Positions 1-64,000 of a stretch of DNA of 64,000 nt are shown in pieces. Source of the stretch: Rickettsia typhi (GTDB lineage: Bacteria > Pseudomonadota > Alphaproteobacteria > Rickettsiales > UBA1997); NCBI GenBank assembly GCA_945901265.1, contig CAMDJZ010000005.1, positions 856 through 64,855 on the forward strand, written 5' to 3'. Both the position numbers and the translations under genes were made by a program. How positions within the stretch are numbered: the first letter of the stretch is position 1; every line of letters begins with the position of its first letter. The notes beneath the pieces were generated by a model. The model ran no database searches, was not told where the DNA came from, and was given only the letters and a program-made list of their open reading frames with translations.

Positions 1-14
1 ATTTCATTCATCAC

Positions 15-761
15 ATGAAAATAATTAAGTATTTAATTAAAAATATTTTTTCAATAATTTACCCTACAACTTGCATATGTTGTTATAAAATTATTAATAA
101 AGATGGAATTTTTTGTAAAAATTGTTTTAGAGATTTGGAATTTATTTCACCAATTAAATGTCAAATATGTTCACTGCCAATTCGCAATCAATATAAGTTC
201 TGCACAAACATATCTTGCGCTCCTTGCTTACAAAAAAAACCTCATTTTGATTCTAGCTATGCTATTTTTATATACAACCAGACTATTGGTAAAGCAATTA
301 TTGATTTAAAATATAAAGATCAAACCTTCCTTGCTCTAAAATTTGCTAAAATTTTTAAATCACAAATCAAAAATATTATTTCGCAAATTGATTATGTTAT
401 AAGCGTTCCAATGCATAAAAAGAAATTAGTTAAACGTAAATATAACCAAGCTAATTTGCTTGCTCGAAATATTTCTCCTGAAAAATATTTTCCTCAAGTT
501 TTACTGCGTATTAAAAATGATGATTCGCAAATCGGTCTAAGTCGTAATAAGCGAAAGAAGAATTTGCGCAAGAGTTTTATTGTTAATCCTAAATTCGTTA
601 AGAATATTTATGGAAAAAAAATTTTAATAATTGACGATGTTATGACCACCGCCTCTACTCTCAATTATTGCGCTAGGGCTTTAAAAAGAAATGGAGTGAC
701 CAAGGTTTATGTTGCTGTTATTGCAAAAACGGTTAATAATAAAATTAATTTAAATAACTAA
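15..761 (+). CDS. comF: ComF family protein (phosphoribosyltransferase domain)
   Basis: N-terminal Cys-rich zinc-finger-like region (CICC...CKNC...CQIC). C-terminal PRTase motif ILIIDDVMTTASTL. Confidence 0.8.
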   Translation: MKIIKYLIKNIFSIIYPTTCICCYKIINKDGIFCKNCFRDLEFISPIKCQICSLPIRNQYKFCTNISCAPCLQKKPHFDSSYAIFIYNQTIGKAIIDLKYKDQTFLALKFAKIFKSQIKNIISQIDYVISVPMHKKKLVKRKYNQANLLARNISPEKYFPQVLLRIKNDDSQIGLSRNKRKKNLRKSFIVNPKFVKNIYGKKILIIDDVMTTASTLNYCARALKRNGVTKVYVAVIAKTVNNKINLNN

Positions 762-1511
762 TTTATTTAAAATAATTTGAGAGCTATGATACCATGAATC
801 GGAGTTTTTTAAATAACAAGATGGATTGAATCGACGATTAAAAACTCTTGCCAATATTTGCATTTCTTCATCATAATGATTATTGAAATTATTAATACGA
901 TATCCAAAAATTCTTAGACGATTTTTAATTTTAAATATATCCGCACTGCAGTCAGATGGATAAAACATAATTTTATCATCATTTGGATTTAATGAAATTT
1001 TTGGAAAAATACTAACTTCATTATTTGCTAAAAATTTCCAGTCAAATAAATGCGAAGGATCTTGTTTGCGATCAAGCATTAAAGTGTCTGCGTTATAAGC
1101 GATATCGCTATGACCAACAATGTTGCGTGGGGTAATCTGATATTTCTTAGAAAGATAACGACATAATTTAGCACATGCTGTCATTTGTGGCATATTAAAG
1201 CCAATTGAAAAAGGGTCACTACTTATTAATTCAATTCCAATCGAGAATTTATTTAGACCATCAATTCCTTGCCAATAACTTTTCCCAGCATGAAAAGCAA
1301 TATCCTTTTCAGCAATAAGTTCAAAAACATTTCCATTATCGTCAATTAAATAATGGCAGCTAACTTTATTTTCATAAAGTTGATCAAGGGCATTATCTAA
1401 TGAATTACCTTGAATATGATGCAAAACAATAAACTTAATATTCCTTTTTTCATTTGATTGCGTAAAGCAGTCAACAAATTTTTCTGCTTTATTTAAGCTA
1501 AGTAAATTCAT
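750..1511 (-). CDS. N-acetylmuramoyl-L-alanine amidase (amidase_2/AmpD-like) with a C-terminal peptidoglycan-binding-like repeat
   Basis: FIVLHHIQG and AFHAGKSYWQG motifs typical of amidase_2. The C-terminal IKNRLRIFGY...MQILARVFNRRFNP resembles a PG_binding_1 domain. Confidence 0.75.
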   Translation of the reverse strand: MNLLSLNKAEKFVDCFTQSNEKRNIKFIVLHHIQGNSLDNALDQLYENKVSCHYLIDDNGNVFELIAEKDIAFHAGKSYWQGIDGLNKFSIGIELISSDPFSIGFNMPQMTACAKLCRYLSKKYQITPRNIVGHSDIAYNADTLMLDRKQDPSHLFDWKFLANNEVSIFPKISLNPNDDKIMFYPSDCSADIFKIKNRLRIFGYRINNFNNHYDEEMQILARVFNRRFNPSCYLKNSDSWYHSSQIILNKLVI

Positions 1512-1518
1512 AACAGTT

Positions 1519-1546
1519 TTGACTTTAAAAAATTATAAAATAGAAT
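1519..1546 (+). promoter_or_regulatory. Candidate sigma70-like promoter upstream of maeB (TTGACT-N16-TAGAAT)
   Basis: Hexamer match and spacing read directly from the sequence, about 170 nt upstream of the maeB ATG. -10-like hexamers are common in AT-rich DNA, so this is weak. Confidence 0.2.
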
Positions 1547-1716
1547 AAAAATATAATCATTTGAAGTTACTTTTCTTATTAAAAAGAAAAATATAATGCT
1601 TCAGGATCTAAATAGAAATTGAGTTTCAATAAGAATTCAAAATATATTTATTGCAAATTTTTTAAAAGAATAAAAAAATAATTTTTATTAACAACTGATT
1701 TAACAAATATAATTTT

Positions 1717-4026
1717 ATGGCTAACAAAATAAATAATAATTCAAAAAATTCCAGCATCCACTCTAATAAAAGCTCAAAAGAAATTGAAGCATTGCAATTC
1801 CATATGCAAGGTGGACAGGCTGGAAAAGTTGCAATGCATGCAACTAAACCATTAAATACACAGCGTGATTTAGCCTTAGCATATTCGCCAGGAGTTGCGG
1901 TGCCTTGCCTAGAAATCGAAAAAAATCCTGAAACCGCTTACGATTATACTGCTAAAGGAAATTATGTTGCAGTAATTTCTAATGGCACAGCTGTTCTTGG
2001 TCTTGGGAACCTTGGGGCTTTAGCAAGTAAGCCAGTAATGGAAGGAAAGTCAGTTTTATTTAAGAGATTTGCTGATATTGATTCCGTTGATATCGAAGTT
2101 GCCACTGAAAATGCTGATGAATTTATCAATGCCGTAAAATACCTTGGCCCAACTTGGGGTGGAATTAATCTTGAAGATATTCGCGCGCCAGAGTGCTTTA
2201 TTATCGAAAGCAAATTACGCGAATTAATGGATATACCAGTATTTCATGACGATCAACATGGAACGGCAATTATTTCCGCCGCAGGAATTATAAACGTCCT
2301 ACATTTAGCAGGTAAAAAATTTAATGAAATAAAAGTTGTAGTCAATGGCGCAGGTGCTGCTGGAATTGCCTGTTTAGAACTTTTAAAAGCCATGGGCTTA
2401 CCACATGAAAATGCAATTTTATGCGATACAAAAGGAGTAATCTTTAAAGGCAGAGCTGATGGCATGAATCAATGGAAATCAGCTCATGCTGTTGATACAA
2501 AATTGCGCACTCTATCTGAAGCAATGAAAGGATCAGATGTGTTTTTAGGACTTTCTGTTAAAGGAGCGGTTTCTCAAGAGATGGTAAAATCAATGGCAAA
2601 AAATCCAGTGATTTTTGCAATGGCCAATCCTGATCCTGAGATTACTCCCGAAGATGTCCATGCCGTTCGTGATGATGCAATTGTTGCAACTGGTCGAAGT
2701 GACTATGAAAACCAGGTTAATAATGTTATGGGTTTTCCATATATTTTTAGAGGCGCTCTTGATGTTAGAGCTTCAACGATTAATGAAGAAATGAAAATTG
2801 CCGCAGCCCATGCATTGGCAGAATTGGCTCGCGAAACTGTTCCTGACGAAGTAGTTAAAGCCTATGGCGGAAGAGAAATGAAGTTTGGAAAACATTACAT
2901 TATTCCTACCCCATTTGATTCAAGATTAATTTATACAATTCCTCTAGCGGTTGCTAAAGCTGCTGTTGAAACAGGTGTTGCGCGTAAACCAATTACTGAT
3001 TGGGACGAATATAAAAAGCAATTAAAAGCGCGACGCGATCCATCAGTAAACAGTCTTGGCTTTATTTTTGAAAAATTAAAAAGATCCCCAAAAAATATTA
3101 TTTTTGCTGAAGGTGAGCAAAATGAAGTAATTAAGGTTTCGGCAATGTGGCGAGATAATGGTTATGGTAAACCAATTTTAATTGGCAAGAAAGAAAAAAT
3201 TCTTGAAAAAATGAATGAATTCAATATTGCCAGTGATGGGATTGAAATTTATAATTCCTCTTTATCGGATGAAAATAATAAATTTATCGATTATCTTTAT
3301 AAAAAACTTCAACGCAAAGGCGTTTTACAATCTGATTGCGCAAGAATGGTAAAAACTGATCGTAATGTATTTGCGGCTTCAATGCTTGCTTGTGGTCATG
3401 GCGATGCCCTGCTTACAGGATTGACAAGAGGCTACAGCACTTCATTAAATGACATTTGGAAAGTTATAAGAAATAAAAAAGATCATATTGTTCTTGGAAT
3501 TTCAATGATTATTTCTAAGGGTCGAACAATTTTTATTGCCGATACTGCCTGTTCAGAATTATCATCTTCGGAGCATTTAGTTAATATCGCAATTCAAACT
3601 GCAAATAAAGTTCGCTCAATGGGCTATGATCCGCGAGTGGCATTTTTATCCTTCTCAAATTTTGGAAGTGCTTTAAAAGCCGAATCTGGTCGTATTAAAA
3701 AAGCTGTTGAGTTGCTTGATGATATGAATGTTAATTTTGAATATGATGGCGAAATGACTGCCGATGTTGCATTGAATCCGGATAAAATGTCAAAATATCC
3801 ATTTTGTCGCTTAACAGCTAGTGCCAATATTTTGATTTGCCCAGGACTTCATTCGGCAAGTATCGCCACAAAACTTCTTGAGGAAGTTGGAAATTGTACA
3901 GTCATTGGACCAATCCTTGACGGGTTCGAAAAACCTGTTCAAATTATCACAATGCGTTCATCAATTAATGATATTCTTAATATGGCAGCTATTGCTAGTA
4001 TTGACGCGATAACTGAAAAAAAATAA
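1717..4026 (+). CDS. maeB: NADP-dependent malic enzyme with C-terminal phosphate acetyltransferase-like domain
   Basis: 769 aa. Malic enzyme motifs LALAYSPGVA, VISNGTAVLGLGN and FHDDQHGTAI, followed by a PTA-like C-terminal half. Confidence 0.93.
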   Translation: MANKINNNSKNSSIHSNKSSKEIEALQFHMQGGQAGKVAMHATKPLNTQRDLALAYSPGVAVPCLEIEKNPETAYDYTAKGNYVAVISNGTAVLGLGNLGALASKPVMEGKSVLFKRFADIDSVDIEVATENADEFINAVKYLGPTWGGINLEDIRAPECFIIESKLRELMDIPVFHDDQHGTAIISAAGIINVLHLAGKKFNEIKVVVNGAGAAGIACLELLKAMGLPHENAILCDTKGVIFKGRADGMNQWKSAHAVDTKLRTLSEAMKGSDVFLGLSVKGAVSQEMVKSMAKNPVIFAMANPDPEITPEDVHAVRDDAIVATGRSDYENQVNNVMGFPYIFRGALDVRASTINEEMKIAAAHALAELARETVPDEVVKAYGGREMKFGKHYIIPTPFDSRLIYTIPLAVAKAAVETGVARKPITDWDEYKKQLKARRDPSVNSLGFIFEKLKRSPKNIIFAEGEQNEVIKVSAMWRDNGYGKPILIGKKEKILEKMNEFNIASDGIEIYNSSLSDENNKFIDYLYKKLQRKGVLQSDCARMVKTDRNVFAASMLACGHGDALLTGLTRGYSTSLNDIWKVIRNKKDHIVLGISMIISKGRTIFIADTACSELSSSEHLVNIAIQTANKVRSMGYDPRVAFLSFSNFGSALKAESGRIKKAVELLDDMNVNFEYDGEMTADVALNPDKMSKYPFCRLTASANILICPGLHSASIATKLLEEVGNCTVIGPILDGFEKPVQIITMRSSINDILNMAAIASIDAITEKK

Positions 4027-4031
4027 ATTTT

Positions 4032-4484
4032 ATGGCACAACCACTCTCATCTCATTTAGTATCACAAATCCTAACAAATGAAGAATCCCCCCGATTGTCA
4101 AAAGAATCTGTTCACAATGGATCAGCGATGTCTTCAACTGATGGGCAAGCTATTGCTCCGGGAGGTGGTGGAATGTCGCAAGGAATTGGTGGATCAATTG
4201 GCAAAACACTAAGTTCTATAAAATTAGAGTCACCTTTTGGTGGCGGAAAAATCGATGGCTTCATGGATACACTAAATCAAAATGCTGCTTTAGGAAAAAA
4301 TCCCTTTGAAGTTTTTGATGGCACGATGCTTTCACCAGCGGCCAAACCTGATTTTGCAGCTCAAATGCAGGAATTTTCATCTATGCAAAAAATTGAAATT
4401 AAATCTGCACTTGGAGCAATTAATGCTGACATTGCTGGACATACTGGCGTAATATCTCAGCAACAAGGCGGACAATCACATTAA
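4032..4484 (+). CDS. Hypothetical Gly/Ser/Gln-rich protein, no recognisable domain
   Basis: 150-aa ORF starting 5 nt after the maeB stop and ending 2 nt before the next ORF. Its composition is unlike the Asn/Lys/Ile-rich local average. No signal peptide is seen. Confidence 0.5.
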   Translation: MAQPLSSHLVSQILTNEESPRLSKESVHNGSAMSSTDGQAIAPGGGGMSQGIGGSIGKTLSSIKLESPFGGGKIDGFMDTLNQNAALGKNPFEVFDGTMLSPAAKPDFAAQMQEFSSMQKIEIKSALGAINADIAGHTGVISQQQGGQSH

Positions 4485-4486
4485 TC

Positions 4487-4702
4487 ATGAAAAACTCTTA
4501 TAATAATTTAAATTCATTACCAATATCGATTAATTCATCGTTACAAATTTTGACAGAAAAAAAACCTGAAGATAATGAATCAGATGAAAATTTAAAATCA
4601 TTGGAGCCAATAGATAATCCTAACCAAGATGATCCTCAATTAAAAAAAGATCCAACAATGTTTGGCGACTGGCAAATTAATTGCCGTACAATTGATTTTT
4701 AA
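4487..4702 (+). CDS. DUF1674 domain protein (SDHAF4-like succinate dehydrogenase assembly factor family)
   Basis: The C-terminal DPTMFGDWQINCRTIDF matches the DUF1674 signature (P.R.GDWE..GR..DF) at the extreme C-terminus. Confidence 0.7.
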   Translation: MKNSYNNLNSLPISINSSLQILTEKKPEDNESDENLKSLEPIDNPNQDDPQLKKDPTMFGDWQINCRTIDF

Positions 4703-4785
4703 CATTTAGTAATTTTATTAGTTATAAATTATTATCATTAATTTATAACTAATTATTTAGCTTTCTACTTTAAATAAATATCAAC

Positions 4786-5844
4786 ATGTTAAAATTTTTT
4801 TTATTAGTAATAATTATTTTTATCAGCGCCTTGGTAATTTTTTTTAGCGAGTCTGGTTACTACAGGGGAATAATATCAGATCACTTTGATGGCAAATCAT
4901 TTTACAATCCAAAAGAAAAAAATATTGATCAAAAAAGAAGTTTTTTTTCATATTTTTTTAATAAATTTAAATATGAAAAACAATTTGGTAAAGTAAAATG
5001 GCAGGATAAATTAATTACAATTGAGCAAAATAAGCCTTTACAAAAAATCAATGATAAATCTATCCACCTTACCTATGTTGGTCACTCGACTTTTCTTTTG
5101 CAATTAGAAGGCTTAAACATTCTTACTGATCCAATTTTTTCAAATCGCGCAAGTCCATTTACATTTCTTGGGCCAAAAAGAGCGATAATTACAGGTATAA
5201 ATTTTAATGATCTTCCAAAAATTGATATTGTTTTAATAAGCCATTCTCACTACGATCATATGGATTTACCAACAATAGTAAAACTTCAAAAACATTCACA
5301 ACCAAAATTCATAACTGGACTTGGCAATTGTTTTTTCCTAAACAAAATTAGAAAAATGAATCTTGATTGCGTCGAGTTAGATTGGCATGAAAAATTTTCC
5401 TCTTCACAAAATTTTAATATTCATTTTTTACCAGCCTTACATTGGTCAAAACGTATGATGTTTGGTAGAAATGCTAGTTTATGGGGTGCATTTGCAATTG
5501 AATCAAAAATTGGTAATATTTATTTTGCTGGCGATACTGGTTATGATTTGCATTTTAGCGATGCAAAAAAACAATTTAAACAATTTAAACTTGCACTTCT
5601 GCCAATTGGCGCATATAAACCACAGGACTTTATGTTAAAATATCACCTCAGCCCTTCGCAAGCTGTTAAGGCGCATTTTGATTTAAATTCAAAAAAATCA
5701 ATTGCCATGCATTATCAAACATTTAAATTATCCTCAGAAAATTTTGATGATCCGGTAATTGATCTTGAAAATGAAAAAAAACTAAAAAAAATATCCGCTG
5801 ATTTTATAACTCTTAAGGTTGGTAAAAAATTAATTTTAAATTAA
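4786..5844 (+). CDS. MBL-fold metallo-hydrolase (NAPE-PLD-like) with N-terminal membrane anchor
   Basis: HSHYDHMD metallo-beta-lactamase motif and a hydrophobic N-terminus (LLVIIIFISALVIFF). Confidence 0.75.
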   Translation: MLKFFLLVIIIFISALVIFFSESGYYRGIISDHFDGKSFYNPKEKNIDQKRSFFSYFFNKFKYEKQFGKVKWQDKLITIEQNKPLQKINDKSIHLTYVGHSTFLLQLEGLNILTDPIFSNRASPFTFLGPKRAIITGINFNDLPKIDIVLISHSHYDHMDLPTIVKLQKHSQPKFITGLGNCFFLNKIRKMNLDCVELDWHEKFSSSQNFNIHFLPALHWSKRMMFGRNASLWGAFAIESKIGNIYFAGDTGYDLHFSDAKKQFKQFKLALLPIGAYKPQDFMLKYHLSPSQAVKAHFDLNSKKSIAMHYQTFKLSSENFDDPVIDLENEKKLKKISADFITLKVGKKLILN

Positions 5845-5951
5845 TTTATAACTTCTGGTGAATTTATATTTTTTATTTAATTTCAAGATTGATTATAATT
5901 TTTGGAGCGATAAATTTAGCAAAAAATTTCTTAAATATTTTTTAAAAATTC

Positions 5952-7427
5952 ATGAATTTTCCAATTCTTTCAACGCTAATTTTTTTACCAATTATTTGCG
6001 CATTTTTCTTGCTTTTTTTTCCGATAAAAAATGCTGTAATTCTTTACTCATTTGGAATCTTGGTAAGTATTTTAAATTTTTTTATTAGCGTAGTTTTACT
6101 TAGCCAATTTGATCTTACTAAAACTGAATTTCAATTCACTGAAATTGTTAAATTTTTTTCAAGTAGCGATATAAAGTATTTTGTTGGTATTGATGGTATT
6201 TCCTTATCGATGATTATGCTAACTACCCTTCTAGTTCCTATCTGTATAGCTATAAGCATCAATTCAATCAAAACCCGTATTAAAGAATTTATTATTGCTT
6301 TCTTGGTTATGGAAGGGTTGGTGATTGGCTCATTTTGTTCGTTAGATTTGTTATTTTTTTACATCTTTTTTGAAGCTATGTTAATTCCGATGTTCTTGCT
6401 AATTGGAATTTGGGGTGGTGAGAATCGAGTATACGCTTCTTATAAATTTTTTCTTTATACATTATTTGGATCGGTATTTTTTTTATTCGCGATTATCTTA
6501 ATTTTTTTATATACCGGAACAACTGATGTTATACTTTTAGCTAAGTCATTAAAATCATTTTTTCCACCCAATTATCAAATCTGGTTTTTTCTTGCTTTCT
6601 TTCTATCATTTGCAATTAAAATACCGATGTTTCCATTTCATACTTGGCTTCCAGATGCTCACGTTCAAGCTCCAACCTCCGGTTCAGTGATTCTTGCGGG
6701 AATATTAATTAAGCTTGGAGCATATGGATTCTTGCGTTTTGCAATTCCTTTTTTCCCAATTGGTGCCCAATATTTTGCGAATTACATTTTGATTTTAAGT
6801 GCTATCGCAATTATATACGGATCTTTTGTGGCATTGATGCAAGAGGATATGAAAAAAATGATTGCTTATTCATCAGTTGCCCATATGGGTTTTGTAACTA
6901 TGGGAATTTTTAGTTTTACGCAACAAGGAATTGATGGAGCAATTTTCCAGATGATTAGTCATGGTTTAGTTTCAGCTTCTTTATTCATGTGCGTTGGATC
7001 GATTTATGAAAGATTCCATACCAAAAAAATAAGTGATCTGGGGGGGATTGCGCTATCAATGCCTAACTTTGCAATCATGGCGATGATCTTTACTTTAGCT
7101 TCGGTTGGACTACCTTCTACAAGCGGATTTGTTGGTGAATTCCTAACAATAATTGGCACTTTTAAGGTTAATAAATTAATTTCCTTAATTGCAGGATTAG
7201 GAGTAATATTGGGTGCCTGTTATATGCTCTGGCTATATAAAAGAGTTTGGTTTAGTGAAATCGTCAATAATGACATTTTAAAAGCAAAAGATATTAAAAA
7301 CTTTGAATTAACAAGTTTTTTAATTATGGCTATTCTTATTGTTACTCTAGGAATAATGCCAAATTTAGTAATAAAATATTTTACAAATTCATCAGCTGAA
7401 ATTGTTAAAATTTTTATAACTAAATAA
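5952..7427 (+). CDS. nuoM: NADH-quinone oxidoreductase subunit M
   Basis: Polytopic 491-aa protein with FPFHTWLPDAHVQAPTSGSVILAG, typical of NuoM/ND4. Confidence 0.92.
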   Translation: MNFPILSTLIFLPIICAFFLLFFPIKNAVILYSFGILVSILNFFISVVLLSQFDLTKTEFQFTEIVKFFSSSDIKYFVGIDGISLSMIMLTTLLVPICIAISINSIKTRIKEFIIAFLVMEGLVIGSFCSLDLLFFYIFFEAMLIPMFLLIGIWGGENRVYASYKFFLYTLFGSVFFLFAIILIFLYTGTTDVILLAKSLKSFFPPNYQIWFFLAFFLSFAIKIPMFPFHTWLPDAHVQAPTSGSVILAGILIKLGAYGFLRFAIPFFPIGAQYFANYILILSAIAIIYGSFVALMQEDMKKMIAYSSVAHMGFVTMGIFSFTQQGIDGAIFQMISHGLVSASLFMCVGSIYERFHTKKISDLGGIALSMPNFAIMAMIFTLASVGLPSTSGFVGEFLTIIGTFKVNKLISLIAGLGVILGACYMLWLYKRVWFSEIVNNDILKAKDIKNFELTSFLIMAILIVTLGIMPNLVIKYFTNSSAEIVKIFITK

Positions 7428-7497
7428 TTTCAACAAAATTACTAATATATTTTTTTTAACTTAAACAAAATATATTTTATTTTATTATATTATAATT

Positions 7498-8943
7498 ATG
7501 AATATAGCAGTATTATTACCAGAAATTACTCTTTTTTGCGGAGGATTATTAATCCTCATGCTTGATATTTTTCTTTCAAAAAAAAAAGCTAATTTTTTTT
7601 ATATCAATCATCTTATAGCCCTTGTTATTTGTGGAATTAGCATTGCCTTATCTTTTAAAAATTTTGTATTAAATGACTTTTTCTTTAATAAATTATATCA
7701 CAATTCACCACTTATTTCACTGGTTAAATCATTCATAATCCTTCTGCTTACCTTTGTTTTGGTAATGTCACTTCGTTTTGTATGTTTAAAACCTAAATTT
7801 AGCGCTGAATTTCTGGCATTAATTTTATTTGCAACGACTGGTGGAATAATCATGATCGCCAGTAATGATTTTTTGGTTTTCTATTTAGGGCTTGAATTGC
7901 AAGCCTTATCCTTTTATCTACTTTCGGCAATAAATACCAAATCTCCAAAATCTAGTGAAGCTGGTTTAAAATATTTTATTTTAGGGAGTTTAGCTTCTGG
8001 TCTTTTGCTTTACGGTATTTCTATGATCTATGGCTTTATGGGAACAACAAATTTTTCATCGATTGCTGAATTAGTTGAGCTTCAAAAAAATGATGTCTCA
8101 TCAGGCTTTTTACTTGGGATTATTTTAGTTCTAATTGCAATGTTTTTTAAACTATCAAATGCCCCATTCCATATGTGGGCCCCGGACGTATATGAAGGAT
8201 CGCCAACAATTGTTGCAACAATTTTTGCAACGGTTGGTAAGTTTAGCGCGGTACTTGCTTTATCCTTGCTATTTTATAATTTTTCTTGGCTTATTCTTAG
8301 TAAAATTATGGTTTCAGTTGGATTGCTTTCAATTATCGTTGGGTCATTTGGGGCGATATTTCAAAAAAACTTTAAACGCCTTTTAGCCTTTAGCTCTATT
8401 TCACATGTTGGTTTTGTTATTATTGGATTTGCTGGACTTGGTAAAAATGTTCTAGTTGCAGTAATTTTTTACATTTTTGTTTATAGCCTGATTAGCCTTG
8501 GGACATTTGGTTTTTTAAATTTAATGGTAAGTAAAAATGACATTGATAATGATGCTGAAGATAATAAAATTTTTAATATTTCTTCACTATCAGGATTATC
8601 AAAAACCAATCCGGTAATGGCTTTATGTCTTTCTTTGCTAATGTTTTCAACCGCTGGAATTCCTCCCCTTGCTGGTTTTTTTTCTAAATTTTATATCTTA
8701 TCGTCTACATTAGCCAGCGGGTTCTTTTTCTTTGCATTAGTAGCAATAATTTTCTCAGTAATTTCTGCTTTTTATTACTTAAGAATTGTTAAAATAATAT
8801 ATTTTGATAAGCCAAATAATGCCATGGTTGTTGATGAATCATTGGCCATTAAATCAATTATTATTTTTTCAGCAATTTTAAATTTAATTATGATAATTTT
8901 TATAGAAAATATTTTTTCTCTTCTTAATAGTTTTATTTTTTAA
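7498..8943 (+). CDS. nuoN: NADH-quinone oxidoreductase subunit N
   Basis: Polytopic 481-aa protein with APFHMWAPDVYEGSPT, typical of NuoN/ND2. It directly follows nuoM. Confidence 0.92.
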   Translation: MNIAVLLPEITLFCGGLLILMLDIFLSKKKANFFYINHLIALVICGISIALSFKNFVLNDFFFNKLYHNSPLISLVKSFIILLLTFVLVMSLRFVCLKPKFSAEFLALILFATTGGIIMIASNDFLVFYLGLELQALSFYLLSAINTKSPKSSEAGLKYFILGSLASGLLLYGISMIYGFMGTTNFSSIAELVELQKNDVSSGFLLGIILVLIAMFFKLSNAPFHMWAPDVYEGSPTIVATIFATVGKFSAVLALSLLFYNFSWLILSKIMVSVGLLSIIVGSFGAIFQKNFKRLLAFSSISHVGFVIIGFAGLGKNVLVAVIFYIFVYSLISLGTFGFLNLMVSKNDIDNDAEDNKIFNISSLSGLSKTNPVMALCLSLLMFSTAGIPPLAGFFSKFYILSSTLASGFFFFALVAIIFSVISAFYYLRIVKIIYFDKPNNAMVVDESLAIKSIIIFSAILNLIMIIFIENIFSLLNSFIF

Positions 8944-8953
8944 AAATTTAACA

Positions 8954-10255
8954 ATGACAAAATTCACGCAAAAGACAGATAAGCCATTTAGTGGTGATGT
9001 GATAGTTTCTCCAGATAAATCAATATCTCATCGGGCTTTAATTTTTGCAAGCTTGGCAAATGGTAAATCAAAAATTACTAATATTTTAGAAGGTGAAGAT
9101 GTTCTTCGAACCGCTCAAGCTCTTAGATTAATGGGTGTTGAAATTATTAAAAAACCGAATTTTTATGAAGTTAATGGCTCAGGATTACTTGGACTTTTCG
9201 AACCTGATGATATTTTAGATTTAGGTAATTCTGGAACTTCAACTAGATTGCTTGCTGGGCTTGTTACGCCATATAATTTTACAACTTTTTTTACAGGTGA
9301 TAATTCACTTCGAAAAAGACCTATGGCAAGAATATTTTCACCAATTTTAAAATTTGGGGCAAAAATAATTTCTCGTCAAAATAACTTTCTACCCTTTGCA
9401 ATTACTGGAGCAAAAAATCCACTTCCAATTGATTTTCATATGGATATAGCTTCTGCTCAGGTTAAAAGTTGTATTTTATTAGCAAGCTTAGCAACACCTG
9501 GTATTACAACTATTATTGAGCCAGAAAAATGTCGTGATCATTCAGAAATTATGATGAATTATTTAGGATTAAAACTGAAAACTGAAAAATATCAAAATGG
9601 TTTAAAGCATAGATATCAAGGCTTGCAAGAATTTAATGCTCGAGATTTTACAATCCCTAATGATATTTCTTCTGCAAGTTTTTTTATCGTTGCAACTCTT
9701 TTAGTAAGAAATTCTAAAATTAGTTTACGCAATGTTGGCCTTAATCCCCTGCGCACTGGAATAATTACTACCCTAGTTGAAATGGGAGCAAATATTTCAA
9801 TTTCTAATCAACAGCAAATTAATGGCGAAGAAGTCGGTGATATAAATGTTGAATATTCAAAGCTCAAAGCAGTTGAAGTTCCTGCTTCAAGAGTTTCATC
9901 AATGATTGATGAGTTTCCGATTCTTGCAATTGCTTGTGCGAATGCAAATGGAACTTCCAAATTTATTGGCTTGAATGAATTAAAAACTAAGGAAAGTAAT
10001 CGACTATTAATGATCTCGCAAAATCTTGAAAAATGTGGCGTAAGCACGATTATGACCAGTGATTCATTAGATATTTCAGGTAATTTTACAATGCCCAAAA
10101 ATATTGTTAAAATTTCTACTGCCATGGATCATCGTATCGCTATGTCATTCTTAATTATGGGCTTAACCCTAGAAAATGGCCTTGAAATTGATGATGATGA
10201 AATGATTAAGACAAGTTTTCCTAATTTCGATAAAATTTTACATCAAGCTTTATAA
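8954..10255 (+). CDS. aroA: 3-phosphoshikimate 1-carboxyvinyltransferase (EPSP synthase)
   Basis: PDKSISHRALIFASLA, LGNSGTSTRLLAGL, KESNRL and DHRIAMSF motifs. Confidence 0.93.
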   Translation: MTKFTQKTDKPFSGDVIVSPDKSISHRALIFASLANGKSKITNILEGEDVLRTAQALRLMGVEIIKKPNFYEVNGSGLLGLFEPDDILDLGNSGTSTRLLAGLVTPYNFTTFFTGDNSLRKRPMARIFSPILKFGAKIISRQNNFLPFAITGAKNPLPIDFHMDIASAQVKSCILLASLATPGITTIIEPEKCRDHSEIMMNYLGLKLKTEKYQNGLKHRYQGLQEFNARDFTIPNDISSASFFIVATLLVRNSKISLRNVGLNPLRTGIITTLVEMGANISISNQQQINGEEVGDINVEYSKLKAVEVPASRVSSMIDEFPILAIACANANGTSKFIGLNELKTKESNRLLMISQNLEKCGVSTIMTSDSLDISGNFTMPKNIVKISTAMDHRIAMSFLIMGLTLENGLEIDDDEMIKTSFPNFDKILHQAL

Positions 10256-10283
10256 TTTTGAAATAAATATTTTTAAATTATAT

Positions 10284-10889
10284 TTACATTTCGTTGCGGG
10301 TTTTCATGGCAATTGTAATGGTTCCTTCATCAAGATAATCAAGTTCGCTTCCAACGGGTATTCCATGAGCCAATCGCGATATTTTTACATTATAATCTTT
10401 TAATATTTCTGCTAAAAAATGTGCAGTTGTTTGTCCATCAATTGTTGCGCTAGTAGCAATAATAACTTCAATTACTTTTTTATCTTTGAGGCGATTTAGT
10501 AACTTATCAAAATTTAAATCTTCTATAGACTGCCCTGCACTAGCTGATAATTTTCCACCCAAAATATGATATTTACCACGAAAATTTTTTGACTTTTCAT
10601 TAGTTCGCTCAATTGCCCATAAGTCAGCAACCTCTTCAACAACGCAGATTATCGAATCATCGCGATTTAAATCTAAGCAAATTTGACAAATATTTCCCTC
10701 ATCTAAATTATCACATATTTGGCAATGATTAATTTTTTCGTTAAGCTGTTGCAGAGCTTTAATTAATGGCAATAAAATTTTTTCCTTATTATTCGCTAAA
10801 TATAAAACGATACGCTTAGCAATTCTTGGCCCCATACCTGGTAATTTAGCAATAATTTTAGTTAAATTTTCGATGACATTTTGATGCAT
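10284..10889 (-). CDS. recR: Recombination protein RecR
   Basis: LPGMGPRIAKRI helix-hairpin-helix, a C4 zinc finger (CQICDN...CQIC) and a Toprim region. Confidence 0.93.
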   Translation of the reverse strand: MHQNVIENLTKIIAKLPGMGPRIAKRIVLYLANNKEKILLPLIKALQQLNEKINHCQICDNLDEGNICQICLDLNRDDSIICVVEEVADLWAIERTNEKSKNFRGKYHILGGKLSASAGQSIEDLNFDKLLNRLKDKKVIEVIIATSATIDGQTTAHFLAEILKDYNVKISRLAHGIPVGSELDYLDEGTITIAMKTRNEM

Positions 10890-10923
10890 TTTTTTTACTA
10901 ATTTGATTTAATTAAGGATAAAA

Positions 10924-12180
10924 TTATTTCCTTATTGCGCATATTGCTTGTACTTGATATTTAAATGTTGTTAGCTGTTCTAATCCAACTGGACCTCGTG
11001 CATGAAGCTTGCCAGTTGCAATTCCAACTTCCGCTCCCATACCAAACTCATAACCATCGGCAAATTGAGTGGAAGCATTATGCATAACAATTGCCGAATT
11101 AACTTCTTTTAAAAATTTTTGAGCAATTTTATTATCTTCGGTAATAATAGATTCAGTATGTGAAGAGCCATATTTAGAAATATGAAAAATTGCATCATCA
11201 CAATTTTTGACAATTTTAACTGCTAAAATTTTATCTAAAAATTCCGTATAAAAATCATCTTCACTGGCAAGAAATATTCTTTTGTCTGTTAAGCAAGATG
11301 AGTCATCTCCACGAACTTCACAACCTGCTTGCGATAAATCATCGACAATTAATGGTAAAATTTGTGAAGCAATTGCTGAATCAATAAGAAGAGTCTCGGT
11401 TGCTCCGCAAATACTAACGCGACGCATTTTGGCGTTAAATAAAATTTTTCGTGCCTTATCCAAATCAGCATTTGTGTGAATATAAGTATGGCAATTCCCA
11501 TCAAGATGGTTAAGGGTCGCTATATTGCAATTTTCAACAATTGATTTGATAAGATTTTTTCCGCCTCGTGGAATTACTACATCAATGAATTTATTCATTT
11601 TAAGTAATTGATTAAGCGTATCATAGTTCGAATCTTCAACGAAGATAATAATATTTTGATTTAAACCATTTTTTGAAAGGGCTTCGCGAAATAGATCAGC
11701 AATAAATTTTGAACTGTTATAACAATCACTACTTGATCGAAGAATAACTGCATTACCTGACTTTAATGCTAATGCCGAAATATCGCATGTAACATTGGGA
11801 CGAGCCTCATAAATTGCCAATAAAACACCTATTGGAATTGATATACGCTTAATATGTAAACCGTTTTCCAATTGAGTTTCAAATAGAATTTTATCAACAG
11901 GGTCGGGAAGTTTGATTATTTCAGCAAGAGTTACAATCAATGAATTTATTTTATTTTGATCTAATTTTAATCGATCAATTTTAGAAGAGTCTAATTGTTT
12001 TTTTAATGCAAAACTTAGATCTAACTCATTAGCTTGTAGTAATTGCTGAGAATTTTTAGTTATTAAATTTATGACATCTCTTAAAATATTATTCTTAATT
12101 TCCAAACTGGCACTAGCTATTTCTTTACTTGCTTGTTGAGCAGACTGACATATTTGTAAAATATAATTTTTTGAGTTCAT
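10924..12180 (-). CDS. proA: Glutamate-5-semialdehyde dehydrogenase (gamma-glutamyl phosphate reductase)
   Basis: 418 aa. Motifs IYEARPNVT, VIPRGG, HTESIIT and ASTQFADGYEFG. Confidence 0.92.
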   Translation of the reverse strand: MNSKNYILQICQSAQQASKEIASASLEIKNNILRDVINLITKNSQQLLQANELDLSFALKKQLDSSKIDRLKLDQNKINSLIVTLAEIIKLPDPVDKILFETQLENGLHIKRISIPIGVLLAIYEARPNVTCDISALALKSGNAVILRSSSDCYNSSKFIADLFREALSKNGLNQNIIIFVEDSNYDTLNQLLKMNKFIDVVIPRGGKNLIKSIVENCNIATLNHLDGNCHTYIHTNADLDKARKILFNAKMRRVSICGATETLLIDSAIASQILPLIVDDLSQAGCEVRGDDSSCLTDKRIFLASEDDFYTEFLDKILAVKIVKNCDDAIFHISKYGSSHTESIITEDNKIAQKFLKEVNSAIVMHNASTQFADGYEFGMGAEVGIATGKLHARGPVGLEQLTTFKYQVQAICAIRK

Positions 12181-12308
12181 GGATAATTAAGGTATATTGC
12201 GCAGAAGTTATAAATAAAGTTAAGTAAGTTATAACTTAAATAAGTTACTAGAGTTAATTATAAACTATTATTATGATTAATAATAATTAAAAGTCTTAAT
12301 AATTTTAG

Positions 12309-13598
12309 TTAAAACATTTTCTTATTAAATTTTTGGAATTCTAAAATCAAATTAAGAAAGTCATTAAACAAATAAAAGCTATCGCTTGGACCTGGTGAGC
12401 TTTCTGGATGATACTGAACACAAAATGCTGGTGAATCCTTGACTCTCAATCCTTCAATAGTTTTATCAAAAAGTGAAATATGAGTAATTTCAACATTACT
12501 GGGTAATGTTTTCTCATCTACACAAAAACCATGATTTTGACTCGTAATTTCTACTTTATTGGTTATTAAATTTTTTACAGGATGATTAGCTCCGCGATGA
12601 CCTTGAGCCATTTTAATAGTTTTGCCACCAAGCGCTAGAGCTATTAATTGATGACCCAGGCAAATTCCAAATAAGGGGATTTTCGCAGAAAGAATTTTTT
12701 TGATTACCTCATTAGTGTATTTTGCTGTTTGCGCAGGATCACCTGGACCATTAGATAAAAAAATGCCATCAGGTTTAAATGATAAAATTTCTTCAAAACT
12801 TGCTTTAGCACCTACCACTTCAACATCTATCCCAAGTTGCGTTAAACAGCGTAAAATGTTTAGTTTAGCACCAAAATCAATTGCCACAACTTTTAATGTA
12901 TTTTTGGTTTTATCAAGTTTTTTAATTGCCTCATATGAATTTAATTCAACATTCCACAATCCTTGATTTCCCCAATTATAGTTTTTATTTTCACTGGCGA
13001 TTGACGCTAGTTCAACACCTTGGAGATTGGGTTTGCTATTAATTTCCTTGATGGTTTTTTCTATATCAGTTTTGTTAATTTCTTCATCTTGATAAATTAT
13101 TGCAACTGTGTTAGCACCAGATTGGCGAATTTTTTTGGTTATTGCGCGCGTGTCAACATTTGCTATGCCAGTTAAATTATTTTTTATAAGAAAATTTTCG
13201 AAATGGCTATTAGCGCGATAATTGGAAGGATTGGTAACTAGCTCACGAACAATCAAACCTTTTGCTCTAACCTGTTTAGATTCAATATCATCATCATTTA
13301 CTCCGACATTGCCAATATGAGGAAATGTAAAATTTATTATTTGCCCTGAATATGAGGGATCGGTTATAATTTCTTGATAACCAGTTATTGAGGTATTAAA
13401 GCAAATTTCGCCTGTTATTTTACCCATTTTGCCAATTCCATATCCATAAAAACATTCGGAATCTGGAAAAATTAATACAGCATTTTTATTTTTGTTAACA
13501 ATTAATCGATTATTAAATAAATCAACGCTCTGTTGTTGAGATATATTATTTTTTAAATTAACTTGATTTTTGTTAACTTTTGAATTTGAATTTTTCAT
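12309..13598 (-). CDS. carA: Carbamoyl-phosphate synthase small (glutaminase) subunit
   Basis: TGYQEIITDPSY, the GATase motif GICLGHQL and QYHPE. It has an Asn/Lys-rich N-terminal extension of roughly 35 aa. Confidence 0.92.
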   Translation of the reverse strand: MKNSNSKVNKNQVNLKNNISQQQSVDLFNNRLIVNKNKNAVLIFPDSECFYGYGIGKMGKITGEICFNTSITGYQEIITDPSYSGQIINFTFPHIGNVGVNDDDIESKQVRAKGLIVRELVTNPSNYRANSHFENFLIKNNLTGIANVDTRAITKKIRQSGANTVAIIYQDEEINKTDIEKTIKEINSKPNLQGVELASIASENKNYNWGNQGLWNVELNSYEAIKKLDKTKNTLKVVAIDFGAKLNILRCLTQLGIDVEVVGAKASFEEILSFKPDGIFLSNGPGDPAQTAKYTNEVIKKILSAKIPLFGICLGHQLIALALGGKTIKMAQGHRGANHPVKNLITNKVEITSQNHGFCVDEKTLPSNVEITHISLFDKTIEGLRVKDSPAFCVQYHPESSPGPSDSFYLFNDFLNLILEFQKFNKKMF

Positions 13599-13679
13599 TG
13601 CTAAAATTTAATCGATGACTTTGTTTTTTTTACATTTTAAAATCTTGATCTAAAATCTGCAATCATCAAATTTAATTTT

Positions 13680-14228
13680 ATGAAAAAAAAATCGTTAAAT
13701 ACCGAACATAAAGCAAAATTATTTCCAAAAAAATCTCCTAATAAATTAAAAACCAGCTCGCAATTAAATAATAGCAATCTTTCAAGCAATTTGATTCTTG
13801 GGAAGCCAACAAATTATCAACTTTCTTCGCCCGATATTAATCTGCTTCAAAGCGTTAATAATCCTCATCTAGATGTTGATTATGTAATTCGTTTTTCATG
13901 TCCCGAATTTACATCTCTTTGCCCAATAACTTCGCAACCAGATTTTGCTCACCTCATTATTGAATATGTTGCCGAATTAAAAATAATCGAAAGCAAATCA
14001 TTAAAACTTTATCTTTTTTCATTTAGAAATCACGGCGCATTTCACGAAGATTGCTCGATTAGAATAGCTAAGGATTTAATTAAGGTTTGCAAACCTAAAT
14101 GGCTTAGGCTAAGCGGATTTTGGTTTCCGCGCGGCGGAATACCAATCGACATTTTTTTTCAAAGTGGATTACCTCCCAAAAATATCTTTATAAATGATAA
14201 CCCATCCTACAATTACAAACCTCGCTAA
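13680..14228 (+). CDS. queF: NADPH-dependent 7-cyano-7-deazaguanine reductase (preQ0 reductase)
   Basis: CPEFTSLCPITSQPDFA and ESKSLKLYL motifs. It has a low-complexity N-terminal extension of roughly 60 aa. Confidence 0.88.
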   Translation: MKKKSLNTEHKAKLFPKKSPNKLKTSSQLNNSNLSSNLILGKPTNYQLSSPDINLLQSVNNPHLDVDYVIRFSCPEFTSLCPITSQPDFAHLIIEYVAELKIIESKSLKLYLFSFRNHGAFHEDCSIRIAKDLIKVCKPKWLRLSGFWFPRGGIPIDIFFQSGLPPKNIFINDNPSYNYKPR

Positions 14229-15086
14229 ATGTTATCTTATCTTAATTTTACTACTCCAATTCATCTACCGCAATTTGATCCAAGCATATTTTCAATATTT
14301 GGATTTTCAGTTCGGTGGTACTCACTAGCTTATGTTATTGGCGTCTTATTTTGTTATTTTTTTGTAAAAAAACAAAATCACCAACGTCATTTTATGACTA
14401 TTGAAGCAGAGGAAAATTTTATAACTTATGTAATTTTTTCAATAATTTTGGGCGGAAGATTTGGCTATGTTTTCTTTTATAATTTTAGCTATTATTTTGA
14501 GCATCCATTGCAGATATTTGCATTCTGGCATGGCGGTATGTCTTTTCATGGTGGACTTGCAGGAGTTATTTTGGGAATGTTTTTATTTACAAAAAAATAT
14601 AAAATTAAATTTTTACTACTAACTGATTTATTGGCAATAAGTTCACCAATTGGAATATTTCTGGGACGAATTGCAAATTTTATAAATTTAGAATTATATG
14701 GTAGAGTTACTGATTCTAAGTTTGGCATGATATTCCCAAATGCTGGTTCTTTACCTCGTCATCCAAGTCAACTATATGAGGCAGGACTCGAAGGTCTATT
14801 AATGTTTATAATATTATTTTCATTTTTTACTTTTACTAAAATTAGAAATTATTATGGTGTATTGAGCGGAGCTTTCCTAGCGCTTTACGGAATATTTAGA
14901 ATATTCATTGAAAATTTTCGTCAACCTGATGATCAAATTGGCTTTATTTTTAATACAATTACTATGGGTCAAGCCTTATCGACCCCGTTAATTATTTCTG
15001 GATTAGGGATTATTTTTTTTGCATTTCGCATTTCATTTAAAAAAATAATATTCAATTTTTTAATTTTATTAAAAAAAAAATCCTAA
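14229..15086 (+). CDS. lgt: Prolipoprotein diacylglyceryl transferase
   Basis: VRWYSLAYVIG, HGGLAGVILG, GRIANFINLELYGR and HPSQLYE motifs. Confidence 0.93.
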   Translation: MLSYLNFTTPIHLPQFDPSIFSIFGFSVRWYSLAYVIGVLFCYFFVKKQNHQRHFMTIEAEENFITYVIFSIILGGRFGYVFFYNFSYYFEHPLQIFAFWHGGMSFHGGLAGVILGMFLFTKKYKIKFLLLTDLLAISSPIGIFLGRIANFINLELYGRVTDSKFGMIFPNAGSLPRHPSQLYEAGLEGLLMFIILFSFFTFTKIRNYYGVLSGAFLALYGIFRIFIENFRQPDDQIGFIFNTITMGQALSTPLIISGLGIIFFAFRISFKKIIFNFLILLKKKS

Positions 15087-15384
15087 AATAATTAACTTTA
15101 TTTCAAAAAATATTGGCTTTTTGGCATTTATTTTTTTTTAAAAAAATATAATATTTTACTTGCCAAAAATTACAATCCTTATTTCATTGATTTTAGACTA
15201 TAACATATCACTTGAGACCTAGAAAATATTACAGCCAATTTAAGAATATAAATTCCTCATTACTTAAAATTAAGCCCATAGGGTGTCAATATATTTATTT
15301 TTTATACCTAAAAATAAATTGCTTTACTGCTTAAAAAAAAATAACGATTATATAACAAGATTAAACAAAACAAAATTTAAAAAA

Positions 15385-15813
15385 ATGTCAATTCAAGTTA
15401 TCGATTCCTTAAACGCTTACGATATGTTAAGAAATGATAAAAATTCTTTGTTAATTGATGTTCGCACTACTGAAGAATTTAATTTGGTAGGAATTGTCGA
15501 TTCGTCAAACTTCAATAATAGAATGATTTTATTGCCTTGGCAATACTATCAAGACGGTGAAATGAACCAAGATTTTTTATCAACTTTAAATACAAATTTG
15601 AATAATTTTTTTAAAGAAAATCTCAATGATATTAATCTAATTTTTATATGCCGAAGCGGATCAAGATCATTTAATGCTAGTAATTACATTGCAAATAATG
15701 GTTATAAAAATTGTTTTAATATCAGTGATGGTTTTGAAGGAGCGATCGACAAAAACCATCAAAGAAGTAAAATTAATGGTTGGAAATATAACAATTTACC
15801 ATGGAAACAATAA
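15385..15813 (+). CDS. Rhodanese-like domain protein
   Basis: LIDVRTTEEF and CRSGSRS active-site loop. The ORF track opens at a GTG at 15283. The in-frame ATG at 15385 (MSIQVID...) is the more plausible start. Confidence 0.7.
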   Translation: MSIQVIDSLNAYDMLRNDKNSLLIDVRTTEEFNLVGIVDSSNFNNRMILLPWQYYQDGEMNQDFLSTLNTNLNNFFKENLNDINLIFICRSGSRSFNASNYIANNGYKNCFNISDGFEGAIDKNHQRSKINGWKYNNLPWKQ

Positions 15814-17246
15814 TGATTTTAACTCAACCAAAAGCAAACGTGTCACAAAATACATTAGATAACGATTCAAATAACAATCTCACTGACTTTTTTGCATTTT
15901 GTCAAAATCATTTTGGTATAGAAATATACAAAAAATGGTTTACAAATATAGAAATATTTAGCCATAGCAATAGTGAAATTATTATTAAATGTCCTTCAAA
16001 ATTTGAAAGGGATTGGTTAAATCGTGAATTTTTTCAAAGTAAAGTTTTTAAAAATTCATTACATAAAAAACTTCCACAATTACTAAAAGTATCAGCAATT
16101 TTCGTCGCCAAAGAGGAAGATTCTGAAAGCTCTTCAAGAATTGATAAATCCAGCAAAAGCCCTAGCAAAATTTTAAATTTATCAAAATATCAAAATATTT
16201 TTGCATTCGGAACGGAGCTAAATTCTAAATATATTTTTGAAAATTTTGTTAGCACTAAATACAATAAAATGGCTTTGTCAATGGCTAAAATTGTCGCTGG
16301 AATTGGCGATAAAAAAGATTTATTTAAAGAAAAAATTCCTTTTTTTATCCATGGCTCAGTTGGAATGGGTAAAACCCATTTGGCACAAGCAATTGCTTGG
16401 CAAATTCAAAATTCAGATAGTTCGAAAAAAGTCGTTTATCTTTCTGCAGAAAAATTTATGTATCACTTCGTTCAATCAATTCGTAGCAATGATGTAATGA
16501 GCTTTAAAGAAAAAATGCGCTCGATTGATGTTTTGATTGTTGATGATGTGCAATTTATTGCTGGCAAAGAAAGCACTCAGCAAGAATTCATGAACTGCTT
16601 TAATTCTCTTGTTGAAGATAATAAGCAAGTTGTTTTAGTTTGCGATCGTTGCCCTTTAGATTTAGAAAAAATTGATGAAAAACTAAAATCAAGAATTTCT
16701 GGGGGCATGATTGTTAATTTTAAAAACACCGATTTCTCTGATCGCTTGGAAATTGTTAAATCCAAAGCATCGCAACTTGATGTTGAATTATGTTCTAAAG
16801 TCTTAAACTTTGTTGCTGAGAATATTAAAACTTCAATTCGTGATCTTGATGGTGCATTGAAAAAACTGGTTGCATCGCAAGTTTTCGGCGAAGAAGAAAT
16901 CACTCTTGAAACTGCAAAAAATATTTTATCTAGCTACATAAAAAACAGTAAACAAGAAATTGTAACTATTGAAAAAATTCAAAAAATTGTTGCTGAATTT
17001 TATAATATAAAAATTTCCGAATTAAACTCTGCATCGCGTGTTCGCAATATTGCTAGACCTCGTCAAATCGCTATGTATCTTTCTAAAAAATACACTCAAG
17101 AAAGTTTAACTTCTATAGGCGAAAAATTTGGTAAAAAAAATCACGCAACAGTTATTCACTCAGAAAAGCAGGTAATTGCAATGCTTGATAATAATAAAAT
17201 TCTTGAGGAAATAAAAACAATAGAAGAGAAAATATCATCTAAATAG
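15801..17246 (+). CDS. dnaA: Chromosomal replication initiator protein DnaA
   Basis: Walker A GSVGMGKTHL, Walker B VLIVDDVQF, and a C-terminal DNA-binding region (RPRQIAMYLSKK...GKKNHATVIHS). Confidence 0.95.
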   Translation: METIMILTQPKANVSQNTLDNDSNNNLTDFFAFCQNHFGIEIYKKWFTNIEIFSHSNSEIIIKCPSKFERDWLNREFFQSKVFKNSLHKKLPQLLKVSAIFVAKEEDSESSSRIDKSSKSPSKILNLSKYQNIFAFGTELNSKYIFENFVSTKYNKMALSMAKIVAGIGDKKDLFKEKIPFFIHGSVGMGKTHLAQAIAWQIQNSDSSKKVVYLSAEKFMYHFVQSIRSNDVMSFKEKMRSIDVLIVDDVQFIAGKESTQQEFMNCFNSLVEDNKQVVLVCDRCPLDLEKIDEKLKSRISGGMIVNFKNTDFSDRLEIVKSKASQLDVELCSKVLNFVAENIKTSIRDLDGALKKLVASQVFGEEEITLETAKNILSSYIKNSKQEIVTIEKIQKIVAEFYNIKISELNSASRVRNIARPRQIAMYLSKKYTQESLTSIGEKFGKKNHATVIHSEKQVIAMLDNNKILEEIKTIEEKISSK

Positions 17247-17481
17247 ATGAGGATGTTTTGGCCATTGTTTATCACTTTATCACTTCTTGGTTTCTCAAAA
17301 CTTTTTCTTGGCCAATCTTGAGAAACACTTTTTGTCTTGAATGACATAATTACTTCCCCATTCCCTAAATCTATTGAACCTTATTTTGGAGTTGTTAAAT
17401 AATTTATTTACAACTTCTTAGAGATATAATAAAAGCAAAGTATTTATTAATTATATTATAATTTTATTAATAATATCTAAT

Positions 17482-18882
17482 TTACAAAATATTAGCTATA
17501 AGACTACTTGGTCTTGCTTTAGCAATTTGAACTTCAAGAATTTTTCCAAAATATTCTTCGATATTTCGATTATTTTCTACATCAACAACTACAGATTGGA
17601 GCCATTCACTTTTGCCCCATAATTGTCTAACAAAATTGGAATTTGTTGAATTTTCATTTAAAATCTGTTGAGATTTTTGCACTGATTTAGGTGCCTCTTT
17701 TTCAAATAAAACCTTAACTTTTCGACCTTCAAATTGTTGATTAAATTTAGTTTGCTGTTTGGTTAGCAGTGTTTGCAGGATTGCCAATCTTTCATCTTTT
17801 TCCTCTTCTAAGATTTGATGTTTTGAATCTGCTGAAGGCGTACCTTGGCGAGGTGAATATTTAAATGAATAGCATTGAGTAAATCCAATTTTTTCTACTA
17901 AATCAATCGTATCGTAAAAATCCTTTTTTGTTTCACCTGGAAATCCTACAATAAAATCTGATGATAAGGCGATATCAGGCCTAACATTCCTAAGTTTATC
18001 AATAATTTTAAAATAATCTTCACGCTGATGTTTTCGATTCATAGCTTGCAAAATATTATTGGACCCAGATTGAACTGGCAGATGAAGAAAAGGCATTAAT
18101 TTATCAATATCGCGATGGGCATTTATTAAATCATCACCCATATCACGCGGATGAGATGTAGTATAGCGAATACGCTCTATTTCCTTAATTCCAGCAATTT
18201 TTTCAATGATCAAAGCTAATGAAAAATCATTACCATTTTCATCTTTAGCTTTATAAGCATTAACATTTTGACCGAGTAAATAAATTTCTTTTACTCCGCT
18301 ATCAACATTGCGCAAAACCTCATCATAAATTTGCTTAACATCACGACAATATTCCGCTCCGCGCGTGTAAGGAACAACACAAAAAGTACAAAATTTATCA
18401 CAACCTTCTTGTACCGTAATAAATGAACTAACATTAACACCAGCTCTTGGCGCAACTAAATTATCAAATTTTTCATTAGCAACAAATTCTAAATTCATTT
18501 CGCGAGTCTTATGGCGCAAAACTTTACCAAGTAAATCAGGGAGAGTTTGGTAGCTTTCTGGTCCAACGATAATGTCTGGAGTTTTAGATCTTTTAAAAAT
18601 TTCTTCACCTTCGGCTTGAGCTACGCAACCTGCTACTACAACAATCATTTCTTGTTTCTGAGCAAGTTTCTTTTCCTTGATTTTTTGGAATCTCCCTAAA
18701 TCAGAAAATAATTTCTCACTGGCTTTTTCACGAATATGACATGTGTTGATGATAACCATATTGGCATCATTTTCATCATTAGTATTTTCATATCCACAAG
18801 CATTCATTAAATCCTGCATACGATTTGAATCGTAAACATTCATTTGACAACCGTAAGTTTTAACAAATAATTTTTTGGTCAT
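17482..18882 (-). CDS. miaB: tRNA (N6-isopentenyl adenosine(37)-C2)-methylthiotransferase
   Basis: The VKTYGCQMNVYDS N-terminus, a radical-SAM CDKFCTFC motif and a TRAM-like C-terminus. Confidence 0.93.
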   Translation of the reverse strand: MTKKLFVKTYGCQMNVYDSNRMQDLMNACGYENTNDENDANMVIINTCHIREKASEKLFSDLGRFQKIKEKKLAQKQEMIVVVAGCVAQAEGEEIFKRSKTPDIIVGPESYQTLPDLLGKVLRHKTREMNLEFVANEKFDNLVAPRAGVNVSSFITVQEGCDKFCTFCVVPYTRGAEYCRDVKQIYDEVLRNVDSGVKEIYLLGQNVNAYKAKDENGNDFSLALIIEKIAGIKEIERIRYTTSHPRDMGDDLINAHRDIDKLMPFLHLPVQSGSNNILQAMNRKHQREDYFKIIDKLRNVRPDIALSSDFIVGFPGETKKDFYDTIDLVEKIGFTQCYSFKYSPRQGTPSADSKHQILEEEKDERLAILQTLLTKQQTKFNQQFEGRKVKVLFEKEAPKSVQKSQQILNENSTNSNFVRQLWGKSEWLQSVVVDVENNRNIEEYFGKILEVQIAKARPSSLIANIL

Positions 18883-19017
18883 TTTAATAAAGTAAAAATT
18901 GAGCGAGCATTTATTTTCTAGGATAATATTAGATTGTCTAATAAAATATTCTAGATCTTTTTTTAAATTTTCAAAAAAATAAATTAAGAATATGCCTTTG
19001 AAGTGTTAAAGAATTTA

Positions 19018-19923
19018 TTAGTAAGGAGTGTAGATATTATTATCACTATAGGAAAATGTTTTACGAATTTTCCCTGAAATTTCAGGATAAATTTCATGTG
19101 GTATTTTTTTAAATGCCTTATTCAGTAAAATTTTAGTAAATTGTTCACGCTTAGATGCGCTTGAACAGCCAATTAAAACTGATATAACTCTTACATTGGA
19201 TTTTTTAGCAGCAGCAATTAGATTGAAGCCTGAGACAAAGGTAAAGCCAGTTTTCAAGCCTTCCGAGCCCTGATATTCCTCAAGAATATGATTATGAGTT
19301 TCATATTTTTTATGATTAAATTTATAAAATTTTAATGAAAAAAGATGATAATAATCTGGAAAATTTTTTTTTATTGCAATGGCTAATCTAGCCAGATCAA
19401 GAGCAGTTGTATATTGTGAAATTTCATGCAAGCCACTAGAATTTCTAAAAGAAGTTCGATACATCCCTAATTCCTGGGCCTTGCGATTCATCATGTTAAC
19501 AAATTGCCATTCATCTTTACCTACAATTTCAGCTAAGGCAACTGCAGCTTCATTAAATGAGCGAACAATAACGGAATAAATTGCTTCTCGTACCGTTATT
19601 GTATAACCTTGACGAAGATTAAGAGTATTAACTTTATTAACTTTAGAAATTTCCTCACCACGAGCAGAAATTTTAATTTCAGTATTTAATGAAATATTTT
19701 TTTTTTCAAGTGATTCAAAGGTGAGATAAAGGGTCATTAATTTAACTAAAGAGGCTGGATAAATTATATCATTAGCATTTTTTTCAAGTAAAATATTAAG
19801 ATTCTTTTCTTCAAAAACGACATAAGCATTATTTGGCGAGCAACCTTCAATTTCTTTGGCCGAAGCTAGATTACAAAGAAAAAAAAATATTAAAAATAAT
19901 TTAGATTTATTAAAAAGTTTCAT
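19018..19923 (-). CDS. D-alanyl-D-alanine carboxypeptidase (S11 family penicillin-binding protein)
   Basis: Signal peptide, SxxK (SLVKLMT), an SxN-like motif (SFNEA) and KTG (LKTGFT). Confidence 0.85.
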   Translation of the reverse strand: MKLFNKSKLFLIFFFLCNLASAKEIEGCSPNNAYVVFEEKNLNILLEKNANDIIYPASLVKLMTLYLTFESLEKKNISLNTEIKISARGEEISKVNKVNTLNLRQGYTITVREAIYSVIVRSFNEAAVALAEIVGKDEWQFVNMMNRKAQELGMYRTSFRNSSGLHEISQYTTALDLARLAIAIKKNFPDYYHLFSLKFYKFNHKKYETHNHILEEYQGSEGLKTGFTFVSGFNLIAAAKKSNVRVISVLIGCSSASKREQFTKILLNKAFKKIPHEIYPEISGKIRKTFSYSDNNIYTPY

Positions 19924-21131
19924 TTTTTAAATATTTCGAAAATTGCATTACAGGCTTTTTTACTTGCCGATATATTGGAATTAAGACCCATTTCACTAAG
20001 AGCCAAAGCACAATCAGAAATTTGTTTTTTTCTTAGATTTTCATCGTCAATAAATTTTTTTAATTGCCATAGAATTTTTTTAGAAGAACAATTTTGCTGA
20101 AGTAATTCAGGAATAACTTCGCGATCAACTATTAAATTTATTAGATTTACAAATTTAATTTTAATTAACATTTTAAGAAAAAAATATGTTAAATAATTTA
20201 CTTTGTAACATACAATTATCGGCAATTGAAATAAAGATAATTCAACTGCGTTTGTACCTGATTTAGCAATTCCAAAATCACTGCCAAAAAATAGTGATTC
20301 CTTTTCGTCATTATCAATTAAAACATAAGGTGCCGTTATTTCTTCACTTAATTTTTTAACTAAATTTGCAGTTTTTTTAACAAGTGGAATAGCTATTTTT
20401 AAATTTGGTTTTTCTTTATATAAATCATTAACTGCGCGAATCATTTCAGGAAAAATTTTTGTAACTTCAGAATTCCTACTTCCAGGAGTTAAGCATAATA
20501 AAAAATCATCTTCAAGAATATTATGGTGATTTCGAAATTTTTTTCTAATCTCATCACGCTTAGAAAAATCTGGCGCAGAATCAATTATGGGATGACCTAT
20601 AAAAACAGTCTTTAAGCCGTATTTTTCAAAATAAGGAGGTTCAAATTTCAGGATTGCCAATAGTAAATCATAGAGTTTGGCAATTTTCTTTGCTCGTCCC
20701 TGGCGATAAGCCCAAACTGATGGAGCAATCAAATGAACTTTTTTGATCATCTTTAAATGTTGAATTTTTTTAATTAAACGAAAACAAAAATCTGGAGAGT
20801 CTATAGTAATAACAATTTCTGGTTGATTATACTTAATAAATTCAGCAGTTTGCCTTAGTCTTTTGAAAATTATTGGAAGATGGGGAATTACTTCAACAAT
20901 TCCCATAACCGTTAAATCCTCCATTGGAAAAATAGTTTCAAGGCCTTGGCTTATCATTAATTGTCCACCTACCCCATGAAATTTTGCCGATGGAAATGTT
21001 AATTTTAATTCTTTAATTAATTTTGATCCAAGCAAGTCACCAGATGGTTCAGCTGCTATTACGCAAATTTTTTTAACATCGTAATTTATATTGGAATTGT
21101 TTTTTTCTAATGAAAAATTTTTATTATTCAT
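19920..21131 (-). CDS. lpxB: Lipid-A-disaccharide synthase
   Basis: AAEPSGDLLGSKLI, DSPDF, APSVWAYRQGRAKK and LTPGSRNSE motifs. Confidence 0.92.
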   Translation of the reverse strand: MNNKNFSLEKNNSNINYDVKKICVIAAEPSGDLLGSKLIKELKLTFPSAKFHGVGGQLMISQGLETIFPMEDLTVMGIVEVIPHLPIIFKRLRQTAEFIKYNQPEIVITIDSPDFCFRLIKKIQHLKMIKKVHLIAPSVWAYRQGRAKKIAKLYDLLLAILKFEPPYFEKYGLKTVFIGHPIIDSAPDFSKRDEIRKKFRNHHNILEDDFLLCLTPGSRNSEVTKIFPEMIRAVNDLYKEKPNLKIAIPLVKKTANLVKKLSEEITAPYVLIDNDEKESLFFGSDFGIAKSGTNAVELSLFQLPIIVCYKVNYLTYFFLKMLIKIKFVNLINLIVDREVIPELLQQNCSSKKILWQLKKFIDDENLRKKQISDCALALSEMGLNSNISASKKACNAIFEIFKK

Positions 21132-21256
21132 AAATAAAATTCGTTAATATTTAGTTAAAAATTCATTGCCATAAAATCTTTTTGCTTTATTTTTAATTAT
21201 AATATTTTCAAAACCAATTTATTTTTTCAATTTATTATAATTTAAATAAACAATTT

Positions 21257-22270
21257 ATGACTAGAAAAATCGCCGTAGTAGGAGCAACAGGAAATGTTGG
21301 TCAAGAAATGTTAAATATTTTAGCGGAAAGAAAATTTCCTGCTGATGAAGTCGTTGCCCTTGCATCGCGTAATTCAGCTGGTAAAAAAATTTCATTTGGC
21401 AATAAAACTTTAATCGTTCAAGCGCTTGAAGATTTTGATTTTTCGGGAACAAAAATTGCTCTATTTTCTCCAGGTGGCGATATATCAGCAATTCATGCTC
21501 CACGAGCTGCAAAAGCTGGATGCGTTGTCATTGACAATACTTCGCATTTTCGTATGGATAAGGATATTCCTCTTATCGTTCCCGAAGTTAATCCTCAGGC
21601 AATTGCTGAATATAAAAAACGCTTTATAATATCAAATCCTAACTGCTCTACAATTCAGATGGTTGTAGCTTTAAAGCCATTGCACGATCTCGCTAAAATT
21701 ACAAGAATTGTCGTATCAACCTATCAAGCAGTTTCGGGTGGAGGTAAGGAGGCAATGGATGAACTTTATAATTCTACTAAAAAAATTTATGAAAATCAAA
21801 ATCTCGCACCAAAAAAATTTAGTCGAAGAATCGCCTTTAACGTTATTCCTCAAATTGATATTTTTATGGAGGATGGAGTAACCAAAGAAGAGTGGAAAAT
21901 GAAGGTTGAAACAAAAAAAATACTTGATCCAAACATTGAAGTTGAAGCAACATGCGTTCGCGTTCCAGTTTTTAATGCACATAGTGAAGCAATAAATGTT
22001 CAATTTGAAAATCCCATTTCAGTTGAAGATGCAAAAAGAGTATTATCTAAATCCGATGGTATTTTACTAATTGATAATCCTTCAGAAATGCAATTTGTAA
22101 CGCCAATTGAGGCATCTGGAAAGGATGTGGTTTTTGTATCACGTGTTCGAAAAGATACATCAATTAAAAATGGTTTGTCTCTCTGGGTTGTTGCCGATAA
22201 TCTAAAAAAAGGCGCAGCATTAAATGCTGTGCAAATTGCTGAAATTTTAGTCAAAGATTACGGGCTGTAA
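21257..22270 (+). CDS. asd: Aspartate-semialdehyde dehydrogenase
   Basis: VVGATGNVGQ, NPNCSTIQMV, YQAVSGGG and CVRVPV motifs. Confidence 0.94.
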   Translation: MTRKIAVVGATGNVGQEMLNILAERKFPADEVVALASRNSAGKKISFGNKTLIVQALEDFDFSGTKIALFSPGGDISAIHAPRAAKAGCVVIDNTSHFRMDKDIPLIVPEVNPQAIAEYKKRFIISNPNCSTIQMVVALKPLHDLAKITRIVVSTYQAVSGGGKEAMDELYNSTKKIYENQNLAPKKFSRRIAFNVIPQIDIFMEDGVTKEEWKMKVETKKILDPNIEVEATCVRVPVFNAHSEAINVQFENPISVEDAKRVLSKSDGILLIDNPSEMQFVTPIEASGKDVVFVSRVRKDTSIKNGLSLWVVADNLKKGAALNAVQIAEILVKDYGL

Positions 22271-22271
22271 T

Positions 22272-22736
22272 ATGCAAAACAACTACTTCATGCAATTAGC
22301 TCTTAAGCAAGCACAAATTGCTTTCGAGAATAATGAAGTTCCAGTTGGAGCAGTAATTACTGAAAATAACCAAGTAATTTCTCAAGCGCATAATTTAAGC
22401 TTAGCGCAAAATAATCCCCTTGCGCATTGCGAATTAATCGCAATTCAACAATCCTGCACCTTAAAAAATTCTCGCCATCTCTCGGGATGCGATATTTACA
22501 TTACGCTTGAGCCTTGCGTAATGTGCTTTAGCGCAATTGCTTTAGCAAAAATTCGCAGAATTTATTTTGGTGCAAGTGACGAAAAATTTGGAGCAATTAG
22601 CAATAATGTTAATCTCTTTAAGCATCCATTAGCATATCATAAAGCTGAAATTTATGGTGGAATTGGAGCCGAAGAATCAAAAGAATTATTGCAAAAGTTT
22701 TTTCAAATTAAACGTAATAAAAATGACAAAATTTAG
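22272..22736 (+). CDS. tadA: tRNA adenosine(34) deaminase
   Basis: CMP/dCMP deaminase zinc motifs HCELIAI and PCVMC. 154 aa. Confidence 0.9.
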   Translation: MQNNYFMQLALKQAQIAFENNEVPVGAVITENNQVISQAHNLSLAQNNPLAHCELIAIQQSCTLKNSRHLSGCDIYITLEPCVMCFSAIALAKIRRIYFGASDEKFGAISNNVNLFKHPLAYHKAEIYGGIGAEESKELLQKFFQIKRNKNDKI

Positions 22737-23433
22737 TAAAAAAATATATGATACTTCAACTATTAAAATCGAAAATTTAGAAATTTTAATTTTGCGCAAA
22801 GCGGTTCGTAAAATCTACTTGCGCATCGCTACGAATGATGGCAAAATTCACCTAATCGCTCCACGCAAAACATCAAGTCATTATTTAAAAAGTTTACTCA
22901 TTGATAAATTACCTTGGATTAAAAAACACTATCAGAAATTTTCAAAAAATAATGTCAATAATATCAATTTTCAAAATGGCGAAACCATTGATTTTTTTGG
23001 AAATAAATATATTTTAGAAATAATTCTTAATCAAGAAAAACAAATAATTCACACTAACTATAAAGATAAAATAACTATTTCTATTGCTAAGGAACTAAAT
23101 CAAGAAGATATTAAAAAATTACTTCATCAATTTTATCGTCAAGAGCTTATTAAAGTAATTGTACCAATGGTCTATAAATGGCAAAAAATAATGAATCTAA
23201 AAAGTAATTTTATTGGCATAAAAAAAATGAAAACCAAATGGGGAAGTTGTAATTTTATGAAAGCTCGTTTATGGTTTAGTTCTGAATTGGCTAAAAAACC
23301 TATGGAAGCAATTGAGTATGTGGTTGTTCACGAATTGGGCCATTTAATTGAACCGAGTCACAATAAAAAATTTGTTGCGGTTATGAATAGGTTTCTTCCA
23401 GATTGGCAGGATTGCAAAAGGAAATTAAGTTAA
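22723..23433 (+). CDS. M48-family metallopeptidase (YgjP/DUF45-like)
   Basis: KTKWGSCN motif and an HExxH site (VVHELGHL). The start is taken at ATG 22723 (MTKFSKK). The track ORF opens earlier, inside tadA. Confidence 0.72.
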   Translation: MTKFSKKIYDTSTIKIENLEILILRKAVRKIYLRIATNDGKIHLIAPRKTSSHYLKSLLIDKLPWIKKHYQKFSKNNVNNINFQNGETIDFFGNKYILEIILNQEKQIIHTNYKDKITISIAKELNQEDIKKLLHQFYRQELIKVIVPMVYKWQKIMNLKSNFIGIKKMKTKWGSCNFMKARLWFSSELAKKPMEAIEYVVVHELGHLIEPSHNKKFVAVMNRFLPDWQDCKRKLS

Positions 23434-23502
23434 TAAAATTTAAATTTAAGGATCTTTTATTTAAAATTTTAATTTATAAAAATCCTGCATTACCGTTTAA
23501 TT

Positions 23503-24669
23503 TTAAACATAATCACGATCATATTCAGGAGATTTTTCTGATAATGGTGCTGATGGAATATCCGCGTATACTTCGCCGTTCATTTTTATAACTACTCGCG
23601 CAGTATTTGTAACAATCCCAATTACTGCAAAATCTAAATTCCATTTATCAAAGATTTTTTTTGCAAATTCTTCTTTCTCTGGTTTGATAATCATCAACAT
23701 TCTTTCCTGACTTTCTGAAAGCATAATTTCGTAGGGAGTCATTCCTGATTCACGTTGTGGAACTTTTTCTAAATTAAGCTCAATACCAGTTCCTCCTTTA
23801 CCAGACATCTCGAAAGATGAAGAAGTTAATCCAGCTGCACCCATATCTTGTATTGACAAAATACAATCTGTTTGCATTAATTCCATACATGCTTCGAGTA
23901 ATAATTTTTCAGCAAAAGGATCGCCAACTTGAACAGTTGGACGCTTATCTTCATCTCCTTCCTTAAATTCATCTGATGCCATTACTGCACCATTAATACC
24001 ATCCCTTCCCGTCTTTGATCCAACATATACGACTGACGCGCCGACTTGGGAAGCTGATGAATAAAAAATTTTATCATGAGTTGTAAGACCTACGGTCATG
24101 GCATTAACGATAATATTACCATTATATCTTTTATCAAAGGTAACTTCTCCACCAACCGTTGGAACGCCAACGCAATTACCATATCCTCCAATCCCAGAAA
24201 CAACTCCATTAACTAAATTTTTAGTTTTGGGATGATCAATTTCTCCAAATCGAAGAGCGTTAAGATTGGCAATTGGTCGCGCTCCCATAGTAAAGACATC
24301 ACGCAAAATTCCCCCGACCCCAGTTGCAGCACCTTGATATGGCTCAATAAATGATGGATGATTATGACTTTCCATTTTAAAAATTACCGCTTGATTATCG
24401 CCAATATCAATTACACCAGCATTCTCACCAGGTCCACAAATCACCCAAGGTGCAGTTGTGTGAAGAGTTTTAAGATATTTCTTTGTAGATTTATATGAAC
24501 AATGTTCTGACCACATTGCTGAAAAAATTCCCAACTCAGTAATTGAAGGTTTGCGCTCAAGAATCTCAAGAATTAATTGATATTCTTCATCACTAAGATT
24601 GTGATCCTTAATAATCTTTGGGGTTATTTCAACATGCTTCATAAATTTAAATTTTTTGGTTAATATCAT
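23503..24669 (-). pseudogene. purL: Phosphoribosylformylglycinamidine synthase subunit PurL, N-terminal half only (truncated)
   Basis: [45 protein letters not shown] and [10 protein letters not shown] motifs. The ORF stops after 388 aa, whereas small-type PurL is about 730-740 aa. It ends in TAA, with a second TAA in frame two codons downstream (TAA-AAT-TAA). Only 69 bp separate it from the convergent neighbour. The likely start is ATG 24642. Confidence 0.6.
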
Positions 24670-25393
24670 CGCTTAATATATAATTGCCAGTGACCATTTG
24701 AACATCATCACAATCTTCAAGTAAATCAATCATTTTAAGTAATTTTTGGGCTTGCGAGAGATCATTTATTTCAATGACATTTATTGCCTTCCAATCAAGT
24801 TTAGCAGAAATTGGATCCTTATATTTTTTAATCAACTCATCACGAACTGAAATGAAATTTTCAGGATCGGTAATTATGACATGAATTTCACTTGTTGATT
24901 CAACCTCACTAGCTCCATATTCCAAAGCTGATTCAAAAATTTCGTCTTCGCTTCCAACATTAGCAGAAAATTGAATAACTCCAACGCGATCAAACATGAA
25001 ACCAACCGATCCAGTTTCACCAAGGGCTCCACCCATTTTGGTAAAAATACTACGCACCTCACTTGCAGTTCGATTACGGTTATCGGTAAGCGCTTCAACG
25101 ATTATAGCGATCCCATCTGGGGCATAACCTTCATAACGAATTTCTTCATAGTTTTGCGTATCAGCCCCTGAAGTAACCTTTTTAATCGCTGCCTCAATAC
25201 GATCTTTAGACATATTGTTAACTCGCGCCTCAATTAATGCATTGCGAAGACGCGGATTATATTCCGGGTCGCTTTGACCAGTTTTAGCTGCAACGGTAAT
25301 TTCACGAATTATTTTTGTAAAAAGCTTGGCTTTTTTGGCATCTTGCGCGCCCTTTCGATGCTTGATATTTGCAAATTGCGAATGTCCTGCCAT
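24647..25393 (-). CDS. yebC: YebC/PmpR family DNA-binding transcriptional regulator
   Basis: The [26 protein letters not shown]-terminus is diagnostic. Confidence 0.92.
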
Positions 25394-25483
25394 AAAATAT
25401 TTAAAATTATTCTAAGAAAAATTATTTATAAATTAGAAATTTAACAGATTAAATTTTTTTAATCCATGGCAATTTACAAAAAT

Positions 25484-25921
25484 TTATTTCCAACCAATTA
25501 CCACTAAACCTTTTCGCCCCAAGCAACTTACAATATAGTTTTTAACATTGGCATGAGGATTATTTTTTGTCTGATGATATGATTTTATAGCGGTTGATGT
25601 AGTTGATCCAGAATTTCTAATAGTACTATTAATTAAATTTGTTTTATTTTTATTACCAAGGATTGATTGCGAAATAATATTTGAAAAGTCTTTAGTTAAC
25701 GTATCCGCGGAGTTATAGTAACCTTCAGAAATTATTTGCTGGTTAGAAAGTTCATTTGACTCTTCAACGCATAAATCAATTTCATATTTAGCGCGCGATT
25801 CCTGCATTTCTTGGTATTTTTGATTATCGAGTAAAATTGGTTTATAACTAGAGCAAGAATTGCTATTAAGCAATAATAAGGCAATAATAAATAAAAAGTT
25901 GAATGGGTTTTTTCTTTCCAT
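25484..25921 (-). CDS. Hypothetical protein, probable lipoprotein
   Basis: Hydrophobic leader FLFIIALLLLNSNSC with a Cys at the expected lipobox position. No domain recognised. Confidence 0.45.
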   Translation of the reverse strand: MERKNPFNFLFIIALLLLNSNSCSSYKPILLDNQKYQEMQESRAKYEIDLCVEESNELSNQQIISEGYYNSADTLTKDFSNIISQSILGNKNKTNLINSTIRNSGSTTSTAIKSYHQTKNNPHANVKNYIVSCLGRKGLVVIGWK

Positions 25922-26004
25922 TGGCGAGTATATTACAAGAGAAATAATAATATATTTAGGATTTAGTATATTTTAACAATTTTGCGATAAATTATTAAAT
26001 AATA

Positions 26005-26973
26005 TTAATCATTGATTAGTTTTACTTCTTTAAAATATTTTACAGTTCCAGCATGAATAGGAGCTGAATTGCCTTCCTTTATCATATCCTCTTTTTTTAA
26101 ATTAGAAAAAACTGGATGAAGCGTTTTGAAATTATCAAAATTTTCAAAAACGGCTTTTGTTAAATTGTAAACCACTTCAGAGTTATTTTTTTCAGATGTT
26201 ACGATCGTAGCTTTTACACCAAAAGTATCGATGTTATTTGGATTTCCAGCATACATACCACCTGGAACAATTGCTTTTACGTAAAATGAATTTACTTGAA
26301 CTAACTTATCTATTGTTTCGCGATCAATTGGAATAATTCTAACTTTACAAGTTTGCGTAGCTTCTTGAAGAACTCCATTAGGATTTCCAGAAGCATAAAT
26401 CATAACATCTATCTTATCATCACACAACGCTTTTGGCTGCTCAGATGGTTGAAGATAGGTAATATTTGCAAAACTTTGTTTATTCCAACCTTTAACAGTC
26501 ATTAACACTTCCATAGTGGCATACATCCCAGAACCTTGTGGACCGAAATTGATTCTCTTATTTAAAATATCATCAAGCTTTTTAATTCCAGATTTTTCTG
26601 AAACCGCTAGAGTAAAAGTTTCGGTATAAAGTGAAAATACAGATCTTAATTCTTTAAATGGTTTTTGATCGGCAAAAAAACCCGTACCGTTATAGGCATT
26701 ATATTGCCAATCGGATTGGACAATACCAAAATCAATTACGCCATTACGAATTGCATTTAGATTTGAAACTGATCCACCTGTTGACTCAACTGAACATCTT
26801 ATTCCGTGAGCTTTACGACCTCTATTTAAAAGTCTACAAATTGCTCCACCTGCAGGGTAATATACCCCTGTAATAGCTCCAGTTCCAATCGAAACGTATC
26901 GCGTTGAAGCTACAGACTCCACAGCAAGAGAAAGCATTATTACAAATAAAAAACTGTTAAATATTTTTTTCAT
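26005..26973 (-). CDS. TAXI-family TRAP transporter solute-binding protein
   Basis: Signal peptide, then IGTGAITGVYYPAGGAICRLLN, typical of TAXI receptors. Confidence 0.8.
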   Translation of the reverse strand: MKKIFNSFLFVIMLSLAVESVASTRYVSIGTGAITGVYYPAGGAICRLLNRGRKAHGIRCSVESTGGSVSNLNAIRNGVIDFGIVQSDWQYNAYNGTGFFADQKPFKELRSVFSLYTETFTLAVSEKSGIKKLDDILNKRINFGPQGSGMYATMEVLMTVKGWNKQSFANITYLQPSEQPKALCDDKIDVMIYASGNPNGVLQEATQTCKVRIIPIDRETIDKLVQVNSFYVKAIVPGGMYAGNPNNIDTFGVKATIVTSEKNNSEVVYNLTKAVFENFDNFKTLHPVFSNLKKEDMIKEGNSAPIHAGTVKYFKEVKLIND

Positions 26974-27490
26974 TTTATAAAAATTTAAATTAAAATTAAG
27001 ATTAGTTCAATTCCATATTACCATCAAATTATTATTTTTTTAAAAGTCAAAATCTAAATTTAATTTTCTTAAAAAAAAGTTGTAAGTCTAAAAAAAAGTT
27101 AAAAGAGCCTATAAATAGATAAAAAAACTTATTTTATTATTTTAGTAATGATAATAATAATTTTATGCCTATGAGCTATATCTATCAATGGTAATCACTA
27201 AGTTTAAAAATCTAAAAACCTATTAATCATAACAATTATTAAAACATTATAAAAAAAATTAGTTGCAATTTTTTTTTAAATTAGCTGAAGTGTATTTAAT
27301 TATTTGAATTGTTATCAACGCCACCCCTTATTATTAACTTAGTTTTAAATACATCCTTTTAGTGTTTTAAATTCTATTTTTAATTTGAAGGTCTCAACAA
27401 TTCTTGCTTTTGCAACTAATCATCCAGAGTTTTATTTAAAATGTGTCGATATAATTGCAAAAGTTTTATTAACTAAAATCAATATAGATT

Positions 27491-28717
27491 ATGAAATTAT
27501 GGCAACAAGTATTAATTGGGTTGGTATTAGGAATTATTTCTGGATTTGTGCTTAAGGAAAAAGCAGCTGATTTAAAAATTTTTGGTACTGTATTTATTAG
27601 CCTAATTAAGATGGTTATTGTGCCGCTAATTTTTTTCGCATTACTATCAGGAATTACTTCAATGCATGGACAAGGAAACTTTACACGCATTGGAATCAAA
27701 GGATTTAGCGCTTATATCCTAACTGCAATTTTTGCTGTTCTTATTGGCTTAGCTGCTGGTCATTTTTTTCAACCAGGTGCTGGGGTTGATTTAAGTTCAA
27801 TTCTTCAAACAAACGGCCAACCAGCTGCTTTAGCAAACAAAACTCCACCTTCAATTACTGAATTTTTAATTGGACTTATTCCTACTAACCCAATTCACGC
27901 AATGGCAACTGATAATTTTTTACAAATTATTATTTTCTCAATTTTCACAGGAATTGTTATCAATACTGTTGGTGAAAAAGCTCGTCCATTAAAAGAATTT
28001 ATTTACTCTGCTTCGCAAGTTAGTTTTAAAATGATCGAAATCATTATTAAACTTGCACCACTTGGAGTTTTTGGTTTCATAGCTTGGGTTATCGGTACGC
28101 AAGGAACGGACATTTTAGAAGCACTTGCTAAATTAATTATCGCAGTTTTATCAGCATGCGCTTTTCAATATTTAATTTTTGGATTAATGATTTTATTTTT
28201 TGCGAGAATTTCCCCAATTCCATTTTATAAAAAAATCTTACTTACCCAATCGCTTGCCTTTGCAACTAGTAGCAGTAAAGCTACCTTATCAACGGCGATG
28301 AGCCAATTACAAGATCGCATGGGAGTATCCAAAACTAATTCCAATTTTTTATTACCTCTTGGAGTTTGCATTAACATGGATGGTACTGCTATCTACCTAG
28401 GTATTTGTGCATTATTTTTTGCTCAAGCTTATGGAATAGATCTAACTTATCAAAATTATTTAATGCTAGTTTTAACCTGCACTCTTGGTTCAATTGGTGC
28501 CGCTGGAATTCCTAGTGGATCAATTATTTTTATGAGTATGGTTTTAACTTCGGTAAATCTTCCAATCGAAGGAATTGGAATAATTCTTGGAGTTGATAGA
28601 ATTCTTGATATGGTTAGAACTGCAATTAACATAACTGGTGATAGTGCTATCACTCTAATAGTTGATAAAACCGAAGGTGGATTAGATGAAAAAATATATT
28701 ATTCAAAAGAAGTTTAA
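27491..28717 (+). CDS. Dicarboxylate/amino acid:cation symporter (DAACS family, GltP/DctA-like)
   Basis: The MKLWQQVLIGLVLG N-terminus, SSSKATL, NMDGTA, GAAGIPSGS and TGDSA motifs. Confidence 0.88.
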   Translation: MKLWQQVLIGLVLGIISGFVLKEKAADLKIFGTVFISLIKMVIVPLIFFALLSGITSMHGQGNFTRIGIKGFSAYILTAIFAVLIGLAAGHFFQPGAGVDLSSILQTNGQPAALANKTPPSITEFLIGLIPTNPIHAMATDNFLQIIIFSIFTGIVINTVGEKARPLKEFIYSASQVSFKMIEIIIKLAPLGVFGFIAWVIGTQGTDILEALAKLIIAVLSACAFQYLIFGLMILFFARISPIPFYKKILLTQSLAFATSSSKATLSTAMSQLQDRMGVSKTNSNFLLPLGVCINMDGTAIYLGICALFFAQAYGIDLTYQNYLMLVLTCTLGSIGAAGIPSGSIIFMSMVLTSVNLPIEGIGIILGVDRILDMVRTAINITGDSAITLIVDKTEGGLDEKIYYSKEV

Positions 28718-29381
28718 TAACATTACCGTAAATAAATATTGGCTTAGGTCAATATTTATTAGCGTTGCTCTATGTTCATTTGTCCTTATTGGAGAAAGCT
28801 CCTCTATTGCCAAGGAAAATATTCCTTTATCACAAAAAATTTCTGAGCATCAAGAAGATATAAAAAATATTGAAGATTTTTTAAATAATATTTCAAATCT
28901 TACTGCTAATTTTACACAAAATACATCTGAAAATTATGTTAGTGGCAAATTTTATTTATCTCGTAACAAAGATCAGTCAGGTAAGATGCGGGTTGAATAT
29001 TTAGCTAATCCAAAAATTGTTATCGTAGTTAATGGAGCAATTTTATCATATCACGACATTGAGTTGGATGAAATCTCAAGGATTAGTACCAACACTACTC
29101 CTGCTTCATTTTTAACACGTCCAAATATTTCCTTTTCAAGCAAGGATATTCAAATTACTAACTTTGAAAAAACAAATGAATTTACCAAAATATCTCTTCT
29201 TAAAAAAAATCGTAAAGAGGCAGGGGAATTTAGTTTAATTTTTAAAAATTCTCCTCTAGAATTTGTTAAAATGGAAGTTAAAAATGATCTTGGTCAAATT
29301 GTTTCGGTAACCCTTAAGAATATTGATTTTACAAGCGCTATTCCTAATAAATTATTTATTATTAAAGACGATAATTTTTAG
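28686..29381 (+). CDS. LolA-like outer-membrane lipoprotein carrier protein
   Basis: Signal-anchored N-terminus, the LTANFTQ motif and a size typical of the LolA family. It overlaps the end of the symporter gene by 32 nt. Confidence 0.6.
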   Translation: MKKYIIQKKFNNITVNKYWLRSIFISVALCSFVLIGESSSIAKENIPLSQKISEHQEDIKNIEDFLNNISNLTANFTQNTSENYVSGKFYLSRNKDQSGKMRVEYLANPKIVIVVNGAILSYHDIELDEISRISTNTTPASFLTRPNISFSSKDIQITNFEKTNEFTKISLLKKNRKEAGEFSLIFKNSPLEFVKMEVKNDLGQIVSVTLKNIDFTSAIPNKLFIIKDDNF

Positions 29382-29412
29382 TATTTATATTAATAATTTG
29401 AGCATCCCTTTT

Positions 29413-29835
29413 ATGGCTTTTAACATTAACAAACAAGATAAATTTAAAAAGAGATCTGCGATTAGTGAGATTAATATAACGCCTTTTGTAGATATATTAC
29501 TGGTGCTTTTAATAATATTTATGGTTGCAGCGCCGATGATGACAAGTAGCGTTAAAATTAATTTACCAAAAGGAGCTTCTAAATCCACCAGTGAAAATAT
29601 TATTCCAATTTCTATATCAATTAAATCTGATAGTTCGCTATATTTACAGGAAAATCCAATTAAAATTGGACAGCTAGCCTCCAATCTTTTAAAATTAACT
29701 TCCAGTAATTTTGAAACTAAAATTTTTGTAAGAGCCGATAAGTCTCTTGATTATGGAAAGGTTATGGACATAGTCAGTTTGATTGGAATTGCTGGATATA
29801 GCAAAATAGTTTTAGTAACTGACGTCGCCAAATGA
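29413..29835 (+). CDS. tolR: ExbD/TolR family biopolymer transport protein
   Basis: EINITPFVDILLVLLIIFMV and the KV motif in the ADKSLDYGKVMDIV region. The start is taken at ATG 29413. Confidence 0.82.
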   Translation: MAFNINKQDKFKKRSAISEINITPFVDILLVLLIIFMVAAPMMTSSVKINLPKGASKSTSENIIPISISIKSDSSLYLQENPIKIGQLASNLLKLTSSNFETKIFVRADKSLDYGKVMDIVSLIGIAGYSKIVLVTDVAK

Positions 29836-30584
29836 TTAAAAATTATTTTTACTCAATATTTCTTCATTCACTTATAATTTTATTGGCAATCTATAGCTTT
29901 ACCAATAAATCAATAAATAAAAATAGCGATCAAGAATTATTCATTGGTTTTGAACATTTAATTTCTGAATCGACGCTATCTGATCTAAAGACTGCTAAAG
30001 AGCAAGAAATAGTTCAGCAAAAAAAAATAGAAAAATTTATTGAGCAGAAAAAAACAATTTCTTCTACTGAAGTTAATACAAGTGAACATCAAAATATAAT
30101 TAACCCTAAGAAAATCACAAATCCAGATCCTCAACAAAATATTGATGAAAAGAATATCGTAAAAAAAGAAGAAAAAATTATTGAAGAAAAAAATAAAAAT
30201 CTTTCTGAAAACCAAGACGATAATAATCCCAAAGAGGTAAAAAATAATGGAAAAACAGTTGAAAATAGTGGCTTATCATCACGTGAAAAACTAAATATTT
30301 TATCGCAGTTAAAAATGTGTTACCATCACGCTATTCAACAGTCTAAGAATGTTAGTAATTTAAAATTTATTGTTGAGGTAGAAATTTCTAAAGATGGTTA
30401 CATTCAGTCCAAGTTTGAATCTTTGATTGATAAAAAACGTTATTTAAATCCTTTAAATAGTGAATATAAAGCTATGATTGATAATGTTAAAAAAGCTCTC
30501 GAACTATGCAGTCCTTTACGAAATTTACCGGTTGAAAAATATGAGATGTGGAAAAATTTAATTTTAAATTTTGAAAATGAATGA
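29832..30584 (+). CDS. tolA: TolA-like cell-envelope protein (N-terminal anchor, Lys/Glu-rich linker, TolA/TonB-type C-terminal domain)
   Basis: Its architecture, and its position with a 4-nt overlap on tolR. Confidence 0.6.
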   Translation: MIKNYFYSIFLHSLIILLAIYSFTNKSINKNSDQELFIGFEHLISESTLSDLKTAKEQEIVQQKKIEKFIEQKKTISSTEVNTSEHQNIINPKKITNPDPQQNIDEKNIVKKEEKIIEEKNKNLSENQDDNNPKEVKNNGKTVENSGLSSREKLNILSQLKMCYHHAIQQSKNVSNLKFIVEVEISKDGYIQSKFESLIDKKRYLNPLNSEYKAMIDNVKKALELCSPLRNLPVEKYEMWKNLILNFENE

Positions 30585-30608
30585 GTTCATTTTTTGTTTT
30601 TTTATCAA

Positions 30609-30656
30609 TTCAGCGAAAATCATTATGGTAAAATCAGCGAAAATCATTATGGTAAA
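30609..30656. repeat. Perfect 24-bp tandem duplication (TCAGCGAAAATCATTATGGTAAAA x2) in an intergenic region
   Basis: Read directly: 30609-30632 is identical to 30633-30656. Confidence 0.95.
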
Positions 30657-30749
30657 ATTTTTATAATCGTTTAATTTCAAACGATAAATCCTTATCTTTT
30701 TAAAAAAAATAATGTAAAATATAATCTTTAATTACTTTCTATCAATTTT

Positions 30750-30932
30750 ATGAGTGATTCTCTTAATAAAATTGCAGATTCAGAAACTATAAATTCTATC
30801 AAACCAATGATTCGTATTCTTTGCGAAATGCAAAAACATAATAGAAATTTAATAAATAAGATTAATTTTAGAGAGCCATCATCACCTCATAAAAAGAGAC
30901 TTGGAAATATACCACAAAACAAGCAAATATAG
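30750..30932 (+). CDS. Hypothetical small protein (60 aa), apparent paralog of 32017-32217
   Basis: ORF in an otherwise non-coding stretch. It shares the pattern K..I.IL..M..H...L.NKI with the 66-aa ORF downstream of the pilin-like gene. Confidence 0.4.
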   Translation: MSDSLNKIADSETINSIKPMIRILCEMQKHNRNLINKINFREPSSPHKKRLGNIPQNKQI

Positions 30933-31053
30933 TAATCACTTTAATCATAAATGGTAATTTAATTTATAAAATAATATATTTTTTCTAACATAAAAAGTTT
31001 AATTTTAAATTTTTAAAATGAATAATTTTACCTTTTTTATTTAATAATAATTA

Positions 31054-31980
31054 ATGAAATCAGCCTCATTCAAACAATCATTAAGAAAAAATGCTTTTTC
31101 CTTAATAGAATTATCAATGGTTATTTTAATAATTGGAATCATAGTTGCTGGACTTACTAACTATTCTCGGTTGTTAAAAGAAATCAAATTAACCGGAGCC
31201 AGATCCATGACAGCTTCATCTGTCGTTCCAGCTATTCCAAATTTAGTTGTATGGTTTGAAACCTCATTAGAAAAAAGTTTCGATACCACCCTTATTACCG
31301 ACAACAAAGTTACGGCTTGGAATAATATTAATCCACTATCTTCTGATAAATATCAGTTTGTTTCAACAAATCCAACCTATCAACCAACTTATACAGAATC
31401 AGGAATTAATGGCCTTCCTTCTATCATCTTCAATAACTCTCACATGTTTCTTTATAATTTTAAGATCGGGGCTAATTATACTTTTTTTTATGTTTTTCAA
31501 GCCTCTACAATTCATCCAAGTTCATCAGGGATAATTAATATTGGCGATTTCTCTCAAGCTGGCCTAATTTATTTTGAAATTCAACAACCAGTAGCAGCTT
31601 ATCTTGGACTTAATCGCAGAATGAGAGCTCTTCATAGAGCCTCGAGCGGATCACCAGAAAATGATAATTACGCAAATTCAGTTGGAATTGTAAATGATAA
31701 AAAAGATTACATTTATGCATATATCAGAAATAATCAAACCAATAAAGCAAAATTTTATTCTAATGGCGTTGAGTATACAGATCCAGCTTATTCTCTCGCA
31801 AGTGTTCCAGCTCTAACCTCTGCTAATCTTACTATTTTTATTGGGAACCTTTTGCCAACTAATCTTGCAAGACCGTTTCTTGGTATGTTATCTGAATTGA
31901 TAATTTACGATAAAATATTAACAACTGAAGAATTAAATGAAGTTACTGGATATCTTTTAAAAAAATATCGAATAAAGTAA
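31054..31980 (+). CDS. Prepilin-type N-terminal cleavage/methylation domain protein with LamG-like (concanavalin-A-like) C-terminal domain
   Basis: Class III signal KNA|FSLIELSMVILIIGIIVAG, with Glu at +5. The C-terminal pattern (VVWFE..., NGLPSIIF, FLGMLSELIIYDKILTTEELNEVTGYLLKKYRI) is typical of Laminin_G_3 proteins. Confidence 0.65.
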   Translation: MKSASFKQSLRKNAFSLIELSMVILIIGIIVAGLTNYSRLLKEIKLTGARSMTASSVVPAIPNLVVWFETSLEKSFDTTLITDNKVTAWNNINPLSSDKYQFVSTNPTYQPTYTESGINGLPSIIFNNSHMFLYNFKIGANYTFFYVFQASTIHPSSSGIINIGDFSQAGLIYFEIQQPVAAYLGLNRRMRALHRASSGSPENDNYANSVGIVNDKKDYIYAYIRNNQTNKAKFYSNGVEYTDPAYSLASVPALTSANLTIFIGNLLPTNLARPFLGMLSELIIYDKILTTEELNEVTGYLLKKYRIK

Positions 31981-32016
31981 TTCATTAAATAACCTAACCT
32001 TAAATACAAAATAACT

Positions 32017-32217
32017 ATGCATAATAATAAGCTCAAGGGAATTATAAATCATCCAAGTAATGTTAAACAAATATTAAATATTCTCGATAAAATGAATGAT
32101 CATACTGATAAATTACTTAACAAAATTACTAGTATATTTCATCCTGGAAAAACAAACTCAGCAAAAGCAAGTAAGCTTAGCAATCCTTATAAAAATACCA
32201 ATAAAACTATTCAATAA
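32017..32217 (+). CDS. Hypothetical small protein (66 aa), apparent paralog of 30750-30932
   Basis: See 30750-30932. A helical N-terminal half is followed by a basic Pro/Lys/Asn tail. Confidence 0.4.
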   Translation: MHNNKLKGIINHPSNVKQILNILDKMNDHTDKLLNKITSIFHPGKTNSAKASKLSNPYKNTNKTIQ

Positions 32218-32247
32218 TCAATTTGTTGCATAGCTAATTTACGATTT

Positions 32248-32748
32248 ATGAAAACAATTTTTTTAAAATTTCTTTTAATCCTAACGTTAACCTCTTTAGC
32301 GACTGCAGAGGTAATTGACGTTCGAAATGACGAAAAATCATTCGGTGAATGGAAAGTTTATTGCGAAATTGATGATATGATGAGTTATTCACATTGCAAA
32401 ATTGCTAGTAAATTTTTTGACAATTCATCGGTTATAACTCTTCAACCAGTCGCCAAATATGCCAATCAATTTTTTATCGTAATTCCGCAAATTACTACCA
32501 ATAGCTTCGTTAAATTCCGTGTTGATCAAAATGATCTTATACTTTCTAAAAATCTAACTAATAAAGATTTTGGTCTAATACCGCTAGATGACCAGCAAAA
32601 AAATTTATTATTTTTACAAATGAAAACAGGTGATTTTTTATTTTTACGCTTTAATGTTCGCGGACAACAAAAAGAAATCACCGCTAAAATAAACTTAGAA
32701 GATTTTAGAAATGCTCTTGGCTATTACGATATCAAGGCATCAAAGTAA
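32248..32748 (+). CDS. Secreted protein, invasion-associated locus B (IalB)-like
   Basis: Signal peptide (LLILTLTSLATA). The W.V.C...C pattern (FGEWKVYCEIDDMMSYSHC) and the C-terminal INLEDFRNAL resemble the IalB family. Confidence 0.45.
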   Translation: MKTIFLKFLLILTLTSLATAEVIDVRNDEKSFGEWKVYCEIDDMMSYSHCKIASKFFDNSSVITLQPVAKYANQFFIVIPQITTNSFVKFRVDQNDLILSKNLTNKDFGLIPLDDQQKNLLFLQMKTGDFLFLRFNVRGQQKEITAKINLEDFRNALGYYDIKASK

Positions 32749-32769
32749 TAACATTAAATTTATAATATT

Positions 32770-33777
32770 ATGACAATTAGAGTTGCAGTTAATGGACCCG
32801 GAAGAATTGGACGCGCAATTGTGCGTGCCATTTATGAAGAAAATTTTAATGATATAGAGCTCGTTGCTATCAATTCATCAGCTCCTGTGGAAACCCTTCA
32901 ACACCTTCTTCGTTATGATTCTGTCCATGGAAAATTTAATCATAAAGTTGAACTAAATAATAATAAACTTTTTATCAATGATAAAGAAATTTTATTATGC
33001 AATCAACGTGACCCAAAAAAATTGCCATGGGCTGAAATGAAGATTGATCTTGTTTTTGAATGTACGGGTGCATTTACCTCGCTTACAGATGCTAGCCAGC
33101 ATATTGAAGCTGGAGCCAAAAAAGTAATAATTTCTGCGCCTGCCAAAGAAAATAATGTCAAAACAATTGTTTTTGGGGTTAATGATGATCAACTAAATGA
33201 ATCTGATCACATAATCTCGATTGGGTCTTGTACAACTAATTGCCTTGCGCCAATTGCTAAAATTTTAAATGATAATATTGGCATTGAAAAAGGTTTTATG
33301 ACTACAATACATGCATATACTAATGACCAAAATATCGTTGATAATGCTCATAAAGATCTTCGCAGAGCAAGAGCTTGCGCTATGTCAATGGTTCCTACAT
33401 CAACTGGTGCAGCTAAAGCTATTGGTCTAGTATTGCCTGAACTAAAAGGTAAACTTGATGGTGTTGCGATTCGCGTCCCAACTCCCAATGTATCGATGGT
33501 TGATTTAAATTTTATTGCCAAACGCAAAACCTCAATAGAGGAAGTGAATTCAATTATTAATAATTCTCGTCATGGGAATATGTTACGAGCTTTACAATAT
33601 ATAGATGAACCATTGGTATCAATTGATTTTAATCATAGCAACTATTCTTCATGTTTTGATTCAACGCAAACGAAAGTTATTGGCGATAATTTAGTAAAAG
33701 TCTGCTCTTGGTATGATAATGAATGGGCATTTTCAGTTAGAATGCTTGACGTTGCAAAATTAATGATAAAATTATAA
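32770..33777 (+). CDS. gap: Type I glyceraldehyde-3-phosphate dehydrogenase
   Basis: NGPGRIGR, the SCTTNCLAP active site and the WYDNEW motif. Confidence 0.94.
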   Translation: MTIRVAVNGPGRIGRAIVRAIYEENFNDIELVAINSSAPVETLQHLLRYDSVHGKFNHKVELNNNKLFINDKEILLCNQRDPKKLPWAEMKIDLVFECTGAFTSLTDASQHIEAGAKKVIISAPAKENNVKTIVFGVNDDQLNESDHIISIGSCTTNCLAPIAKILNDNIGIEKGFMTTIHAYTNDQNIVDNAHKDLRRARACAMSMVPTSTGAAKAIGLVLPELKGKLDGVAIRVPTPNVSMVDLNFIAKRKTSIEEVNSIINNSRHGNMLRALQYIDEPLVSIDFNHSNYSSCFDSTQTKVIGDNLVKVCSWYDNEWAFSVRMLDVAKLMIKL

Positions 33778-33877
33778 TTTAAATAAATTTTTTGATTCAA
33801 ACTTAATTAAAATATTATTTTACATTAACTATAGTTAAGTTTAACTTTATTTTAATTAGATATTTTAATTTATTATT

Positions 33878-34684
33878 TTATAAAAGATTTTCATTTATCA
33901 AGCCCAATACATTGCTACCCTTCCCTACTTTTTGAAAATTTTTTATAGCGCGAAATATAAACTCATTGGCTTTTTGACAGGCTAAAACTAAACTAATTTT
34001 TTTAGCAATATTAGCGGATATTGCACTAGCAAGACTGCAACCACTACCATGGATTTTTTCGACAGCAATTTTTTCATTGCTAATTATATGAATTTTATTT
34101 TCTTCGTCGAGCAAAAGATTATGAATTTTATTATCTGCAAAATTAAGATGTCCACCTTTAATTAAAACTGCTTTCACTCCTAAAGACTTGATTATCTTAG
34201 CTGATTCATACATATCATCCAAATTATTAATCTTCATTTCGCTTAAAATTTGTGCTTCATCAATATTGGGAGTTACCAGAAATGATCGCTTTAACAATTT
34301 ATTTTTTAATGCTTCAATGGCATTATTTTTTAGTAAAACGTCACCAGATGTTGCAACCATAACTGGATCTAAAATTATTGGAATATTATTGGTTTTTTTA
34401 AATAGCTCATCAACGATTACTTCAATGATTTCTTGACTTGCAAGCATGCCAATTTTTACTACGTCGAAATCGATATCTTCAAGAACTGCTGATATTTGTT
34501 GACGTAAAAATTCCGAGGGAATTTCATGAATTGCAAAAACCCTTTGAGTATTTTGCGCCGTCAAACATGATAATACGCCTCCAGCATAAACATTATGCAA
34601 TGCAATCACTTTAAGATCGGCTTGAAGTCCAGCTCCACCGCATGAATCAGATCCAGCAATTACCAAAACTTTAGGTATTTTCAT
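33878..34684 (-). CDS. thiD: Hydroxymethylpyrimidine/phosphomethylpyrimidine kinase
   Basis: VLVIAGSDSCGGAGLQADLK, DPVMVATSGD and GSGCSLASAI motifs. Confidence 0.92.
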   Translation of the reverse strand: MKIPKVLVIAGSDSCGGAGLQADLKVIALHNVYAGGVLSCLTAQNTQRVFAIHEIPSEFLRQQISAVLEDIDFDVVKIGMLASQEIIEVIVDELFKKTNNIPIILDPVMVATSGDVLLKNNAIEALKNKLLKRSFLVTPNIDEAQILSEMKINNLDDMYESAKIIKSLGVKAVLIKGGHLNFADNKIHNLLLDEENKIHIISNEKIAVEKIHGSGCSLASAISANIAKKISLVLACQKANEFIFRAIKNFQKVGKGSNVLGLINENLL

Positions 34685-34686
34685 AG

Positions 34687-37287
34687 TTAAAACTCCACAA
34701 AATTAAGTTTTTCATTTTTAAACTTTACTATAATTTTTTGTCCATCCTTAATTTCACCACGTAAAATTTTTTCTGCCAAGATATTTTCAATCTCTCTTTG
34801 AATTACTCTTTTTAAAGGACGCGCTCCATATTGCGAGTCATAACTCTTATTTGCCAGATAATGATTAGCGCTATCTTCTAGGGTAATTACAATATTACGC
34901 AACTGCAATCTTTTAGCTAATCGCGAAAATTGTATTTTTACAATTAAATCCATATCACTTCGCGAAAGTTTATTAAAAATAATAATCTCATCTAAGCGGT
35001 TTAAAAATTCTGGACGAAAATGTCCTCTAACTTCTTCCATTACCTTGCTATTTACATCTTCAATTATTTTATATTTTGATAACTCATCCTCATCTTCAAC
35101 ATCAGCTTGATTAGTATATTGCGACCCAAGATTAGATGTTAGAATTATTAATGAATTTGTAAAATCAACTACTCTGCCATGCGAATCAGTTAGCCTTCCA
35201 TCATCTAGCACTTGGAGCAAAATATTAAAAACATCGTGATGCGCTTTTTCAACTTCGTCAAATAATATTACTTGATAAGGTCGACGACGAACCGCCTCTG
35301 TAAGAACTCCACCCTTCTCAAATCCAACATATCCTGGAGGTGCGCCAATCAATCGTGCAACTGCATGTTTTTCCATAAATTCACTCATGTCAATTCTAAG
35401 CATTGCACCTTCATCATCAAAAATAAATTCTGCTAATGCTTTTGAAACCTCAGTCTTTCCAACTCCAGTTGGACCTAAAAATAAAAAAGATCCGATTGGT
35501 CTTCTTGCGTCTTGTAAACCAGCTCGAGAACGTCTAACAGCATTTGATATGGCAATCAACGCTTGACTTTGTCCAACAACGCGTTGGGTCATTAACTCTT
35601 CCATTTTTAATAGCTTTTCCTTTTCTCCTGATAAAATTCTATCAACTGGAATGCCAGTAATTTTTGCAATAATTTCTGCAATATCATCTTCGCTTACTGC
35701 TTCAGGCATTAGATCATCTCCCTTTACCAATTCTTCTAGACTTATTAACTCTTGTTGTAGTTCGGGAATTTTACCATAGGAAATTTCTCCTGCCTTGGCA
35801 AGATTACCTTCTCTTTGAGCTTTTTCTAATTCGAATTTTGATAATTCAATTTTACTTTTTATTTCATTAATTTTTAGGCGTTTATTTTTTTGTGTACTCC
35901 ATAAAAAAGTAAGATCGCTAGATTTTTTTTCTAGATTTAATAATTCATCACTAATTTTTTTTAAACGATCTTTGGAAGCTTGATCTGTTTCCTTTTTTAA
36001 TGCCTCGGATTCAATTTTAAGTTGAATAATTTTGCGATCCATCTCATCTAATTCAGTTGGTTTTGAATCTAGCTCAATTTTAAGTGAACTGGCTGCCTCA
36101 TCTATTAAATCAATAGCCTTATCAGGAAGGAAGCGATCAGTTATATAGCGATGTGATAAAATAACAGCAGATACTAATGCCGAATCTTTTATTTTAATTC
36201 CATGATGAACTTCATATTTTTCTTTAATTCCTCGTAAAATTGAAATTGCATCTTCAACAGAAGGTTCCTCAGTATAAACCGCTTGGAATCTTCTAGCGAG
36301 AGCAGCATCTTTTTCAATATGCATGCGATATTCATCAAGCGTTGTTGCGCCAACGCAATGAAGAGTTCCGCGAGCTAATGCTGGCTTTAGAAGATTTGAG
36401 GCATCCATCGAGCCTTCGGCTTTCCCAGCTCCAACCAATAAATGCAATTCATCAATAAATAAAATTACTCCCGAATTATTTTCGATTTCATTTAAAACTG
36501 CCTTTAATCTTTCCTCAAATTCTCCACGAAATTTTGCTCCGGCGATCAATTGCCCCATGTCAAGAGCCATAATCCTCTTATCCTTTAAACTTTCAGGAAC
36601 ATCGCCATTAACAATTCTTTGTGCTAAACCCTCAACTATTGCAGTTTTTCCAACTCCAGGTTGTCCGATTAATACAGGATTATTTTTAGTTCTTCGCGAC
36701 AGTACTTGCATAGTTCTACGAATTTCCTCATCTCTGCCAATAACCGGATCAATCTTGCCTTCACGGGCTTTTTTTGTTAAATCTTGCGCATATTTTTCAA
36801 GCGCTTGATAAGTTCCTTCAGCAGTTTGGGAATCAGCTTTATTACCAGCACGAATAGTTTTAATCGCTTGTCGAAGTGCTTTTATAGTAACTCCAGAAAT
36901 TTTTAAGCATTTTGCTCCTTCATTATTATCATCTTCCAAAATTGCTTGGAGTAAAATTTCAGCAGTAATGAATTGATCGGAATTTTGTTGCGCTATTTTT
37001 TCTGCTAACATCATTACTCTAGCAAGATCTGAAGATAGAGATAATCCACCTGCTCCACTTCCCTCTACTTTGGGAATTTGATTAAGAGAATTTTTAACTT
37101 CCGCTTTCAAAATTTCAAAATTACCATCGCTTAATTGGACAATTTTATGACCAAGATTATCATCATCTTCAACAATTCCATTTAGCAAATGTTGACAATT
37201 TAACTTTTGATGGGACATCGCCAATGCCAAGGTTTGGGCACTTGATAATATTGCTTGCGCTTTTTGAGTATATTTATCGAGATTCAT
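34687..37287 (-). CDS. clpB: ATP-dependent chaperone ClpB
   Basis: 866 aa. Two AAA+ modules ([13 protein letters not shown] and [13 protein letters not shown]) separated by a coiled-coil middle domain. Confidence 0.96.
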
Positions 37288-37386
37288 AATTTATGATGAT
37301 TAAATTTAGTAAATTTTAAGCTATTTTTTAGATAATATTTAAAAAAAATAAAACAAGGGTAAATTAAAAAAATTATTTAGGAAATA

Positions 37387-37878
37387 TCATAAGTTATTCC
37401 TAATACTTCTCAGCCACTCTTGATCAATTTCACCGAAAGTTTTGTAAAAAAAATCGCGCAAAAAAAGACCTTTATGAGGGATTTGTAAATCATTTTCATC
37501 AATAATTTCTTCATCTGAAATCGCCAAAATATCAATATCAATTTCACGAGGAGACCATCTCGGAGAATCCCTTCTGCCTATTTCATTTTCAATGGTTTTA
37601 ATAATTTTTAAAATTAAAAATGGAGGAAATTTTTCTCTGTCGAATTTAGCAATAACCGCAATATTTAAAAATTCTAAATTCCATGACTCATTGGCATTAG
37701 GCGGTAATAATGCCATATTAGCATAAAAGTTTGAAATTTTAACATCACCTAGAAGTAGGGCATTTTGCAATTTTGTAATTGCGATTTTAATATTTTCCTC
37801 TCTTCTACCAAGATTAGAACCAATGCCAAAAGCTATTTTTTTTAAATTTAATTCTGTCATTTTTTTCATTATAGCCAT
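37387..37878 (-). CDS. folK: 2-amino-4-hydroxy-6-hydroxymethyldihydropteridine diphosphokinase
   Basis: GSNLG, PRWSPREIDIDIL and LQIPH motifs. Confidence 0.88.
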   Translation of the reverse strand: MAIMKKMTELNLKKIAFGIGSNLGRREENIKIAITKLQNALLLGDVKISNFYANMALLPPNANESWNLEFLNIAVIAKFDREKFPPFLILKIIKTIENEIGRRDSPRWSPREIDIDILAISDEEIIDENDLQIPHKGLFLRDFFYKTFGEIDQEWLRSIRNNL

Positions 37879-37996
37879 ATTTTTTTTGTAATGTATAATT
37901 TAATTTTAAAATATCAAATTATTATAAAAAAATGTTGTAATGATTAAAACAATATTTTAAAGTACAAAAATATTTTCAAACAATTTTTTAAAGAAA

Positions 37997-38431
37997 ATGA
38001 TTAAGAAAAAAAAAGAACAAACCGGTTTGAAATCGAATCGTCCAACATCCCCACATATTCAAATTTACCGCTGGAACATTTCATCTCTTACCTCAATATT
38101 TCATCGACTTTCTGGAGTTGCACTTTATTTTTCAGTAATTCTTATTGCTTGGTTCATTGTTTTTTACAGCACTAAAATTAATGTCGGTGAAACTGAAACA
38201 TGTGATTGTCTAATGATGACGGTTATGCGCAGTATTTTTACTCTTGCAGCAATAGCCATAACTTTCTCATTATATTATCATTTCTGTAATGGCATTCGTC
38301 ACTTATTTTGGGATATGGGCAAGGGGTTTGATTTAAAAATTGCAAATCGTAATGCCATCATTGTAATTATTAGCGCATTAGCTCTAACCATTATTTCAAT
38401 TTCATCAGTTGTATACTTAAAATTATTTTAA
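37997..38431 (+). CDS. sdhC: Succinate dehydrogenase cytochrome b556 subunit
   Basis: RPTSPHIQIYRW plus three TM helices. First gene of the sdh cluster. Confidence 0.9.
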   Translation: MIKKKKEQTGLKSNRPTSPHIQIYRWNISSLTSIFHRLSGVALYFSVILIAWFIVFYSTKINVGETETCDCLMMTVMRSIFTLAAIAITFSLYYHFCNGIRHLFWDMGKGFDLKIANRNAIIVIISALALTIISISSVVYLKLF

Positions 38432-38437
38432 TTTTTT

Positions 38438-38800
38438 ATGAATAAAATAAAAATTGCCCCATCGACAAAATCTGGATCAAGCCATTGGCTAATGCAACGC
38501 TTTTCAGCAATTGCACTCATCCCTTTGACGATTTGGTTAACATTATCCTTCGTTGAAATCTTACAAGATCCGCAAGGTTACCTTCCAGTATTTTTTGCTT
38601 ATCCTTTTAATGCAGTAATGGGAATTTTATTGATTACTACTTCACTATATCATGGCTCTCTTGGAATGAGAGTTATCATTGAAGATTACATTACCAATAG
38701 TTTTAAAATTTATTTTTACATAATGCTTGTTAATTTTACTTCAATATTAACAGCAGTTGCTTCAGTAATTGCAATACTTCGCTTACATTTACTTAGCTAA
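38438..38800 (+). CDS. sdhD: Succinate dehydrogenase hydrophobic membrane anchor subunit
   Basis: GSSHWLMQRFSAIALIPL and HGSLGMRVIIEDY motifs. Confidence 0.9.
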   Translation: MNKIKIAPSTKSGSSHWLMQRFSAIALIPLTIWLTLSFVEILQDPQGYLPVFFAYPFNAVMGILLITTSLYHGSLGMRVIIEDYITNSFKIYFYIMLVNFTSILTAVASVIAILRLHLLS

Positions 38801-38842
38801 AAATATAAATTTTTTTATAAATATAACTTAATTTTTTTCAAA

Positions 38843-40642
38843 ATGCAGCAAACAAAAATTGGCAATTATGCAATTATCGATCATGAGTTTGATGTTGTGG
38901 TTGTTGGTGCTGGAGGCGCTGGTCTCCGCGCAACTTTTGGTATGGCACAAAAAGGTTTAAACACTGCTTGTATTTCAAAAGTATTCCCAACTCGTTCACA
39001 CACGGTTGCTGCGCAAGGTGGCATTTCAGCGGCCCTTGGAAATATGGGCGAGGATGATTGGCGATGGCATATGTTTGACACTATCAAAGGTTCCGATTGG
39101 TTAGGTGACCAAGATGCAATCGAATATATGTGCTCACAAGCACCTGATGCAATAATTGAACTTGAACATTACGGAGTACCATTTTCAAGAACTAAGGAAG
39201 GAAAAATTTATCAACGTCCCTTTGGTGGAATGACCAAAAATTATGGTGATGGTGGACCAGCACAAAGAACCTGTGCTGCAGCTGATCGAACGGGTCATGC
39301 AATTTTACATACACTTTACCAACAATCACTAAAATACCAAGCGCAATTTTTTATCGAATATTTTGCTTTAGATTTAATAATGGAAAATGGCATTTGTCGT
39401 GGAGTAATCGCTCTATCCTTGGTCGATGGAACGATTCATCGTTTCAAAGCTCATTTAGTGGTCTTAGCAACCGGTGGTTATGGTCGAGCATATTTTTCAG
39501 CAACTTCCGCTCATACTTGTACTGGTGATGGCAGTGGAATGGTTGTTCGTGCTGGTCTTCCATTGCAAGATATGGAATTTGTTCAATTTCATCCAACTGG
39601 TGTTTATGGTTCGGGATGTTTAATTACTGAAGGAGCACGTGGTGAAGGTGGATATTTAGTAAATTCACAAGGCGAAAGATTTATGGAGCGCTACGCTCCA
39701 AATGCCAAAGATTTAGCAAGTCGCGATGTTGTTTCGCGAGCTATGACTATGGAAATTATGGAAGGACGAGGAGTTGGTCCAAACAAAGATCACATTTATC
39801 TTCATTTAAATCATCTTGATCCAAAAGTTCTCCATGAAAGATTACCGGGAATTTCTGAAACAGCAAAAATTTTTGCTGGTGTTGATGTAACTAAAAAACC
39901 GATTCCAGTTCTGCCAACTGTTCACTATAATATGGGTGGAATTCCGACAAATTACAAGGCCGAAGTGCTTAATGTCAAAAATGGTAAGACCGAAATAGTG
40001 CCAGGATTAATGGCAATTGGCGAAGCTGGATGCGTTTCAGTCCATGGTGCTAATCGTCTTGGCTCTAATTCACTACTAGATCTAGTTGTTTTTGGAAGAG
40101 CCGCTGCACAACGCGCTACTGAATTAGTAAAACAAAATACTAAACATCAAAAATTCGAAGATAATGCTGGCGAAGAATCAATTGCTAGATTGGATAAAAT
40201 TCGTAATGCCAATGGTCATAAAACCACAGCCCATCTTCGCAGCGAAATGCAAAATTGCATGCAAACTCATGCAGCAGTTTTTAGAACTCAAAAAACTCTT
40301 GAAACAGGTTTTGAAAAAATGCTCGATATTTATAAAAATTTTGCCGATCTTAAAATTTCTGATCGTGGATTAGTATGGAATAGTGATTTAGTTGAAGCTT
40401 TGGAACTTGATAATTTAAGATCTCAAGCATTTATTACAATTGCTAGCGCTCTTAATCGACAAGAAAGTCGTGGTGCACATGCTCGTGATGATTTTAAAGA
40501 GCGCGATGATGAAAATTGGCTAAAACACACTATCATGTGGTGTGATGAAAATGCCAATACCAGCGTTGATTATCGAGAAGTAATTTTAAAACCTTTAACC
40601 AATGCGGTTTCATCATTTCCGCCTAAAAAACGTGTTTATTAA
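38843..40642 (+). CDS. sdhA: Succinate dehydrogenase flavoprotein subunit
   Basis: [12 protein letters not shown], the [13 protein letters not shown]-histidyl site, HPTG and ESRGAHAR. Confidence 0.96.
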
Positions 40643-40676
40643 TTTTTTTTATTTATAATCAATTATCCTTAAATTT

Positions 40677-41216
40677 ATGAAAAGATTTTTTTATCAATAT
40701 AATTTGTTAAAGTTTAACATATTATCACGAATTATAATTTCACTATTTTTTTTAAGCTTTGAAGCTGAAGCATCGAGTCTAAAAATCTCGACAAATCAAG
40801 TATGCAATTTCCTTAAAGAGCAAGGTTTAAAAACCCAATTATCATGGAAAAAAAATGATCTCTATGAAAATCAATGGGGTTGCGCAAATAAACTTTCAAT
40901 TTCAGAAATTGATGCTCCGCTTAACTTTACGTATCAAGCAACTGGCGATGAACAAGAAGTTAAAAATATCGAAATTAAAGCTGAGGTAAAGGATCATAAT
41001 TACTCACGCTTAATGCAAAAAAAATTATTAGAAATTTCAGAAATTATTAGCAAAAAATTATTAGGAATTCCAATAAATCAACAAATTAAGGATGCCATAA
41101 ATAATGGTAAATCACTTAGTTATAAAATTGAAAATTCAATAATTAAAATTTCACAAGAAAAGATTTCCGCGAATAATGGTTACATAATTAGTTTCAAGAT
41201 TTATAGCGAAAATTAA
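40677..41216 (+). CDS. Hypothetical secreted protein inserted between sdhA and sdhB
   Basis: 179-aa ORF with a signal-like N-terminus (IIISLFFLSFEAEA). No domain recognised. Confidence 0.5.
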   Translation: MKRFFYQYNLLKFNILSRIIISLFFLSFEAEASSLKISTNQVCNFLKEQGLKTQLSWKKNDLYENQWGCANKLSISEIDAPLNFTYQATGDEQEVKNIEIKAEVKDHNYSRLMQKKLLEISEIISKKLLGIPINQQIKDAINNGKSLSYKIENSIIKISQEKISANNGYIISFKIYSEN

Positions 41217-41234
41217 AAATTTAATTTAAAAAAT

Positions 41235-42059
41235 ATGGCAGAATTTACTTTACCAAAAAATTCCAAAATTGATAATAAAATTGGCAGGACTCATAAAGTC
41301 AACTCAAACGAAAAAATTACTGGTAAAAAGCACGATAAAAATATTCGTATATTTGAAGTATATCGTTATGATCCTGAGGATATTGATAAAAAAAATCCCC
41401 ATATTGATAAGTTTGAAATTGATTTAAATGACTGCGGGCCAATGGTTCTTGATGCGTTAATTAAAATGAAATCACACCAAGATTCCACCTTAACTTTTCG
41501 CAGATCATGTCGCGAAGGAATTTGTGGATCATGCGCAATGAATATAGATGGATCAAACACATTAGCTTGCACCAAAGCGATTAATGATTGTGATAAATCA
41601 GAGAATATTAAGATTTATCCACTCCCACATATGCCAGTTATTAAGGATTTAGTTGCAGACATGACTCATTTTTATGAACAATATAAGTCAATAAAGCCAT
41701 GGCTTCAAGCTGAAGAACCAAGCAACCTTCACAAAGAACGTATCCAAACTCCCGAAGAAAGAGAAAAACTTGATGGACTCTACGAATGTATTTTATGCGC
41801 TTGTTGCTCAACTTCATGTCCTAGCTATTGGTGGAATAGTGATAAATATCTTGGTCCAGCTATATTGCTACAAGCACAACGCTGGATTGTTGATTCACGA
41901 GATGAGGCAAGCGCTCAGAGACTTGATGAATTAGAAGATCCATTCAAGCTTTATCGTTGTCATACAATTATGAATTGCGCTCAATCCTGTCCGAAAGGTT
42001 TAAATCCAGCCAAGGCTATTGCAGAAATCAAACAGGGTATTGCTTCAAGAAAAGCGTAA
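41235..42059 (+). CDS. sdhB: Succinate dehydrogenase iron-sulfur subunit
   Basis: [28 protein letters not shown] and [17 protein letters not shown] cluster motifs. Confidence 0.96.
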
Positions 42060-42144
42060 TCTTGTTATTTATTGTTTATTTTAAATTAAATAAATTAAAA
42101 TAATTTTTTTTCTACAACAATTAATAAAATAATTACTTTCAAAT

Positions 42145-42948
42145 ATGTTTAACAATGTCTTATTTATAGGTTGCGGAAATATGGGATCTATTTTGCTTGG
42201 TAAATTTATTGCCAACAATTCTTTTTCACATCAACAAATTCGAGTTGTTAAACCTAGCTTGAATAATCAAATTCAAGGAATTTCATATCATCAAAATTTT
42301 TCACAATTACCGAATAATTATAAAGCTGATATTATTTTTATCTGCATTAAACCCCAAAATTCTGAGATAATTTTAAAGGAATTATCTCAAACAAAAATAT
42401 TTGATGAAGATACTATTTTTGTTTCAACTTTAGCTGGTAAAAAAATTAATTTTTTTCTAAAAATATTTTCTAAAAAAACAAAAATTATTCGTATAATGCC
42501 AAATATTTTGATCCATGAAGATCAAGGCATAATCCCATATTATAACTCCAAAACAATTTCTATAAATGAAGATCGTTTTTTTCAAAATCTTTTTAAAAAT
42601 TTTGCCATATATTTTGCAATTAGTGATGAAAAATCATTTCATATTTTTACGGCAATTTTTGCATCTGGCCCAGCCTATATCTTTCTTATCGCAGAAATTT
42701 TAGTAAATATTGCCACTACTCAAAAAATTGAAAATAATTTGGCAATTAATCTCGTTCAAAAACTTATTTACGGCAGTGCATTATCTCTCAATGGCTCAAA
42801 TAATTTTAAAAATTTACGTGACAAGGTTACAAGTCCAAAAGGAACAACCGCATCGGCCATTGACCGTTTAACTAAAAATAACTCACTACATAAATTACTG
42901 CAAAATGCAATTTCACAGGCAGTTAAAACATCAAAAAAATTATCATAA
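42145..42948 (+). CDS. proC: Pyrroline-5-carboxylate reductase
   Basis: The IGCGNMGS Rossmann N-terminus, RIMPN and the [12 protein letters not shown] motif. Confidence 0.88.
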
Positions 42949-42974
42949 ATTTACAAATCTATCTCCACAAACTT

Positions 42975-43412
42975 ATGGAAAATATAACTGAAATTATTAA
43001 AATTTATACTGATGGAGCATGTTCTGGAAATCCCGGAAAAGGTGGATGGGGAGCAGTCTTGCTTTACAAAGATCATAAAAAAGAAATTAGTGGAGCAAAT
43101 AAAGATACCACAAATAATCGCATGGAATTAACTGCAGTTATCGAGTCTTTAAAAAATGTTAAAAAAACACTTCCGGTTGATATTTATACTGATTCAAAAT
43201 ATGTAATGGATGGAATCACCAAATGGATTATTTCATGGAAAAAAAATGGCTGGCGAACTGCAGATCGAAAACCAGTTAAGAATAGCGATCTTTGGCAAGA
43301 GCTGGATATTGAATGTCAAAAACATAAAATATCATGGCATTGGGTTAAAGGTCATTCTGGAAATCACTATAACGAATTAGCCGATCAATTAGCTAGAAAA
43401 GCAATTAAATAA
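42975..43412 (+). CDS. rnhA: Ribonuclease HI
   Basis: [43 protein letters not shown] and NELADQLA motifs. Confidence 0.94.
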
Positions 43413-43452
43413 TTCATGATATAATTTTTAGAACAGAATTTGAAATTTAATT

Positions 43453-45606
43453 TTAGATAAGATTAATTTTTGATAAATCACCAACTTTAGAGAATAAAAG
43501 ACGAATTCTGGATAATAATAATAATCTATTCTCGCGAAGATTTTTATCTTCATCATTAATCGTAACATTATCAAAAAAGTTTTTTAATGGAACTTCCAGT
43601 AAATGAAGCAATGAAAAGGCTTTATTAAATTCTGCCTTGGAAATTAATTTATTAAATTCTACTGAAATTTGCTTAATACACAAATTTAATGCTTTTTCAT
43701 ATTGGCTTTTTAAACTTAGAAGCGAGGGCTTTCCAATAAATTTACAATCATCTTTTTTTTCTTCAATAATTAAAATATTTACCGATCTCTTAAAAAGATT
43801 AATAATATTTTTACTCGATTCCAAAGAGATAAATTCATTTAGAAAGTTAATTTTTTTTCTTAAATAAATAAAATCAACAAGCCTATTGCCCTCTAGATCT
43901 TCAAGATATTCATCAATAACAACATTCAATACATCTGACCTAATCGACTCCTGATCTTTTAAATAAATCCTAAACCTTTCAACAAAAAAAATTACAATTT
44001 CTTCAATTAATTTTTTCTTATTTTTATAAAAATTTATTTCTTCACTTTGTAAAAATCTTTTTTGTAATTTTAATGGATAATTACTTAATGATTTTTCAAT
44101 TAAAATTCTAATTGGCAAAGCTAAATCATATTTAATAGCAATGCGAATTATACCAAGAACACTGCGACGCAGTGCATATGGATCTTTGGAGCTAGTTGGC
44201 TTTTCATTAATTAGAAAAAATCCAACTACTGAATCTATTTTATCAGCCAATGCGAGACAAATTCCAAGTGAAGTTTGTGGAAGCTGTGAGTTGGAATTTG
44301 GCAGATAATGTTCATAAATTGCCATAGCAATTTTGCTATCATATCCTTGCTTTAGAGCGTAAAAACTGCCAATTTTTCCTTGTAGGTCAGGAAGTTCAGC
44401 TACAGCCTTTGTTGTTAAATCTGTTTTACACAAATCAGCAATTTTATCAATTAAGGAGATATCACAATGCGGAATAAAAACAGCAATAAATTTAGCTAAT
44501 GTTTTTAATCTTTGAGTTTTTTCATATATGCTACCCAGATCTTGTTGAAAAATTATTTTATTAAGTTGCAAAATTCGATTTGAAAGTGGAATTTTAAGAT
44601 CTTCTTCAATAAAAAATTCAACATCACTTAACCTCGCCCTGACTAGTTTCTCATTATCACTAATTATTTTATTGTAAAAAGTTTCATCACTTTTTTTGTT
44701 GACCGCAAATACAAAAATATCGCTAAGCGATCCATCAATATTTCGACAACAAAAATATCTTTGATTATTTTCTAATGTTAAAATTAACGCCTCATCAGGT
44801 AAATCTAAAAAACGTTTATCTATCTTTCCAATCAATATCACAGGCATTTCGACTAATCCAACAACCTCATTCATCAGCGAACTACTCTCATTATCAATAA
44901 CCAAGTCAATATTATGTTTATTTTTAATATTTTTAATTTGATCCAATATAATCTCTTTTCTTTTATTAAAATCTATTATTACGTAATTATTTTCAAGAAT
45001 TTGTTTATAATAAGCTGCCTTGTCAATATAAAGCGGTTGATCAAGATTTTGATTCGTAAATGTATGACCATTACTTATCAAACCAGCAAAATTAAATTCT
45101 ATAACATATTCATCTAAAATTGATAAAATATTGCGAATAGGTCTAATCCACTTTGATTGCAATTCAAGATTATCTTGATTATAGCGCATTAATTTTGGCC
45201 AGGTATTTTGCATTTTTTGCAAAATTATCGGTAATGAATTTTTAATTATTTCTGAAGTTTTAATTTCAACCTCAGCAACATCAAAAAAGTAATAGCCATC
45301 TGCTTGGAGGATCTGATCAAAATTATCGAGACCGAGTGATTTAACAAAGCCACTAATCGCTTTTTCAGGAGAATTAACTTTTGGACCAATTTTTTTTTGA
45401 CTAGGTGAAAGTTGGGTTGGAGATATATTGCTAAGCATAAATCCTATGCGACAAGGTCCTACAAAGCAGTTAAGTTGATTTTCATCAAATTTAAGGTGAT
45501 TTCTTTGCAATTGATCGCAGGCAATTTTAAATAAATTTTCTTGTGCAATTTTTTGCATCGTCGCAGGAATTTCTTCGCTAAAAATTTCTAAAATAAAATC
45601 AGCCAT
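43453..45606 (-). CDS. glyS: Glycine--tRNA ligase beta subunit
   Basis: 717 aa. The LEIFSEEIPA N-terminus and the DPYALRR motif. No glyQ is adjacent. Confidence 0.9.
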   Translation of the reverse strand: MADFILEIFSEEIPATMQKIAQENLFKIACDQLQRNHLKFDENQLNCFVGPCRIGFMLSNISPTQLSPSQKKIGPKVNSPEKAISGFVKSLGLDNFDQILQADGYYFFDVAEVEIKTSEIIKNSLPIILQKMQNTWPKLMRYNQDNLELQSKWIRPIRNILSILDEYVIEFNFAGLISNGHTFTNQNLDQPLYIDKAAYYKQILENNYVIIDFNKRKEIILDQIKNIKNKHNIDLVIDNESSSLMNEVVGLVEMPVILIGKIDKRFLDLPDEALILTLENNQRYFCCRNIDGSLSDIFVFAVNKKSDETFYNKIISDNEKLVRARLSDVEFFIEEDLKIPLSNRILQLNKIIFQQDLGSIYEKTQRLKTLAKFIAVFIPHCDISLIDKIADLCKTDLTTKAVAELPDLQGKIGSFYALKQGYDSKIAMAIYEHYLPNSNSQLPQTSLGICLALADKIDSVVGFFLINEKPTSSKDPYALRRSVLGIIRIAIKYDLALPIRILIEKSLSNYPLKLQKRFLQSEEINFYKNKKKLIEEIVIFFVERFRIYLKDQESIRSDVLNVVIDEYLEDLEGNRLVDFIYLRKKINFLNEFISLESSKNIINLFKRSVNILIIEEKKDDCKFIGKPSLLSLKSQYEKALNLCIKQISVEFNKLISKAEFNKAFSLLHLLEVPLKNFFDNVTINDEDKNLRENRLLLLSRIRLLFSKVGDLSKINLI

Positions 45607-45616
45607 AATTTTTTAA

Positions 45617-46906
45617 TTAAAATTTAGTTTCTTCAACGCGAATAAATTTAAAATCTTTAATTTGCGAAGAGTCTATATTTGCAATATTTTTAGATAGTTT
45701 TTCTTCAGAAATTTGATTTGTTATTAATGCGCATGTAAAATTATTTTCATCAATTTTTTTATAAATTATTTTTTCAATTTCAAAAATATTATCAAAGTAT
45801 TTTTTGATAAAATTTTTTTCATTTGCATGATCTTTTGAAATGATGAAACTAATAAAATATTTACCAATTCTTGAAGAAAGATCAACTGTTTTTACGGTTT
45901 TTAAATCCGCAAGTTTAGCATTAAAAAGTAAATTATTTTCTCGATTACTAGCAATGTCAATCAAATCAGCAACTACAGCTGAACCAGTTGTTAGATCACC
46001 TGCCCCGCGCCCCACCATCATATTAAATTCACAATTACTGCCAAGGGTTAATATTGCATTATATGAACCATCTATTTGGGCTATTTTTTCATTTTTTGAA
46101 ATCAATGCCGGATATACACTTTGCTGAATATTATTGCCATTATTTTTAAATATTCCTAATAATTTTATTTTGTAACCCAACTCGTATGCAATTTCTAAAT
46201 CTTGAATTGATAAACTATTAATTCCTTCGATATGAATATCCTTAAAATTTGGTAATGTTGCGAAAGCTAGGCTCGAAATTATAGCAATTTTATGCGCAGT
46301 ATCAATTCCTTCAACATCAAAAGTAGGATCAGCTTCAGCAAAACCTAATTGTTGGGCTTCCTTGAGGATTGCGGAATAATCACGCTTTTCTTCAAGCATT
46401 TTTGTTAGAATAAAATTACATGTGCCATTTAAAATCCCATAAACTTCTTTTATTACATTAGCACTAAAACCTTCTCGAAAAGCCTTAATTATTGGATTAG
46501 CACCTGCAACCGAAGCTTCATATAAAATCACTCCTTGAAATTTTTCCTGAGCCAAAGCTAATTCAGCGCCATGTTCTGCAAGCAATGCTTTATTTGCAGT
46601 TACAACTTTTTTAGAATTTTTTAAAGATCGTAAAATTAAATCCTTAGCAATATCAACTCCACCAATCAATTCAACTATTACATCGACATTTTCATCGTCA
46701 GCCATATCTAGCGGATTAGTATAAAATTTGATTTTCTTATCGATAAAATCCTTGTTACTTCTTGAGCTAACAGCTGTAACTTCAATTTCACAATTAGATC
46801 TACTTTCGATAAGTTGACGATCTTTCTGTAAAATTTGATAAACACCACGACCAACAGTTCCTAGACCTGCTATCCCTACTCTTAATTTTTTAAGCGAATT
46901 ATTCAT
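45617..46906 (-). CDS. hom: Homoserine dehydrogenase
   Basis: GLGTVGRGV, VVTANKALLA, GILNGTCNFIL and a C-terminal ACT-like region. Confidence 0.92.
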   Translation of the reverse strand: MNNSLKKLRVGIAGLGTVGRGVYQILQKDRQLIESRSNCEIEVTAVSSRSNKDFIDKKIKFYTNPLDMADDENVDVIVELIGGVDIAKDLILRSLKNSKKVVTANKALLAEHGAELALAQEKFQGVILYEASVAGANPIIKAFREGFSANVIKEVYGILNGTCNFILTKMLEEKRDYSAILKEAQQLGFAEADPTFDVEGIDTAHKIAIISSLAFATLPNFKDIHIEGINSLSIQDLEIAYELGYKIKLLGIFKNNGNNIQQSVYPALISKNEKIAQIDGSYNAILTLGSNCEFNMMVGRGAGDLTTGSAVVADLIDIASNRENNLLFNAKLADLKTVKTVDLSSRIGKYFISFIISKDHANEKNFIKKYFDNIFEIEKIIYKKIDENNFTCALITNQISEEKLSKNIANIDSSQIKDFKFIRVEETKF

Positions 46907-47002
46907 TGTTAATTTGTAAATTAATTTTATAATTTTTAAAAAGTTTTATTCAGTTAATTCTATATAAATTTTTTAACTTTAATAAATATTTGTAATTTTT
47001 AA

Positions 47003-47031
47003 TTGACCTAAACTCAAGAGTTTTTTATAAA
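47003..47031 (+). promoter_or_regulatory. Candidate sigma70-like promoter upstream of ileS (TTGACC-N17-TATAAA)
   Basis: Hexamers and 17-nt spacing read directly, about 80 nt upstream of the ileS ATG in the hom/ileS divergent spacer. Confidence 0.25.
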
Positions 47032-47108
47032 TTATTATTTTAATATATATCATAAATTTAAAAAAAAACTTTTAAATATAACAATCTTTTTAACCAATTT
47101 TTTGGTAA

Positions 47109-50100
47109 ATGAACAAAAAAAATAATTATCCACAGCCCAATCAAAACTTTAACTTTTCTAAGATGGAAGAGGAAATTTTGCAATTTTGGAATGATCAAAA
47201 AATATTTGAAAAATCTGTCGAAATACGCAACTTTTCCAATATATTAGATGAAGATAATACCTCGCCAATCATTGATAGTTGCGCCTTAAAAGACCATACG
47301 AATTGTCGCAATCACCAAAATAATCAAAGAAATGAATTTGTGTTTTATGATGGCCCTCCATTTGCTAACGGACTTCCGCATTACGGTCATCTTCTTACGG
47401 GTTTTATAAAAGATTTAGTTGCTCGCTATCAAACTATGAAAGGTAAAAAAGTTGAACGTCGTTTCGGCTGGGATACTCATGGCTTACCAGTAGAAATGGA
47501 GACTGAAAAAGAATTAACTAAGCTCGAAGGAAAATCAATATCTGGACAAATTGCCATTCAAGAATATGGGATAAAAAAATTCAATGATGCTTGTCAAAAA
47601 TCAGTAATGAAATACGCAGGTGATTGGGAAAATTATGTCACTCGTCAAGGGCGTTTCGTGGATTTTAAAAATAGTTACAAGACCATGGATCTAAACTATA
47701 TGGAATCGGTTTTATGGGCATTTAAAGAACTTCACAATAAAGGTTTGCTTTATGAAGATTTTCGTGTCGTACCATATTCCTGGGCGTGTCAAACTCCGCT
47801 TTCAAATTTTGAAACGCAAATGGATAATTCGTATAGAAAGAAAGCGAGCAAAGCGGTAACTGTTTTTTTTACTTTAAAAGAAATACCAATCCATATCACT
47901 GCAGTTAAGCATACCATTGAGGAGTTAAAATTAGCTGGGCATGAAGTTAAATTTTTTAAGTTGTTAGCATGGACAACCACCCCATGGACATTACCCTCAA
48001 ATCTCGCCTTGGCAGTAAATCAAGATATTTCCGGATATCAGATGTATTTTGATTTAGAAACTGAGTCTTTAGTTATAATGGTTTGTTCAAACACTATTAA
48101 TCAATCTGGTTACACAAGTTTTAGATTAGATGTTCTTTATCCCAAAAGATTCATTAGTTCAATTCCCCTTTCCTCCAAGGATTTAGATGTTGTAATTCCG
48201 GATCTCAAGTCAGATCAACTATTCTCTTCCCATTCCTCCAAGGAAATTGAAGAACTAGGATCTTCTCATGCAATGAATTGTATTTCAGGAAAAGAGTTGT
48301 TAGGTTTAAAATATACTCCACTTTTTCCTTATCTCGCCAATCACGAAAAAATAAAAAATAATCCTAAAGCATTCACTATTCTTCAAGGCGATTTTGTTAC
48401 AGCGGATCAAGGAACTGGAATTGTTCACATCGCCCCAGGATTTGGCGAAGACGATCAATTACTATGTAAAGCCAATGGTATTCCAACTCTTTGTCCGGTA
48501 GATGCAGGTGGAAAATTTACAAACGAAATTTTTGATATTAAATTTAATCAATCTATAAACCCCTCTTTCTTTGAACAAGAGGACTCTAAAACCCCCTCTT
48601 TCTTTCAGGGAGAGAACTCTAAAACCTCCTCTCCCTTCCAGGGAGAGAACTCTAAAACCTCCTCTCCCTTCCAGGGAGAGGGTTGGGGTGAGGGTAAAAA
48701 TCTTACTCACTTAGCCAAAAATCTTCGTAAAAACGACACTGATTTAGAAAATAAACTTTGGCAAGCAATAAGAAATCGTCAAATTACTAATCAAAAATTC
48801 CGTCGTCAACATCAAATCGATAATTACATTGTTGATTTTGTATGTTTAGAAAAAAATTTAATTATCGAATTAGATGGATCGCAACATGGATCTACTGAGA
48901 ATATTGAGCATGATAAATCAAGAACAAAAAATTTAGAAAAACAGGGATATAAAGTTTTAAGATTTTGGAATAACGAAATATTTGAAAATTTTAATGGAGT
49001 GCTAGACAAAATATGGTTAAGTTTGCAAAATGACCCTCACCCTACCCTATCCCTGGAAGGGAGAGGGAATGATCGAGATCAATTGAACGAAGGGAATGAT
49101 CGATATCAATTCATAGGAGATATTGATAATTATAACTCTTCAAAAAATGACAAAAAAGACCAAAATGAATTTGAAATTTTATCATTAAAAAATCGCCAAG
49201 TGTTCGACACTAATGACGACATAATTCGCTATCTCAAAACCAATAATAATTGGCTAAAAACTGATCAATATCTCCATAATTATCCACATTGCTGGAGAAC
49301 AGACACTCCGCTAATCTACAAAGCCGTTAGTTCATGGTATGTTAAGGTTACAGCTTTCAAAGATCGTATGGTTGAATTAAATCAACAAATAAATTGGATT
49401 CCAAACCACATTAAGGATGGACAATTCGGTAAATGGCTTGAAGGTGCAAGAGATTGGTCAATCACCCGCAACCGCTTCTGGGGTTGTCCCGTACCAGTTT
49501 GGAAAAGCAAGTCAGGCAAAATAAAAGTCTTTGGCTCGATTGCTGAACTTGAAAAAATTTCTGGCCAAAAAATTAACAATTTACATCGTCCTTTTATTGA
49601 TGAAATTGTTTTTACTGAAGATGGCGAAGAATTTCGTCGGGTTAGCGATGTCCTTGATTGTTGGTTTGAAAGCGGATCAATGCCTTATGCGCAAGTTCAT
49701 TATCCTTTCGAAAATAAAGAATGGTTTGAAGAAAATTTTCCGGCCGATTTTATTACCGAATATGTTGCGCAAACGCGAGGATGGTTTTATACTTTAATGG
49801 TTTTATCGACCGCATTATTTGATCGCGCACCTTTTAAAAATGTCATTTGTCATGGAACAATTTTAGATGAAAAATCTCAAAAACTTTCTAAGCGCCTGCA
49901 AAATTATCCCGATCCTTTGCAAATTTTTCAATCAGTTGGCAGTGACGCGATGCGTTTTTACATGATCTCACAACCAGTTATGCGTGGACAAGAATTAAAA
50001 ATCGATAGGGAAGGAAAGGCTATACAAGATAGTTTTCGTATTTCAATCAAGCCATTAATTAACGCTTACAATTTCTTTTGTCTTTACGCCAATGCTGATA

Positions 50101-50447
50101 AAATTTGTGCCAAAAGAATTGAATTAAAAAATGAATTTAAAAATATTTTAGATCGCTATATTTTGGCAAAATTAAAAAGTTCTATAAATGCTATAGATAA
50201 GGCGATGCAGAATTATGATACTGTTTTAGCTTGTGAAGAATTTAATAATTTTTTCGAAGTTTTAAATAATTGGTACATTAGAAGAAATCGTCAAAGATTT
50301 TGGAAAAGCGAAATTGATCAAGACAAGCAAGATGCTTATAATGTACTTTACACTGTTTTGACCTTGATGTGCGAAACATCTGCTCCACTCTTGCCTTTTA
50401 CTACCGAATTTATTTGGAGAAATTTGACGTTAGCAGTAGATAATTAA
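47109..50447 (+). CDS. ileS: Isoleucine--tRNA ligase, type 2 (eukaryote-like), with an in-frame foreign insertion and no C-terminal domain
   Basis: FYDGPPFANGLPHYGH (HIGH), WTTTPWTLPSN, GTGIVHIAPGFGEDD (editing), YPHCWRTDTPLIY, WFESGSMPY and KLSKR (KMSKS). About 216 codons at 48537-49184 are foreign (see the mobile_element entry). The ORF stops 10 aa after the PFTTEFIW helix. Confidence 0.9.
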   Translation: MNKKNNYPQPNQNFNFSKMEEEILQFWNDQKIFEKSVEIRNFSNILDEDNTSPIIDSCALKDHTNCRNHQNNQRNEFVFYDGPPFANGLPHYGHLLTGFIKDLVARYQTMKGKKVERRFGWDTHGLPVEMETEKELTKLEGKSISGQIAIQEYGIKKFNDACQKSVMKYAGDWENYVTRQGRFVDFKNSYKTMDLNYMESVLWAFKELHNKGLLYEDFRVVPYSWACQTPLSNFETQMDNSYRKKASKAVTVFFTLKEIPIHITAVKHTIEELKLAGHEVKFFKLLAWTTTPWTLPSNLALAVNQDISGYQMYFDLETESLVIMVCSNTINQSGYTSFRLDVLYPKRFISSIPLSSKDLDVVIPDLKSDQLFSSHSSKEIEELGSSHAMNCISGKELLGLKYTPLFPYLANHEKIKNNPKAFTILQGDFVTADQGTGIVHIAPGFGEDDQLLCKANGIPTLCPVDAGGKFTNEIFDIKFNQSINPSFFEQEDSKTPSFFQGENSKTSSPFQGENSKTSSPFQGEGWGEGKNLTHLAKNLRKNDTDLENKLWQAIRNRQITNQKFRRQHQIDNYIVDFVCLEKNLIIELDGSQHGSTENIEHDKSRTKNLEKQGYKVLRFWNNEIFENFNGVLDKIWLSLQNDPHPTLSLEGRGNDRDQLNEGNDRYQFIGDIDNYNSSKNDKKDQNEFEILSLKNRQVFDTNDDIIRYLKTNNNWLKTDQYLHNYPHCWRTDTPLIYKAVSSWYVKVTAFKDRMVELNQQINWIPNHIKDGQFGKWLEGARDWSITRNRFWGCPVPVWKSKSGKIKVFGSIAELEKISGQKINNLHRPFIDEIVFTEDGEEFRRVSDVLDCWFESGSMPYAQVHYPFENKEWFEENFPADFITEYVAQTRGWFYTLMVLSTALFDRAPFKNVICHGTILDEKSQKLSKRLQNYPDPLQIFQSVGSDAMRFYMISQPVMRGQELKIDREGKAIQDSFRISIKPLINAYNFFCLYANADKICAKRIELKNEFKNILDRYILAKLKSSINAIDKAMQNYDTVLACEEFNNFFEVLNNWYIRRNRQRFWKSEIDQDKQDAYNVLYTVLTLMCETSAPLLPFTTEFIWRNLTLAVDN
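48560..48695 (+). repeat. Four tandem ~33-bp units, each carrying a short palindrome (CTCTCCCT-TCC-AGGGAGAG), inside ileS
   Basis: Units at about 48560-48591, 48592-48624, 48625-48657 and 48658-48695. They translate in frame as PSFFEQEDSKT / PSFFQGENSKTS / SPFQGENSKTS / SPFQGEGWGEG. The patch is locally GC-rich in an AT-rich gene. Confidence 0.9.
48661..49066 (+). mobile_element. Inverted-repeat-bounded DUF559 (Vsr-like PD-(D/E)xK) endonuclease cassette fused in frame within ileS
   Basis: Left IR is 48661-48695 (CCTCTCCCTTCCAGGGAGAGGGTTGGGGTGAGGGT). Right IR is 49033-49066 (ACCCTCACCCTACCCTATCCCTGGAAGGGAGAGG), about 31/35 reverse-complement identity. Between them lies LRKNDTDLENKLWQAIRNRQITNQKFRRQHQIDNYIVDFVCLEKNLIIELDGSQHGS...DKSRTKNLEKQGYKVLRFWNNEIF, which matches the DUF559 pattern. 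Confidence 0.75.
49065..49118 (+). repeat. Imperfect 27-bp tandem duplication abutting the right inverted repeat (GGGAATGATCGAGATCAATT... / GGGAATGATCGATATCAATT...)
   Basis: Read directly. The first 20 nt differ at one position. Translated in frame as NDRDQLNEG / NDRYQFIGD. Confidence 0.8.
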
Positions 50448-50543
50448 TAAATTCTTTTATTTATCATCAATAAATTAAAATATGAATTATTTTATTTTAT
50501 TGATATAATTATTCTTTAATAATTTAAAAAATTTGGTCTCAAA

Positions 50544-51485
50544 TTAATCAGCTAAAAATTTTTCAACTTCCAATGCTGCCATGCATCCGGTACCAGCAGC
50601 GGTAATTGCTTGACGATAAATTTTATCTTGAATATCTCCAGCTGCAAAAATCCCAGGAATGTTTGTTGCTGTAGAGTTAGGCTTGGTAATTAAATAACCT
50701 TCATTATCAATTTCTAAACCGGTATTTTTGAAAATATCGGAATTTGGTTTATGGCCAATTGCGATGAAAATTCCATCAATTTTCATTTCAGAAATTTTTC
50801 CATCAACAGTATTTTTTAATTTAGCATGAGTAACTGATTTTGGATTTTCGTTACCAATTACTTCGTGCAACTCATTATTCCAAATAACTTCAATTTTAGG
50901 ATTTTTGAAAAGACGATCTTGCAGAATTTTTTCACCGCGAAATTTATCACGACGGTGAATTATATAAACTTTACTGGCGTGGTTGGTTAAATAAAGAGCT
51001 TCTTCAATTGCACTATTTCCACCACCAATCACCATTACTTCCTTATTCTTGAAAAAAAATCCATCACAAGTTGCACATCCCGAAACTCCGTAACCTTGAA
51101 ATTTTTTTTCTGATTCAAGTCCAAGCCATCTCGCTTGCGCACCTGTGCAAATTATTACCGCTTGCGCTTGATATTCATCACCAGATTCACCCTTAAGAAT
51201 AAATGGTTTTTTAGAAAAATCGACTTGCGAAATATGATCGTAAATTATTTTAGTTCCAACGTGAGTAGCTTGTTTTTCCATTTGTTCCATTAGCCATGGA
51301 CCTTGAATCGCCTCGCCAAATCCTGGATAATTTTCAACTTCAGTAGTGATTGTTAATTGTCCACCCGGTTGATTGCCATTTACCATAATTGGCTCAAGAT
51401 TAGCTCGTGCACAATAAATCGCTGCAGAATATCCTGCTGGGCCAGAACCAATTATTAATACTTTAGTTTTGTGAAGGTTGGACAT
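50544..51485 (-). CDS. trxB: Thioredoxin-disulfide reductase
   Basis: IIGSGPAGYSAA, the redox-active CATCDG and the GGGNSAIEEA motif. Confidence 0.95.
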   Translation of the reverse strand: MSNLHKTKVLIIGSGPAGYSAAIYCARANLEPIMVNGNQPGGQLTITTEVENYPGFGEAIQGPWLMEQMEKQATHVGTKIIYDHISQVDFSKKPFILKGESGDEYQAQAVIICTGAQARWLGLESEKKFQGYGVSGCATCDGFFFKNKEVMVIGGGNSAIEEALYLTNHASKVYIIHRRDKFRGEKILQDRLFKNPKIEVIWNNELHEVIGNENPKSVTHAKLKNTVDGKISEMKIDGIFIAIGHKPNSDIFKNTGLEIDNEGYLITKPNSTATNIPGIFAAGDIQDKIYRQAITAAGTGCMAALEVEKFLAD

Positions 51486-51648
51486 AAATTATGTAAATTT
51501 GATTATTGTATTATTTTATATTGATTTATTTTTTTATCATAAATAAAATTAATAATTAACTTATTTTAACATTTTTAAACTATTTTGAACTAAAGTAGTT
51601 GGTTTATTTATTAAAAAAAATTAATTAAATAAATGAAATTAATTTCAC

Positions 51649-52398
51649 CTACGACATTAACATTCCACCATTGACATGCAAGGTTGTACCAGTAATATAA
51701 CTTGCTTCATCGCTTGCAAGAAAGGCAACTGCGTAAGCAATTTCTTGAGGATTTCCCATTCTATTAGCTGGAATTTTATTAAGAATATTGCTTTTTTGTT
51801 GATCAGTTAAAACATCGGTCATTGGACTTTGGATAAATCCTGGTGAAACACAATTTATCGTGATTGATCTACTTGCAACTTCTAATGCCATTGATTTAGA
51901 CATACCAATAATTCCAGCTTTTGATGCAACATAATTTGCTTGACCTGGATTTCCAGTACTTGCTACTACTGAGGTGATGTTGATAATTCTACCATATTTT
52001 CTTTTAATCATTTTTTTGATAGAATTACGATTAAGAATAAAAGTTGATTTGAGATTAATATCAATTACGTGATTAAAATCTTCTTCTTTCATTCGCAGAA
52101 TTAGACTATCCTTGGTTATTCCTGCGTTACAAACTAGGATATCGATTTGACCGAATAATTCTTCACAACTATCGAAAAGTGCATCAACGCTTTTTGAACA
52201 AGATAAATCACATGCAAAATAATCAATTTTAGCAGTTGTTTGAGCAGAAAGTTCTATAACTAATTCCTGAAGTTTTTCTTCCTTGGTTGCTGATAAAATT
52301 ACTTCCGCACCCTGACTTAGTAAAACTTTGGAAATAGCTTTGCCGATTCCTCCCGTTGCACCTGTAACCAGTGCTTTTTTTCCTGAAAGTTCAAACAT
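51649..52398 (-). CDS. fabG: 3-oxoacyl-[acyl-carrier-protein] reductase
   Basis: SDR motifs TGATGGIGKAI, NAG and YVASKAG. 249 aa. Confidence 0.88.
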   Translation of the reverse strand: MFELSGKKALVTGATGGIGKAISKVLLSQGAEVILSATKEEKLQELVIELSAQTTAKIDYFACDLSCSKSVDALFDSCEELFGQIDILVCNAGITKDSLILRMKEEDFNHVIDINLKSTFILNRNSIKKMIKRKYGRIINITSVVASTGNPGQANYVASKAGIIGMSKSMALEVASRSITINCVSPGFIQSPMTDVLTDQQKSNILNKIPANRMGNPQEIAYAVAFLASDEASYITGTTLHVNGGMLMS

Positions 52399-52519
52399 AA
52401 ATTTTAAATATTAATTTGGTAAAATATTTTTAAAAAATCTTTTAAAAGATTTAATTAATGATATTGGGTTTGCAAGTTATAAAACAAGCTTAAATTATTC
52501 TTTTAAAAAATTAAAGATA

Positions 52520-53284
52520 TTATTTTTTATCAATTTTATCTATGAGATTGTTGATTTTATCTATATCTTTCTGGTCATATCCAGGCTCAATTTGATTATC
52601 TAATTGCTTAGGATTTTTTAAAATTTCTTGAGCATTAATATTTTTTATATCGGGATTTTTAAGCAATTCTTCATCAAGAGATTTATCATCAACTGTTTTG
52701 TTAATCTTTTCTTCAAATTCAAAAGATTTAACAATTGCAAACTCCATATTTTTTGCTATAGCATCGAAAAATAATTTAACAACAGGATCCACAATTTTGC
52801 CCCAAAGCTTGATAGTGTTATATGATTTAGCTTCAGTTAAGATTTTTGGATCCTCAATTTCTTCTTTAGCATTCAATTTATTGCCCAACAAAAATCCATA
52901 CATGTTAAAATAAATTGAATATACACAGCCAAAAATAATTAAAGTTTTAAGAATAGCAAAACATACGCCAAGACTTTTATCTAGAATTTTAGGAGTTGAT
53001 TCGCGAAGTGATTTACAAAGCCCTGAAGTTGATAGCGCAATAGTTATAAAAACTACAAGAAATATTAAACCTCGTGCAGATAAATCAGCGATAATTTTAG
53101 TTTTAATATAATTTTTAAAAAAATCAGATAAATATGGAGCCAGAATATAAGATAAGCTGAATGCTATTACCCAGTTTGAAAATGCAAAAACTTCTTTGAT
53201 CAACCCTCGTAAAAGAGCTGTAATTACGAAGATCAAGCTAAAAATTAAAACTACTAAATCTACAATATTGAATGAGCTAAACAT
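52520..53284 (-). CDS. cvpA: CvpA family (colicin V production) membrane protein
   Basis: NIVDLVVLIFSLIFVITALLRGLIKEVF N-terminus, four TM helices and a charged C-terminal tail. Confidence 0.75.
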   Translation of the reverse strand: MFSSFNIVDLVVLIFSLIFVITALLRGLIKEVFAFSNWVIAFSLSYILAPYLSDFFKNYIKTKIIADLSARGLIFLVVFITIALSTSGLCKSLRESTPKILDKSLGVCFAILKTLIIFGCVYSIYFNMYGFLLGNKLNAKEEIEDPKILTEAKSYNTIKLWGKIVDPVVKLFFDAIAKNMEFAIVKSFEFEEKINKTVDDKSLDEELLKNPDIKNINAQEILKNPKQLDNQIEPGYDQKDIDKINNLIDKIDKK

Positions 53285-53287
53285 ATT

Positions 53288-54031
53288 TTAAAATTTAAAT
53301 AAACGGATAAATGGTAATGATTTTAAAATTTCTTTAGGAGATTTTGGTGTTGAATTTTCATTAATAAAAAAATGTTCTAAATGATGCTTTAAGATTTCTG
53401 TTTGAGTGCATGCATAATCTTTAAAATTTTTTTTATATTTATTGAAAATCATTATTTTTGCAATTTCATTTTCAAGTATATCTTTTGTTTTATTTAGATC
53501 ATCTTCATCTTTAATAAATACAAAAAAACAATGCATGATAACTTTTGCAAGTATTAATCTTTTGCTATAAAAATTAAAATCAGTTGTATTATCACCTATT
53601 GAAAACCAAGCATTATCAGCAATTTTATAACATGATTTTAGAGCTAATGAGATTGGCTTAATTCCAACGCCATATTGCGTAAGATTTTTTGGATTTGAAT
53701 AAAAATTTACTAATCTTTTTAGTGCTAAGCGATGATTTTTTTCTAAACAAAAACGTTGAAAAACAATTTCTTTAATTTTGTCACGAATGCGTAAATCATT
53801 GAAATTATCAATTAATGAAATTTGTTTTGTAGCTAATAAATTAAAGTAATCAATATGAAAAGAATTTAAACTGAGTAACGAATTAGGGAAAATTATTGAT
53901 AAATATTTTTCTTCAATTTCACATTTCTTAAAAGACATGATAAGGCTATTCTCATTCCAGCCATTAAGACCAGCTATCTCAAGGAATGAAAGTAAAATTT
54001 TTTCTTTATTTTCAAATGAATCAATAATCAC
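53288..54031 (-). CDS. COQ9 family protein (rpsU-divergently transcribed protein family)
   Basis: GWNENSL near the N-terminus. WFSIGDNTTDFNFYSKRLILAKV matches the COQ9 pattern W..GD.S.D.N.YTKR..LA.VY. Confidence 0.62.
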   Translation of the reverse strand: MIIDSFENKEKILLSFLEIAGLNGWNENSLIMSFKKCEIEEKYLSIIFPNSLLSLNSFHIDYFNLLATKQISLIDNFNDLRIRDKIKEIVFQRFCLEKNHRLALKRLVNFYSNPKNLTQYGVGIKPISLALKSCYKIADNAWFSIGDNTTDFNFYSKRLILAKVIMHCFFVFIKDEDDLNKTKDILENEIAKIMIFNKYKKNFKDYACTQTEILKHHLEHFFINENSTPKSPKEILKSLPFIRLFKF

Positions 54032-54137
54032 AAAAAAGATCTTAAATATTAAATTTTATATTATAAAATAATAAATATAAGCATGTTGTATAACGCAAAT
54101 TTTGCAAGCTAAATTACAATTAAAAATATTTTTGATA

Positions 54138-55316
54138 ATGTTTACCTCTCCAAAACTATTACCAGTACACAAAAGATTTGATTTGAATTTTGTTAGTGGT
54201 CAAGGAGTATATTTGCTTGATAGCAAAAATAATAAATATCTAGATTTTTCATCAGGAATAGCTGTAAATTCATTAGGGCATTGCCATCCAAAAATGGTTG
54301 AAGCTATTACCAGCCAGTCACGAAAACTTTGGCATGTGTCAAATATCTTTTCTACTGACGAATTAAATAACTATGCAGAAAAATTAATTACGTCTACTAA
54401 AATTTTTGATCATGCATTCTTTTGTAATTCGGGAGCAGAGGCTGTTGAATGTGCGATTAAAATGATTCGTCGATATTTTTATGTAATAAATCAAAAAAAA
54501 TATCGTATTATAACTTTTAAAGGAGCGTTCCACGGCAGAACTATTGCAGCAATATCAGCTTCAGCAAAAAAGAAATATCTCGAAGGTTTTGAACCAGCTC
54601 TTCAAGGTTTTGATAATGTTGAATTTGGCGATATTGAAGCCGTAAGAAATGCCATTACTTCGGAAACTGCTGGAATATTAATCGAGCCGATTCAAGGAGA
54701 AGAAGGGATTCGCGTAAGTGATAAAATATTTATTAAGCAATTAAGAAAAATTTGTGATGATCATGATATGTTATTGGCATTTGATGAAGTTCAATGTGGA
54801 ATGGGAAGAACTGGTCATCTATTTGCTTATGATTTTTACGATACAAAACCAGATATAATTTCAACTGCCAAAGGAATTGGTGGAGGTTTCCCATTGGGCG
54901 CATGTTTAGCAACCAAAAAATCTGCACAAGGAATGACATATGGAGTTCATGGAACGACATATGGGGGTAATCCTCTTGCCATGTCAGTAGCTAATGCTGT
55001 CCTCGATGTTATTCTTAGCGAAGGTTTTTTAGAAAATGTAAAAATTAATGGCAATTTTTTTAAAAACGAGCTGATTAATATAAAAAATAAATTTGGAAAT
55101 ATTATCAGCGAAGTTCGTGGAGTTGGTTTTATGCTTGGTATCAAAATTAATGAATCAATGGAACATGCAGTAATTGTTAAAAAATTTATTGATAATAAAT
55201 TGCTCACCGTTCCAGCTTCGGATAATGTTATAAGAATTTTACCACCCTTAATTAGCTCCAAGGAAAATATATTAGAAGCTCTAGATATAATCCAACAATC
55301 ACTTCATGAAATTTAA
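54138..55316 (+). CDS. argD: Acetylornithine/succinyldiaminopimelate aminotransferase (class III PLP aminotransferase)
   Basis: GIAVNSLGHCHP, NSGAEAVE, FDEVQCGMGRTG and TAKGIGGGFPLGA (PLP lysine). The start is taken at ATG 54138. The track ORF opens at a TTG at 54102. Confidence 0.88.
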   Translation: MFTSPKLLPVHKRFDLNFVSGQGVYLLDSKNNKYLDFSSGIAVNSLGHCHPKMVEAITSQSRKLWHVSNIFSTDELNNYAEKLITSTKIFDHAFFCNSGAEAVECAIKMIRRYFYVINQKKYRIITFKGAFHGRTIAAISASAKKKYLEGFEPALQGFDNVEFGDIEAVRNAITSETAGILIEPIQGEEGIRVSDKIFIKQLRKICDDHDMLLAFDEVQCGMGRTGHLFAYDFYDTKPDIISTAKGIGGGFPLGACLATKKSAQGMTYGVHGTTYGGNPLAMSVANAVLDVILSEGFLENVKINGNFFKNELINIKNKFGNIISEVRGVGFMLGIKINESMEHAVIVKKFIDNKLLTVPASDNVIRILPPLISSKENILEALDIIQQSLHEI

Positions 55317-55319
55317 ATT

Positions 55320-55344
55320 TTATTATGCTTACTGAGCATAATAA
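55320..55344. terminator. 10-bp perfect stem-loop (TTATTATGCT-TACTG-AGCATAATAA) between convergent argD and the PopZ-like gene
   Basis: Inverted repeat read directly. No clean U-run follows on either strand, so terminator function is uncertain. Confidence 0.25.
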
Positions 55345-55469
55345 AAAGATGCTTTATCACTTACAATAATAAATATTTATTGTTATTATATATTGATAGA
55401 ATTAATAAATTTTTTATAAAATAACTTATTTTATTATAATATCTTAGATAATAAATAAGTTACTTATAA

Positions 55470-57428
55470 CTAGTTTTTGGGAATAATCTTGGATATTTCC
55501 TCTCTAACAACCTTCTCTACAATTTCAGCAAGATTTTCATTTATCCAGCGTTCAAGCTTAGGCTCCATTAATTGAACAGCTATTTCAATTGGATAGGGAC
55601 TTTGCATAAAGTTAGAAATTCCAGTCATCATTGATTTTGTATCAAGTAATTTTTGAATTGAGTTTGAGGATTGTAAAATAACATCTTCATGGAGAATCGG
55701 TTTGTTAATTTCTGGATGATAATCATGGTCTAAGTGCTGATTATCATCCAATAAATTATGGTCATCAAGGTCATGTAAATCTGTTTTGATTTCTGATTTA
55801 TTATTATCAAAATGTTGTTGATTGTTTAATTGAGAAAAAGAGTTATTAACTGCAATATTTTGATTTTGTTGGCCATTTTCTAAAATGTCATTTTCATTTT
55901 TTTTAGCTAAATTATTTGCAGATAAAAATTGAGATTCATCACTAGTAACATTATCATGCGATACTAAATTAATTGAGTCATTCAATGGCTTTGCTTTAGA
56001 TTCATTCGAAAAATTACTGGCCTGATTTATGCCAAATAATTTATCAGAAGCAATTTCCAATTCATTATCGAATTGAGCAGGAGAATCTTTATCGGGTGTT
56101 AATGGTTTAATTTGCTCATTATTATTTGCATTAATTGAAGATGGAGTCAAATTATCACTTGGCATTTTTTGATCATAAGAAGATGATTTATTATCCAAAA
56201 CATCATTTTTGAAATCAGGATTAGAAGCTAAAATTTTATTTTCATGATGTTCATTTATCGATAAAACATTGCTATCAAGATGATTTAACTCTTTTTCAAA
56301 TTCAAAATCAATTTCATTTTTATTATTTTGTTGAGCTGATTCTTCCTTAATTGAGTTATCCTTATTGGATTTGTCATTATCTTCAATTTTTAAATTATTA
56401 TCAATATTAAAATTATTTAAATCAGCAATTTTTAAATCATTGTTTTCATGAAGATCATCATGAAAATCTAATTCACTATGATCATCTTTGTTAGATGTTT
56501 TTTGATCAGTATTTTTTAAATTTAAATCACCTAATTTATCATTATTAATTTGACTGGAAAGCCTGGAAAACAAAGTTACTTCTGATTTTTTTGTATCAGA
56601 TAAATTTGATTGATTATTCTGTTTAGCATGATCTCTAATATCAATATTTGGTTGTGTAAATGAAGAATTATTCAATGAAGAATTTCCAAATAATTTTTCA
56701 TCAGCAATACTTAAATCATCAGCAAAACTTAGATTCAAATCATCGCTTTGATGAGATGAGTTTACCGATGGTTCTAATGAGTTTACCGATGATTCTTTTG
56801 ATATTTCAGCTGTATTAATTGCAAAATCATTACTGATAAAATTTTCATCATTATTTTGCTTTTTAATATATAAATTATAAATTGAACTGGATGAAACTCC
56901 ACCATCAAGATCTTCGTCGCTAAGCTCATCTTCATATTCTTCAATAATATTTTCAATTTCAAAATCAAATTCGTTATTTGAAGGGTCGTTAATTTGGTTA
57001 TGAGAATTTTTAACTATTCCTAAATTTGCCAATACCGGATTACTTGTCTCGCTTGATTCTTGGTTCTTGGTAACTGGAGGGTTTTCTTCTTTTACAGGTG
57101 GATTATCATCGCTTCCAAAATTTAAACTAAAATCAAATTTCATTTCCGATGAACCTTCATTTGATTGCGATGGCAGTGAAGCTGAAGCTAAGCCAGAATC
57201 TAATTTAGAGGCTTCGCTATAATTAGGTTCCATTTTTGATTCTTGAGGAAGCTGACCTTGATTCTGCTTGCTTTGTTCAGCCTCAGCTTTATTTGATTTT
57301 GTTGAAGGTACAACATAATCAAACTCATTGGTTAAATCTTCAGCGGGAGCTTTATTTTTTGTTCCACGATCTAACCTATCGAGCTTCTTTTTTATAACAC
57401 CAAGTATTGACAAAGTTTTTTCAGACAT
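55470..57428 (-). CDS. PopZ-like pole-organizing protein (DUF2497) with a greatly expanded low-complexity linker
   Basis: The C-terminus LMEPKLERWINENLAEIVEKVVREEISKIIP matches the DUF2497/PopZ signature. The N-terminus has a short LSILGVIKKKL helix. About 550 aa of Asn/Asp/Ser/Glu-rich sequence lie between them. Confidence 0.7.
   Translation of the reverse strand: MSEKTLSILGVIKKKLDRLDRGTKNKAPAEDLTNEFDYVVPSTKSNKAEAEQSKQNQGQLPQESKMEPNYSEASKLDSGLASASLPSQSNEGSSEMKFDFSLNFGSDDNPPVKEENPPVTKNQESSETSNPVLANLGIVKNSHNQINDPSNNEFDFEIENIIEEYEDELSDEDLDGGVSSSSIYNLYIKKQNNDENFISNDFAINTAEISKESSVNSLEPSVNSSHQSDDLNLSFADDLSIADEKLFGNSSLNNSSFTQPNIDIRDHAKQNNQSNLSDTKKSEVTLFSRLSSQINNDKLGDLNLKNTDQKTSNKDDHSELDFHDDLHENNDLKIADLNNFNIDNNLKIEDNDKSNKDNSIKEESAQQNNKNEIDFEFEKELNHLDSNVLSINEHHENKILASNPDFKNDVLDNKSSSYDQKMPSDNLTPSSINANNNEQIKPLTPDKDSPAQFDNELEIASDKLFGINQASNFSNESKAKPLNDSINLVSHDNVTSDESQFLSANNLAKKNENDILENGQQNQNIAVNNSFSQLNNQQHFDNNKSEIKTDLHDLDDHNLLDDNQHLDHDYHPEINKPILHEDVILQSSNSIQKLLDTKSMMTGISNFMQSPYPIEIAVQLMEPKLERWINENLAEIVEKVVREEISKIIPKN
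56758..56799 (-). repeat. 21-bp tandem duplication within the PopZ-like gene (encodes SVNSLEP/SVNSSHQ)
   Basis: GAGTTTACCGATGGTTCTAAT / GAGTTTACCGATGATTCTTTT, read directly on the + strand. Confidence 0.8.
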
Positions 57429-57538
57429 GAATATTAATTTTTTTTAAAAACAATCTGATTGTTTTTTTAAATTGGCAAGAAAATAATTTGTCATATCTTT
57501 TTTAATAAAATAATAAATACAACAATAATGTTTTACTT

Positions 57539-59536
57539 GTGAATAAAAAAATTATCAAATGTTTTTTTTGGATTATAATTGGCATAGCTGGAGCATCAAG
57601 CCTTGGTGGTATTGCCTTGATACGTGGTGAGAAAATTTCCTCATTATGGTTTATATGCGCTACAATATGTTGTCAATTATTAGGCTATCGTTTTTATAGC
57701 GCATGGATAGCAATTAAAATTTTAAAAATTGATCAACATAGAAAAACTCCTGCTGTAAAAATTAATGACGGTAAGGATTTTGTTCCAACTCATCGCTGGA
57801 TTGCTTTTGGACATCACTTCGCAGCAATTGCTGGTCCGGGTCCATTAATTGGTCCAACACTTGCCGTTCAGTTTGGATATCTCCCAGGAACTTTATGGAT
57901 CGTAATTGGCTCAGTTCTTGCAGGAGCTGTCCAAGATATGATAATTCTTTTTGCTTCAATGCGTCGCGATTCAAAATCGCTTGGTAAAATGATCGAAGAT
58001 GAAATTGGTAAAGTTGCTGGTTTTTGTGCCTTAATTGGCACCTTTGCAATTATAATTATATTAATCGCAGTATTGGGATTAATCGTTGTTAAAGCTTTAG
58101 CGCATAGTCCTTGGGGAAGTTTTACGGTGTTAATGACTATTCCAATTGCCATGATTGTTGGTGTATATTTATTTCATATAAGACCTTCTGGAGTTCTTGA
58201 GGCAAGTATTGTTGGAATAATTTTATTTTTGCTTGCAGTATATGGTGGGGGAATTGTCCACAACAATTCCTATCTTGAAAAAATTTTTGATCAACAGCCA
58301 AAATTTATAGCATTTTGTGTAATTTTTTATGGCTTTTTAGCTGCAGTATTGCCGGTCTGGCTGTTACTTGCTCCTCGTGATTATCTATCATCATTTTTGA
58401 AAATTGGAACGATAAGTTTAATGGCGATAGCCTTGCTAATATTTCATCCGCAAATGCAAATGCCAGCTCTTACAAATTTTGCAGATAATGATGGATTGGT
58501 TTTCAATGGCAAAATCTTTCCCTTTCTTTTTATAATAATTGGTTGTGGAGCAATTTCTGGATTCCATGCTCTTGTCGCATCAGGAACAACTCCAAAATTA
58601 ATAAGTAACGAAAATGATATTCGCTTGGTTGGCTATGGAAGTATGTTGCTCGAAGGCTTTGTAGCAATGATGGCTTTAATAACTGCTTGCGTTTTAGATC
58701 CTGCTATTTATTTCGCCATCAACACTTCTGCTGCCAATCTTGGTGTTGACGCGGTTGCTACTTTAAAGAATTATGGATTCACTTTAAACTTAGCTGATAT
58801 GGATATCTTAGCCAAACAAATGGGTGAAAAAAGTTTAATGTCAAGAACAGGAGGAGCTCCTTCACTTGCGGTTGGAATGGCCAAAATTTTTTCATCAGCT
58901 TTTGGAGAAAATATGCTGGCGATGTGGTATCACTTTGCAATAATGTTTGAAGCAATTTTTATTTTAACAACCTTAGATGCAGGAACAAGAGTAGCTCGAT
59001 TTATGTTTGAAGATATTTGTAAATTTCGTGATAAAAAATTTTCTGAATCAAACTTGATAGCAATTTTTTCAAGTAGTTTTGTTGTTTTTTGTTGGGGATA
59101 TTTTTTGTATATTGGCATAATTGATCCTAATGGCGGTGTAAATATTCTTTGGCCATTATTTGGAATTTCCAACCAGATACTCGCTTGTATTGCTCTATGT
59201 CTAGGAACTATATTGCTTTATAAGATCAAAAGAAAATATTCACTAATTACTGCCCTGCCCTTGATATTAATTGCAATTAATACCAGTAACGCCGTAATTA
59301 CAAAAATATTTTCAAATGATAGTAGAATTGGTTTTTTAGCAACTGCAAAATTATGGCAACAGCGTTTAGATTCAGGATTCATAATCGATAAAACTCAGAT
59401 AGATATAGCTAGAAAAATAATTTTTAATCAACAACTTGTTTCGAGTTTGGCGATGTTTTTTTTCATAATTTTATGGATAATAATCTTTTGCTCTTTAAAA
59501 AGAATTTATCAAATTAATCGTAAAATAGCAAAATAA
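57539..59536 (+). CDS. cstA: Carbon starvation protein A (CstA family peptide/pyruvate transporter)
   Basis: 665-aa polytopic protein with HFAAIAGPGPLIGP and GCGAISGFH motifs. GTG start. Confidence 0.9.
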   Translation: MNKKIIKCFFWIIIGIAGASSLGGIALIRGEKISSLWFICATICCQLLGYRFYSAWIAIKILKIDQHRKTPAVKINDGKDFVPTHRWIAFGHHFAAIAGPGPLIGPTLAVQFGYLPGTLWIVIGSVLAGAVQDMIILFASMRRDSKSLGKMIEDEIGKVAGFCALIGTFAIIIILIAVLGLIVVKALAHSPWGSFTVLMTIPIAMIVGVYLFHIRPSGVLEASIVGIILFLLAVYGGGIVHNNSYLEKIFDQQPKFIAFCVIFYGFLAAVLPVWLLLAPRDYLSSFLKIGTISLMAIALLIFHPQMQMPALTNFADNDGLVFNGKIFPFLFIIIGCGAISGFHALVASGTTPKLISNENDIRLVGYGSMLLEGFVAMMALITACVLDPAIYFAINTSAANLGVDAVATLKNYGFTLNLADMDILAKQMGEKSLMSRTGGAPSLAVGMAKIFSSAFGENMLAMWYHFAIMFEAIFILTTLDAGTRVARFMFEDICKFRDKKFSESNLIAIFSSSFVVFCWGYFLYIGIIDPNGGVNILWPLFGISNQILACIALCLGTILLYKIKRKYSLITALPLILIAINTSNAVITKIFSNDSRIGFLATAKLWQQRLDSGFIIDKTQIDIARKIIFNQQLVSSLAMFFFIILWIIIFCSLKRIYQINRKIAK

Positions 59537-59537
59537 A

Positions 59538-59723
59538 ATGAAGAATTTTTATAATTTTTTACGTGAAGTTTATCATTTTTTAAATGGTAACAATGCTTAT
59601 AAGAGCTATCTTGCCTCGCATAATAAAAATAACAATAATTGTCAAAAAAAAATCTTAAGCAAAAAAAAATTTTTACAAAATCAACAGTTAAGAAAATATA
59701 AAACAATTAATCGCTGTTGTTAG
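59538..59723 (+). CDS. ybdD: YbdD/YjiX family small protein (DUF466), the usual CstA partner
   Basis: 61 aa, starting 2 nt after cstA. LNGNNAYKSYLASH and the terminal RCC match the YbdD pattern. Confidence 0.75.
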   Translation: MKNFYNFLREVYHFLNGNNAYKSYLASHNKNNNNCQKKILSKKKFLQNQQLRKYKTINRCC

Positions 59724-59770
59724 TTTTAAATATTTTAAAAATATTTTTATTAATATTATTATTTTTGAAT

Positions 59771-60868
59771 TTAATTATTAAATCGGAAATGAAATACATC
59801 GCCATCCTGAGTAATATATTCCTTGCCTTCAAGCCTTAATTTTCCTGCATTTTTTACACCATCTTCGCCTTTAAAAGCAATGTAGTCATCATAACTAATT
59901 GTTTCAGCACGAATAAATCCCTTTTCAAAATCGGTATGAATTGCTCCTGCAGATTTTGGAGCATTGGAACCTTTTTTAACAGTCCAAGCGTGACATTCTT
60001 TTGGTCCAACTGTAAAAAAAGAAATTAATTCAAGCAAGCTATATGCGCTACGAATTATTTGCGATAAACCTGTTTCATGTAAACCAATTTGCTGTAAAAA
60101 TTCTTGTTTTTCAGCTTCAGTTTCAAGACTTGCAACATCAGCTTCAATCTGCGCACAAATCTTTAAAGCCATAAAATTTTCTTTTTTTACAAAATCTTCA
60201 ACTGCATGCCAATATTTATTTCCAGCTAGCTCATGCTCTTTTAAATTACAAACAAACATTTGCGGTTTAGCAGTAATTAATTGTAAATTTTTTAAAATCT
60301 TTTCCTCATCGATATTTTTAATTTCAACGCTACGTGCTATTTTACCAATTTTTAAAACTTCCAAAACTCTTTTTGCTATTACAATTTGTCCCTCAACTTC
60401 CTTATCGGTTTTTAATTTTTTTTCTAAAGTTGGAATTCTTTTTTCAAGACTTTCAAGATCAGCAAGTATTAGCTCCAATTGAATCAATTCAATATCGCGA
60501 AGAGGATCAACATTATTTTCCACATGAGTAATATTTTCATCGTCGAAGCATCTAACAACATTTATAATTGCATCAACCTCACGAATATGCGACAAAAATT
60601 GATTACCCAAACCCTCACCCTTACTAGCCCCGCGAACTAATCCAGCAATATCAACAAATTCAATTTGGGCAGGAATTAACTGCGCTGAACCAGCAATTTC
60701 GGCAAGTTTAGTCAAGCGTAAATCAGGAACATTCACTCTTCCAACGTTTGGCTCAATTGTACAAAAAGGATAATTAGCTGCTTGCGCTTGCGCAGTTTGT
60801 GTTAAAGCATTAAACAAGGTCGATTTACCAACGTTTGGCAAGCCAACAATTCCACATTTTAAAGACAT
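59771..60868 (-). CDS. ychF: Redox-regulated ATPase YchF
   Basis: GIVGLPNVGKSTLFNAL, the NYPFCTIEPN G-domain, and a TGS-like C-terminus (HTDFEKGFIRAE). Confidence 0.95.
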   Translation of the reverse strand: MSLKCGIVGLPNVGKSTLFNALTQTAQAQAANYPFCTIEPNVGRVNVPDLRLTKLAEIAGSAQLIPAQIEFVDIAGLVRGASKGEGLGNQFLSHIREVDAIINVVRCFDDENITHVENNVDPLRDIELIQLELILADLESLEKRIPTLEKKLKTDKEVEGQIVIAKRVLEVLKIGKIARSVEIKNIDEEKILKNLQLITAKPQMFVCNLKEHELAGNKYWHAVEDFVKKENFMALKICAQIEADVASLETEAEKQEFLQQIGLHETGLSQIIRSAYSLLELISFFTVGPKECHAWTVKKGSNAPKSAGAIHTDFEKGFIRAETISYDDYIAFKGEDGVKNAGKLRLEGKEYITQDGDVFHFRFNN

Positions 60869-61022
60869 ATTTTAAGAAGATTATTAAAAAAATTATTGTA
60901 AAAATTTTCAATAAAAAAAACCAGTAAAATTTTTACAAATAAAATTAAATTTGTTTTGCAATCAATAAAAAAGGTATTTAAAAAAACTAGCAGATTAAAC
61001 ATTAACCTAAATTTTATTTACA

Positions 61023-62147
61023 ATGTATTGGCGTTTTTTTATTATTATTTCCTTATTTTTTACTACAAGCTGTTTATTCTCAAAAAAAATAACCATTAGA
61101 TCAAAAAGCAATATTATACTTAGGGAAATTGATTTTTCAGAATTAAAAAACTGGCAAGATGATAATCATCTGGAAGCTCTATTAGCTTTTAGTCATTCAT
61201 GTAGAAAATTTGCAAAAATGAATCAAAGCTCGGTAATTGCTTCACAACTTGGCTTTATAACTGCCGGGGATTATCGCGATGTTTGTGAAATTGCCGAAGT
61301 TCTTCGAACACTTAGTTCAAAACAAACTCGTAATTTTTTTGAAAATTGGTTTCGTGCTTTTGAAATTTCCGATAGACAGGGCGAAAAGGAAGGATTATTC
61401 ACCGGATATTATGAGCCTATGCTTAATGGCAGCAAAAATAAAACTGGAAAATATCAATATCCAGTTTACTCACGTCCGCAAAATCTAACAGCTACCGAAG
61501 AATACCTTACTAGATCCGATATTGAGGCTGGCGCTTTAAAAAATAAAAAACTCGAAATACTTTATGTTGATAATAAGGTTGATTTATTTTTTGCTCATAT
61601 TCAAGGATCGATGCGCGTTAAATTAAATGATTCACGAGAGATTAGACTTTCATATGCTGGAAGAAATAATCATCGATTTACAGCAATTGCCAATCCAATG
61701 ATTGAAAAAAAATTAATACCGCGTAGTTTAGCGAATTCTGGTTCGGTAAGAGATTGGTTAAAAGAAAATCCTGATAAAGCCGATGAAATTATGAATATTA
61801 ATGACGCCTATACCTTTTATAAAGTCTTTGACGGAGAATATGTTATTGGCGCGCAAAATGTTCCGCTCACTGCAGAAAGATCTTTGGCAATTGATAACGA
61901 AATGTTACCTTATGGATCCTTATTATGGATTGAAACTAAATTAAAAAATAAAACTGGTAAAACCCAGCCCTACAATCGCTTAATGGTTTCACAAGATACC
62001 GGCTCGGCAATTAAAGGAGTTGTACGAGGTGATATTTTCTTCGGCAATGGTAAGGAAGCTGAGGAAAAGGCTTTTTATATGGCCAATCGTGGTCGTTATT
62101 ATATTTTATTGCCAATAAGTGTAATTGAAAAATTATTAGCAAAATAA
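61023..62147 (+). CDS. mltA: Murein transglycosylase A
   Basis: Lipoprotein-like leader (FFTTSC), then FFAHIQGS and the 3D-domain motif QDTGSAIKG. Confidence 0.85.
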   Translation: MYWRFFIIISLFFTTSCLFSKKITIRSKSNIILREIDFSELKNWQDDNHLEALLAFSHSCRKFAKMNQSSVIASQLGFITAGDYRDVCEIAEVLRTLSSKQTRNFFENWFRAFEISDRQGEKEGLFTGYYEPMLNGSKNKTGKYQYPVYSRPQNLTATEEYLTRSDIEAGALKNKKLEILYVDNKVDLFFAHIQGSMRVKLNDSREIRLSYAGRNNHRFTAIANPMIEKKLIPRSLANSGSVRDWLKENPDKADEIMNINDAYTFYKVFDGEYVIGAQNVPLTAERSLAIDNEMLPYGSLLWIETKLKNKTGKTQPYNRLMVSQDTGSAIKGVVRGDIFFGNGKEAEEKAFYMANRGRYYILLPISVIEKLLAK

Positions 62148-62203
62148 AAATCTTTCTATTAAAATTGTTAAGTTCAATTGTTTTTTAATTAATATATTAA
62201 CTC

Positions 62204-62986
62204 GTGCTGAAAATTAGCGTAATAATGACGGTTTATAATGGGGAGAAATTTCTTAAAACATCAATTGAGTCATTTCTCTCTCAGGATTATATTAACAAGG
62301 AATTGATAATAGTTGACAATATTTCTACAGATAATTCTTTGCAAATTATCGAAAATTATCAACAACAAAATCCTGGTATTATCAAATGGATTAAGCAAAA
62401 AGATTCTGGGATTTCTAACGCTCGTAACATTGCCCTTAAATATACTTCTGGCGATCTAATTGGATTTTTAGGCTGCGATGATATTTTGCATAAAAATTTT
62501 TTTAATGAAGCTAGCTATTACTTTAATCTTACTCAAAATTTTGACGTAATTTTTTTTAACAATTATTGCATCGGCAATTCATATGCATTTAATTTCGCAT
62601 CGCAATATAAAATCAATATTCGCAATTTAATAAAATTTTGTCCCATTGCTAGTGGTGAATCATTTTATTATCGAAAATCAATATTTGACAATTTTAAATT
62701 TAATGAGAATAATCTTTATTCAATGGACTATGAGTTAAACATGGCAATTGCAAAGCAAAAGAAATTTTTATTCTTTCCGGTTAATTTAGTTGCAGTTTTT
62801 AATCAAGATACTGGCAATAATCAATCAAGCTTAAATTCTTTCAAACAAAGGGTTGAATCCCTTTGTGTTCAGCTCAAATATTCGCAAAGTTTTTTTCAAA
62901 AATTGCGGATATTTTTTCGTTCTCGAAAGTTAATTTTAAAAAATTTTAATCTCTTTAAATCTATTAGTAAAAAAATTAGTTCATAA
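62204..62986 (+). CDS. Family 2 glycosyltransferase
   Basis: ISVIMTVYNGEKFL and VDNISTDNS motifs, plus a DD motif (GCDDIL). GTG start. Confidence 0.82.
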   Translation: MLKISVIMTVYNGEKFLKTSIESFLSQDYINKELIIVDNISTDNSLQIIENYQQQNPGIIKWIKQKDSGISNARNIALKYTSGDLIGFLGCDDILHKNFFNEASYYFNLTQNFDVIFFNNYCIGNSYAFNFASQYKINIRNLIKFCPIASGESFYYRKSIFDNFKFNENNLYSMDYELNMAIAKQKKFLFFPVNLVAVFNQDTGNNQSSLNSFKQRVESLCVQLKYSQSFFQKLRIFFRSRKLILKNFNLFKSISKKISS

Positions 62987-62989
62987 AAT

Positions 62990-63985
62990 ATGACAATAAA
63001 AAAAGCATTAATTACTGGAATTACTGGACAAGATGGCTCATATTTAACCGAGTTTCTTTTAAGTAAAAATTATCAAGTTCATGGCATCATAAGACGCTCA
63101 AGTAGCTTTAACACTTCGCGGATAGATCATCTCTTTAGCGATCCTGAAATTATTAATAAAAAACTTTTTCTGCATTATGGCGATCTTTCTGATTCTTCAT
63201 CAATTTCACGTTTGCTTGAAAAAATTATTCCCGATGAAATTTATAATTTAGGAGCGCAAAGTCATGTTAAAGTTAGCTTTGATATCCCTGAATATACCAC
63301 CGATATTGATGCTACAGGAACTTGTCGATTACTTGACGCTATTCATGATACACGTATTAAAACTAAATTTTATCAAGCATCCTCAAGCGAAATGTATGGA
63401 AAAGTTCAAGCCATACCGCAATCTGAAACAACGAATTTTTATCCACGCAGTCCTTATGCTTGTGCAAAATTATATAGCCATTGGTTAACTATTAATTTTC
63501 GTGAAAGCTATGGTTTATTTGCGTGTAGTGGAATTTTATTTAACCATGAATCACCGCGTCGTGGACAAACTTTTGTAACCAGAAAAATCACCCATACACT
63601 TGCTGAAATTCTTGCAAAAAAAACTAATAAACTTTTTCTAGGTAATATTGAAGCTAAAAGAGATTGGGGTTTTGCTGGAGACTATGTTGAAGCGATGTGG
63701 TTAATGCTTCAGCAAGATATTGCAGATGATTATGTTATTGCAACTGGCGAAACATATTCGGTTAGAGATTTTCTCGATGAAGCTTTCGAATATGCTGGTC
63801 TTGATTGGAAAAAATATGTTGAAATTAGCGAAAAATATTTTCGTCCAGCTGAAGTTGATTTATTAATTGGTGATGCTTCAAAAGCAAAAGAAAAGCTCGG
63901 GTGGAAACCAAAGGTTAACTTCAAGCAACTTGTGCGCATGATGGTTGATGCTGATTGCGAATTGTTAGGCGTTAAACGTAAATAA
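62990..63985 (+). CDS. gmd: GDP-mannose 4,6-dehydratase
   Basis: [32 protein letters not shown] and FNHESPRRG motifs. Confidence 0.93.
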
Positions 63986-64000
63986 ATTTTCTAATTTTTA

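Follow-up and report, generated by a model that had tools for sequence, protein, structure and literature searches.

A DUF559 nuclease cassette with hairpin-containing inverted repeats lies in frame within the isoleucyl-tRNA synthetase gene of a freshwater Rickettsiales-type organism

Introduction

How can an essential aminoacyl-tRNA synthetase gene hold a nuclease domain bounded by inverted repeats inside its own reading frame, and what keeps it there? This question is raised by ileS in a 64-kb stretch of DNA (hereafter the window) from a Rickettsiales-type freshwater organism, a taxonomy obtained from a profile search of genome contigs with the alignment of the insertion junction, which returned Rickettsiales MAGs. 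To our knowledge, selfish nucleases in essential genes are thought to persist only by means of self-splicing introns or inteins. The original prediction, made from the sequence alone, described a complete DUF559 endonuclease domain with terminal inverted repeats inside the CP1 region of ileS, compared it to Rickettsia palindromic elements (RPE), and left open whether it is a non-intein parasite or a domesticated domain.

Results

The host gene is recognized by the TIGR00392 ileS profile (score 793 bits; cut-off 621) and also matches PF00133 and PF08264. Related IleRS alleles without the insert (empty alleles, as opposed to filled ones) are ~825-900 aa long versus 1112 aa here. With the insert taken out, the flanks are colinear with yeast IleRS 7D5C (284-471) and T. 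thermophilus 1ILE, and alignment with these two structures revealed no counterpart at the same position, as anticipated for canonical type-2 IleRS. The insertion site is a loop of the CP1 editing domain. The AlphaFold2 (AF2) model of the full-length protein (pLDDT 52) is too poor to place the extra domain relative to the editing pocket. The locus is organized as follows.

47109-50447, + strand: ileS, isoleucyl-tRNA synthetase host gene; single ORF of 1112 aa with the insert counted
48537-49184, + strand: whole in-frame insert, delimited by alignment with empty alleles, by its stop-free frame and by its absence from 7D5C and 1ILE
48552-48680, + strand: left linker, 33-nt tandem array of 3.9 copies (11 codons per copy), detected with TRF
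48661-48695, + strand: left terminal inverted repeat; hairpin CCTCTCCCT-TCC-AGGGAGAGG (48661-48681) and G-rich tail GGTTGGGGTGAGGGT (48681-48695)
48699-49025, + strand: DUF559 / Vsr-like PD-(D/E)XK nuclease domain, IleRS residues 531-639, delimited with Pfam
49033-49067, + strand: right terminal inverted repeat; C-rich tail ACCCTCACCCTACCC and hairpin CCTATCCCT-GGA-AGGGAGAGG
49064-49184, + strand: right linker; two copies of a 27-nt repeat (49064-49117, ..GNDRDQLNEGNDRYQF..), then an A-rich spacer

The 216 codons of segment 48537-49184 contain no stop in the ileS frame, versus 12 to 31 stops in the other five frames. At a per-codon stop probability of 0.078 for the composition of the segment, the probability of such an open stretch is ~2.6e-8, which bears out both the in-frame fusion in CP1 and the view that the stop-free run exceeds chance. 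The ends are uncertain by 1-3 codons, with true limits at ~48540-49178 and ~213-216 extra codons; because empty alleles read ..EIFD[L/I].. before and ..LSLK.RQVF after the site, I477 and L691-S692 may be host residues. We found no in-frame ATG within the translated insert and, by eye, no ATG, GTG or TTG from the left repeat to the catalytic core. The insert also contains no internal terminator and no excess of promoters over chance.

A Pfam search identified a complete DUF559 domain, as predicted (PF04480, E=2.7e-38; score 130.6 bits, gathering cut-off 20.6). It spans profile positions 2-108 of 109 and is nested within the tRNA-synt_1 match. The NCBIfam model PRK09767 scored 92.8-96.2 bits, under its equivalog cut-off of 218, so the domain is not an orthologue of YcjD. 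Searching the PDB with the domain sequence retrieved 3HRL (E=2.7e-22) and the homing endonuclease I-Bth0305I (3R3P, E=0.005). The AF2 model of the insert alone reaches a pLDDT of 80.8, and Foldseek aligned it with 3HRL (TM 0.86, rmsd 2.4) and 3R3P (TM 0.73), Vsr (1CW0/1VSR) being also listed; the modeled structure is predicted to share the restriction-endonuclease-like alpha/beta fold of 3HRL and Vsr. The putative catalytic residues D141, E152, D154, H158 and D167 (A2 numbering) are invariant in 11 aligned insert-bearing IleRS and 71 DUF559 homologues, the pattern VDF .. IELDG..H .. D is kept, and the D of VDF aligns with D196 of I-Bth0305I. With a dN/dS of ~0.15, the domain is under purifying selection as strong as that on the N-terminal half of the host, versus 0.3-0.8 for the linkers; dS is 0.66 in the domain versus 1.0-1.3 in the host, values near saturation that make the comparison suggestive only. 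Host ileS itself has a dN/dS of 0.03-0.16 relative to a 96%-identical allele. None of the 17 filled alleles described below has a degenerate or truncated insert, and nuclease activity may well be retained. Pfam and the AF2 models revealed no NUMOD/HTH DNA-binding module, DUF559 being the sole domain between two disordered linkers.

The two terminal repeats are truly reverse-complementary, as originally proposed, at 32 of 35 positions with one gap. Each arm is itself a hairpin with a 9-bp stem followed by a G-rich tail, and the arms are read in frame as ..SSPFQGEGWGEG.. on the left and ..DPHPTLSLEGRG.. on the right. The repeats have a GC content of 63-66%, compared with 34% for the gene and 27% for the DUF559 interior, and are thus kept GC-rich against a strong AT pressure; their motifs had no match in 100 shuffles. 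They are near-invariant at the nucleotide level in nine alleles whose hosts share 75-80% protein identity, with fixed stems and variable loops, and in the right repeat 1-nt indels shift the peptide while the DNA motif is kept (HPHPTLSPQGRG vs HPHPNPLPSRERE). In the repeats, it is the nucleic acid that is constrained, rather than the peptide. The left and right repeats are predicted to pair in RNA as a ~35-bp stem around the nuclease ORF (-121.9 kcal/mol, z=-8.15). Neither a solo repeat nor a second cassette was detected in the window.

Both linkers are built from repeats whose units (33 and 27 nt) are multiples of three. The left array consists of successively decayed copies of the left hairpin and encodes ..PSFFQGENSKTSSPFQGENSKTSSPFQ..; it is predicted to be disordered (pLDDT <50 for residues 482-542 of the AF2 model), evolves at a dN/dS of 0.3-0.5 and differs in copy number among near-identical alleles of 1108-1134 aa, all length variants being intact. 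The right linker is likewise predicted to be disordered (pLDDT <50, residues 642-688), with a dN/dS of 0.5-0.8, and more copies of its 27-nt repeat are found in allele P0001. The 3.9-copy array, the twofold 27-nt repeat and the hairpin inside each arm had all been absent from the original prediction.

Among 121 close IleRS of freshwater Rickettsiales MAGs, 17 carry the insert, all at one site, and 104 are empty; the insert is therefore no one-off, as it might have seemed from this locus. Filled alleles occupy at least eight scattered places in the host tree, and filled and empty alleles share the gene order glyS-hom-ileS-trxB-fabG-cvpA. A filled and an empty allele (P0006 and P0051) are 98.9% identical in DNA outside one clean 525-bp indel, a presence/absence polymorphism that supports the parasite-like insertion originally proposed. 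This indel includes the linkers, its edges being 33 nt and 81 nt away from the repeats. No target-site duplication flanks both ends, the one near-repeat found (16 nt, in P0006) adjoining the left end, and neither the mismatch distribution of the pair nor sliding-window identity profiles gave any signal of a co-conversion tract. The insert tree follows two major host clades; the two trees are partly congruent, with hints of transfer in the grouping of the P0013 insert with those of P0008, P0011 and P0012 and in the domain dS being lower than that of the host. The insert has been retained at its site over host divergence down to ~75% protein identity. It is old in this freshwater group, because at least 17 IleRS alleles carry it at the same position. 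A search of genome contigs with the junction alignment gave, among the matches listed, only insert-free IleRS. An assembly artefact or chimera was ruled out by the same architecture in independent NCBI, ENA and JGI assemblies.

The same IleRS loop is hypervariable in relatives, where it holds other inserts and is even the point of a gene split: in a related Rickettsiales lineage, ileS is divided into two genes exactly at the insertion point, and another relative (L010) has other small hairpins in frame in the loop. The IleRS family also gains other accessory domains, such as a GNAT insert with its dedicated NCBIfam model (NF040702), and an empty IleRS (P0042) has a solo repeat-like peptide, STPSPLVGEGWGEGKK, at another site.

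We rejected known forms of splicing. Pfam detected no Hint/intein domain, and the indel ends (..KKPI followed by Q in P0006, ..EIL followed by SLK in the window) have neither a C-terminal HN nor a +1 Cys, Ser or Thr. The non-intein character originally claimed is thereby upheld, and the insert must stay in the mature protein since Hint domain and splicing junction residues are both lacking. A group I or II intron was likewise discarded, with no Rfam family at gathering score anywhere in the window and a frame continuous with the host.

The inverted repeats, which had looked special to the ileS insert, proved to be standard flanks of DUF559 genes across bacteria. The same arrangement of 9-bp-stem hairpin and G-rich tail bounds free-standing DUF559 genes in many bacteria, for instance between sufB and sufC in Sphingomonas, and N- and C-terminal GEG../..PxP peptides occur in most of 120 homologues. 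In a sample drawn from at least 80 unrelated DUF559 loci, obtained by a metagenome search with the insert alignment, such flanks were present at 39 of 64 random loci. Of the best 150 representatives, 19 have the domain internal to unrelated proteins; the hosts include AroE, MiaA, PrmC, a TsaD-family domain, LipB/LplA and a GHMP kinase, as well as other class-I aminoacyl-tRNA synthetases, another IleRS type (at a different site) and restriction-modification subunits, and RecO carries a DUF559 domain near its C-terminus. E. coli ycjD has only a degenerate right hairpin left. These loci show this type of cassette to be widespread in bacteria. The repeat search suggested by the original prediction thus recovered free-standing DUF559 genes with the same ends and, within the 64-kb window, no further copy. 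A phage or plasmid vector received no support, as the three phage matches were weak and the plasmid matches were ordinary DUF559 genes.

Discussion

We favor, with a probability of roughly 0.55, the interpretation that the ileS insert is a compact selfish nuclease cassette, which the host tolerates by translating through it in a permissive loop. The cassette would consist of a ~110-aa DUF559 nuclease gene and its hairpin-containing inverted repeats, of which one copy would have landed in a stop-free frame in a surface loop of IleRS CP1, in an ancestor of the freshwater Rickettsiales group. With neither RNA nor protein splicing, the ribosome would read through the insert, yielding an IleRS with an extra nuclease domain on two disordered linkers, which the enzyme may tolerate because the loop is permissive. 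Homologous recombination would then let the cassette persist and pass between ileS alleles within the population. Its own nuclease would most likely bias this exchange by cutting alleles that lack the insert, which amounts to homing-type gene conversion, and the repeats would be the functional ends of the cassette at the DNA level. Vertical descent with losses also explains much of the distribution, the insert tree being split along the two major host clades. The ~110-aa domain has no NUMOD/HTH of the kind that gives characterized EDxHD endonucleases a long target, which points against homing.

Between the parasite and the domesticated domain, the evidence favors the parasite. Exaptation of a once-mobile nuclease, whose activity would benefit the host through IleRS (for example in nucleic-acid cleavage or binding, defence or regulation), is unlikely, although it would suit an insert kept at one site down to ~75% host protein identity, with invariant catalytic residues and a dN/dS of 0.15, a tree that broadly tracks host clades and a family that collects other accessory domains. 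It is difficult to reconcile with 104 empty close relatives of 121, one of them 98.9% identical, with the presence of the same cassette in unrelated genes and intergenic sites, with disordered and fast-evolving linkers, and with repeats conserved at a nucleotide level that a protein domain does not need. Purifying selection over long retention also fits a domesticated domain, and we counted it against the selfish reading. At the other extreme, a dead cassette in a tolerant loop, constrained only to fold and to spare IleRS, its patchiness resulting from ordinary recombination and deletions, seems improbable. The single copy without further repeats in the window, the absent co-conversion signal and a DUF559 interior fully ameliorated to host composition (27% GC) are what such a relic would leave, but five putative catalytic residues invariant in 11 aligned alleles, a dN/dS matching the low value of the host N-terminal half, GC-rich repeats upheld against AT pressure and 17 alleles all free of degeneration or truncation are not.

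The two remaining explanations turn on the repeats. A nuclease that recognizes its own hairpins and cuts at or copies between them, as in a MITE-, REPIN- or RAYT-like system, would make the ileS polymorphism a matter of excision and insertion instead of allele conversion. The cassette must indeed reach new sites, because conserved hairpin and tail ends occur at many loci across phyla, and the repeat-like peptide in P0042, the small in-frame hairpins in the loop of L010 and the near-repeat beside the left end in P0006 agree with such a process. Yet all 17 IleRS inserts sit at one site, the edges of the P0006/P0051 indel fall 33 and 81 nt away from the repeats with no duplication at both ends, DUF559 is not known as a transposase and the window contains no multicopy repeat family, so that we give this explanation little credence. 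Finally, the ~35-bp RNA stem around the nuclease ORF (z=-8.15) and the constraint on nucleic acid instead of peptide could evoke removal of the insert through RNA cutting and religation at that stem, ribosome bypass or atypical protein splicing. This is very improbable: the nuclease lacks an in-frame ATG and follows the host frame throughout, the same frame is kept beyond the stem by the linkers with their 33- and 27-nt units, and neither an Rfam family at threshold, a Hint/intein domain nor intein-like junction residues were found. We know of no bacterial mRNA splicing mechanism of this kind.

The selfish cassette that we favor has partial counterparts among known elements. RPE are non-coding repeats of ~100-150 bp, present in many copies per genome and devoid of a passenger gene. 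They reportedly occur in frame in protein-coding genes, as described by Ogata et al. in Science in 2000. The predicted likeness stands for palindromic DNA in frame in a coding gene of a Rickettsiales host, tolerated as an extra surface peptide, a general property only, and for the small in-frame hairpins in the same loop of a relative. It fails for the enclosed nuclease domain, for the single copy without dispersed ones in 64 kb and for a repeat motif common to DUF559 cassettes of many phyla; we regard the link as an analogy only. RAYTs are HUH/Y1 enzymes. REP/REPIN elements and RAYT transposases, which Nunvar in 2010 and Bertels and Rainey in 2011 are said to have described, also combine a single-copy gene with inverted GC-rich hairpin repeats whose motif recurs across a genome or lineage, whereas the ileS nuclease is of the PD-(D/E)XK type with no extra hairpin copy in the window. 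Transposons and MITEs share its terminal inverted repeats (32 of 35 nt) but not indel boundaries away from the repeat ends or the missing target-site duplication. Like inteins with homing endonucleases, the insert is sporadic, carries a nuclease and lies in frame at a conserved site of an essential gene; unlike them, it has no Hint domain or splicing junction residues.

Closer parallels come from the EDxHD (Vsr-like) homing endonucleases, whose prototype I-Bth0305I has an N-terminal NUMOD/HTH DNA-binding region and resides in a group I intron, relatives being found in split inteins or free-standing (Taylor et al. 2011, PMC3239194; Dassa et al. 2009, PMC2677866). Vsr, DUF559 and EDxHD nucleases have been grouped in one PD-(D/E)XK clade (PMC3424549). 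The insert shares with I-Bth0305I the nuclease fold and catalytic constellation, and with the EDxHD group a constant position in a conserved essential gene that exists in filled and empty forms, but it is a ~110-aa catalytic domain only, outside any intron or intein, predicted to be translated within the host protein and flanked by hairpin inverted repeats. The ShiLan element of actinophage DNA methylase genes is described as having a homing-like distribution while being neither intein nor intron, and as containing, out of frame with its host, an HNH endonuclease gene that begins at a separate GTG (Arsenault, Gosselin & Gogarten 2025, PMC11855218). Both elements lack stops in the host frame, and ShiLan is proposed to form a translated loop in its host protein (PMC11855218). 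As far as that description goes, the ileS nuclease differs in its fold, in occupying the host frame without an in-frame ATG of its own, and in residing in a bacterial essential gene instead of a phage methylase; its conserved terminal hairpin repeats have no mention in the ShiLan abstract (PMC11855218).

Beyond ileS, we suggest, only tentatively, that hairpin-flanked DUF559 genes form a widespread and so far unnamed class of mobile cassettes, which within genes would be translated in frame as an extra host domain, made by host expression without splicing. The nuclease would act on the hairpin ends and/or on empty sites, and such cassettes could reshape essential genes, as the split ileS might illustrate. 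The literature that we searched, on DUF559 and EDxHD nucleases, on homing elements within reading frames and on the repeat and peptide strings, contained no description of a nuclease cassette in frame in housekeeping genes. Here, a cassette appears to persist simply by being read through, in an aminoacyl-tRNA synthetase loop that tolerates it, and it recurs in AroE, MiaA, PrmC, RecO and other synthetases. If confirmed, this would provide a function and a life style for the large DUF559 domain family, which counts more than 40,000 cluster representatives and has no assigned function, and would define the conserved DNA ends of the cassette. It would also explain odd metagenome fusion annotations such as 'isoleucyl-tRNA synthetase/very-short-patch-repair endonuclease', mark permissive insertion sites in essential enzymes, and offer a natural case of an element possibly giving rise to a split essential gene.

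On the practical side, the tandem repeats beside the cassette disrupt assemblies and gene calls. Those of the left linker result in scaffold gaps in L086, and the truncated ORFs of P0244 and P0241, considered as candidate split genes, turned out to be interrupted simply by 100-N gaps that scaffolding left within the tandem repeats.

Host gene and in-frame insert

The isoleucyl-tRNA synthetase (IleRS) gene of the window lies in the order glyS-hom-ileS-trxB-fabG-cvpA and encodes a protein identified by TIGR00392 (793 bits), PF00133 and PF08264. The gene and the elements found within it are the following.

Features of ileS and its insert in the window
47109..50447, + strand: ileS, ORF of 1112 aa
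48537-49184, + strand: in-frame insert of 216 codons, without in-frame stops
48552-48680: left linker, tandem array of a 33-nt unit (x3.9), decayed left hairpins
48661-48695: left inverted repeat, 63-66% GC (range for both arms)
49033-49067: right inverted repeat, 63-66% GC (range for both arms)
49064-49117: right linker repeat, 27 nt x2
IleRS residues 531-639: DUF559 domain (PF04480), E=2.7e-38, inside the synthetase core

The insert lies downstream of the GTGxVHxAPxFGxxD editing motif and upstream of the YPHCWR block, and the fusion peptides spanning the junctions, as read from sequence, are ..EIFDIKFNQS.., ..GEGWGEGKNLTH.. and ..EILSLKNRQ... The original prediction that about 216 codons remain open in the ileS frame was confirmed, as this frame contains no stop versus 12-31 in each of the other five, and the probability of such a stop-free run at the composition of the insert is ~2.6e-8. 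The segment had also been considered to lack a counterpart in type-2 IleRS, which our alignment with yeast 7D5C and Thermus thermophilus 1ILE supports: neither protein has a counterpart at the equivalent position, and in silico removal of the insert renders the flanks colinear with 1ILE and with residues 284-471 of 7D5C.

An intein was rejected for lack of a Hint or intein domain and because the junction residues are unlike those of inteins, and an intron was rejected as no Rfam family was found at threshold. An assembly artefact was ruled out because independent assemblies share the same architecture. The insert contains no terminator and no excess of promoters. We also observed a second lineage-specific extra segment of ~60 aa at 48099-48269 (IleRS residues ~331-387, ..VCSNTINQSGYTSFRLDVLYPKRFISSIPLSSKDLDVVIPDLKSDQLFSSHSS..), which is unique to the protein encoded in the window and to its 96% relative, is not GC-rich, is predicted to be disordered and gave no match in domain searches.

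A conserved nuclease domain

The PF04480 match covers profile positions 2-108 of 109, in agreement with the full DUF559 domain proposed initially. Its core matches in sequence 3HRL, an 'endonuclease-like protein' of Neisseria (E=2.7e-22), and, more weakly, 3R3P, the catalytic domain of homing endonuclease I-Bth0305I (E=0.005). When the insert was modelled with AF2 from 71 DUF559 homologues, the core was confidently predicted (pLDDT 80.8) and the repeat-encoded ends were disordered; Foldseek placed 3HRL (TM 0.86) at the top, followed by 3R3P (TM 0.73) and, after it, Vsr. Vsr, DUF559 and I-Bth0305I belong to one PD-(D/E)XK clade in the published classification (PMC3424549; PMC3239194). The full-length IleRS model is poor (pLDDT 52), with residues 543-641 folded (pLDDT 64-83) and both linkers below 50. 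The putative catalytic residues are indeed retained, as the D, E, D, H and D of VDF..IELDG..H..D are invariant in 11 aligned insert-bearing alleles and in free-standing homologues. The dN/dS ratio is 0.15-0.30 for the DUF559 domain (0.15 in both comparisons involving the window), 0.08-0.21 for the host IleRS and 0.3-0.8 for the linkers.

Hairpin repeats conserved as nucleic acid

The GC-rich inverted repeats reported to bound the cassette are complementary at 32/35 positions, their GC content contrasting with values of 34% over the gene and 27% in the interior of the DUF559 domain. Such inverted-repeat motifs are unexpected by chance. Each arm consists of a hairpin with a 9-bp stem, CCTCTCCCT-TCC-AGGGAGAGG, followed by a G-rich tail, GGTTGGGGTGAGGGT, and in the predicted RNA fold the two arms pair into a ~35-bp stem (z=-8.15). 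A search for further copies of the DUF559 domain or of the repeats, suggested by the original prediction, found none in the rest of the 64-kb window.

Comparison of nine alleles whose hosts share 75-80% protein identity revealed a nearly invariant DNA motif, CCCTCTCCC-loop-GGGAGAGGG-TTGGGGTGAGGG and its complement, with variable hairpin loops. Indels of 1 nt in the repeats alter the encoded peptide, from GEGWGEG to GEGGVRG or, on the right-hand side, from HPHPTLSPQGRG to HPHPNPLPSRERE, and leave the DNA motif unchanged. Since the repeat DNA is kept while the peptide shifts, the constraint on the repeats acts at the level of nucleic acid, in its DNA or RNA form. The units of the linker repeats, 33 nt and 27 nt, are both multiples of three.

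The copy number of the tandem repeats at 48552-48680 and 49064-49117 differs among near-identical intact alleles (1108-1134 aa, one 90% cluster). In L086, a locus on a 250-kb scaffold, the tandem repeats flanking the cassette (3305-3404 and 3892-3991) give rise to scaffold gaps of 100 N and to the calling of truncated genes. The apparently split gene of P0244 was likewise attributed to scaffold gaps in repeats and rejected. On the minus strand, the left repeats are spanned by an antisense ORF of 82 aa (48462-48710, ..TLTPTLSLEGRGGFRVLSLEGRGG..), which most probably is not a gene and results from the palindromic, stop-free nature of the repeat DNA.

Presence and absence among IleRS alleles

The IleRS of the window and its 120 best homologues were examined together, and 17 of these proteins contain DUF559. 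All 17 filled alleles carry the insert at the identical aligned position (..GGKFT.EIFD|insert|LSLK.RQVFDTNDDII), with common flanks PSP..GEGWGEG and (H/D)PHP..GRG. The closest genomes among the matches listed are freshwater 'Rickettsiales bacterium' MAGs, and a 96%-identical allele with the same synteny occurs in MAG GCA_945869925.1 from NCBI. When the host core is arranged by neighbour joining, filled alleles are dispersed over at least 8 positions in the tree, interspersed with empty alleles. The filled allele P0006 and the empty allele P0051 share 98.9% DNA identity over 2661 nt and are distinguished by a single clean indel of 525 bp (175 codons), which takes in the linkers and reaches 33 nt and 81 nt past the repeats. 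Neither the distribution of mismatches around the indel in this pair nor sliding identity profiles revealed a co-conversion tract. Such polymorphism for presence and absence at a single site agrees with spread from one allele to another by recombination.

The two major host groups reappear in the insert tree, which indicates that the insert was to a large extent inherited vertically. The insert of P0013 groups with those of P0008/11/12 and its host does not, and between the window and P0006 the near-saturated dS is lower for the domain (0.66) than for the host (1.0-1.3). These observations, based on neighbour-joining trees and near-saturated dS values, hint at transfer. The insert-free IleRS P0042 has, in frame at another variable site (columns ~290-320 of IleRS alignment A1), a repeat-like peptide on its own, STPSPLVGEGWGEGKK, which suggests that the combination of hairpin and tail can exist in the absence of the nuclease.

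Cassettes outside ileS

An exhaustive DUF559 profile search yielded 40,177 representatives at E<1e-3, the best 150 of which comprise 98 stand-alone proteins, 31 terminal fusions and 19 internal domains. Internal or near-terminal hosts include AroE, MiaA, PrmC, LipB/LplA, a GHMP kinase, a protein with a TsaD-family domain (PF00814), a small MTS methyltransferase, an AP-endonuclease-2 fold protein, other class-I aminoacyl-tRNA synthetases, several restriction-modification methylase and specificity subunits, and RecO (two representatives, DUF559 near the C-terminus). A different IleRS type also hosts DUF559, at another CP1 site. The repeat-encoded peptides known from ileS lie on both sides in most of these internal or near-terminal examples whose flanks were read. 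Metagenomic host proteins are P0262, P0276, P0282, P0291/P0392, P0311, P0330, P0377, P0382, P0385, P0277 and P0363.

Most free-standing homologues begin and/or end with the repeat-encoded motifs ..SLEGRGQGEG.. and ..HPHPNPPLEGEG.., and 39 of 64 metagenomic DUF559 loci, sampled at random among the matches listed, have flanking inverted repeats of at least 18 nt, most with a C/T-rich stem, a short loop and a G/A-rich stem as in ileS. Judging from these sequences, repeat flanks are general to DUF559 cassettes and not peculiar to ileS. A free-standing example lies in the suf operon:

L092 1490-1945: annotated DUF559 gene between sufB and sufC, Sphingomonas parapaucimobilis NZ_CP155753.1

Its hairpin and tail repeats are perfect, the left one reading CCCCTCCCC-TTCA-GGGGAGGGG and CCGGGGGTGGGGC and the right one being its reverse complement. 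The ATG directly follows the left repeat, and the purine-rich tail may therefore also serve as a ribosome-binding site. Searches of phages and plasmids revealed no enrichment for the cassette.

Interpretation

The simplest account is that of a selfish DUF559 cassette surviving in frame within a permissive loop of an essential gene. The cassette would land, or be maintained, in frame in the IleRS loop, would then be produced as part of IleRS, and would spread from allele to allele by recombination, most plausibly aided by the nuclease; the homing step, the nuclease activity and the translation of the fusion are inferred from sequence. That purifying selection acts on both the catalytic domain and the DNA ends speaks for a cassette that still functions on its own behalf. 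Four other explanations are possible. Domestication of the domain by its host is the likeliest of them, followed by persistence as an inert relic; transposition directed by the repeats is less probable than either, and removal of the insert at the RNA level is the least likely.

The selfish cassette can be compared with known systems. EDxHD homing endonucleases share the fold of its domain and differ in possessing a DNA-binding module and an intron or intein vehicle, both of which the cassette lacks. Like Rickettsia palindromic elements, by analogy, and like the recently described ShiLan element of phage methylases (PMC11855218), it is in frame and would be unspliced. From both it is set apart by a nuclease domain that is read in frame and enclosed by conserved hairpin repeats. 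We found no account of such an arrangement in the literature on DUF559, EDxHD and in-frame homing elements.

An insertion hot spot and split ileS genes

The same CP1 loop contains differing inserts elsewhere in Rickettsiales IleRS.

L010 ~4124-4250: three small hairpins in succession, all in frame, CCCTCTTT-TTC-AAAGAGGG, CCTCCTTT-GAA-AAAGGAGG and TCAATCGC-GCC-AGCGATTGA
L008 ~4124-4190: further hot-spot example
L020 4001-5098: GNAT-like insert of ~270 aa, Deianiraeaceae MAG
L021 4001-4669: unrelated insert of ~125 aa, Deianiraea vastatrix

A UBA1997-like Rickettsiales lineage encodes the C-terminal part of IleRS (634-664 aa) in a separate gene, the ATG of which lies exactly where the window insert ends (MAIISLNNRQVF.. 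/ MLSLKNRQVF..).

L006 3995-5962; L174 9830-11803; L173 10001-11995: split C-terminal ileS genes, 655-664 aa

These loci come from three independent assemblies with two syntenies (upstream, a ubiB-like gene, or uvrC and an ORF of no assigned function), and contain neither Ns nor an N-terminal half within 4-10 kb. Clusters P0406-P0409 and P0412 (62-99% identity) all begin at the split point. The split appears permanent in this lineage, and the site thus tolerates even a chain break; an element at this site could possibly have caused the fracture.

Two minor observations were made. The window sequence AGTAAGGGTGAGGGT (60604-60637, where GC content is locally high) resembles the repeat tail weakly, with 3 mismatches, and is probably chance or coding sequence. 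Some IleRS proteins (P0007, P0058 and P0103, A1 columns ~1015-1225; L006 ORF residues ~75-290) carry a second inserted domain, a ~200-aa GNAT acetyltransferase after ..DRMVELN, with or without the DUF559 insert; NCBIfam NF040702 models GNAT-containing IleRS, and the window protein scores far below its cut-off.

Follow-up and report, generated by a model that had tools for sequence, protein, structure and literature searches.

The essential gene ileS carries a hairpin-forming tandem array at the left edge of an in-frame insert, and this raises a question: how did a translated, structure-forming repeat arise there, and does it serve any purpose? The stretch of DNA analysed (64,000 nucleotides; hereafter, the window) had been the subject of a preliminary description, which reported four units of about 33 bp, the last of which merges into the left inverted repeat of the insert. 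This observation was confirmed: four 33-bp units lie head to tail at 48552–48683, within ileS. Tandem Repeats Finder placed the array at 48552–48680 (period 33, 3.9 copies, 88% matches, score 153), and the register found in a second repeat search was identical. The last unit runs on into GGTTGGGGTGAGGGT (48681–48695), which pairs with 49033–49047. Two complete units had been said to carry a perfect palindrome with a 3-nt loop; indeed, CTCTCCCT-TCC-AGGGAGAG matches exactly at 48629–48647 and 48662–48680. Imperfect copies occur at 48596–48614 (3 mismatches) and, on the reverse strand, at 49047–49065 (1 mismatch); shuffled sequence yielded 0 matches.

The array is read in frame 1 of the ileS ORF (47109–50447, 1112 aa) as SINPSFFEQED/SKTPSFFQGEN/SKTSSPFQGEN/SKTSSPFQGEG, and its unit length, a multiple of 3, keeps the frame, as had been proposed. 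Head-to-tail repeats of at least 10 bp, a polymorphic copy number (see below) and a period of 33 = 3 × 11 mark it as a minisatellite (VNTR). The antisense ORF previously seen to be open at 48462–48710 is present (82 aa, GTG start). It shows no sign of being a gene and was rejected as one; such an ORF is an expected by-product of a translated palindrome.

The degeneracy of the units rises with distance from the cassette, as first described. From unit 0 to unit 3, identity to the last unit is 21, 26, 30 and 33 of 33 positions, the GC content is 0.39, 0.45, 0.52 and 0.55, and the calculated DNA hairpin energy is −3.4, −1.5, −7.4 and −9.3 kcal/mol. Unit 0 (48552–48584, forward strand, as are the others; TCTATAAACCCCTCTTTCTTTGAACAAGAGGAC) is the outermost and most decayed, with a 6-bp stem (CCTCTT/AAGAGG) left, and is unchanged in sister strains. 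In unit 1 (48585–48617), the left arm has decayed through C>T changes (CTCTTTCT vs. AGGGAGAG). Unit 2 (48618–48650) retains an intact 8-bp palindrome; it ends in GGGAGAG followed by AAC, and so has no third triplex block. Unit 3 (48651–48683) has a 9-bp stem, and its spacer and hairpin lead into the full triplex motif discussed below. A non-palindromic 13-nt spacer is common to all units, in one register and at an exact spacing of 33 nt. Because this spacer was copied with the hairpin in every unit, tandem duplication is favored over repeated insertion.

The most recent copy duplicates 33 nt exactly and is flanked by the repeat CAGGGAGAG. Three derived C>T changes are common to units 0 and 1, and units 2 and 3 are identical; this pattern points to pairs of single-unit duplications, and the changes shared by units 0 and 1 imply that growth was not strictly cassette-proximal. 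The earlier proposal that the terminus was duplicated serially and then decayed toward the AT composition of the host is thus supported at its core: the co-duplicated spacer, the gradient and the host GC content (30.8%) agree with it. As a refinement, strict one-by-one addition does not hold.

Alignment with insert-free relatives defines the whole in-frame insert in ileS (48540–49178, forward strand; 639 nt, 213 aa). It stands in place of a loop of approximately three residues, close to where the CP1 editing domain of IleRS ends; in the PDB alignment, query residues 477/697 correspond to residues 366/370 of human IleRS. The insert encodes a DUF559 domain, which has a Vsr-like PD-(D/E)XK fold (48696–49031, forward strand; IleRS residues 530–641). 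The match to Pfam PF04480 covers residues 531–639 (E = 2.7e-38, 130.6 bits vs. a cut-off of 20.6), and this is the one DUF559 copy in the genome. Relative to the G004 copy, the domain has a dN/dS of 0.13. Its GC content is 26.8%, that of the host genome 30.8% and that of the inverted repeats 64%. The full inverted repeat, about 35 nt long, comprises 48661–48695 and 49033–49067. At the right edge, a 27-bp array of 2 units (49064–49117, forward strand; GNDRDQLNE/GNDRYQFIG) begins in the final bases of the right hairpin.

Between lineages, the dS of the cassette is 0.7–1.9. The values for cassette and host are 0.71 and 0.94, respectively; the two have co-diverged, and there is accordingly no sign of recent homing. 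A first IleRS tree did not resolve the sister relation of G000 and G004; a larger one calls for at least 3 gains or losses of the cassette, and 6 by parsimony. Our search of the DUF559 literature returned no description of in-frame cassettes or of cassette ends.

Several known systems resemble this cassette in part. As with inteins and intron-borne homing endonucleases, among which I-Bth0305I is Vsr-like, a module with a nuclease fold resides in a conserved housekeeping gene that is not destroyed by it; unlike them, the ileS module has no splicing motifs or intron RNA family and appears to be retained in the protein. Pfam detected no Hint or intein domain in the ileS product, and the insert, which starts with KFNQS and ends with NEFEI followed by LSLK, has no His-Asn junction. 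An Rfam scan of 48300–49400 (E ≤ 1) found no intron or known RNA; the sub-threshold hits, to Antizyme FSE (25 bits, cut-off 40) and two miRNA models, are chance matches. As for features of TIR transposons or MITEs, inverted repeats of about 35 nt are present, the element has one copy in this genome, and no clear flanking direct repeat was seen, the edges being blurred by the arrays and AT-rich sequence. A further comparison is with the Rickettsia palindromic elements (RPEs), reportedly described by Ogata et al. in 2000. RPEs, too, are palindromic selfish DNA, in frame and translated in housekeeping proteins of a small AT-rich genome (reviewed in PMC10969869). They are, however, 100–150 bp long, multi-copy and without a protein domain of their own, whereas the 639-nt ileS element sits at a single locus in its genome, encodes the nuclease-fold DUF559 domain and has tandem arrays and unrelated, GC-rich, triplex-type ends.

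Those ends correspond to a motif known from elsewhere. Bacteria, E. coli among them, carry intrastrand-triplex repeats named TMECO, BoxC or PIT (Hoyne et al. 2000, cited in Holder et al. 2015, PMC4666352). In vitro, TMECOs form a stable purine-motif triplex according to CD, NMR and DMS footprinting, and DMS probing revealed a polymerase stop; in E. coli, sequence variability is raised in their surroundings, for which slippage has been proposed (PMC4666352). The same authors describe them as “always located intergenically” and as not tied to mobile elements (PMC4666352).

The left terminal inverted repeat (48660–48695, forward strand) is of the TMECO type, with three blocks and two loops: TCCTCTCCC (48660–48668), the loop TTCCA, GGGAGAGGG (48674–48682), the loop TTG and GGGTGAGGG (48686–48694). 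When compared to the TMECO consensus, CCCTCNCCC N3-6 GGGNGAGGG N3 GGGNGAGGG, which tolerates a mismatch at no more than one position, it conforms, its one mismatch being at the first base; it is identical to TMECO no. 12 of E. coli K-12 at 34/36 positions (PMC4666352). Units 0–2 fail this consensus because they are without the third block. As a triplex would require, block 3 (GGGTGAGGG) mirrors block 2 (GGGAGAGGG), a correspondence read from the sequence, as folding tools model hairpins only. The right terminal inverted repeat (49034–49067, forward-strand coordinates) carries the motif on the opposite strand, as CCCTCACCC-TA-CCCTATCCC-TGGAA-GGGAGAGGG. Its second loop is 2 nt long and its stem contains one mismatch (A at 49049); in the sister strain's right copy, the stem is perfect (CCCTCTCCC).

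Across 7 alleles, the three blocks are invariant and the loops vary, even though the dS of the cassette is 0.7–1.9 between lineages, and the inverted repeats remain at 64% GC beside a domain of 26.8%; selection acts at the DNA level on the three blocks, not on the encoded peptide. The full motif has decayed in one lineage (L183), and the constraint on it is therefore not absolute. The locus resembles the E. coli TMECOs in its three-block sequence, in its inverted pair and in the variability of the adjoining DNA between close strains: both flanking arrays change copy number among alleles that are 98.96–100% identical. It differs from them in that the pair lies inside the ileS frame and brackets a DUF559 domain as the ends of its cassette, translated in an essential gene of an alphaproteobacterium-like genome of 31% GC, and in that amplification of the two outer blocks has produced a tandem array.

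Is the motif peculiar to such cassettes? It had been considered that it might be common at many unrelated sites with no link to DUF559. Across bacteria, this is so: the exact motif has at least 120 matches, and a DUF559 gene adjoins it in 3 of the 80 stretches examined, leaving 77 without DUF559. Within the window's own 1.42-Mb genome, it is not; a genome-wide search located the 19-nt motif solely at the ileS locus. Judging from these matches, the terminus is not element-specific; it is a pan-bacterial TMECO-type triplex motif. In other phyla, tandem repeats (period ≥15) occur no more than 40 nt from the exact motif at 6 of the 80 loci, compared with 1.8 for random positions (P about 0.005), a modest enrichment.

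Comparison among strains, which the preliminary description had suggested, showed that the array is polymorphic. In ten public alleles of ileS, the left array has 2–6 units, as counted from assemblies. Close alleles were traced through protein clusters, and the variable ones belong to one 90% (species-level) protein cluster; the six compared as DNA are at least 98.96% identical. One of them (L184) shows no mismatch to the window along 3339 nt, yet contains 5 units, and two others (L185 and L182), with 2 mismatches each, contain 5 and 6, respectively. A fourth (L176; 99.03% identical) has 3 left and 4 right units. Unit 2 is the one that varies, being present in 1, 2 or 3 copies in alleles that are 0–2 point changes away from the window. 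In a second, more distant lineage, the sole gap between L177 and L178 (96.8% identical) is one of 99 nt, i.e., three units (5 vs. 2). Near-identical alleles also differ in the right 27-bp array, with counts of 2, 3, 4 or at least 5 units. Immediately beyond the motif, whole units come and go at a higher pace than that at which point mutations build up.

Similar arrays accompany other copies and, in other lineages, are found on both sides of the cassette. The right array of L179 comprises six 36-nt units, the G004 arrays have 33-nt units and free-standing DUF559 genes have 39-nt units, all of which decay outward. The periods of in-ORF arrays (18, 21, 27, 33, 36, 39, 54 and 84) are all multiples of 3. 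The exact 30-nt unit had 0 matches in a scan of metagenomes. An on/off contingency switch was rejected as a role for the array, since every change is a multiple of three bases.

How, then, did the array arise? We think it probable that it is a coding minisatellite that grew, via slippage, from the outer hairpin part of the left inverted repeat of an in-frame DUF559 cassette in a surface loop of IleRS. In this repeat, a pyrimidine block is paired with a purine block, and a second G-rich block could be laid along the hairpin as its third strand. Replication or repair synthesis would stall at this hairpin or triplex, and the nascent strand would re-align on the 9-nt CAGGGAGAG repeat, 33 nt off; the result would be a gain or loss of whole units, each consisting of the 13-nt spacer and a hairpin. 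Because ileS is essential, only changes of 3n bases would persist. The complete three-block motif beside the nuclease domain would be retained by DNA-level selection, and the extra units, having no third block, would be unconstrained, turned over and free to drift toward the host's 31% GC. In the protein, the units probably constitute a flexible linker, rich in Pro, Ser, Gly and Glu, with no role of its own. We infer the slippage, the formation of the structure in vivo and the neutrality of the extra units; products equivalent to those of slippage would also be expected from unequal recombination or nuclease-induced repair.

Alternatively, the extra hairpin units could be functional parts of the cassette, either as additional sites at which the DUF559 nuclease binds or cuts or as homology for its propagation, such that the array is maintained. 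In the other haplotype, a different unit with a perfect 9-bp palindrome takes the place of unit 1; this palindrome, regained in the middle unit of a sister strain, is a hint that hairpins are preserved by some process or by selection in extra units, too. However, quasi-palindrome template switching can restore palindromes without selection. The 6-bp stem of unit 0 has been kept by change on both arms, and several lineages have arrays at their cassette ends, but the distal units decay, the extra units are without the third block (the conserved part of the motif) and the copy number ranges from 2 to 6 among near-identical alleles. Moreover, at this position in ileS, many cassette alleles carry one unit only (L180, L181 and P0013-P0018). 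We regard a function for the extra units in the cassette as improbable.

The chances appear smaller still for an action of the array through RNA or protein, be it as a stable mRNA structure that paces translation between CP1 and the nuclease domain or as a length-tuning linker to the editing site. The RNA of the array region (171 nt) folds with −63.1 kcal/mol (z = −3.75), but this z-score is a consequence of the palindromes themselves. Likewise, G-U pairs remain on the sense strand where unit 1 has undergone C>T changes, but such changes are the drift expected in a genome of 31% GC. All units are in frame, and AlphaFold2 modelled the array region as coil; nevertheless, the model of the whole protein, built from an 18-sequence alignment, has a mean pLDDT of 42 (60–77 for the DUF559 part alone) and is too poor for interpretation, including any inference of disorder, and the length of the array is not conserved.

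Could the array, or its copy number, be an artefact of assembly, as the preliminary description had allowed? Every sequence used comes from a short-read metagenome or MAG assembly, that of G004 is interrupted at the G-rich block, and the identical stretch of the 6-unit allele (162 nt) exceeds the assembler's k = 141, so units may be miscounted there. In the window, by contrast, the stretch of identical units spans two units and 63 nt, which is below the read length. Units 0, 1 and 2/3 differ in sequence and therefore do not represent the collapse or expansion of one unit, and haplotypes with distinguishable units still differ in their number (2, 3 or 4). Independent assemblies yield the same array with 2–6 units, the frame of the essential gene is intact in every one of them, and the same 33-nt period appears in three diverged lineages. 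An artefact is thus very unlikely.

Finally, the separate insertion of a solo, MITE-like hairpin element beside the previous one for each unit would fit a motif family that is mostly solo across bacteria (77/80 loci without DUF559) and the solo hairpin peptides found in the same IleRS loop of relatives, but it was rejected as scarcely credible because the non-palindromic 13-nt spacer was co-duplicated identically, in the same register and at exactly 33 nt, the units do not have the third block that solo copies have, the window's genome holds no other copy of the motif as a source, and alleles are already seen in which one unit was lost together with exactly one spacer and no footprint.

The coding minisatellite that we favor, grown by slippage from the cassette's left inverted repeat, is akin to other bacterial coding minisatellites in its head-to-tail units of 3n bases, their strain-variable number and the degeneracy of the outermost ones. 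It differs from them in that a selfish cassette's conserved, structure-forming inverted repeat is both its seed and its anchor, and in that it resides in a housekeeping enzyme instead of a surface protein. The arrays provide a strain-typing marker for this uncultured lineage; they are also a warning that the locus breaks or is mis-resolved in short-read assemblies.

In the 25 years since they became known, TMECO/BoxC triplex repeats have been assigned neither a function nor a partner protein. This locus adds that the TMECO motif is kept, nearly base for base, in a genome of 31% GC, at both ends of a nuclease cassette that is translated in an essential enzyme. Tentatively, and with more doubt than conviction, we suggest that, in a widespread class of DUF559 cassettes, the working end may be the triplex motif, a folded DNA recognized by the Vsr-like nuclease that it brackets. 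Solo TMECO/BoxC repeats, scattered through bacterial genomes, might then be non-autonomous relics, and the hypervariable arrays the scar of repeated structure formation or nicking at that end. If this is true, the arrays would be a natural, countable read-out of that activity inside an essential gene.

A single tandem array lies at the left edge of the cassette, the in-frame insert with a DUF559 nuclease fold in ileS. Tandem Repeats Finder placed this array at 48552-48680 (period 33, 3.9 copies, 88% matches, score 153), and a second repeat search placed its copies in the same register. The array is in frame with the 1112-aa ORF 47109-50447, so that each of its four units encodes an 11-residue repeat. 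The 19-nt palindrome CTCTCCCT-TCC-AGGGAGAG occurs as exact copies at 48629-48647 and 48662-48680, with three mismatches at 48596-48614 and, on the opposite strand, with one mismatch at 49047-49065; shuffled sequence yielded no matches. The preliminary description claimed that the units decay away from the cassette, and this gradient is real when identity, GC content and DNA hairpin energy are measured against the cassette-adjacent unit 3 (48651-48683; GC 0.55, -9.3 kcal/mol; 33/33 as the reference): unit 2 (48618-48650) has 30/33 identities, a GC content of 0.52 and -7.4 kcal/mol; unit 1 (48585-48617), 26/33, 0.45 and -1.5 kcal/mol; and the outermost unit 0 (48552-48584), 21/33, 0.39 and -3.4 kcal/mol. 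The antisense ORF noted there (48462-48710) is present as well, a mere product of the translated palindrome.

The host ORF encodes isoleucyl-tRNA synthetase (IleRS; Pfam tRNA-synt_1, E = 5e-129), and a complete DUF559 domain (E = 2.7e-38) spans its residues 531-639. The insert (48540-49178, 213 aa) stands in place of a loop of ~3 residues: residues 477 and 697 align with human cytoplasmic IleRS at its residues 366 and 370. This position lies towards the end of the CP1 editing domain, ~30 residues past the HxAPGFGEDD motif. In a poor structure model (mean pLDDT 42), the DUF559 part scored 60-77 and the repeats were coil at ~25; as most of the protein also scored low, the coil score is not discriminating. 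A second ileS insertion of ~50-60 residues (…TINQSGYTSFRLDVLYPKRFISSIPLSSKDLDVVIPDLKSDQLFSSHSS…), at 48036-48240 (IleRS residues ~310-378), is absent from all other aligned species of the genus. Elsewhere in the order, the loop that holds the cassette takes other inserts: a ~170-aa extra domain in genomes G026 and G028 (loci L032 and L033), and short GC-rich hairpin-type peptides without DUF559 in G025 and G019 (L029 and L031). Four metagenomic cassette-bearing IleRS proteins (P0017, P0019-P0021) have acetyltransferase-family Pfam matches, in an insert ~70 residues downstream of the loop.

The last unit of the array runs on into GGTTGGGGTGAGGGT, which together with the hairpin makes a 35-nt inverted repeat whose partner is at 49033-49067; the two repeats bracket the DUF559 domain. 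Block by block, the left end reads TCCTCTCCC-TTCCA-GGGAGAGGG-TTG-GGGTGAGGG, fitting with one mismatch the consensus CCCTCNCCC N3-6 GGGNGAGGG N3 GGGNGAGGG of TMECO, an intrastrand-triplex repeat of E. coli with three blocks separated by two loops. Against TMECO no. 12 of E. coli K-12 (PMC4666352, Table 1), 34 of its 36 positions are identical. TMECO causes a polymerase stop in DMS probing, and the DNA around it is unusually variable among E. coli strains (Holder et al., PMC4666352). The same study described TMECO as “always located intergenically” and did not find it with mobile elements; the cassette-end motif, although a member of the family by sequence, departs from that stated context (intergenic, unlinked to mobile DNA). 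The sense strand of blocks 2 and 3 (48674-48694, GGGAGAGGGTTGGGGTGAGGG), and therefore the mRNA, also matches a G-quadruplex pattern of four runs; published NMR work on TMECO DNA favoured a triplex (PMC4666352). In the right inverted repeat, an A at 49049 breaks the stem (CCCTATCCC); the sister haplotype (allele L176) and all other lineages have CCCTCTCCC at the matching position.

Units 0-2 each comprise block 1, the loop, most of block 2 (GGGAGAG) and then a 13-nt spacer; block 3 is absent from all of them. The spacer was duplicated together with the hairpin at an exact 33-nt spacing, which indicates tandem duplication and excludes the separate insertion of a solo element for each unit. Units 2 and 3 are identical over 30 nt, and units 0 and 1 have three derived C>T changes in common; such changes common to unit pairs imply that single units were duplicated at differing times and places in the array. 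A 9-nt repeat, CAGGGAGAG, bounds the newest duplication.

The comparison of copy number among strains that the preliminary description proposed was made on assemblies, and it revealed 2-6 left units among near-identical alleles. The 90%-identity protein cluster of the window IleRS has 11 members from independent assemblies, the window's own included; copies were counted from the protein sequences and from the DNA of five members. The assemblies used k = 141, and the identical stretches of the 4-unit (96 nt) and 5-unit (129 nt) states should be resolvable. The window allele has four left units (33 nt) and two right units (27 nt). Allele L184, with 0 mismatches to the window over 3339 nt, has five left and two right units, as does L185 (2 mismatches); L182 (2 mismatches) has two right and six left units, the latter possibly an undercount or miscount given an identical stretch of 162 nt vs. 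k = 141. L176 (99.03% identical) has three left and four right units, L183 (98.96%) two and four, and P0125 and P0128 (protein only) three and three; the partial protein P0122 begins within the right array, with at least five units. In the window-type haplotype, the sole variable is the count of the identical unit beside the full motif, and hence the array changes faster than single bases over 3.3 kb.

Related uncultured bacteria have IleRS genes with the cassette at the same site. Two such alleles, L177 and L178, are 96.8% identical with a sole gap of 99 nt; they have five and two units, respectively, of 33 nt with a related spacer, and in both the entire right motif is duplicated (54 nt x 2). 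In L179 the unit length is 36 nt, with three units to the left of the cassette and six to its right; of the right-hand six, the three cassette-adjacent ones are perfect and the outer three progressively decayed. In G004, a genome of the same genus, the left side has two 33-nt units whose spacer is unrelated, and the right side has 2.3 x 33 nt; fewer right-hand units are present in P0006, which is nearly identical to it. An array is dispensable, since L180 and several others lack one and carry a single motif on each side. Within the genus, free-standing DUF559 genes contain 39-nt hairpin units with outward decay inside the N-terminal coding region, and G018 has a valS-like host gene with a duplicated left end (84 nt). 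All in-ORF arrays have a period divisible by 3. Assemblies often break at cassettes: the break in the G004 ileS coincides exactly with the G-rich block (ends of contigs C104 and C97), and in relatives many DUF559 copies are no more than a few hundred bases from a contig end.

Between the window's genome (G000) and G004, dN/dS is 0.13 (dS 0.71) for the DUF559 domain and 0.083 (dS 0.94) for the ileS core. These values indicate an old cassette that has co-diverged with its host, with the domain under purifying selection. Among seven distinct alleles, the left motif keeps all three 9-nt blocks unchanged except for the first base in the window, and its loops vary (TTCCA, TTACA, TTGAT, TTGAG, TTTCA; TTG, TGA, TGG, CTG); the right motif likewise keeps its blocks and varies its loops. 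The cassette ends are ~64% GC vs. 26.8% in the adjoining nuclease domain. Our interpretation is that selection acts on DNA (or RNA) blocks rather than on the peptide and is limited to the full three-block motif. The decayed left motif of the L183 lineage indicates that this constraint can lapse. Only 2 of the 19 species genomes searched in the genus (G000 and G004) have the insert; the site was readable in 17. In IleRS trees (L007-L021, P0002-P0021), cassette-bearing lineages are basal, with insert-free species of the genus nested among them, requiring at least three gains or losses of the cassette (six by parsimony). The CP1 editing region is a mosaic (47830-48400, IleRS residues ~240-430; relatives P0007, G008 and G010): P0007, with the cassette, and G008, without it, are 100% identical over ~230 N-terminal and ~380 C-terminal residues vs. 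26-74%, with gaps, across residues ~240-430. The pattern suggests that recombination replaced the entire segment, as opposed to fast divergence.

When species-representative genomes were searched for the exact hairpin together with block 3, at least 120 stretches matched, and the matches listed include Proteobacteria, Planctomycetota, Chloroflexota, Nitrospirota, Patescibacteria and others. A DUF559 gene adjoins the motif in only 3 of the 80 stretches fetched; the motif is thus mostly solo across bacteria. In other phyla, six of the 80 loci have tandem repeats with a period of at least 15 no farther than 40 nt from the exact motif, vs. 1.8 for random positions (P about 0.005); their periods (95, 107, 66, 27, 43 and 204) are not tied to 3. 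Within the window's own genome (1.42 Mb, 30.8% GC), the 19-nt motif occurs at the ileS locus only, and the DUF559 there is the sole one. One other TMECO-like site (CTCCCCACGTCAGTGGGGAGAGGGTTAGGGTGAGGG) lies outside the window, on contigs C40 (near 11582-11787) and C28 (near 16050-16200), in AT-rich non-coding DNA with no DUF559 nearby; it is repeated ~190 nt apart at two contig ends and therefore probably breaks the assembly. In E. coli K-12 (L175, NC_000913.3 1351039-1351760), the DUF559 gene ycjD terminates within a degenerate hairpin (…CACCCTCTCCCTGAAAGAGCGAGGGGG); part of the gene's 3' end is repeated after it, and TMECO no. 9 lies ~170 nt downstream on the same strand, a link absent from the published TMECO study (PMC4666352). 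DUF559 domains with hairpin ends are also in frame in many other housekeeping proteins (P0012-P0121 and relatives' loci). The hosts include a second class I tRNA synthetase (valS-like L037, L038 and L039), the Pol III alpha subunit (dnaE-like L048), YbeY (ybeY-like L049), Mfd, RecJ, PriA, RecG, type I restriction R subunits and DNA methylases. At some ends the sequence family differs (CTCCCCCC/GGGGGGAG, the second loop holding a small hairpin), but the three-block layout is the same.

The array fits the definition of a VNTR, and the best-supported account is that of a coding minisatellite arising from mis-alignment in replication or repair at a structure-forming end, filtered by the in-frame requirement of ileS, with the extra units tolerated as a linker. 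The data directly demonstrate the tandem structure, its polymorphism, the conserved blocks and the decay. That a hairpin or triplex forms in vivo at the cassette end and causes slippage we infer from the published behaviour of the motif and from arrays lying, on both sides, exactly at its outer edge. The middle unit of the sister haplotype (TCTAAAACCTCCTCTTTCTTCCAAGAGGAGGAC; -8.2 kcal/mol) has a different sequence and forms a new, perfect 9-bp palindrome, which is not fully explained: one-step template switching in a quasi-palindrome, or selection for hairpins, would each yield it. A Rickettsia palindromic element is ruled out, as the ileS element is single-copy and carries a domain; so are a known RNA element in the array and insert region and an intein (no Hint domain, no splice junction residues). 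New at the ileS locus are hypervariable arrays amplified from the outer two blocks, population data on array copy number, and the clear conservation of blocks vs. loops within a coding region.

Follow-up and report, generated by a model that had tools for sequence, protein, structure and literature searches.

A probable two-gene type-2 isoleucyl-tRNA synthetase in Rickettsiales, divided within its anticodon-binding domain

The window analysed here, a stretch of 64,000 nucleotides from an assembly assigned to Rickettsia typhi (GCA_945901265.1, contig CAMDJZ010000005.1), carries an ileS reading frame that breaks off inside the helical anticodon-binding domain ARD1, and the remainder of the gene is found as a second ORF on another contig of the same genome. 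The two ORFs are exactly complementary and unlinked. Comparison of both with known enzymes makes it very likely that ileS is naturally split in this organism and that its product is an obligate two-subunit type-2 isoleucyl-tRNA synthetase (IleRS).

The two ileS reading frames and the break point

The features of the N-terminal piece (N-piece) and of its surroundings in the window are as follows.

47109..50447, plus strand: ileS N-piece ('alpha' subunit), 1112 aa, assigned by TIGR00392, Pfam and PDB alignments
47379..47390, plus strand: HIGH signature (HYGH, residues 91-94), a motif aligned to IleRS structures
48699..49028, plus strand: DUF559 (Vsr-like endonuclease) domain, residues 531-640, in frame within ileS (Pfam PF04480, 130.6 bits)
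49881..49895, plus strand: KMSKS-equivalent loop (KLSKR, residues 925-929), aligned to the KMSKR/KMSKS of solved IleRS
50151..50417, plus strand: N-terminal share of ARD1 (residues 1015-1103, with the N647/F651/R721 equivalents), from Pfam Anticodon_1 positions 1-87 of 148 and the PmIleRS2 alignment
50418..50450, plus strand: break point, a non-conserved nine-residue tail (RNLTLAVDN), variable in relatives, and the double stop TAA TAA
50466..50504, no strand assigned: AT-rich hairpin in the 96-bp spacer
50544..51485, minus strand: trxB (thioredoxin-disulfide reductase), convergent with the N-piece (TIGR01292, 428 bits against a cut-off of 343)

The N-piece contains the catalytic Rossmann/HUP domain, the CP1 editing domain, the DUF559 insert and the first two thirds of ARD1. 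It scored 793 bits against TIGR00392 (cut-off 621) and matched model positions up to 791 of 861, with Pfam tRNA-synt_1 covering residues 69-961 and Anticodon_1 stopping at residue 1103, at profile position 87. Its best PDB matches were eukaryotic and type-2 IleRS (E = 1e-189 to 1e-160), whereas type-1 enzymes reached only 1e-75, and residues 387-480 matched the structures of the isolated Thermus thermophilus editing domain (1wk8 and 1ue0, E ~1e-15). Because of inserts such as DUF559 the N-piece is longer than those of other genomes of the same genus, which are 793-880 aa where the frame is complete; the insert is a matter separate from the splitting of ileS.

The last conserved helix, APLLPFTTEFIW (residues 1092-1103), is followed by nine residues and then by the double stop at 50445-50450. 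In alignments to solved structures the N-piece ends at the equivalent of residue 767 of the 1032-aa IleRS2 of Priestia megaterium (PmIleRS2), of T. thermophilus residue 772, of yeast residue 784 and of human residue 790, so that the window ORF lacks about 260 residues that a bacterial type-2 IleRS has. This bears out the observation, made in an earlier sequence-only reading, that ileS ends early and lacks its C-terminal region; that reading was also right to place the stop shortly after a conserved helix, although its counts need slight correction (183 rather than about 185 residues follow KLSKR, and nine rather than 10 follow APLLPFTTEFIW). The zinc-binding domain that it counted among the missing parts belongs to type-1 IleRS; the type-2 enzymes have instead ARD2, an INS subdomain and ARD3 (PMC13752280).

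The gap between the first stop codon and trxB is AT-rich and measures exactly 96 bp (50448-50543), as had been reported, and the missing part does not lie there, no plus-strand ORF of 60 aa or more following the N-piece stop in the ORF list of the window. Read-through or frameshifting past the TAA TAA was ruled out, as only 96 bp without coding capacity precede trxB. RNA folding of positions 50440-50550 gave -15.6 kcal/mol (z = -2.49), and the hairpin in the spacer is a possible bidirectional terminator; a scan for consensus terminators found none.

When the whole genome was searched with the ileS model, two loci were of interest: the window locus (G000:C5) and a weak match to model positions 794-856 on contig C8, which corresponds to the following ORF.

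G000:C8:1434-2243, minus strand: ileS C-terminal piece (C-piece), 269 aa, in a frame of 274 aa

A gene divided in this manner, with the C-terminal domain encoded elsewhere, was one of three possibilities that had been raised for the truncation, and it is the one that we found. The C-piece aligns with PmIleRS2 residues 770-1008 (E = 1e-21), and on the MupB model the N-piece extends up to position 764 and the C-piece covers 766-1015 of 1033. Pfam recognised Anticodon_1 positions 92-145 and DUF5915 in it, the modules being the SVHLQDFP strand, the last long helix of ARD1 and ARD2/INS/ARD3 (the part covered by DUF5915). An AlphaFold2 model of the C-piece (pLDDT 80) matched the C-terminal tRNA-binding region of PmIleRS2 and of yeast IleRS; the top Foldseek match was 8c9d (E = 7e-18, TM-score 0.65 on the whole query), and the match to 8c9d/8c8v spans 278 columns. 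Residues 1-20 were modelled in isolation at a pLDDT of 52, and the helix formed by residues 24-47 was confident; this low-confidence start would fit a segment that needs a partner, without being proof of it. With a single Cys, the C-piece has no zinc cluster.

On contig C8 the C-piece lies between purM (TIGR00878) on one side and a convergent xth on the other. Its ATG overlaps the purM stop codon (ATGA) and a GGAG ribosome-binding site is located 7 nt upstream of the start, and from these signals the C-piece is judged to be translationally coupled to purM. Both pieces are mid-contig genes, with other genes on either side.

Anticodon recognition and selection on the two pieces

In PmIleRS2 the anticodon bases A35/U36 are read by the ARD1 residues N647, F651, S713 and R721, and G34 is read by Q961, R964, K965 and L969 of ARD3; substitution of either R721 or R964 by alanine abolishes both aminoacylation and complementation (PMC13752280). 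Alignment with PmIleRS2 showed that the equivalents of N647, F651 and R721 are kept on the N-piece, with S713 replaced by N, and that Q196, R199, K200 and L204 of the C-piece correspond to the four G34-reading residues. These four positions are invariant or at least 90% conserved across 48 C-piece homologues. As the readers of A35/U36 are on one chain and those of G34 on the other, full anticodon reading would need both.

By the Nei-Gojobori method, dN/dS over the last ~390 aa of the N-piece was 0.04-0.09, and the least saturated pairs gave 0.07-0.10 for the C-piece, values that indicate strong purifying selection on both. The anticodon readers and the HIGH/KMSKS signatures of an IleRS2 are present on the two pieces together, and judged by its sequence content the enzyme is an IleRS2, but it is not one by chain architecture, the ARD1-ARD2/INS-ARD3 series being completed on a second polypeptide.

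A different reading of the same pair of genes is that the N-piece works alone as a minimal IleRS, as had been proposed for the truncated frame, and that the C-piece is an independent tRNA-binding or moonlighting protein, or a loose factor acting in trans and not a stable subunit. For other synthetases, tRNA-binding modules and editing domains are known as proteins in their own right, the C-piece is predicted to be co-transcribed with purM and not with a translation gene, and a genome described below (G319) has a free C copy beside a fused ileS, which indicates that such a copy can coexist with a complete enzyme. We nevertheless consider this reading improbable. The cut passes through ARD1 itself, leaving neither piece with a complete helical bundle, and the C-terminal module has been retained with its G34 pocket invariant, including an arginine whose mutation in PmIleRS2 abolishes charging and complementation (PMC13752280). 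Nor is there another source of the G34/L34 discrimination, without which IleRS could not tell tRNA-Ile from tRNA-Met (PMC11685878).

Distribution and repeated origin of the split

Within the GTDB family of the window, the C-piece was present in 118 of 126 genomes, in 74 of the 75 of high quality and in 15 of 17 genera. Seven of the eight genomes that gave no C-piece match are 70-89% complete and the eighth is 96% complete. The C-piece frames of the family are 263-356 aa long, apart from three fragments at contig edges, and none is part of a long frame. The N-pieces of the family end at the same position, and the split persists across it at identities as low as 35%. That close relatives end where the window ORF does had been named in advance as an argument against a truncation; formally the relatives do so, but they carry the same split, and the truncation is not refuted by it. 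In one genome (G090) a single contig carries the two pieces on opposite strands, 40 kb apart, and the order purM then ileS-C is conserved in most genera, not all. The records of the relatives derive from lake metagenomes.

Public databases hold 579 standalone homologues of the C-piece, for which names range from 'hypothetical protein' (two NCBI entries) to 'isoleucyl-tRNA synthetase' (assigned by JGI). A library clustered at 50% identity contained many more representatives starting with M, one to six residues and S[VI]HL, down to 29% identity, and the neighbours of the standalone representatives in this library vary (atpG, lpxC/thyX, xth and trmD).

The sequences around the break also bear on whether the two pieces could be joined after synthesis, through protein trans-splicing with a split intein or through trans-splicing of RNA. 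Split inteins do join other essential genes that are split, such as cyanobacterial dnaE, and the two ileS pieces are exactly complementary. However, the N-piece tails of the relatives are only 2-10 aa after the last conserved helix, and only M and one to eight residues precede S[VI]HL in the C-pieces; both segments vary in sequence, and neither shows a conserved Cys or Ser. Where the gene is fused, in the outgroups, the N and C parts adjoin within 1-10 codons, a linker of 4-12 aa leading directly to SVHL, and the N-tail and C-head together are not longer than this linker. Neither piece has a Hint or intein Pfam domain, and no Rfam intron or ribozyme was found near either gene. By these sequence criteria joining after synthesis appears effectively refuted, and we give it hardly any weight.

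It is equally hard to credit that the early end of ileS stems from misassembly or marks a pseudogene in decay, with the real enzyme located elsewhere or supplied by a host. The window genome is a draft of 63 contigs and the Rickettsiales are known for split and decaying genes, but the same break recurs in independent assemblies of well over 100 related genomes, on contigs of 1.2 and 2.1 Mb among others, which disposes of the suggested misassembly at the junction; both genes are mid-contig with flanking genes, and the dN/dS of each piece is far below 1. A second ileS beside a decaying copy had also been suggested, but the whole-genome TIGR00392 search found no second ileS in this 97.5%-complete genome, the other class-Ia matches being ValS (on C4) and LeuS (on C7), and the dN/dS of the N-piece (0.04-0.09) is not that of a gene in decay.

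The naturally split ileS was followed across the order in a sample of 300 genomes from 39 families. A fused ileS, in frames of ~1050-1790 aa, occurs in most of these families. A second small-genome family, f23, had the split in all 20 genomes sampled, family f38 had one split genome (G162), and in f17 three genera were split (G173, G254 and G265), the other f17 genera being fused. The N-pieces of G162, G173, G254 and G217 end at the same loop and are located elsewhere in the genome; in G254 the pieces lie 1.3 Mb apart on one contig. G319 has a fused ileS and, 0.9 kb downstream, a separate C copy that begins at an ATG of its own three codons ahead of SVHL; the fused and free C copies are 58% identical.

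The concatenated N-tail and C-region of 50 taxa (666 columns) gave a tree under LG+G4, which traces the gene and not the species. In it the window family and f23 form one split clade (SH-aLRT 94) that is sister to a fused f4 sequence (97), G254 adjoins a fused f17 sequence (98), and G173 and G162 nest in other well-supported, mainly fused groups. The starred branches of the tree require four or more changes of state. An AU test rejected a grouping of all split forms together (delta lnL 191, p = 0.00014), a group that was chosen after the tree had been seen. Both the concatenated tree and the AU test accordingly reject a single origin of all split forms; a tree of the C-region only was poorly resolved and is too weak alone for events to be counted. 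Since unlinked genes would be much less likely to fuse again than a fused gene to be split repeatedly, the changes of state point to at least four independent fissions at one loop. We read this as the same surface loop having been cut at least four times independently in the Rickettsiales, at least three of them beyond the window family and f23. The fission is old, and it is fixed in the window family and in f23. Comparison of synteny with fused outgroups showed no shared neighbours within ~5 kb and did not indicate which piece had moved.

In the genus of the window, dnaE is likewise split. Together, the split dnaE and ileS hint at a lineage in which long essential genes undergo fission unusually often.

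A probable two-subunit IleRS and its relation to known synthetases

The most probable arrangement is one in which the N- and C-polypeptides would associate non-covalently, with the N-terminal strand and helix of the C-piece (residues ~9-55) docking into the incomplete ARD1 bundle of the N-piece and completing it. The product would be an obligate heterodimer working in the manner of a fused IleRS2. By homology, only the assembled enzyme would be expected to clamp the anticodon loop of tRNA-Ile, because the A35/U36 readers are on the N-piece and the G34 readers on the C-piece.

The nearest point of comparison by content is the P. megaterium IleRS2 (PDB 8C8U/8C8V; tRNA complex in PMC13752280), which shares the order of the domains and likewise has HYGH, KLSKR, the editing domain, ARD1, ARD2 with INS and ARD3, lacks a zinc-binding domain, and shares the anticodon readers except for the S713 to N replacement. 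It differs in that here the chain is cut inside ARD1, between the equivalents of residues 767 and 770, and encoded by two unlinked genes.

The leucyl-tRNA synthetase (LeuRS) of Aquifex aeolicus is also a class-Ia synthetase made from two genes. The two ileS pieces cover one synthetase with neither overlap nor gap, and both are under selection. The LeuRS cut lies in the catalytic body and not in the anticodon-binding helical bundle, and to our knowledge the alpha-beta LeuRS is confined to one lineage. Apart from being a different enzyme cut at another site, the split ileS is fixed in two families and recurrent. The A. aeolicus enzyme is an alpha-beta heterodimer whose smaller subunit carries the parts that bind tRNA (Xu et al. 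2002, cited by PMC2377443).

The artificially split IleRS of E. coli was an engineered enzyme of type 1; the one described here is a natural type-2 enzyme that has been kept in two parts over long evolutionary time. In the E. coli work (Shiba and Schimmel 1992, 'Functional assembly of a randomly cleaved protein'), separately made fragments reportedly reassembled into active enzyme in vivo; the title of that study is among those cited by PMC12069011. Synthetase functions are also spread over two genes in the split AlaRS of Nanoarchaeum equitans and in the crenarchaeal ThrRS-cat/ThrRS-ed pair. Those are other enzymes and other classes, however, with cuts that fall between domains or separate the editing function, unlike the ileS cut, which falls within one helical domain and leaves different anticodon bases to be read by different chains.

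More speculatively, and with a fairly low probability of being right, the ARD1 loop may be a preferred fission point, used four or more times in the Rickettsiales because selection exploits it and does not just tolerate it. A dissociable G34-reading module could tune the release of tRNA-Ile or the rate of charging, or could tie the stoichiometry of active IleRS to another operon (here through the coupling to purM), and G319 might then be a snapshot of a route by duplication followed by truncation. If this were true, a dissociable C-subunit would extend the idea that C-terminal remodelling tunes the rate of aminoacylation (PMC13752280).

Split synthetases as such are already known; the novelty lies in the enzyme concerned, in a cut that falls within a domain, in the fixation in two families and in the recurrence. 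Our literature searches, with subscription-only papers outside their scope, found no published description of a natural split IleRS. A recent IleRS survey required the type-specific C-terminal domain on the same protein (PMC13752280), a rule that would exclude the ileS N-pieces, and surveys of this design drop the lineages with a split ileS. Annotation is affected too, with the C-piece named 'hypothetical protein' in two NCBI entries and the N-piece appearing truncated.

IleRS is an essential enzyme, the target of mupirocin and a textbook multi-domain class-I synthetase. A natural two-gene version of it, which is fixed in ~140 of the species sampled and has evolved several times at the same loop, amounts to an experiment already under way on the cooperation of synthetase domains, on anticodon reading by two chains and on the ways in which an essential gene can be divided.

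Ends of the two ileS pieces

The separately encoded C-terminal piece of the split ileS lies directly behind purM, and the two genes share the four bases of their stop and start codons:
L009:2240-2243 (contig C8), stop codon of purM overlapping the start codon of ileS-C, ATGA

A GGAG sequence is found 7 nt upstream of the ileS-C start. The order purM then ileS-C is kept in most genera of the family to which the window belongs, and is missing from those with the smallest genomes (g3, g22, g26 and g31). Behind the N-terminal piece, the 96-bp spacer that separates it from the convergent trxB contains a hairpin:
window 50466-50504, AT-rich hairpin, z = -2.5

The GC-based terminator scan made no call for this hairpin, which could serve as a bidirectional terminator of a kind that such a scan overlooks.

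An in-frame insert in the N-piece, and apparent inserts in other N-pieces and ValS

The N-piece is interrupted by a nuclease cassette that is translated with it:
window 48537-49184, DUF559 (Vsr-like nuclease) cassette, in-frame within ileS

In other genomes of the genus, N-pieces with a complete frame have 793-880 aa. Long N-piece frames occur in several other genomes (G067, 1088 aa; G080, 1048; G076, 992; G217, 1133; G254, 1029), and breaks in their alignment hint at further in-frame inserts, at positions other than that of the DUF559 cassette. A related synthetase of the window's own genome seems to be similarly extended:
L010:2683-5742 (contig C4), minus strand, ValS, 1019 aa

Since its residues 25-575 span only positions 5-447 of the PRK13208 model, ValS likewise seems, from this alignment, to be lengthened by inserts that add up to roughly 100 residues or more.

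A fused ileS with a free C-terminal copy

The GC-rich (60%) Rickettsiales genome G319 encodes the C-terminal module twice, on the same strand of one locus (L091, G319:C254:1-7000):
15-1622, fused ileS
2521-3213, free-standing copy of the C-terminal module, 266-aa frame

The free copy lies 0.9 kb downstream of the fused gene and shares 58% identity with the fused version of the module. A separate ATG stands three codons ahead of its SVHL motif. This arrangement may represent an intermediate en route to fission of ileS.

A second split gene, dnaE

Besides ileS, dnaE is also split in the window's genome, with its pieces on two contigs:
C3:24459-26945, minus strand, N-terminal part, 922-aa frame, TIGR00594 positions 1-820
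C7:23272-24483, minus strand, C-terminal part, 405-aa ORF, TIGR00594 positions 819-1022

The C-terminal piece starts just upstream of the IRFGLGAIK motif. Standalone C-pieces, in frames of 363-452 aa, were found in the window's genus and one sister genus, whereas in genus g3 and in the other families this part is fused (1128-1302 aa). The fission of dnaE is therefore younger than that of ileS and independent of it.
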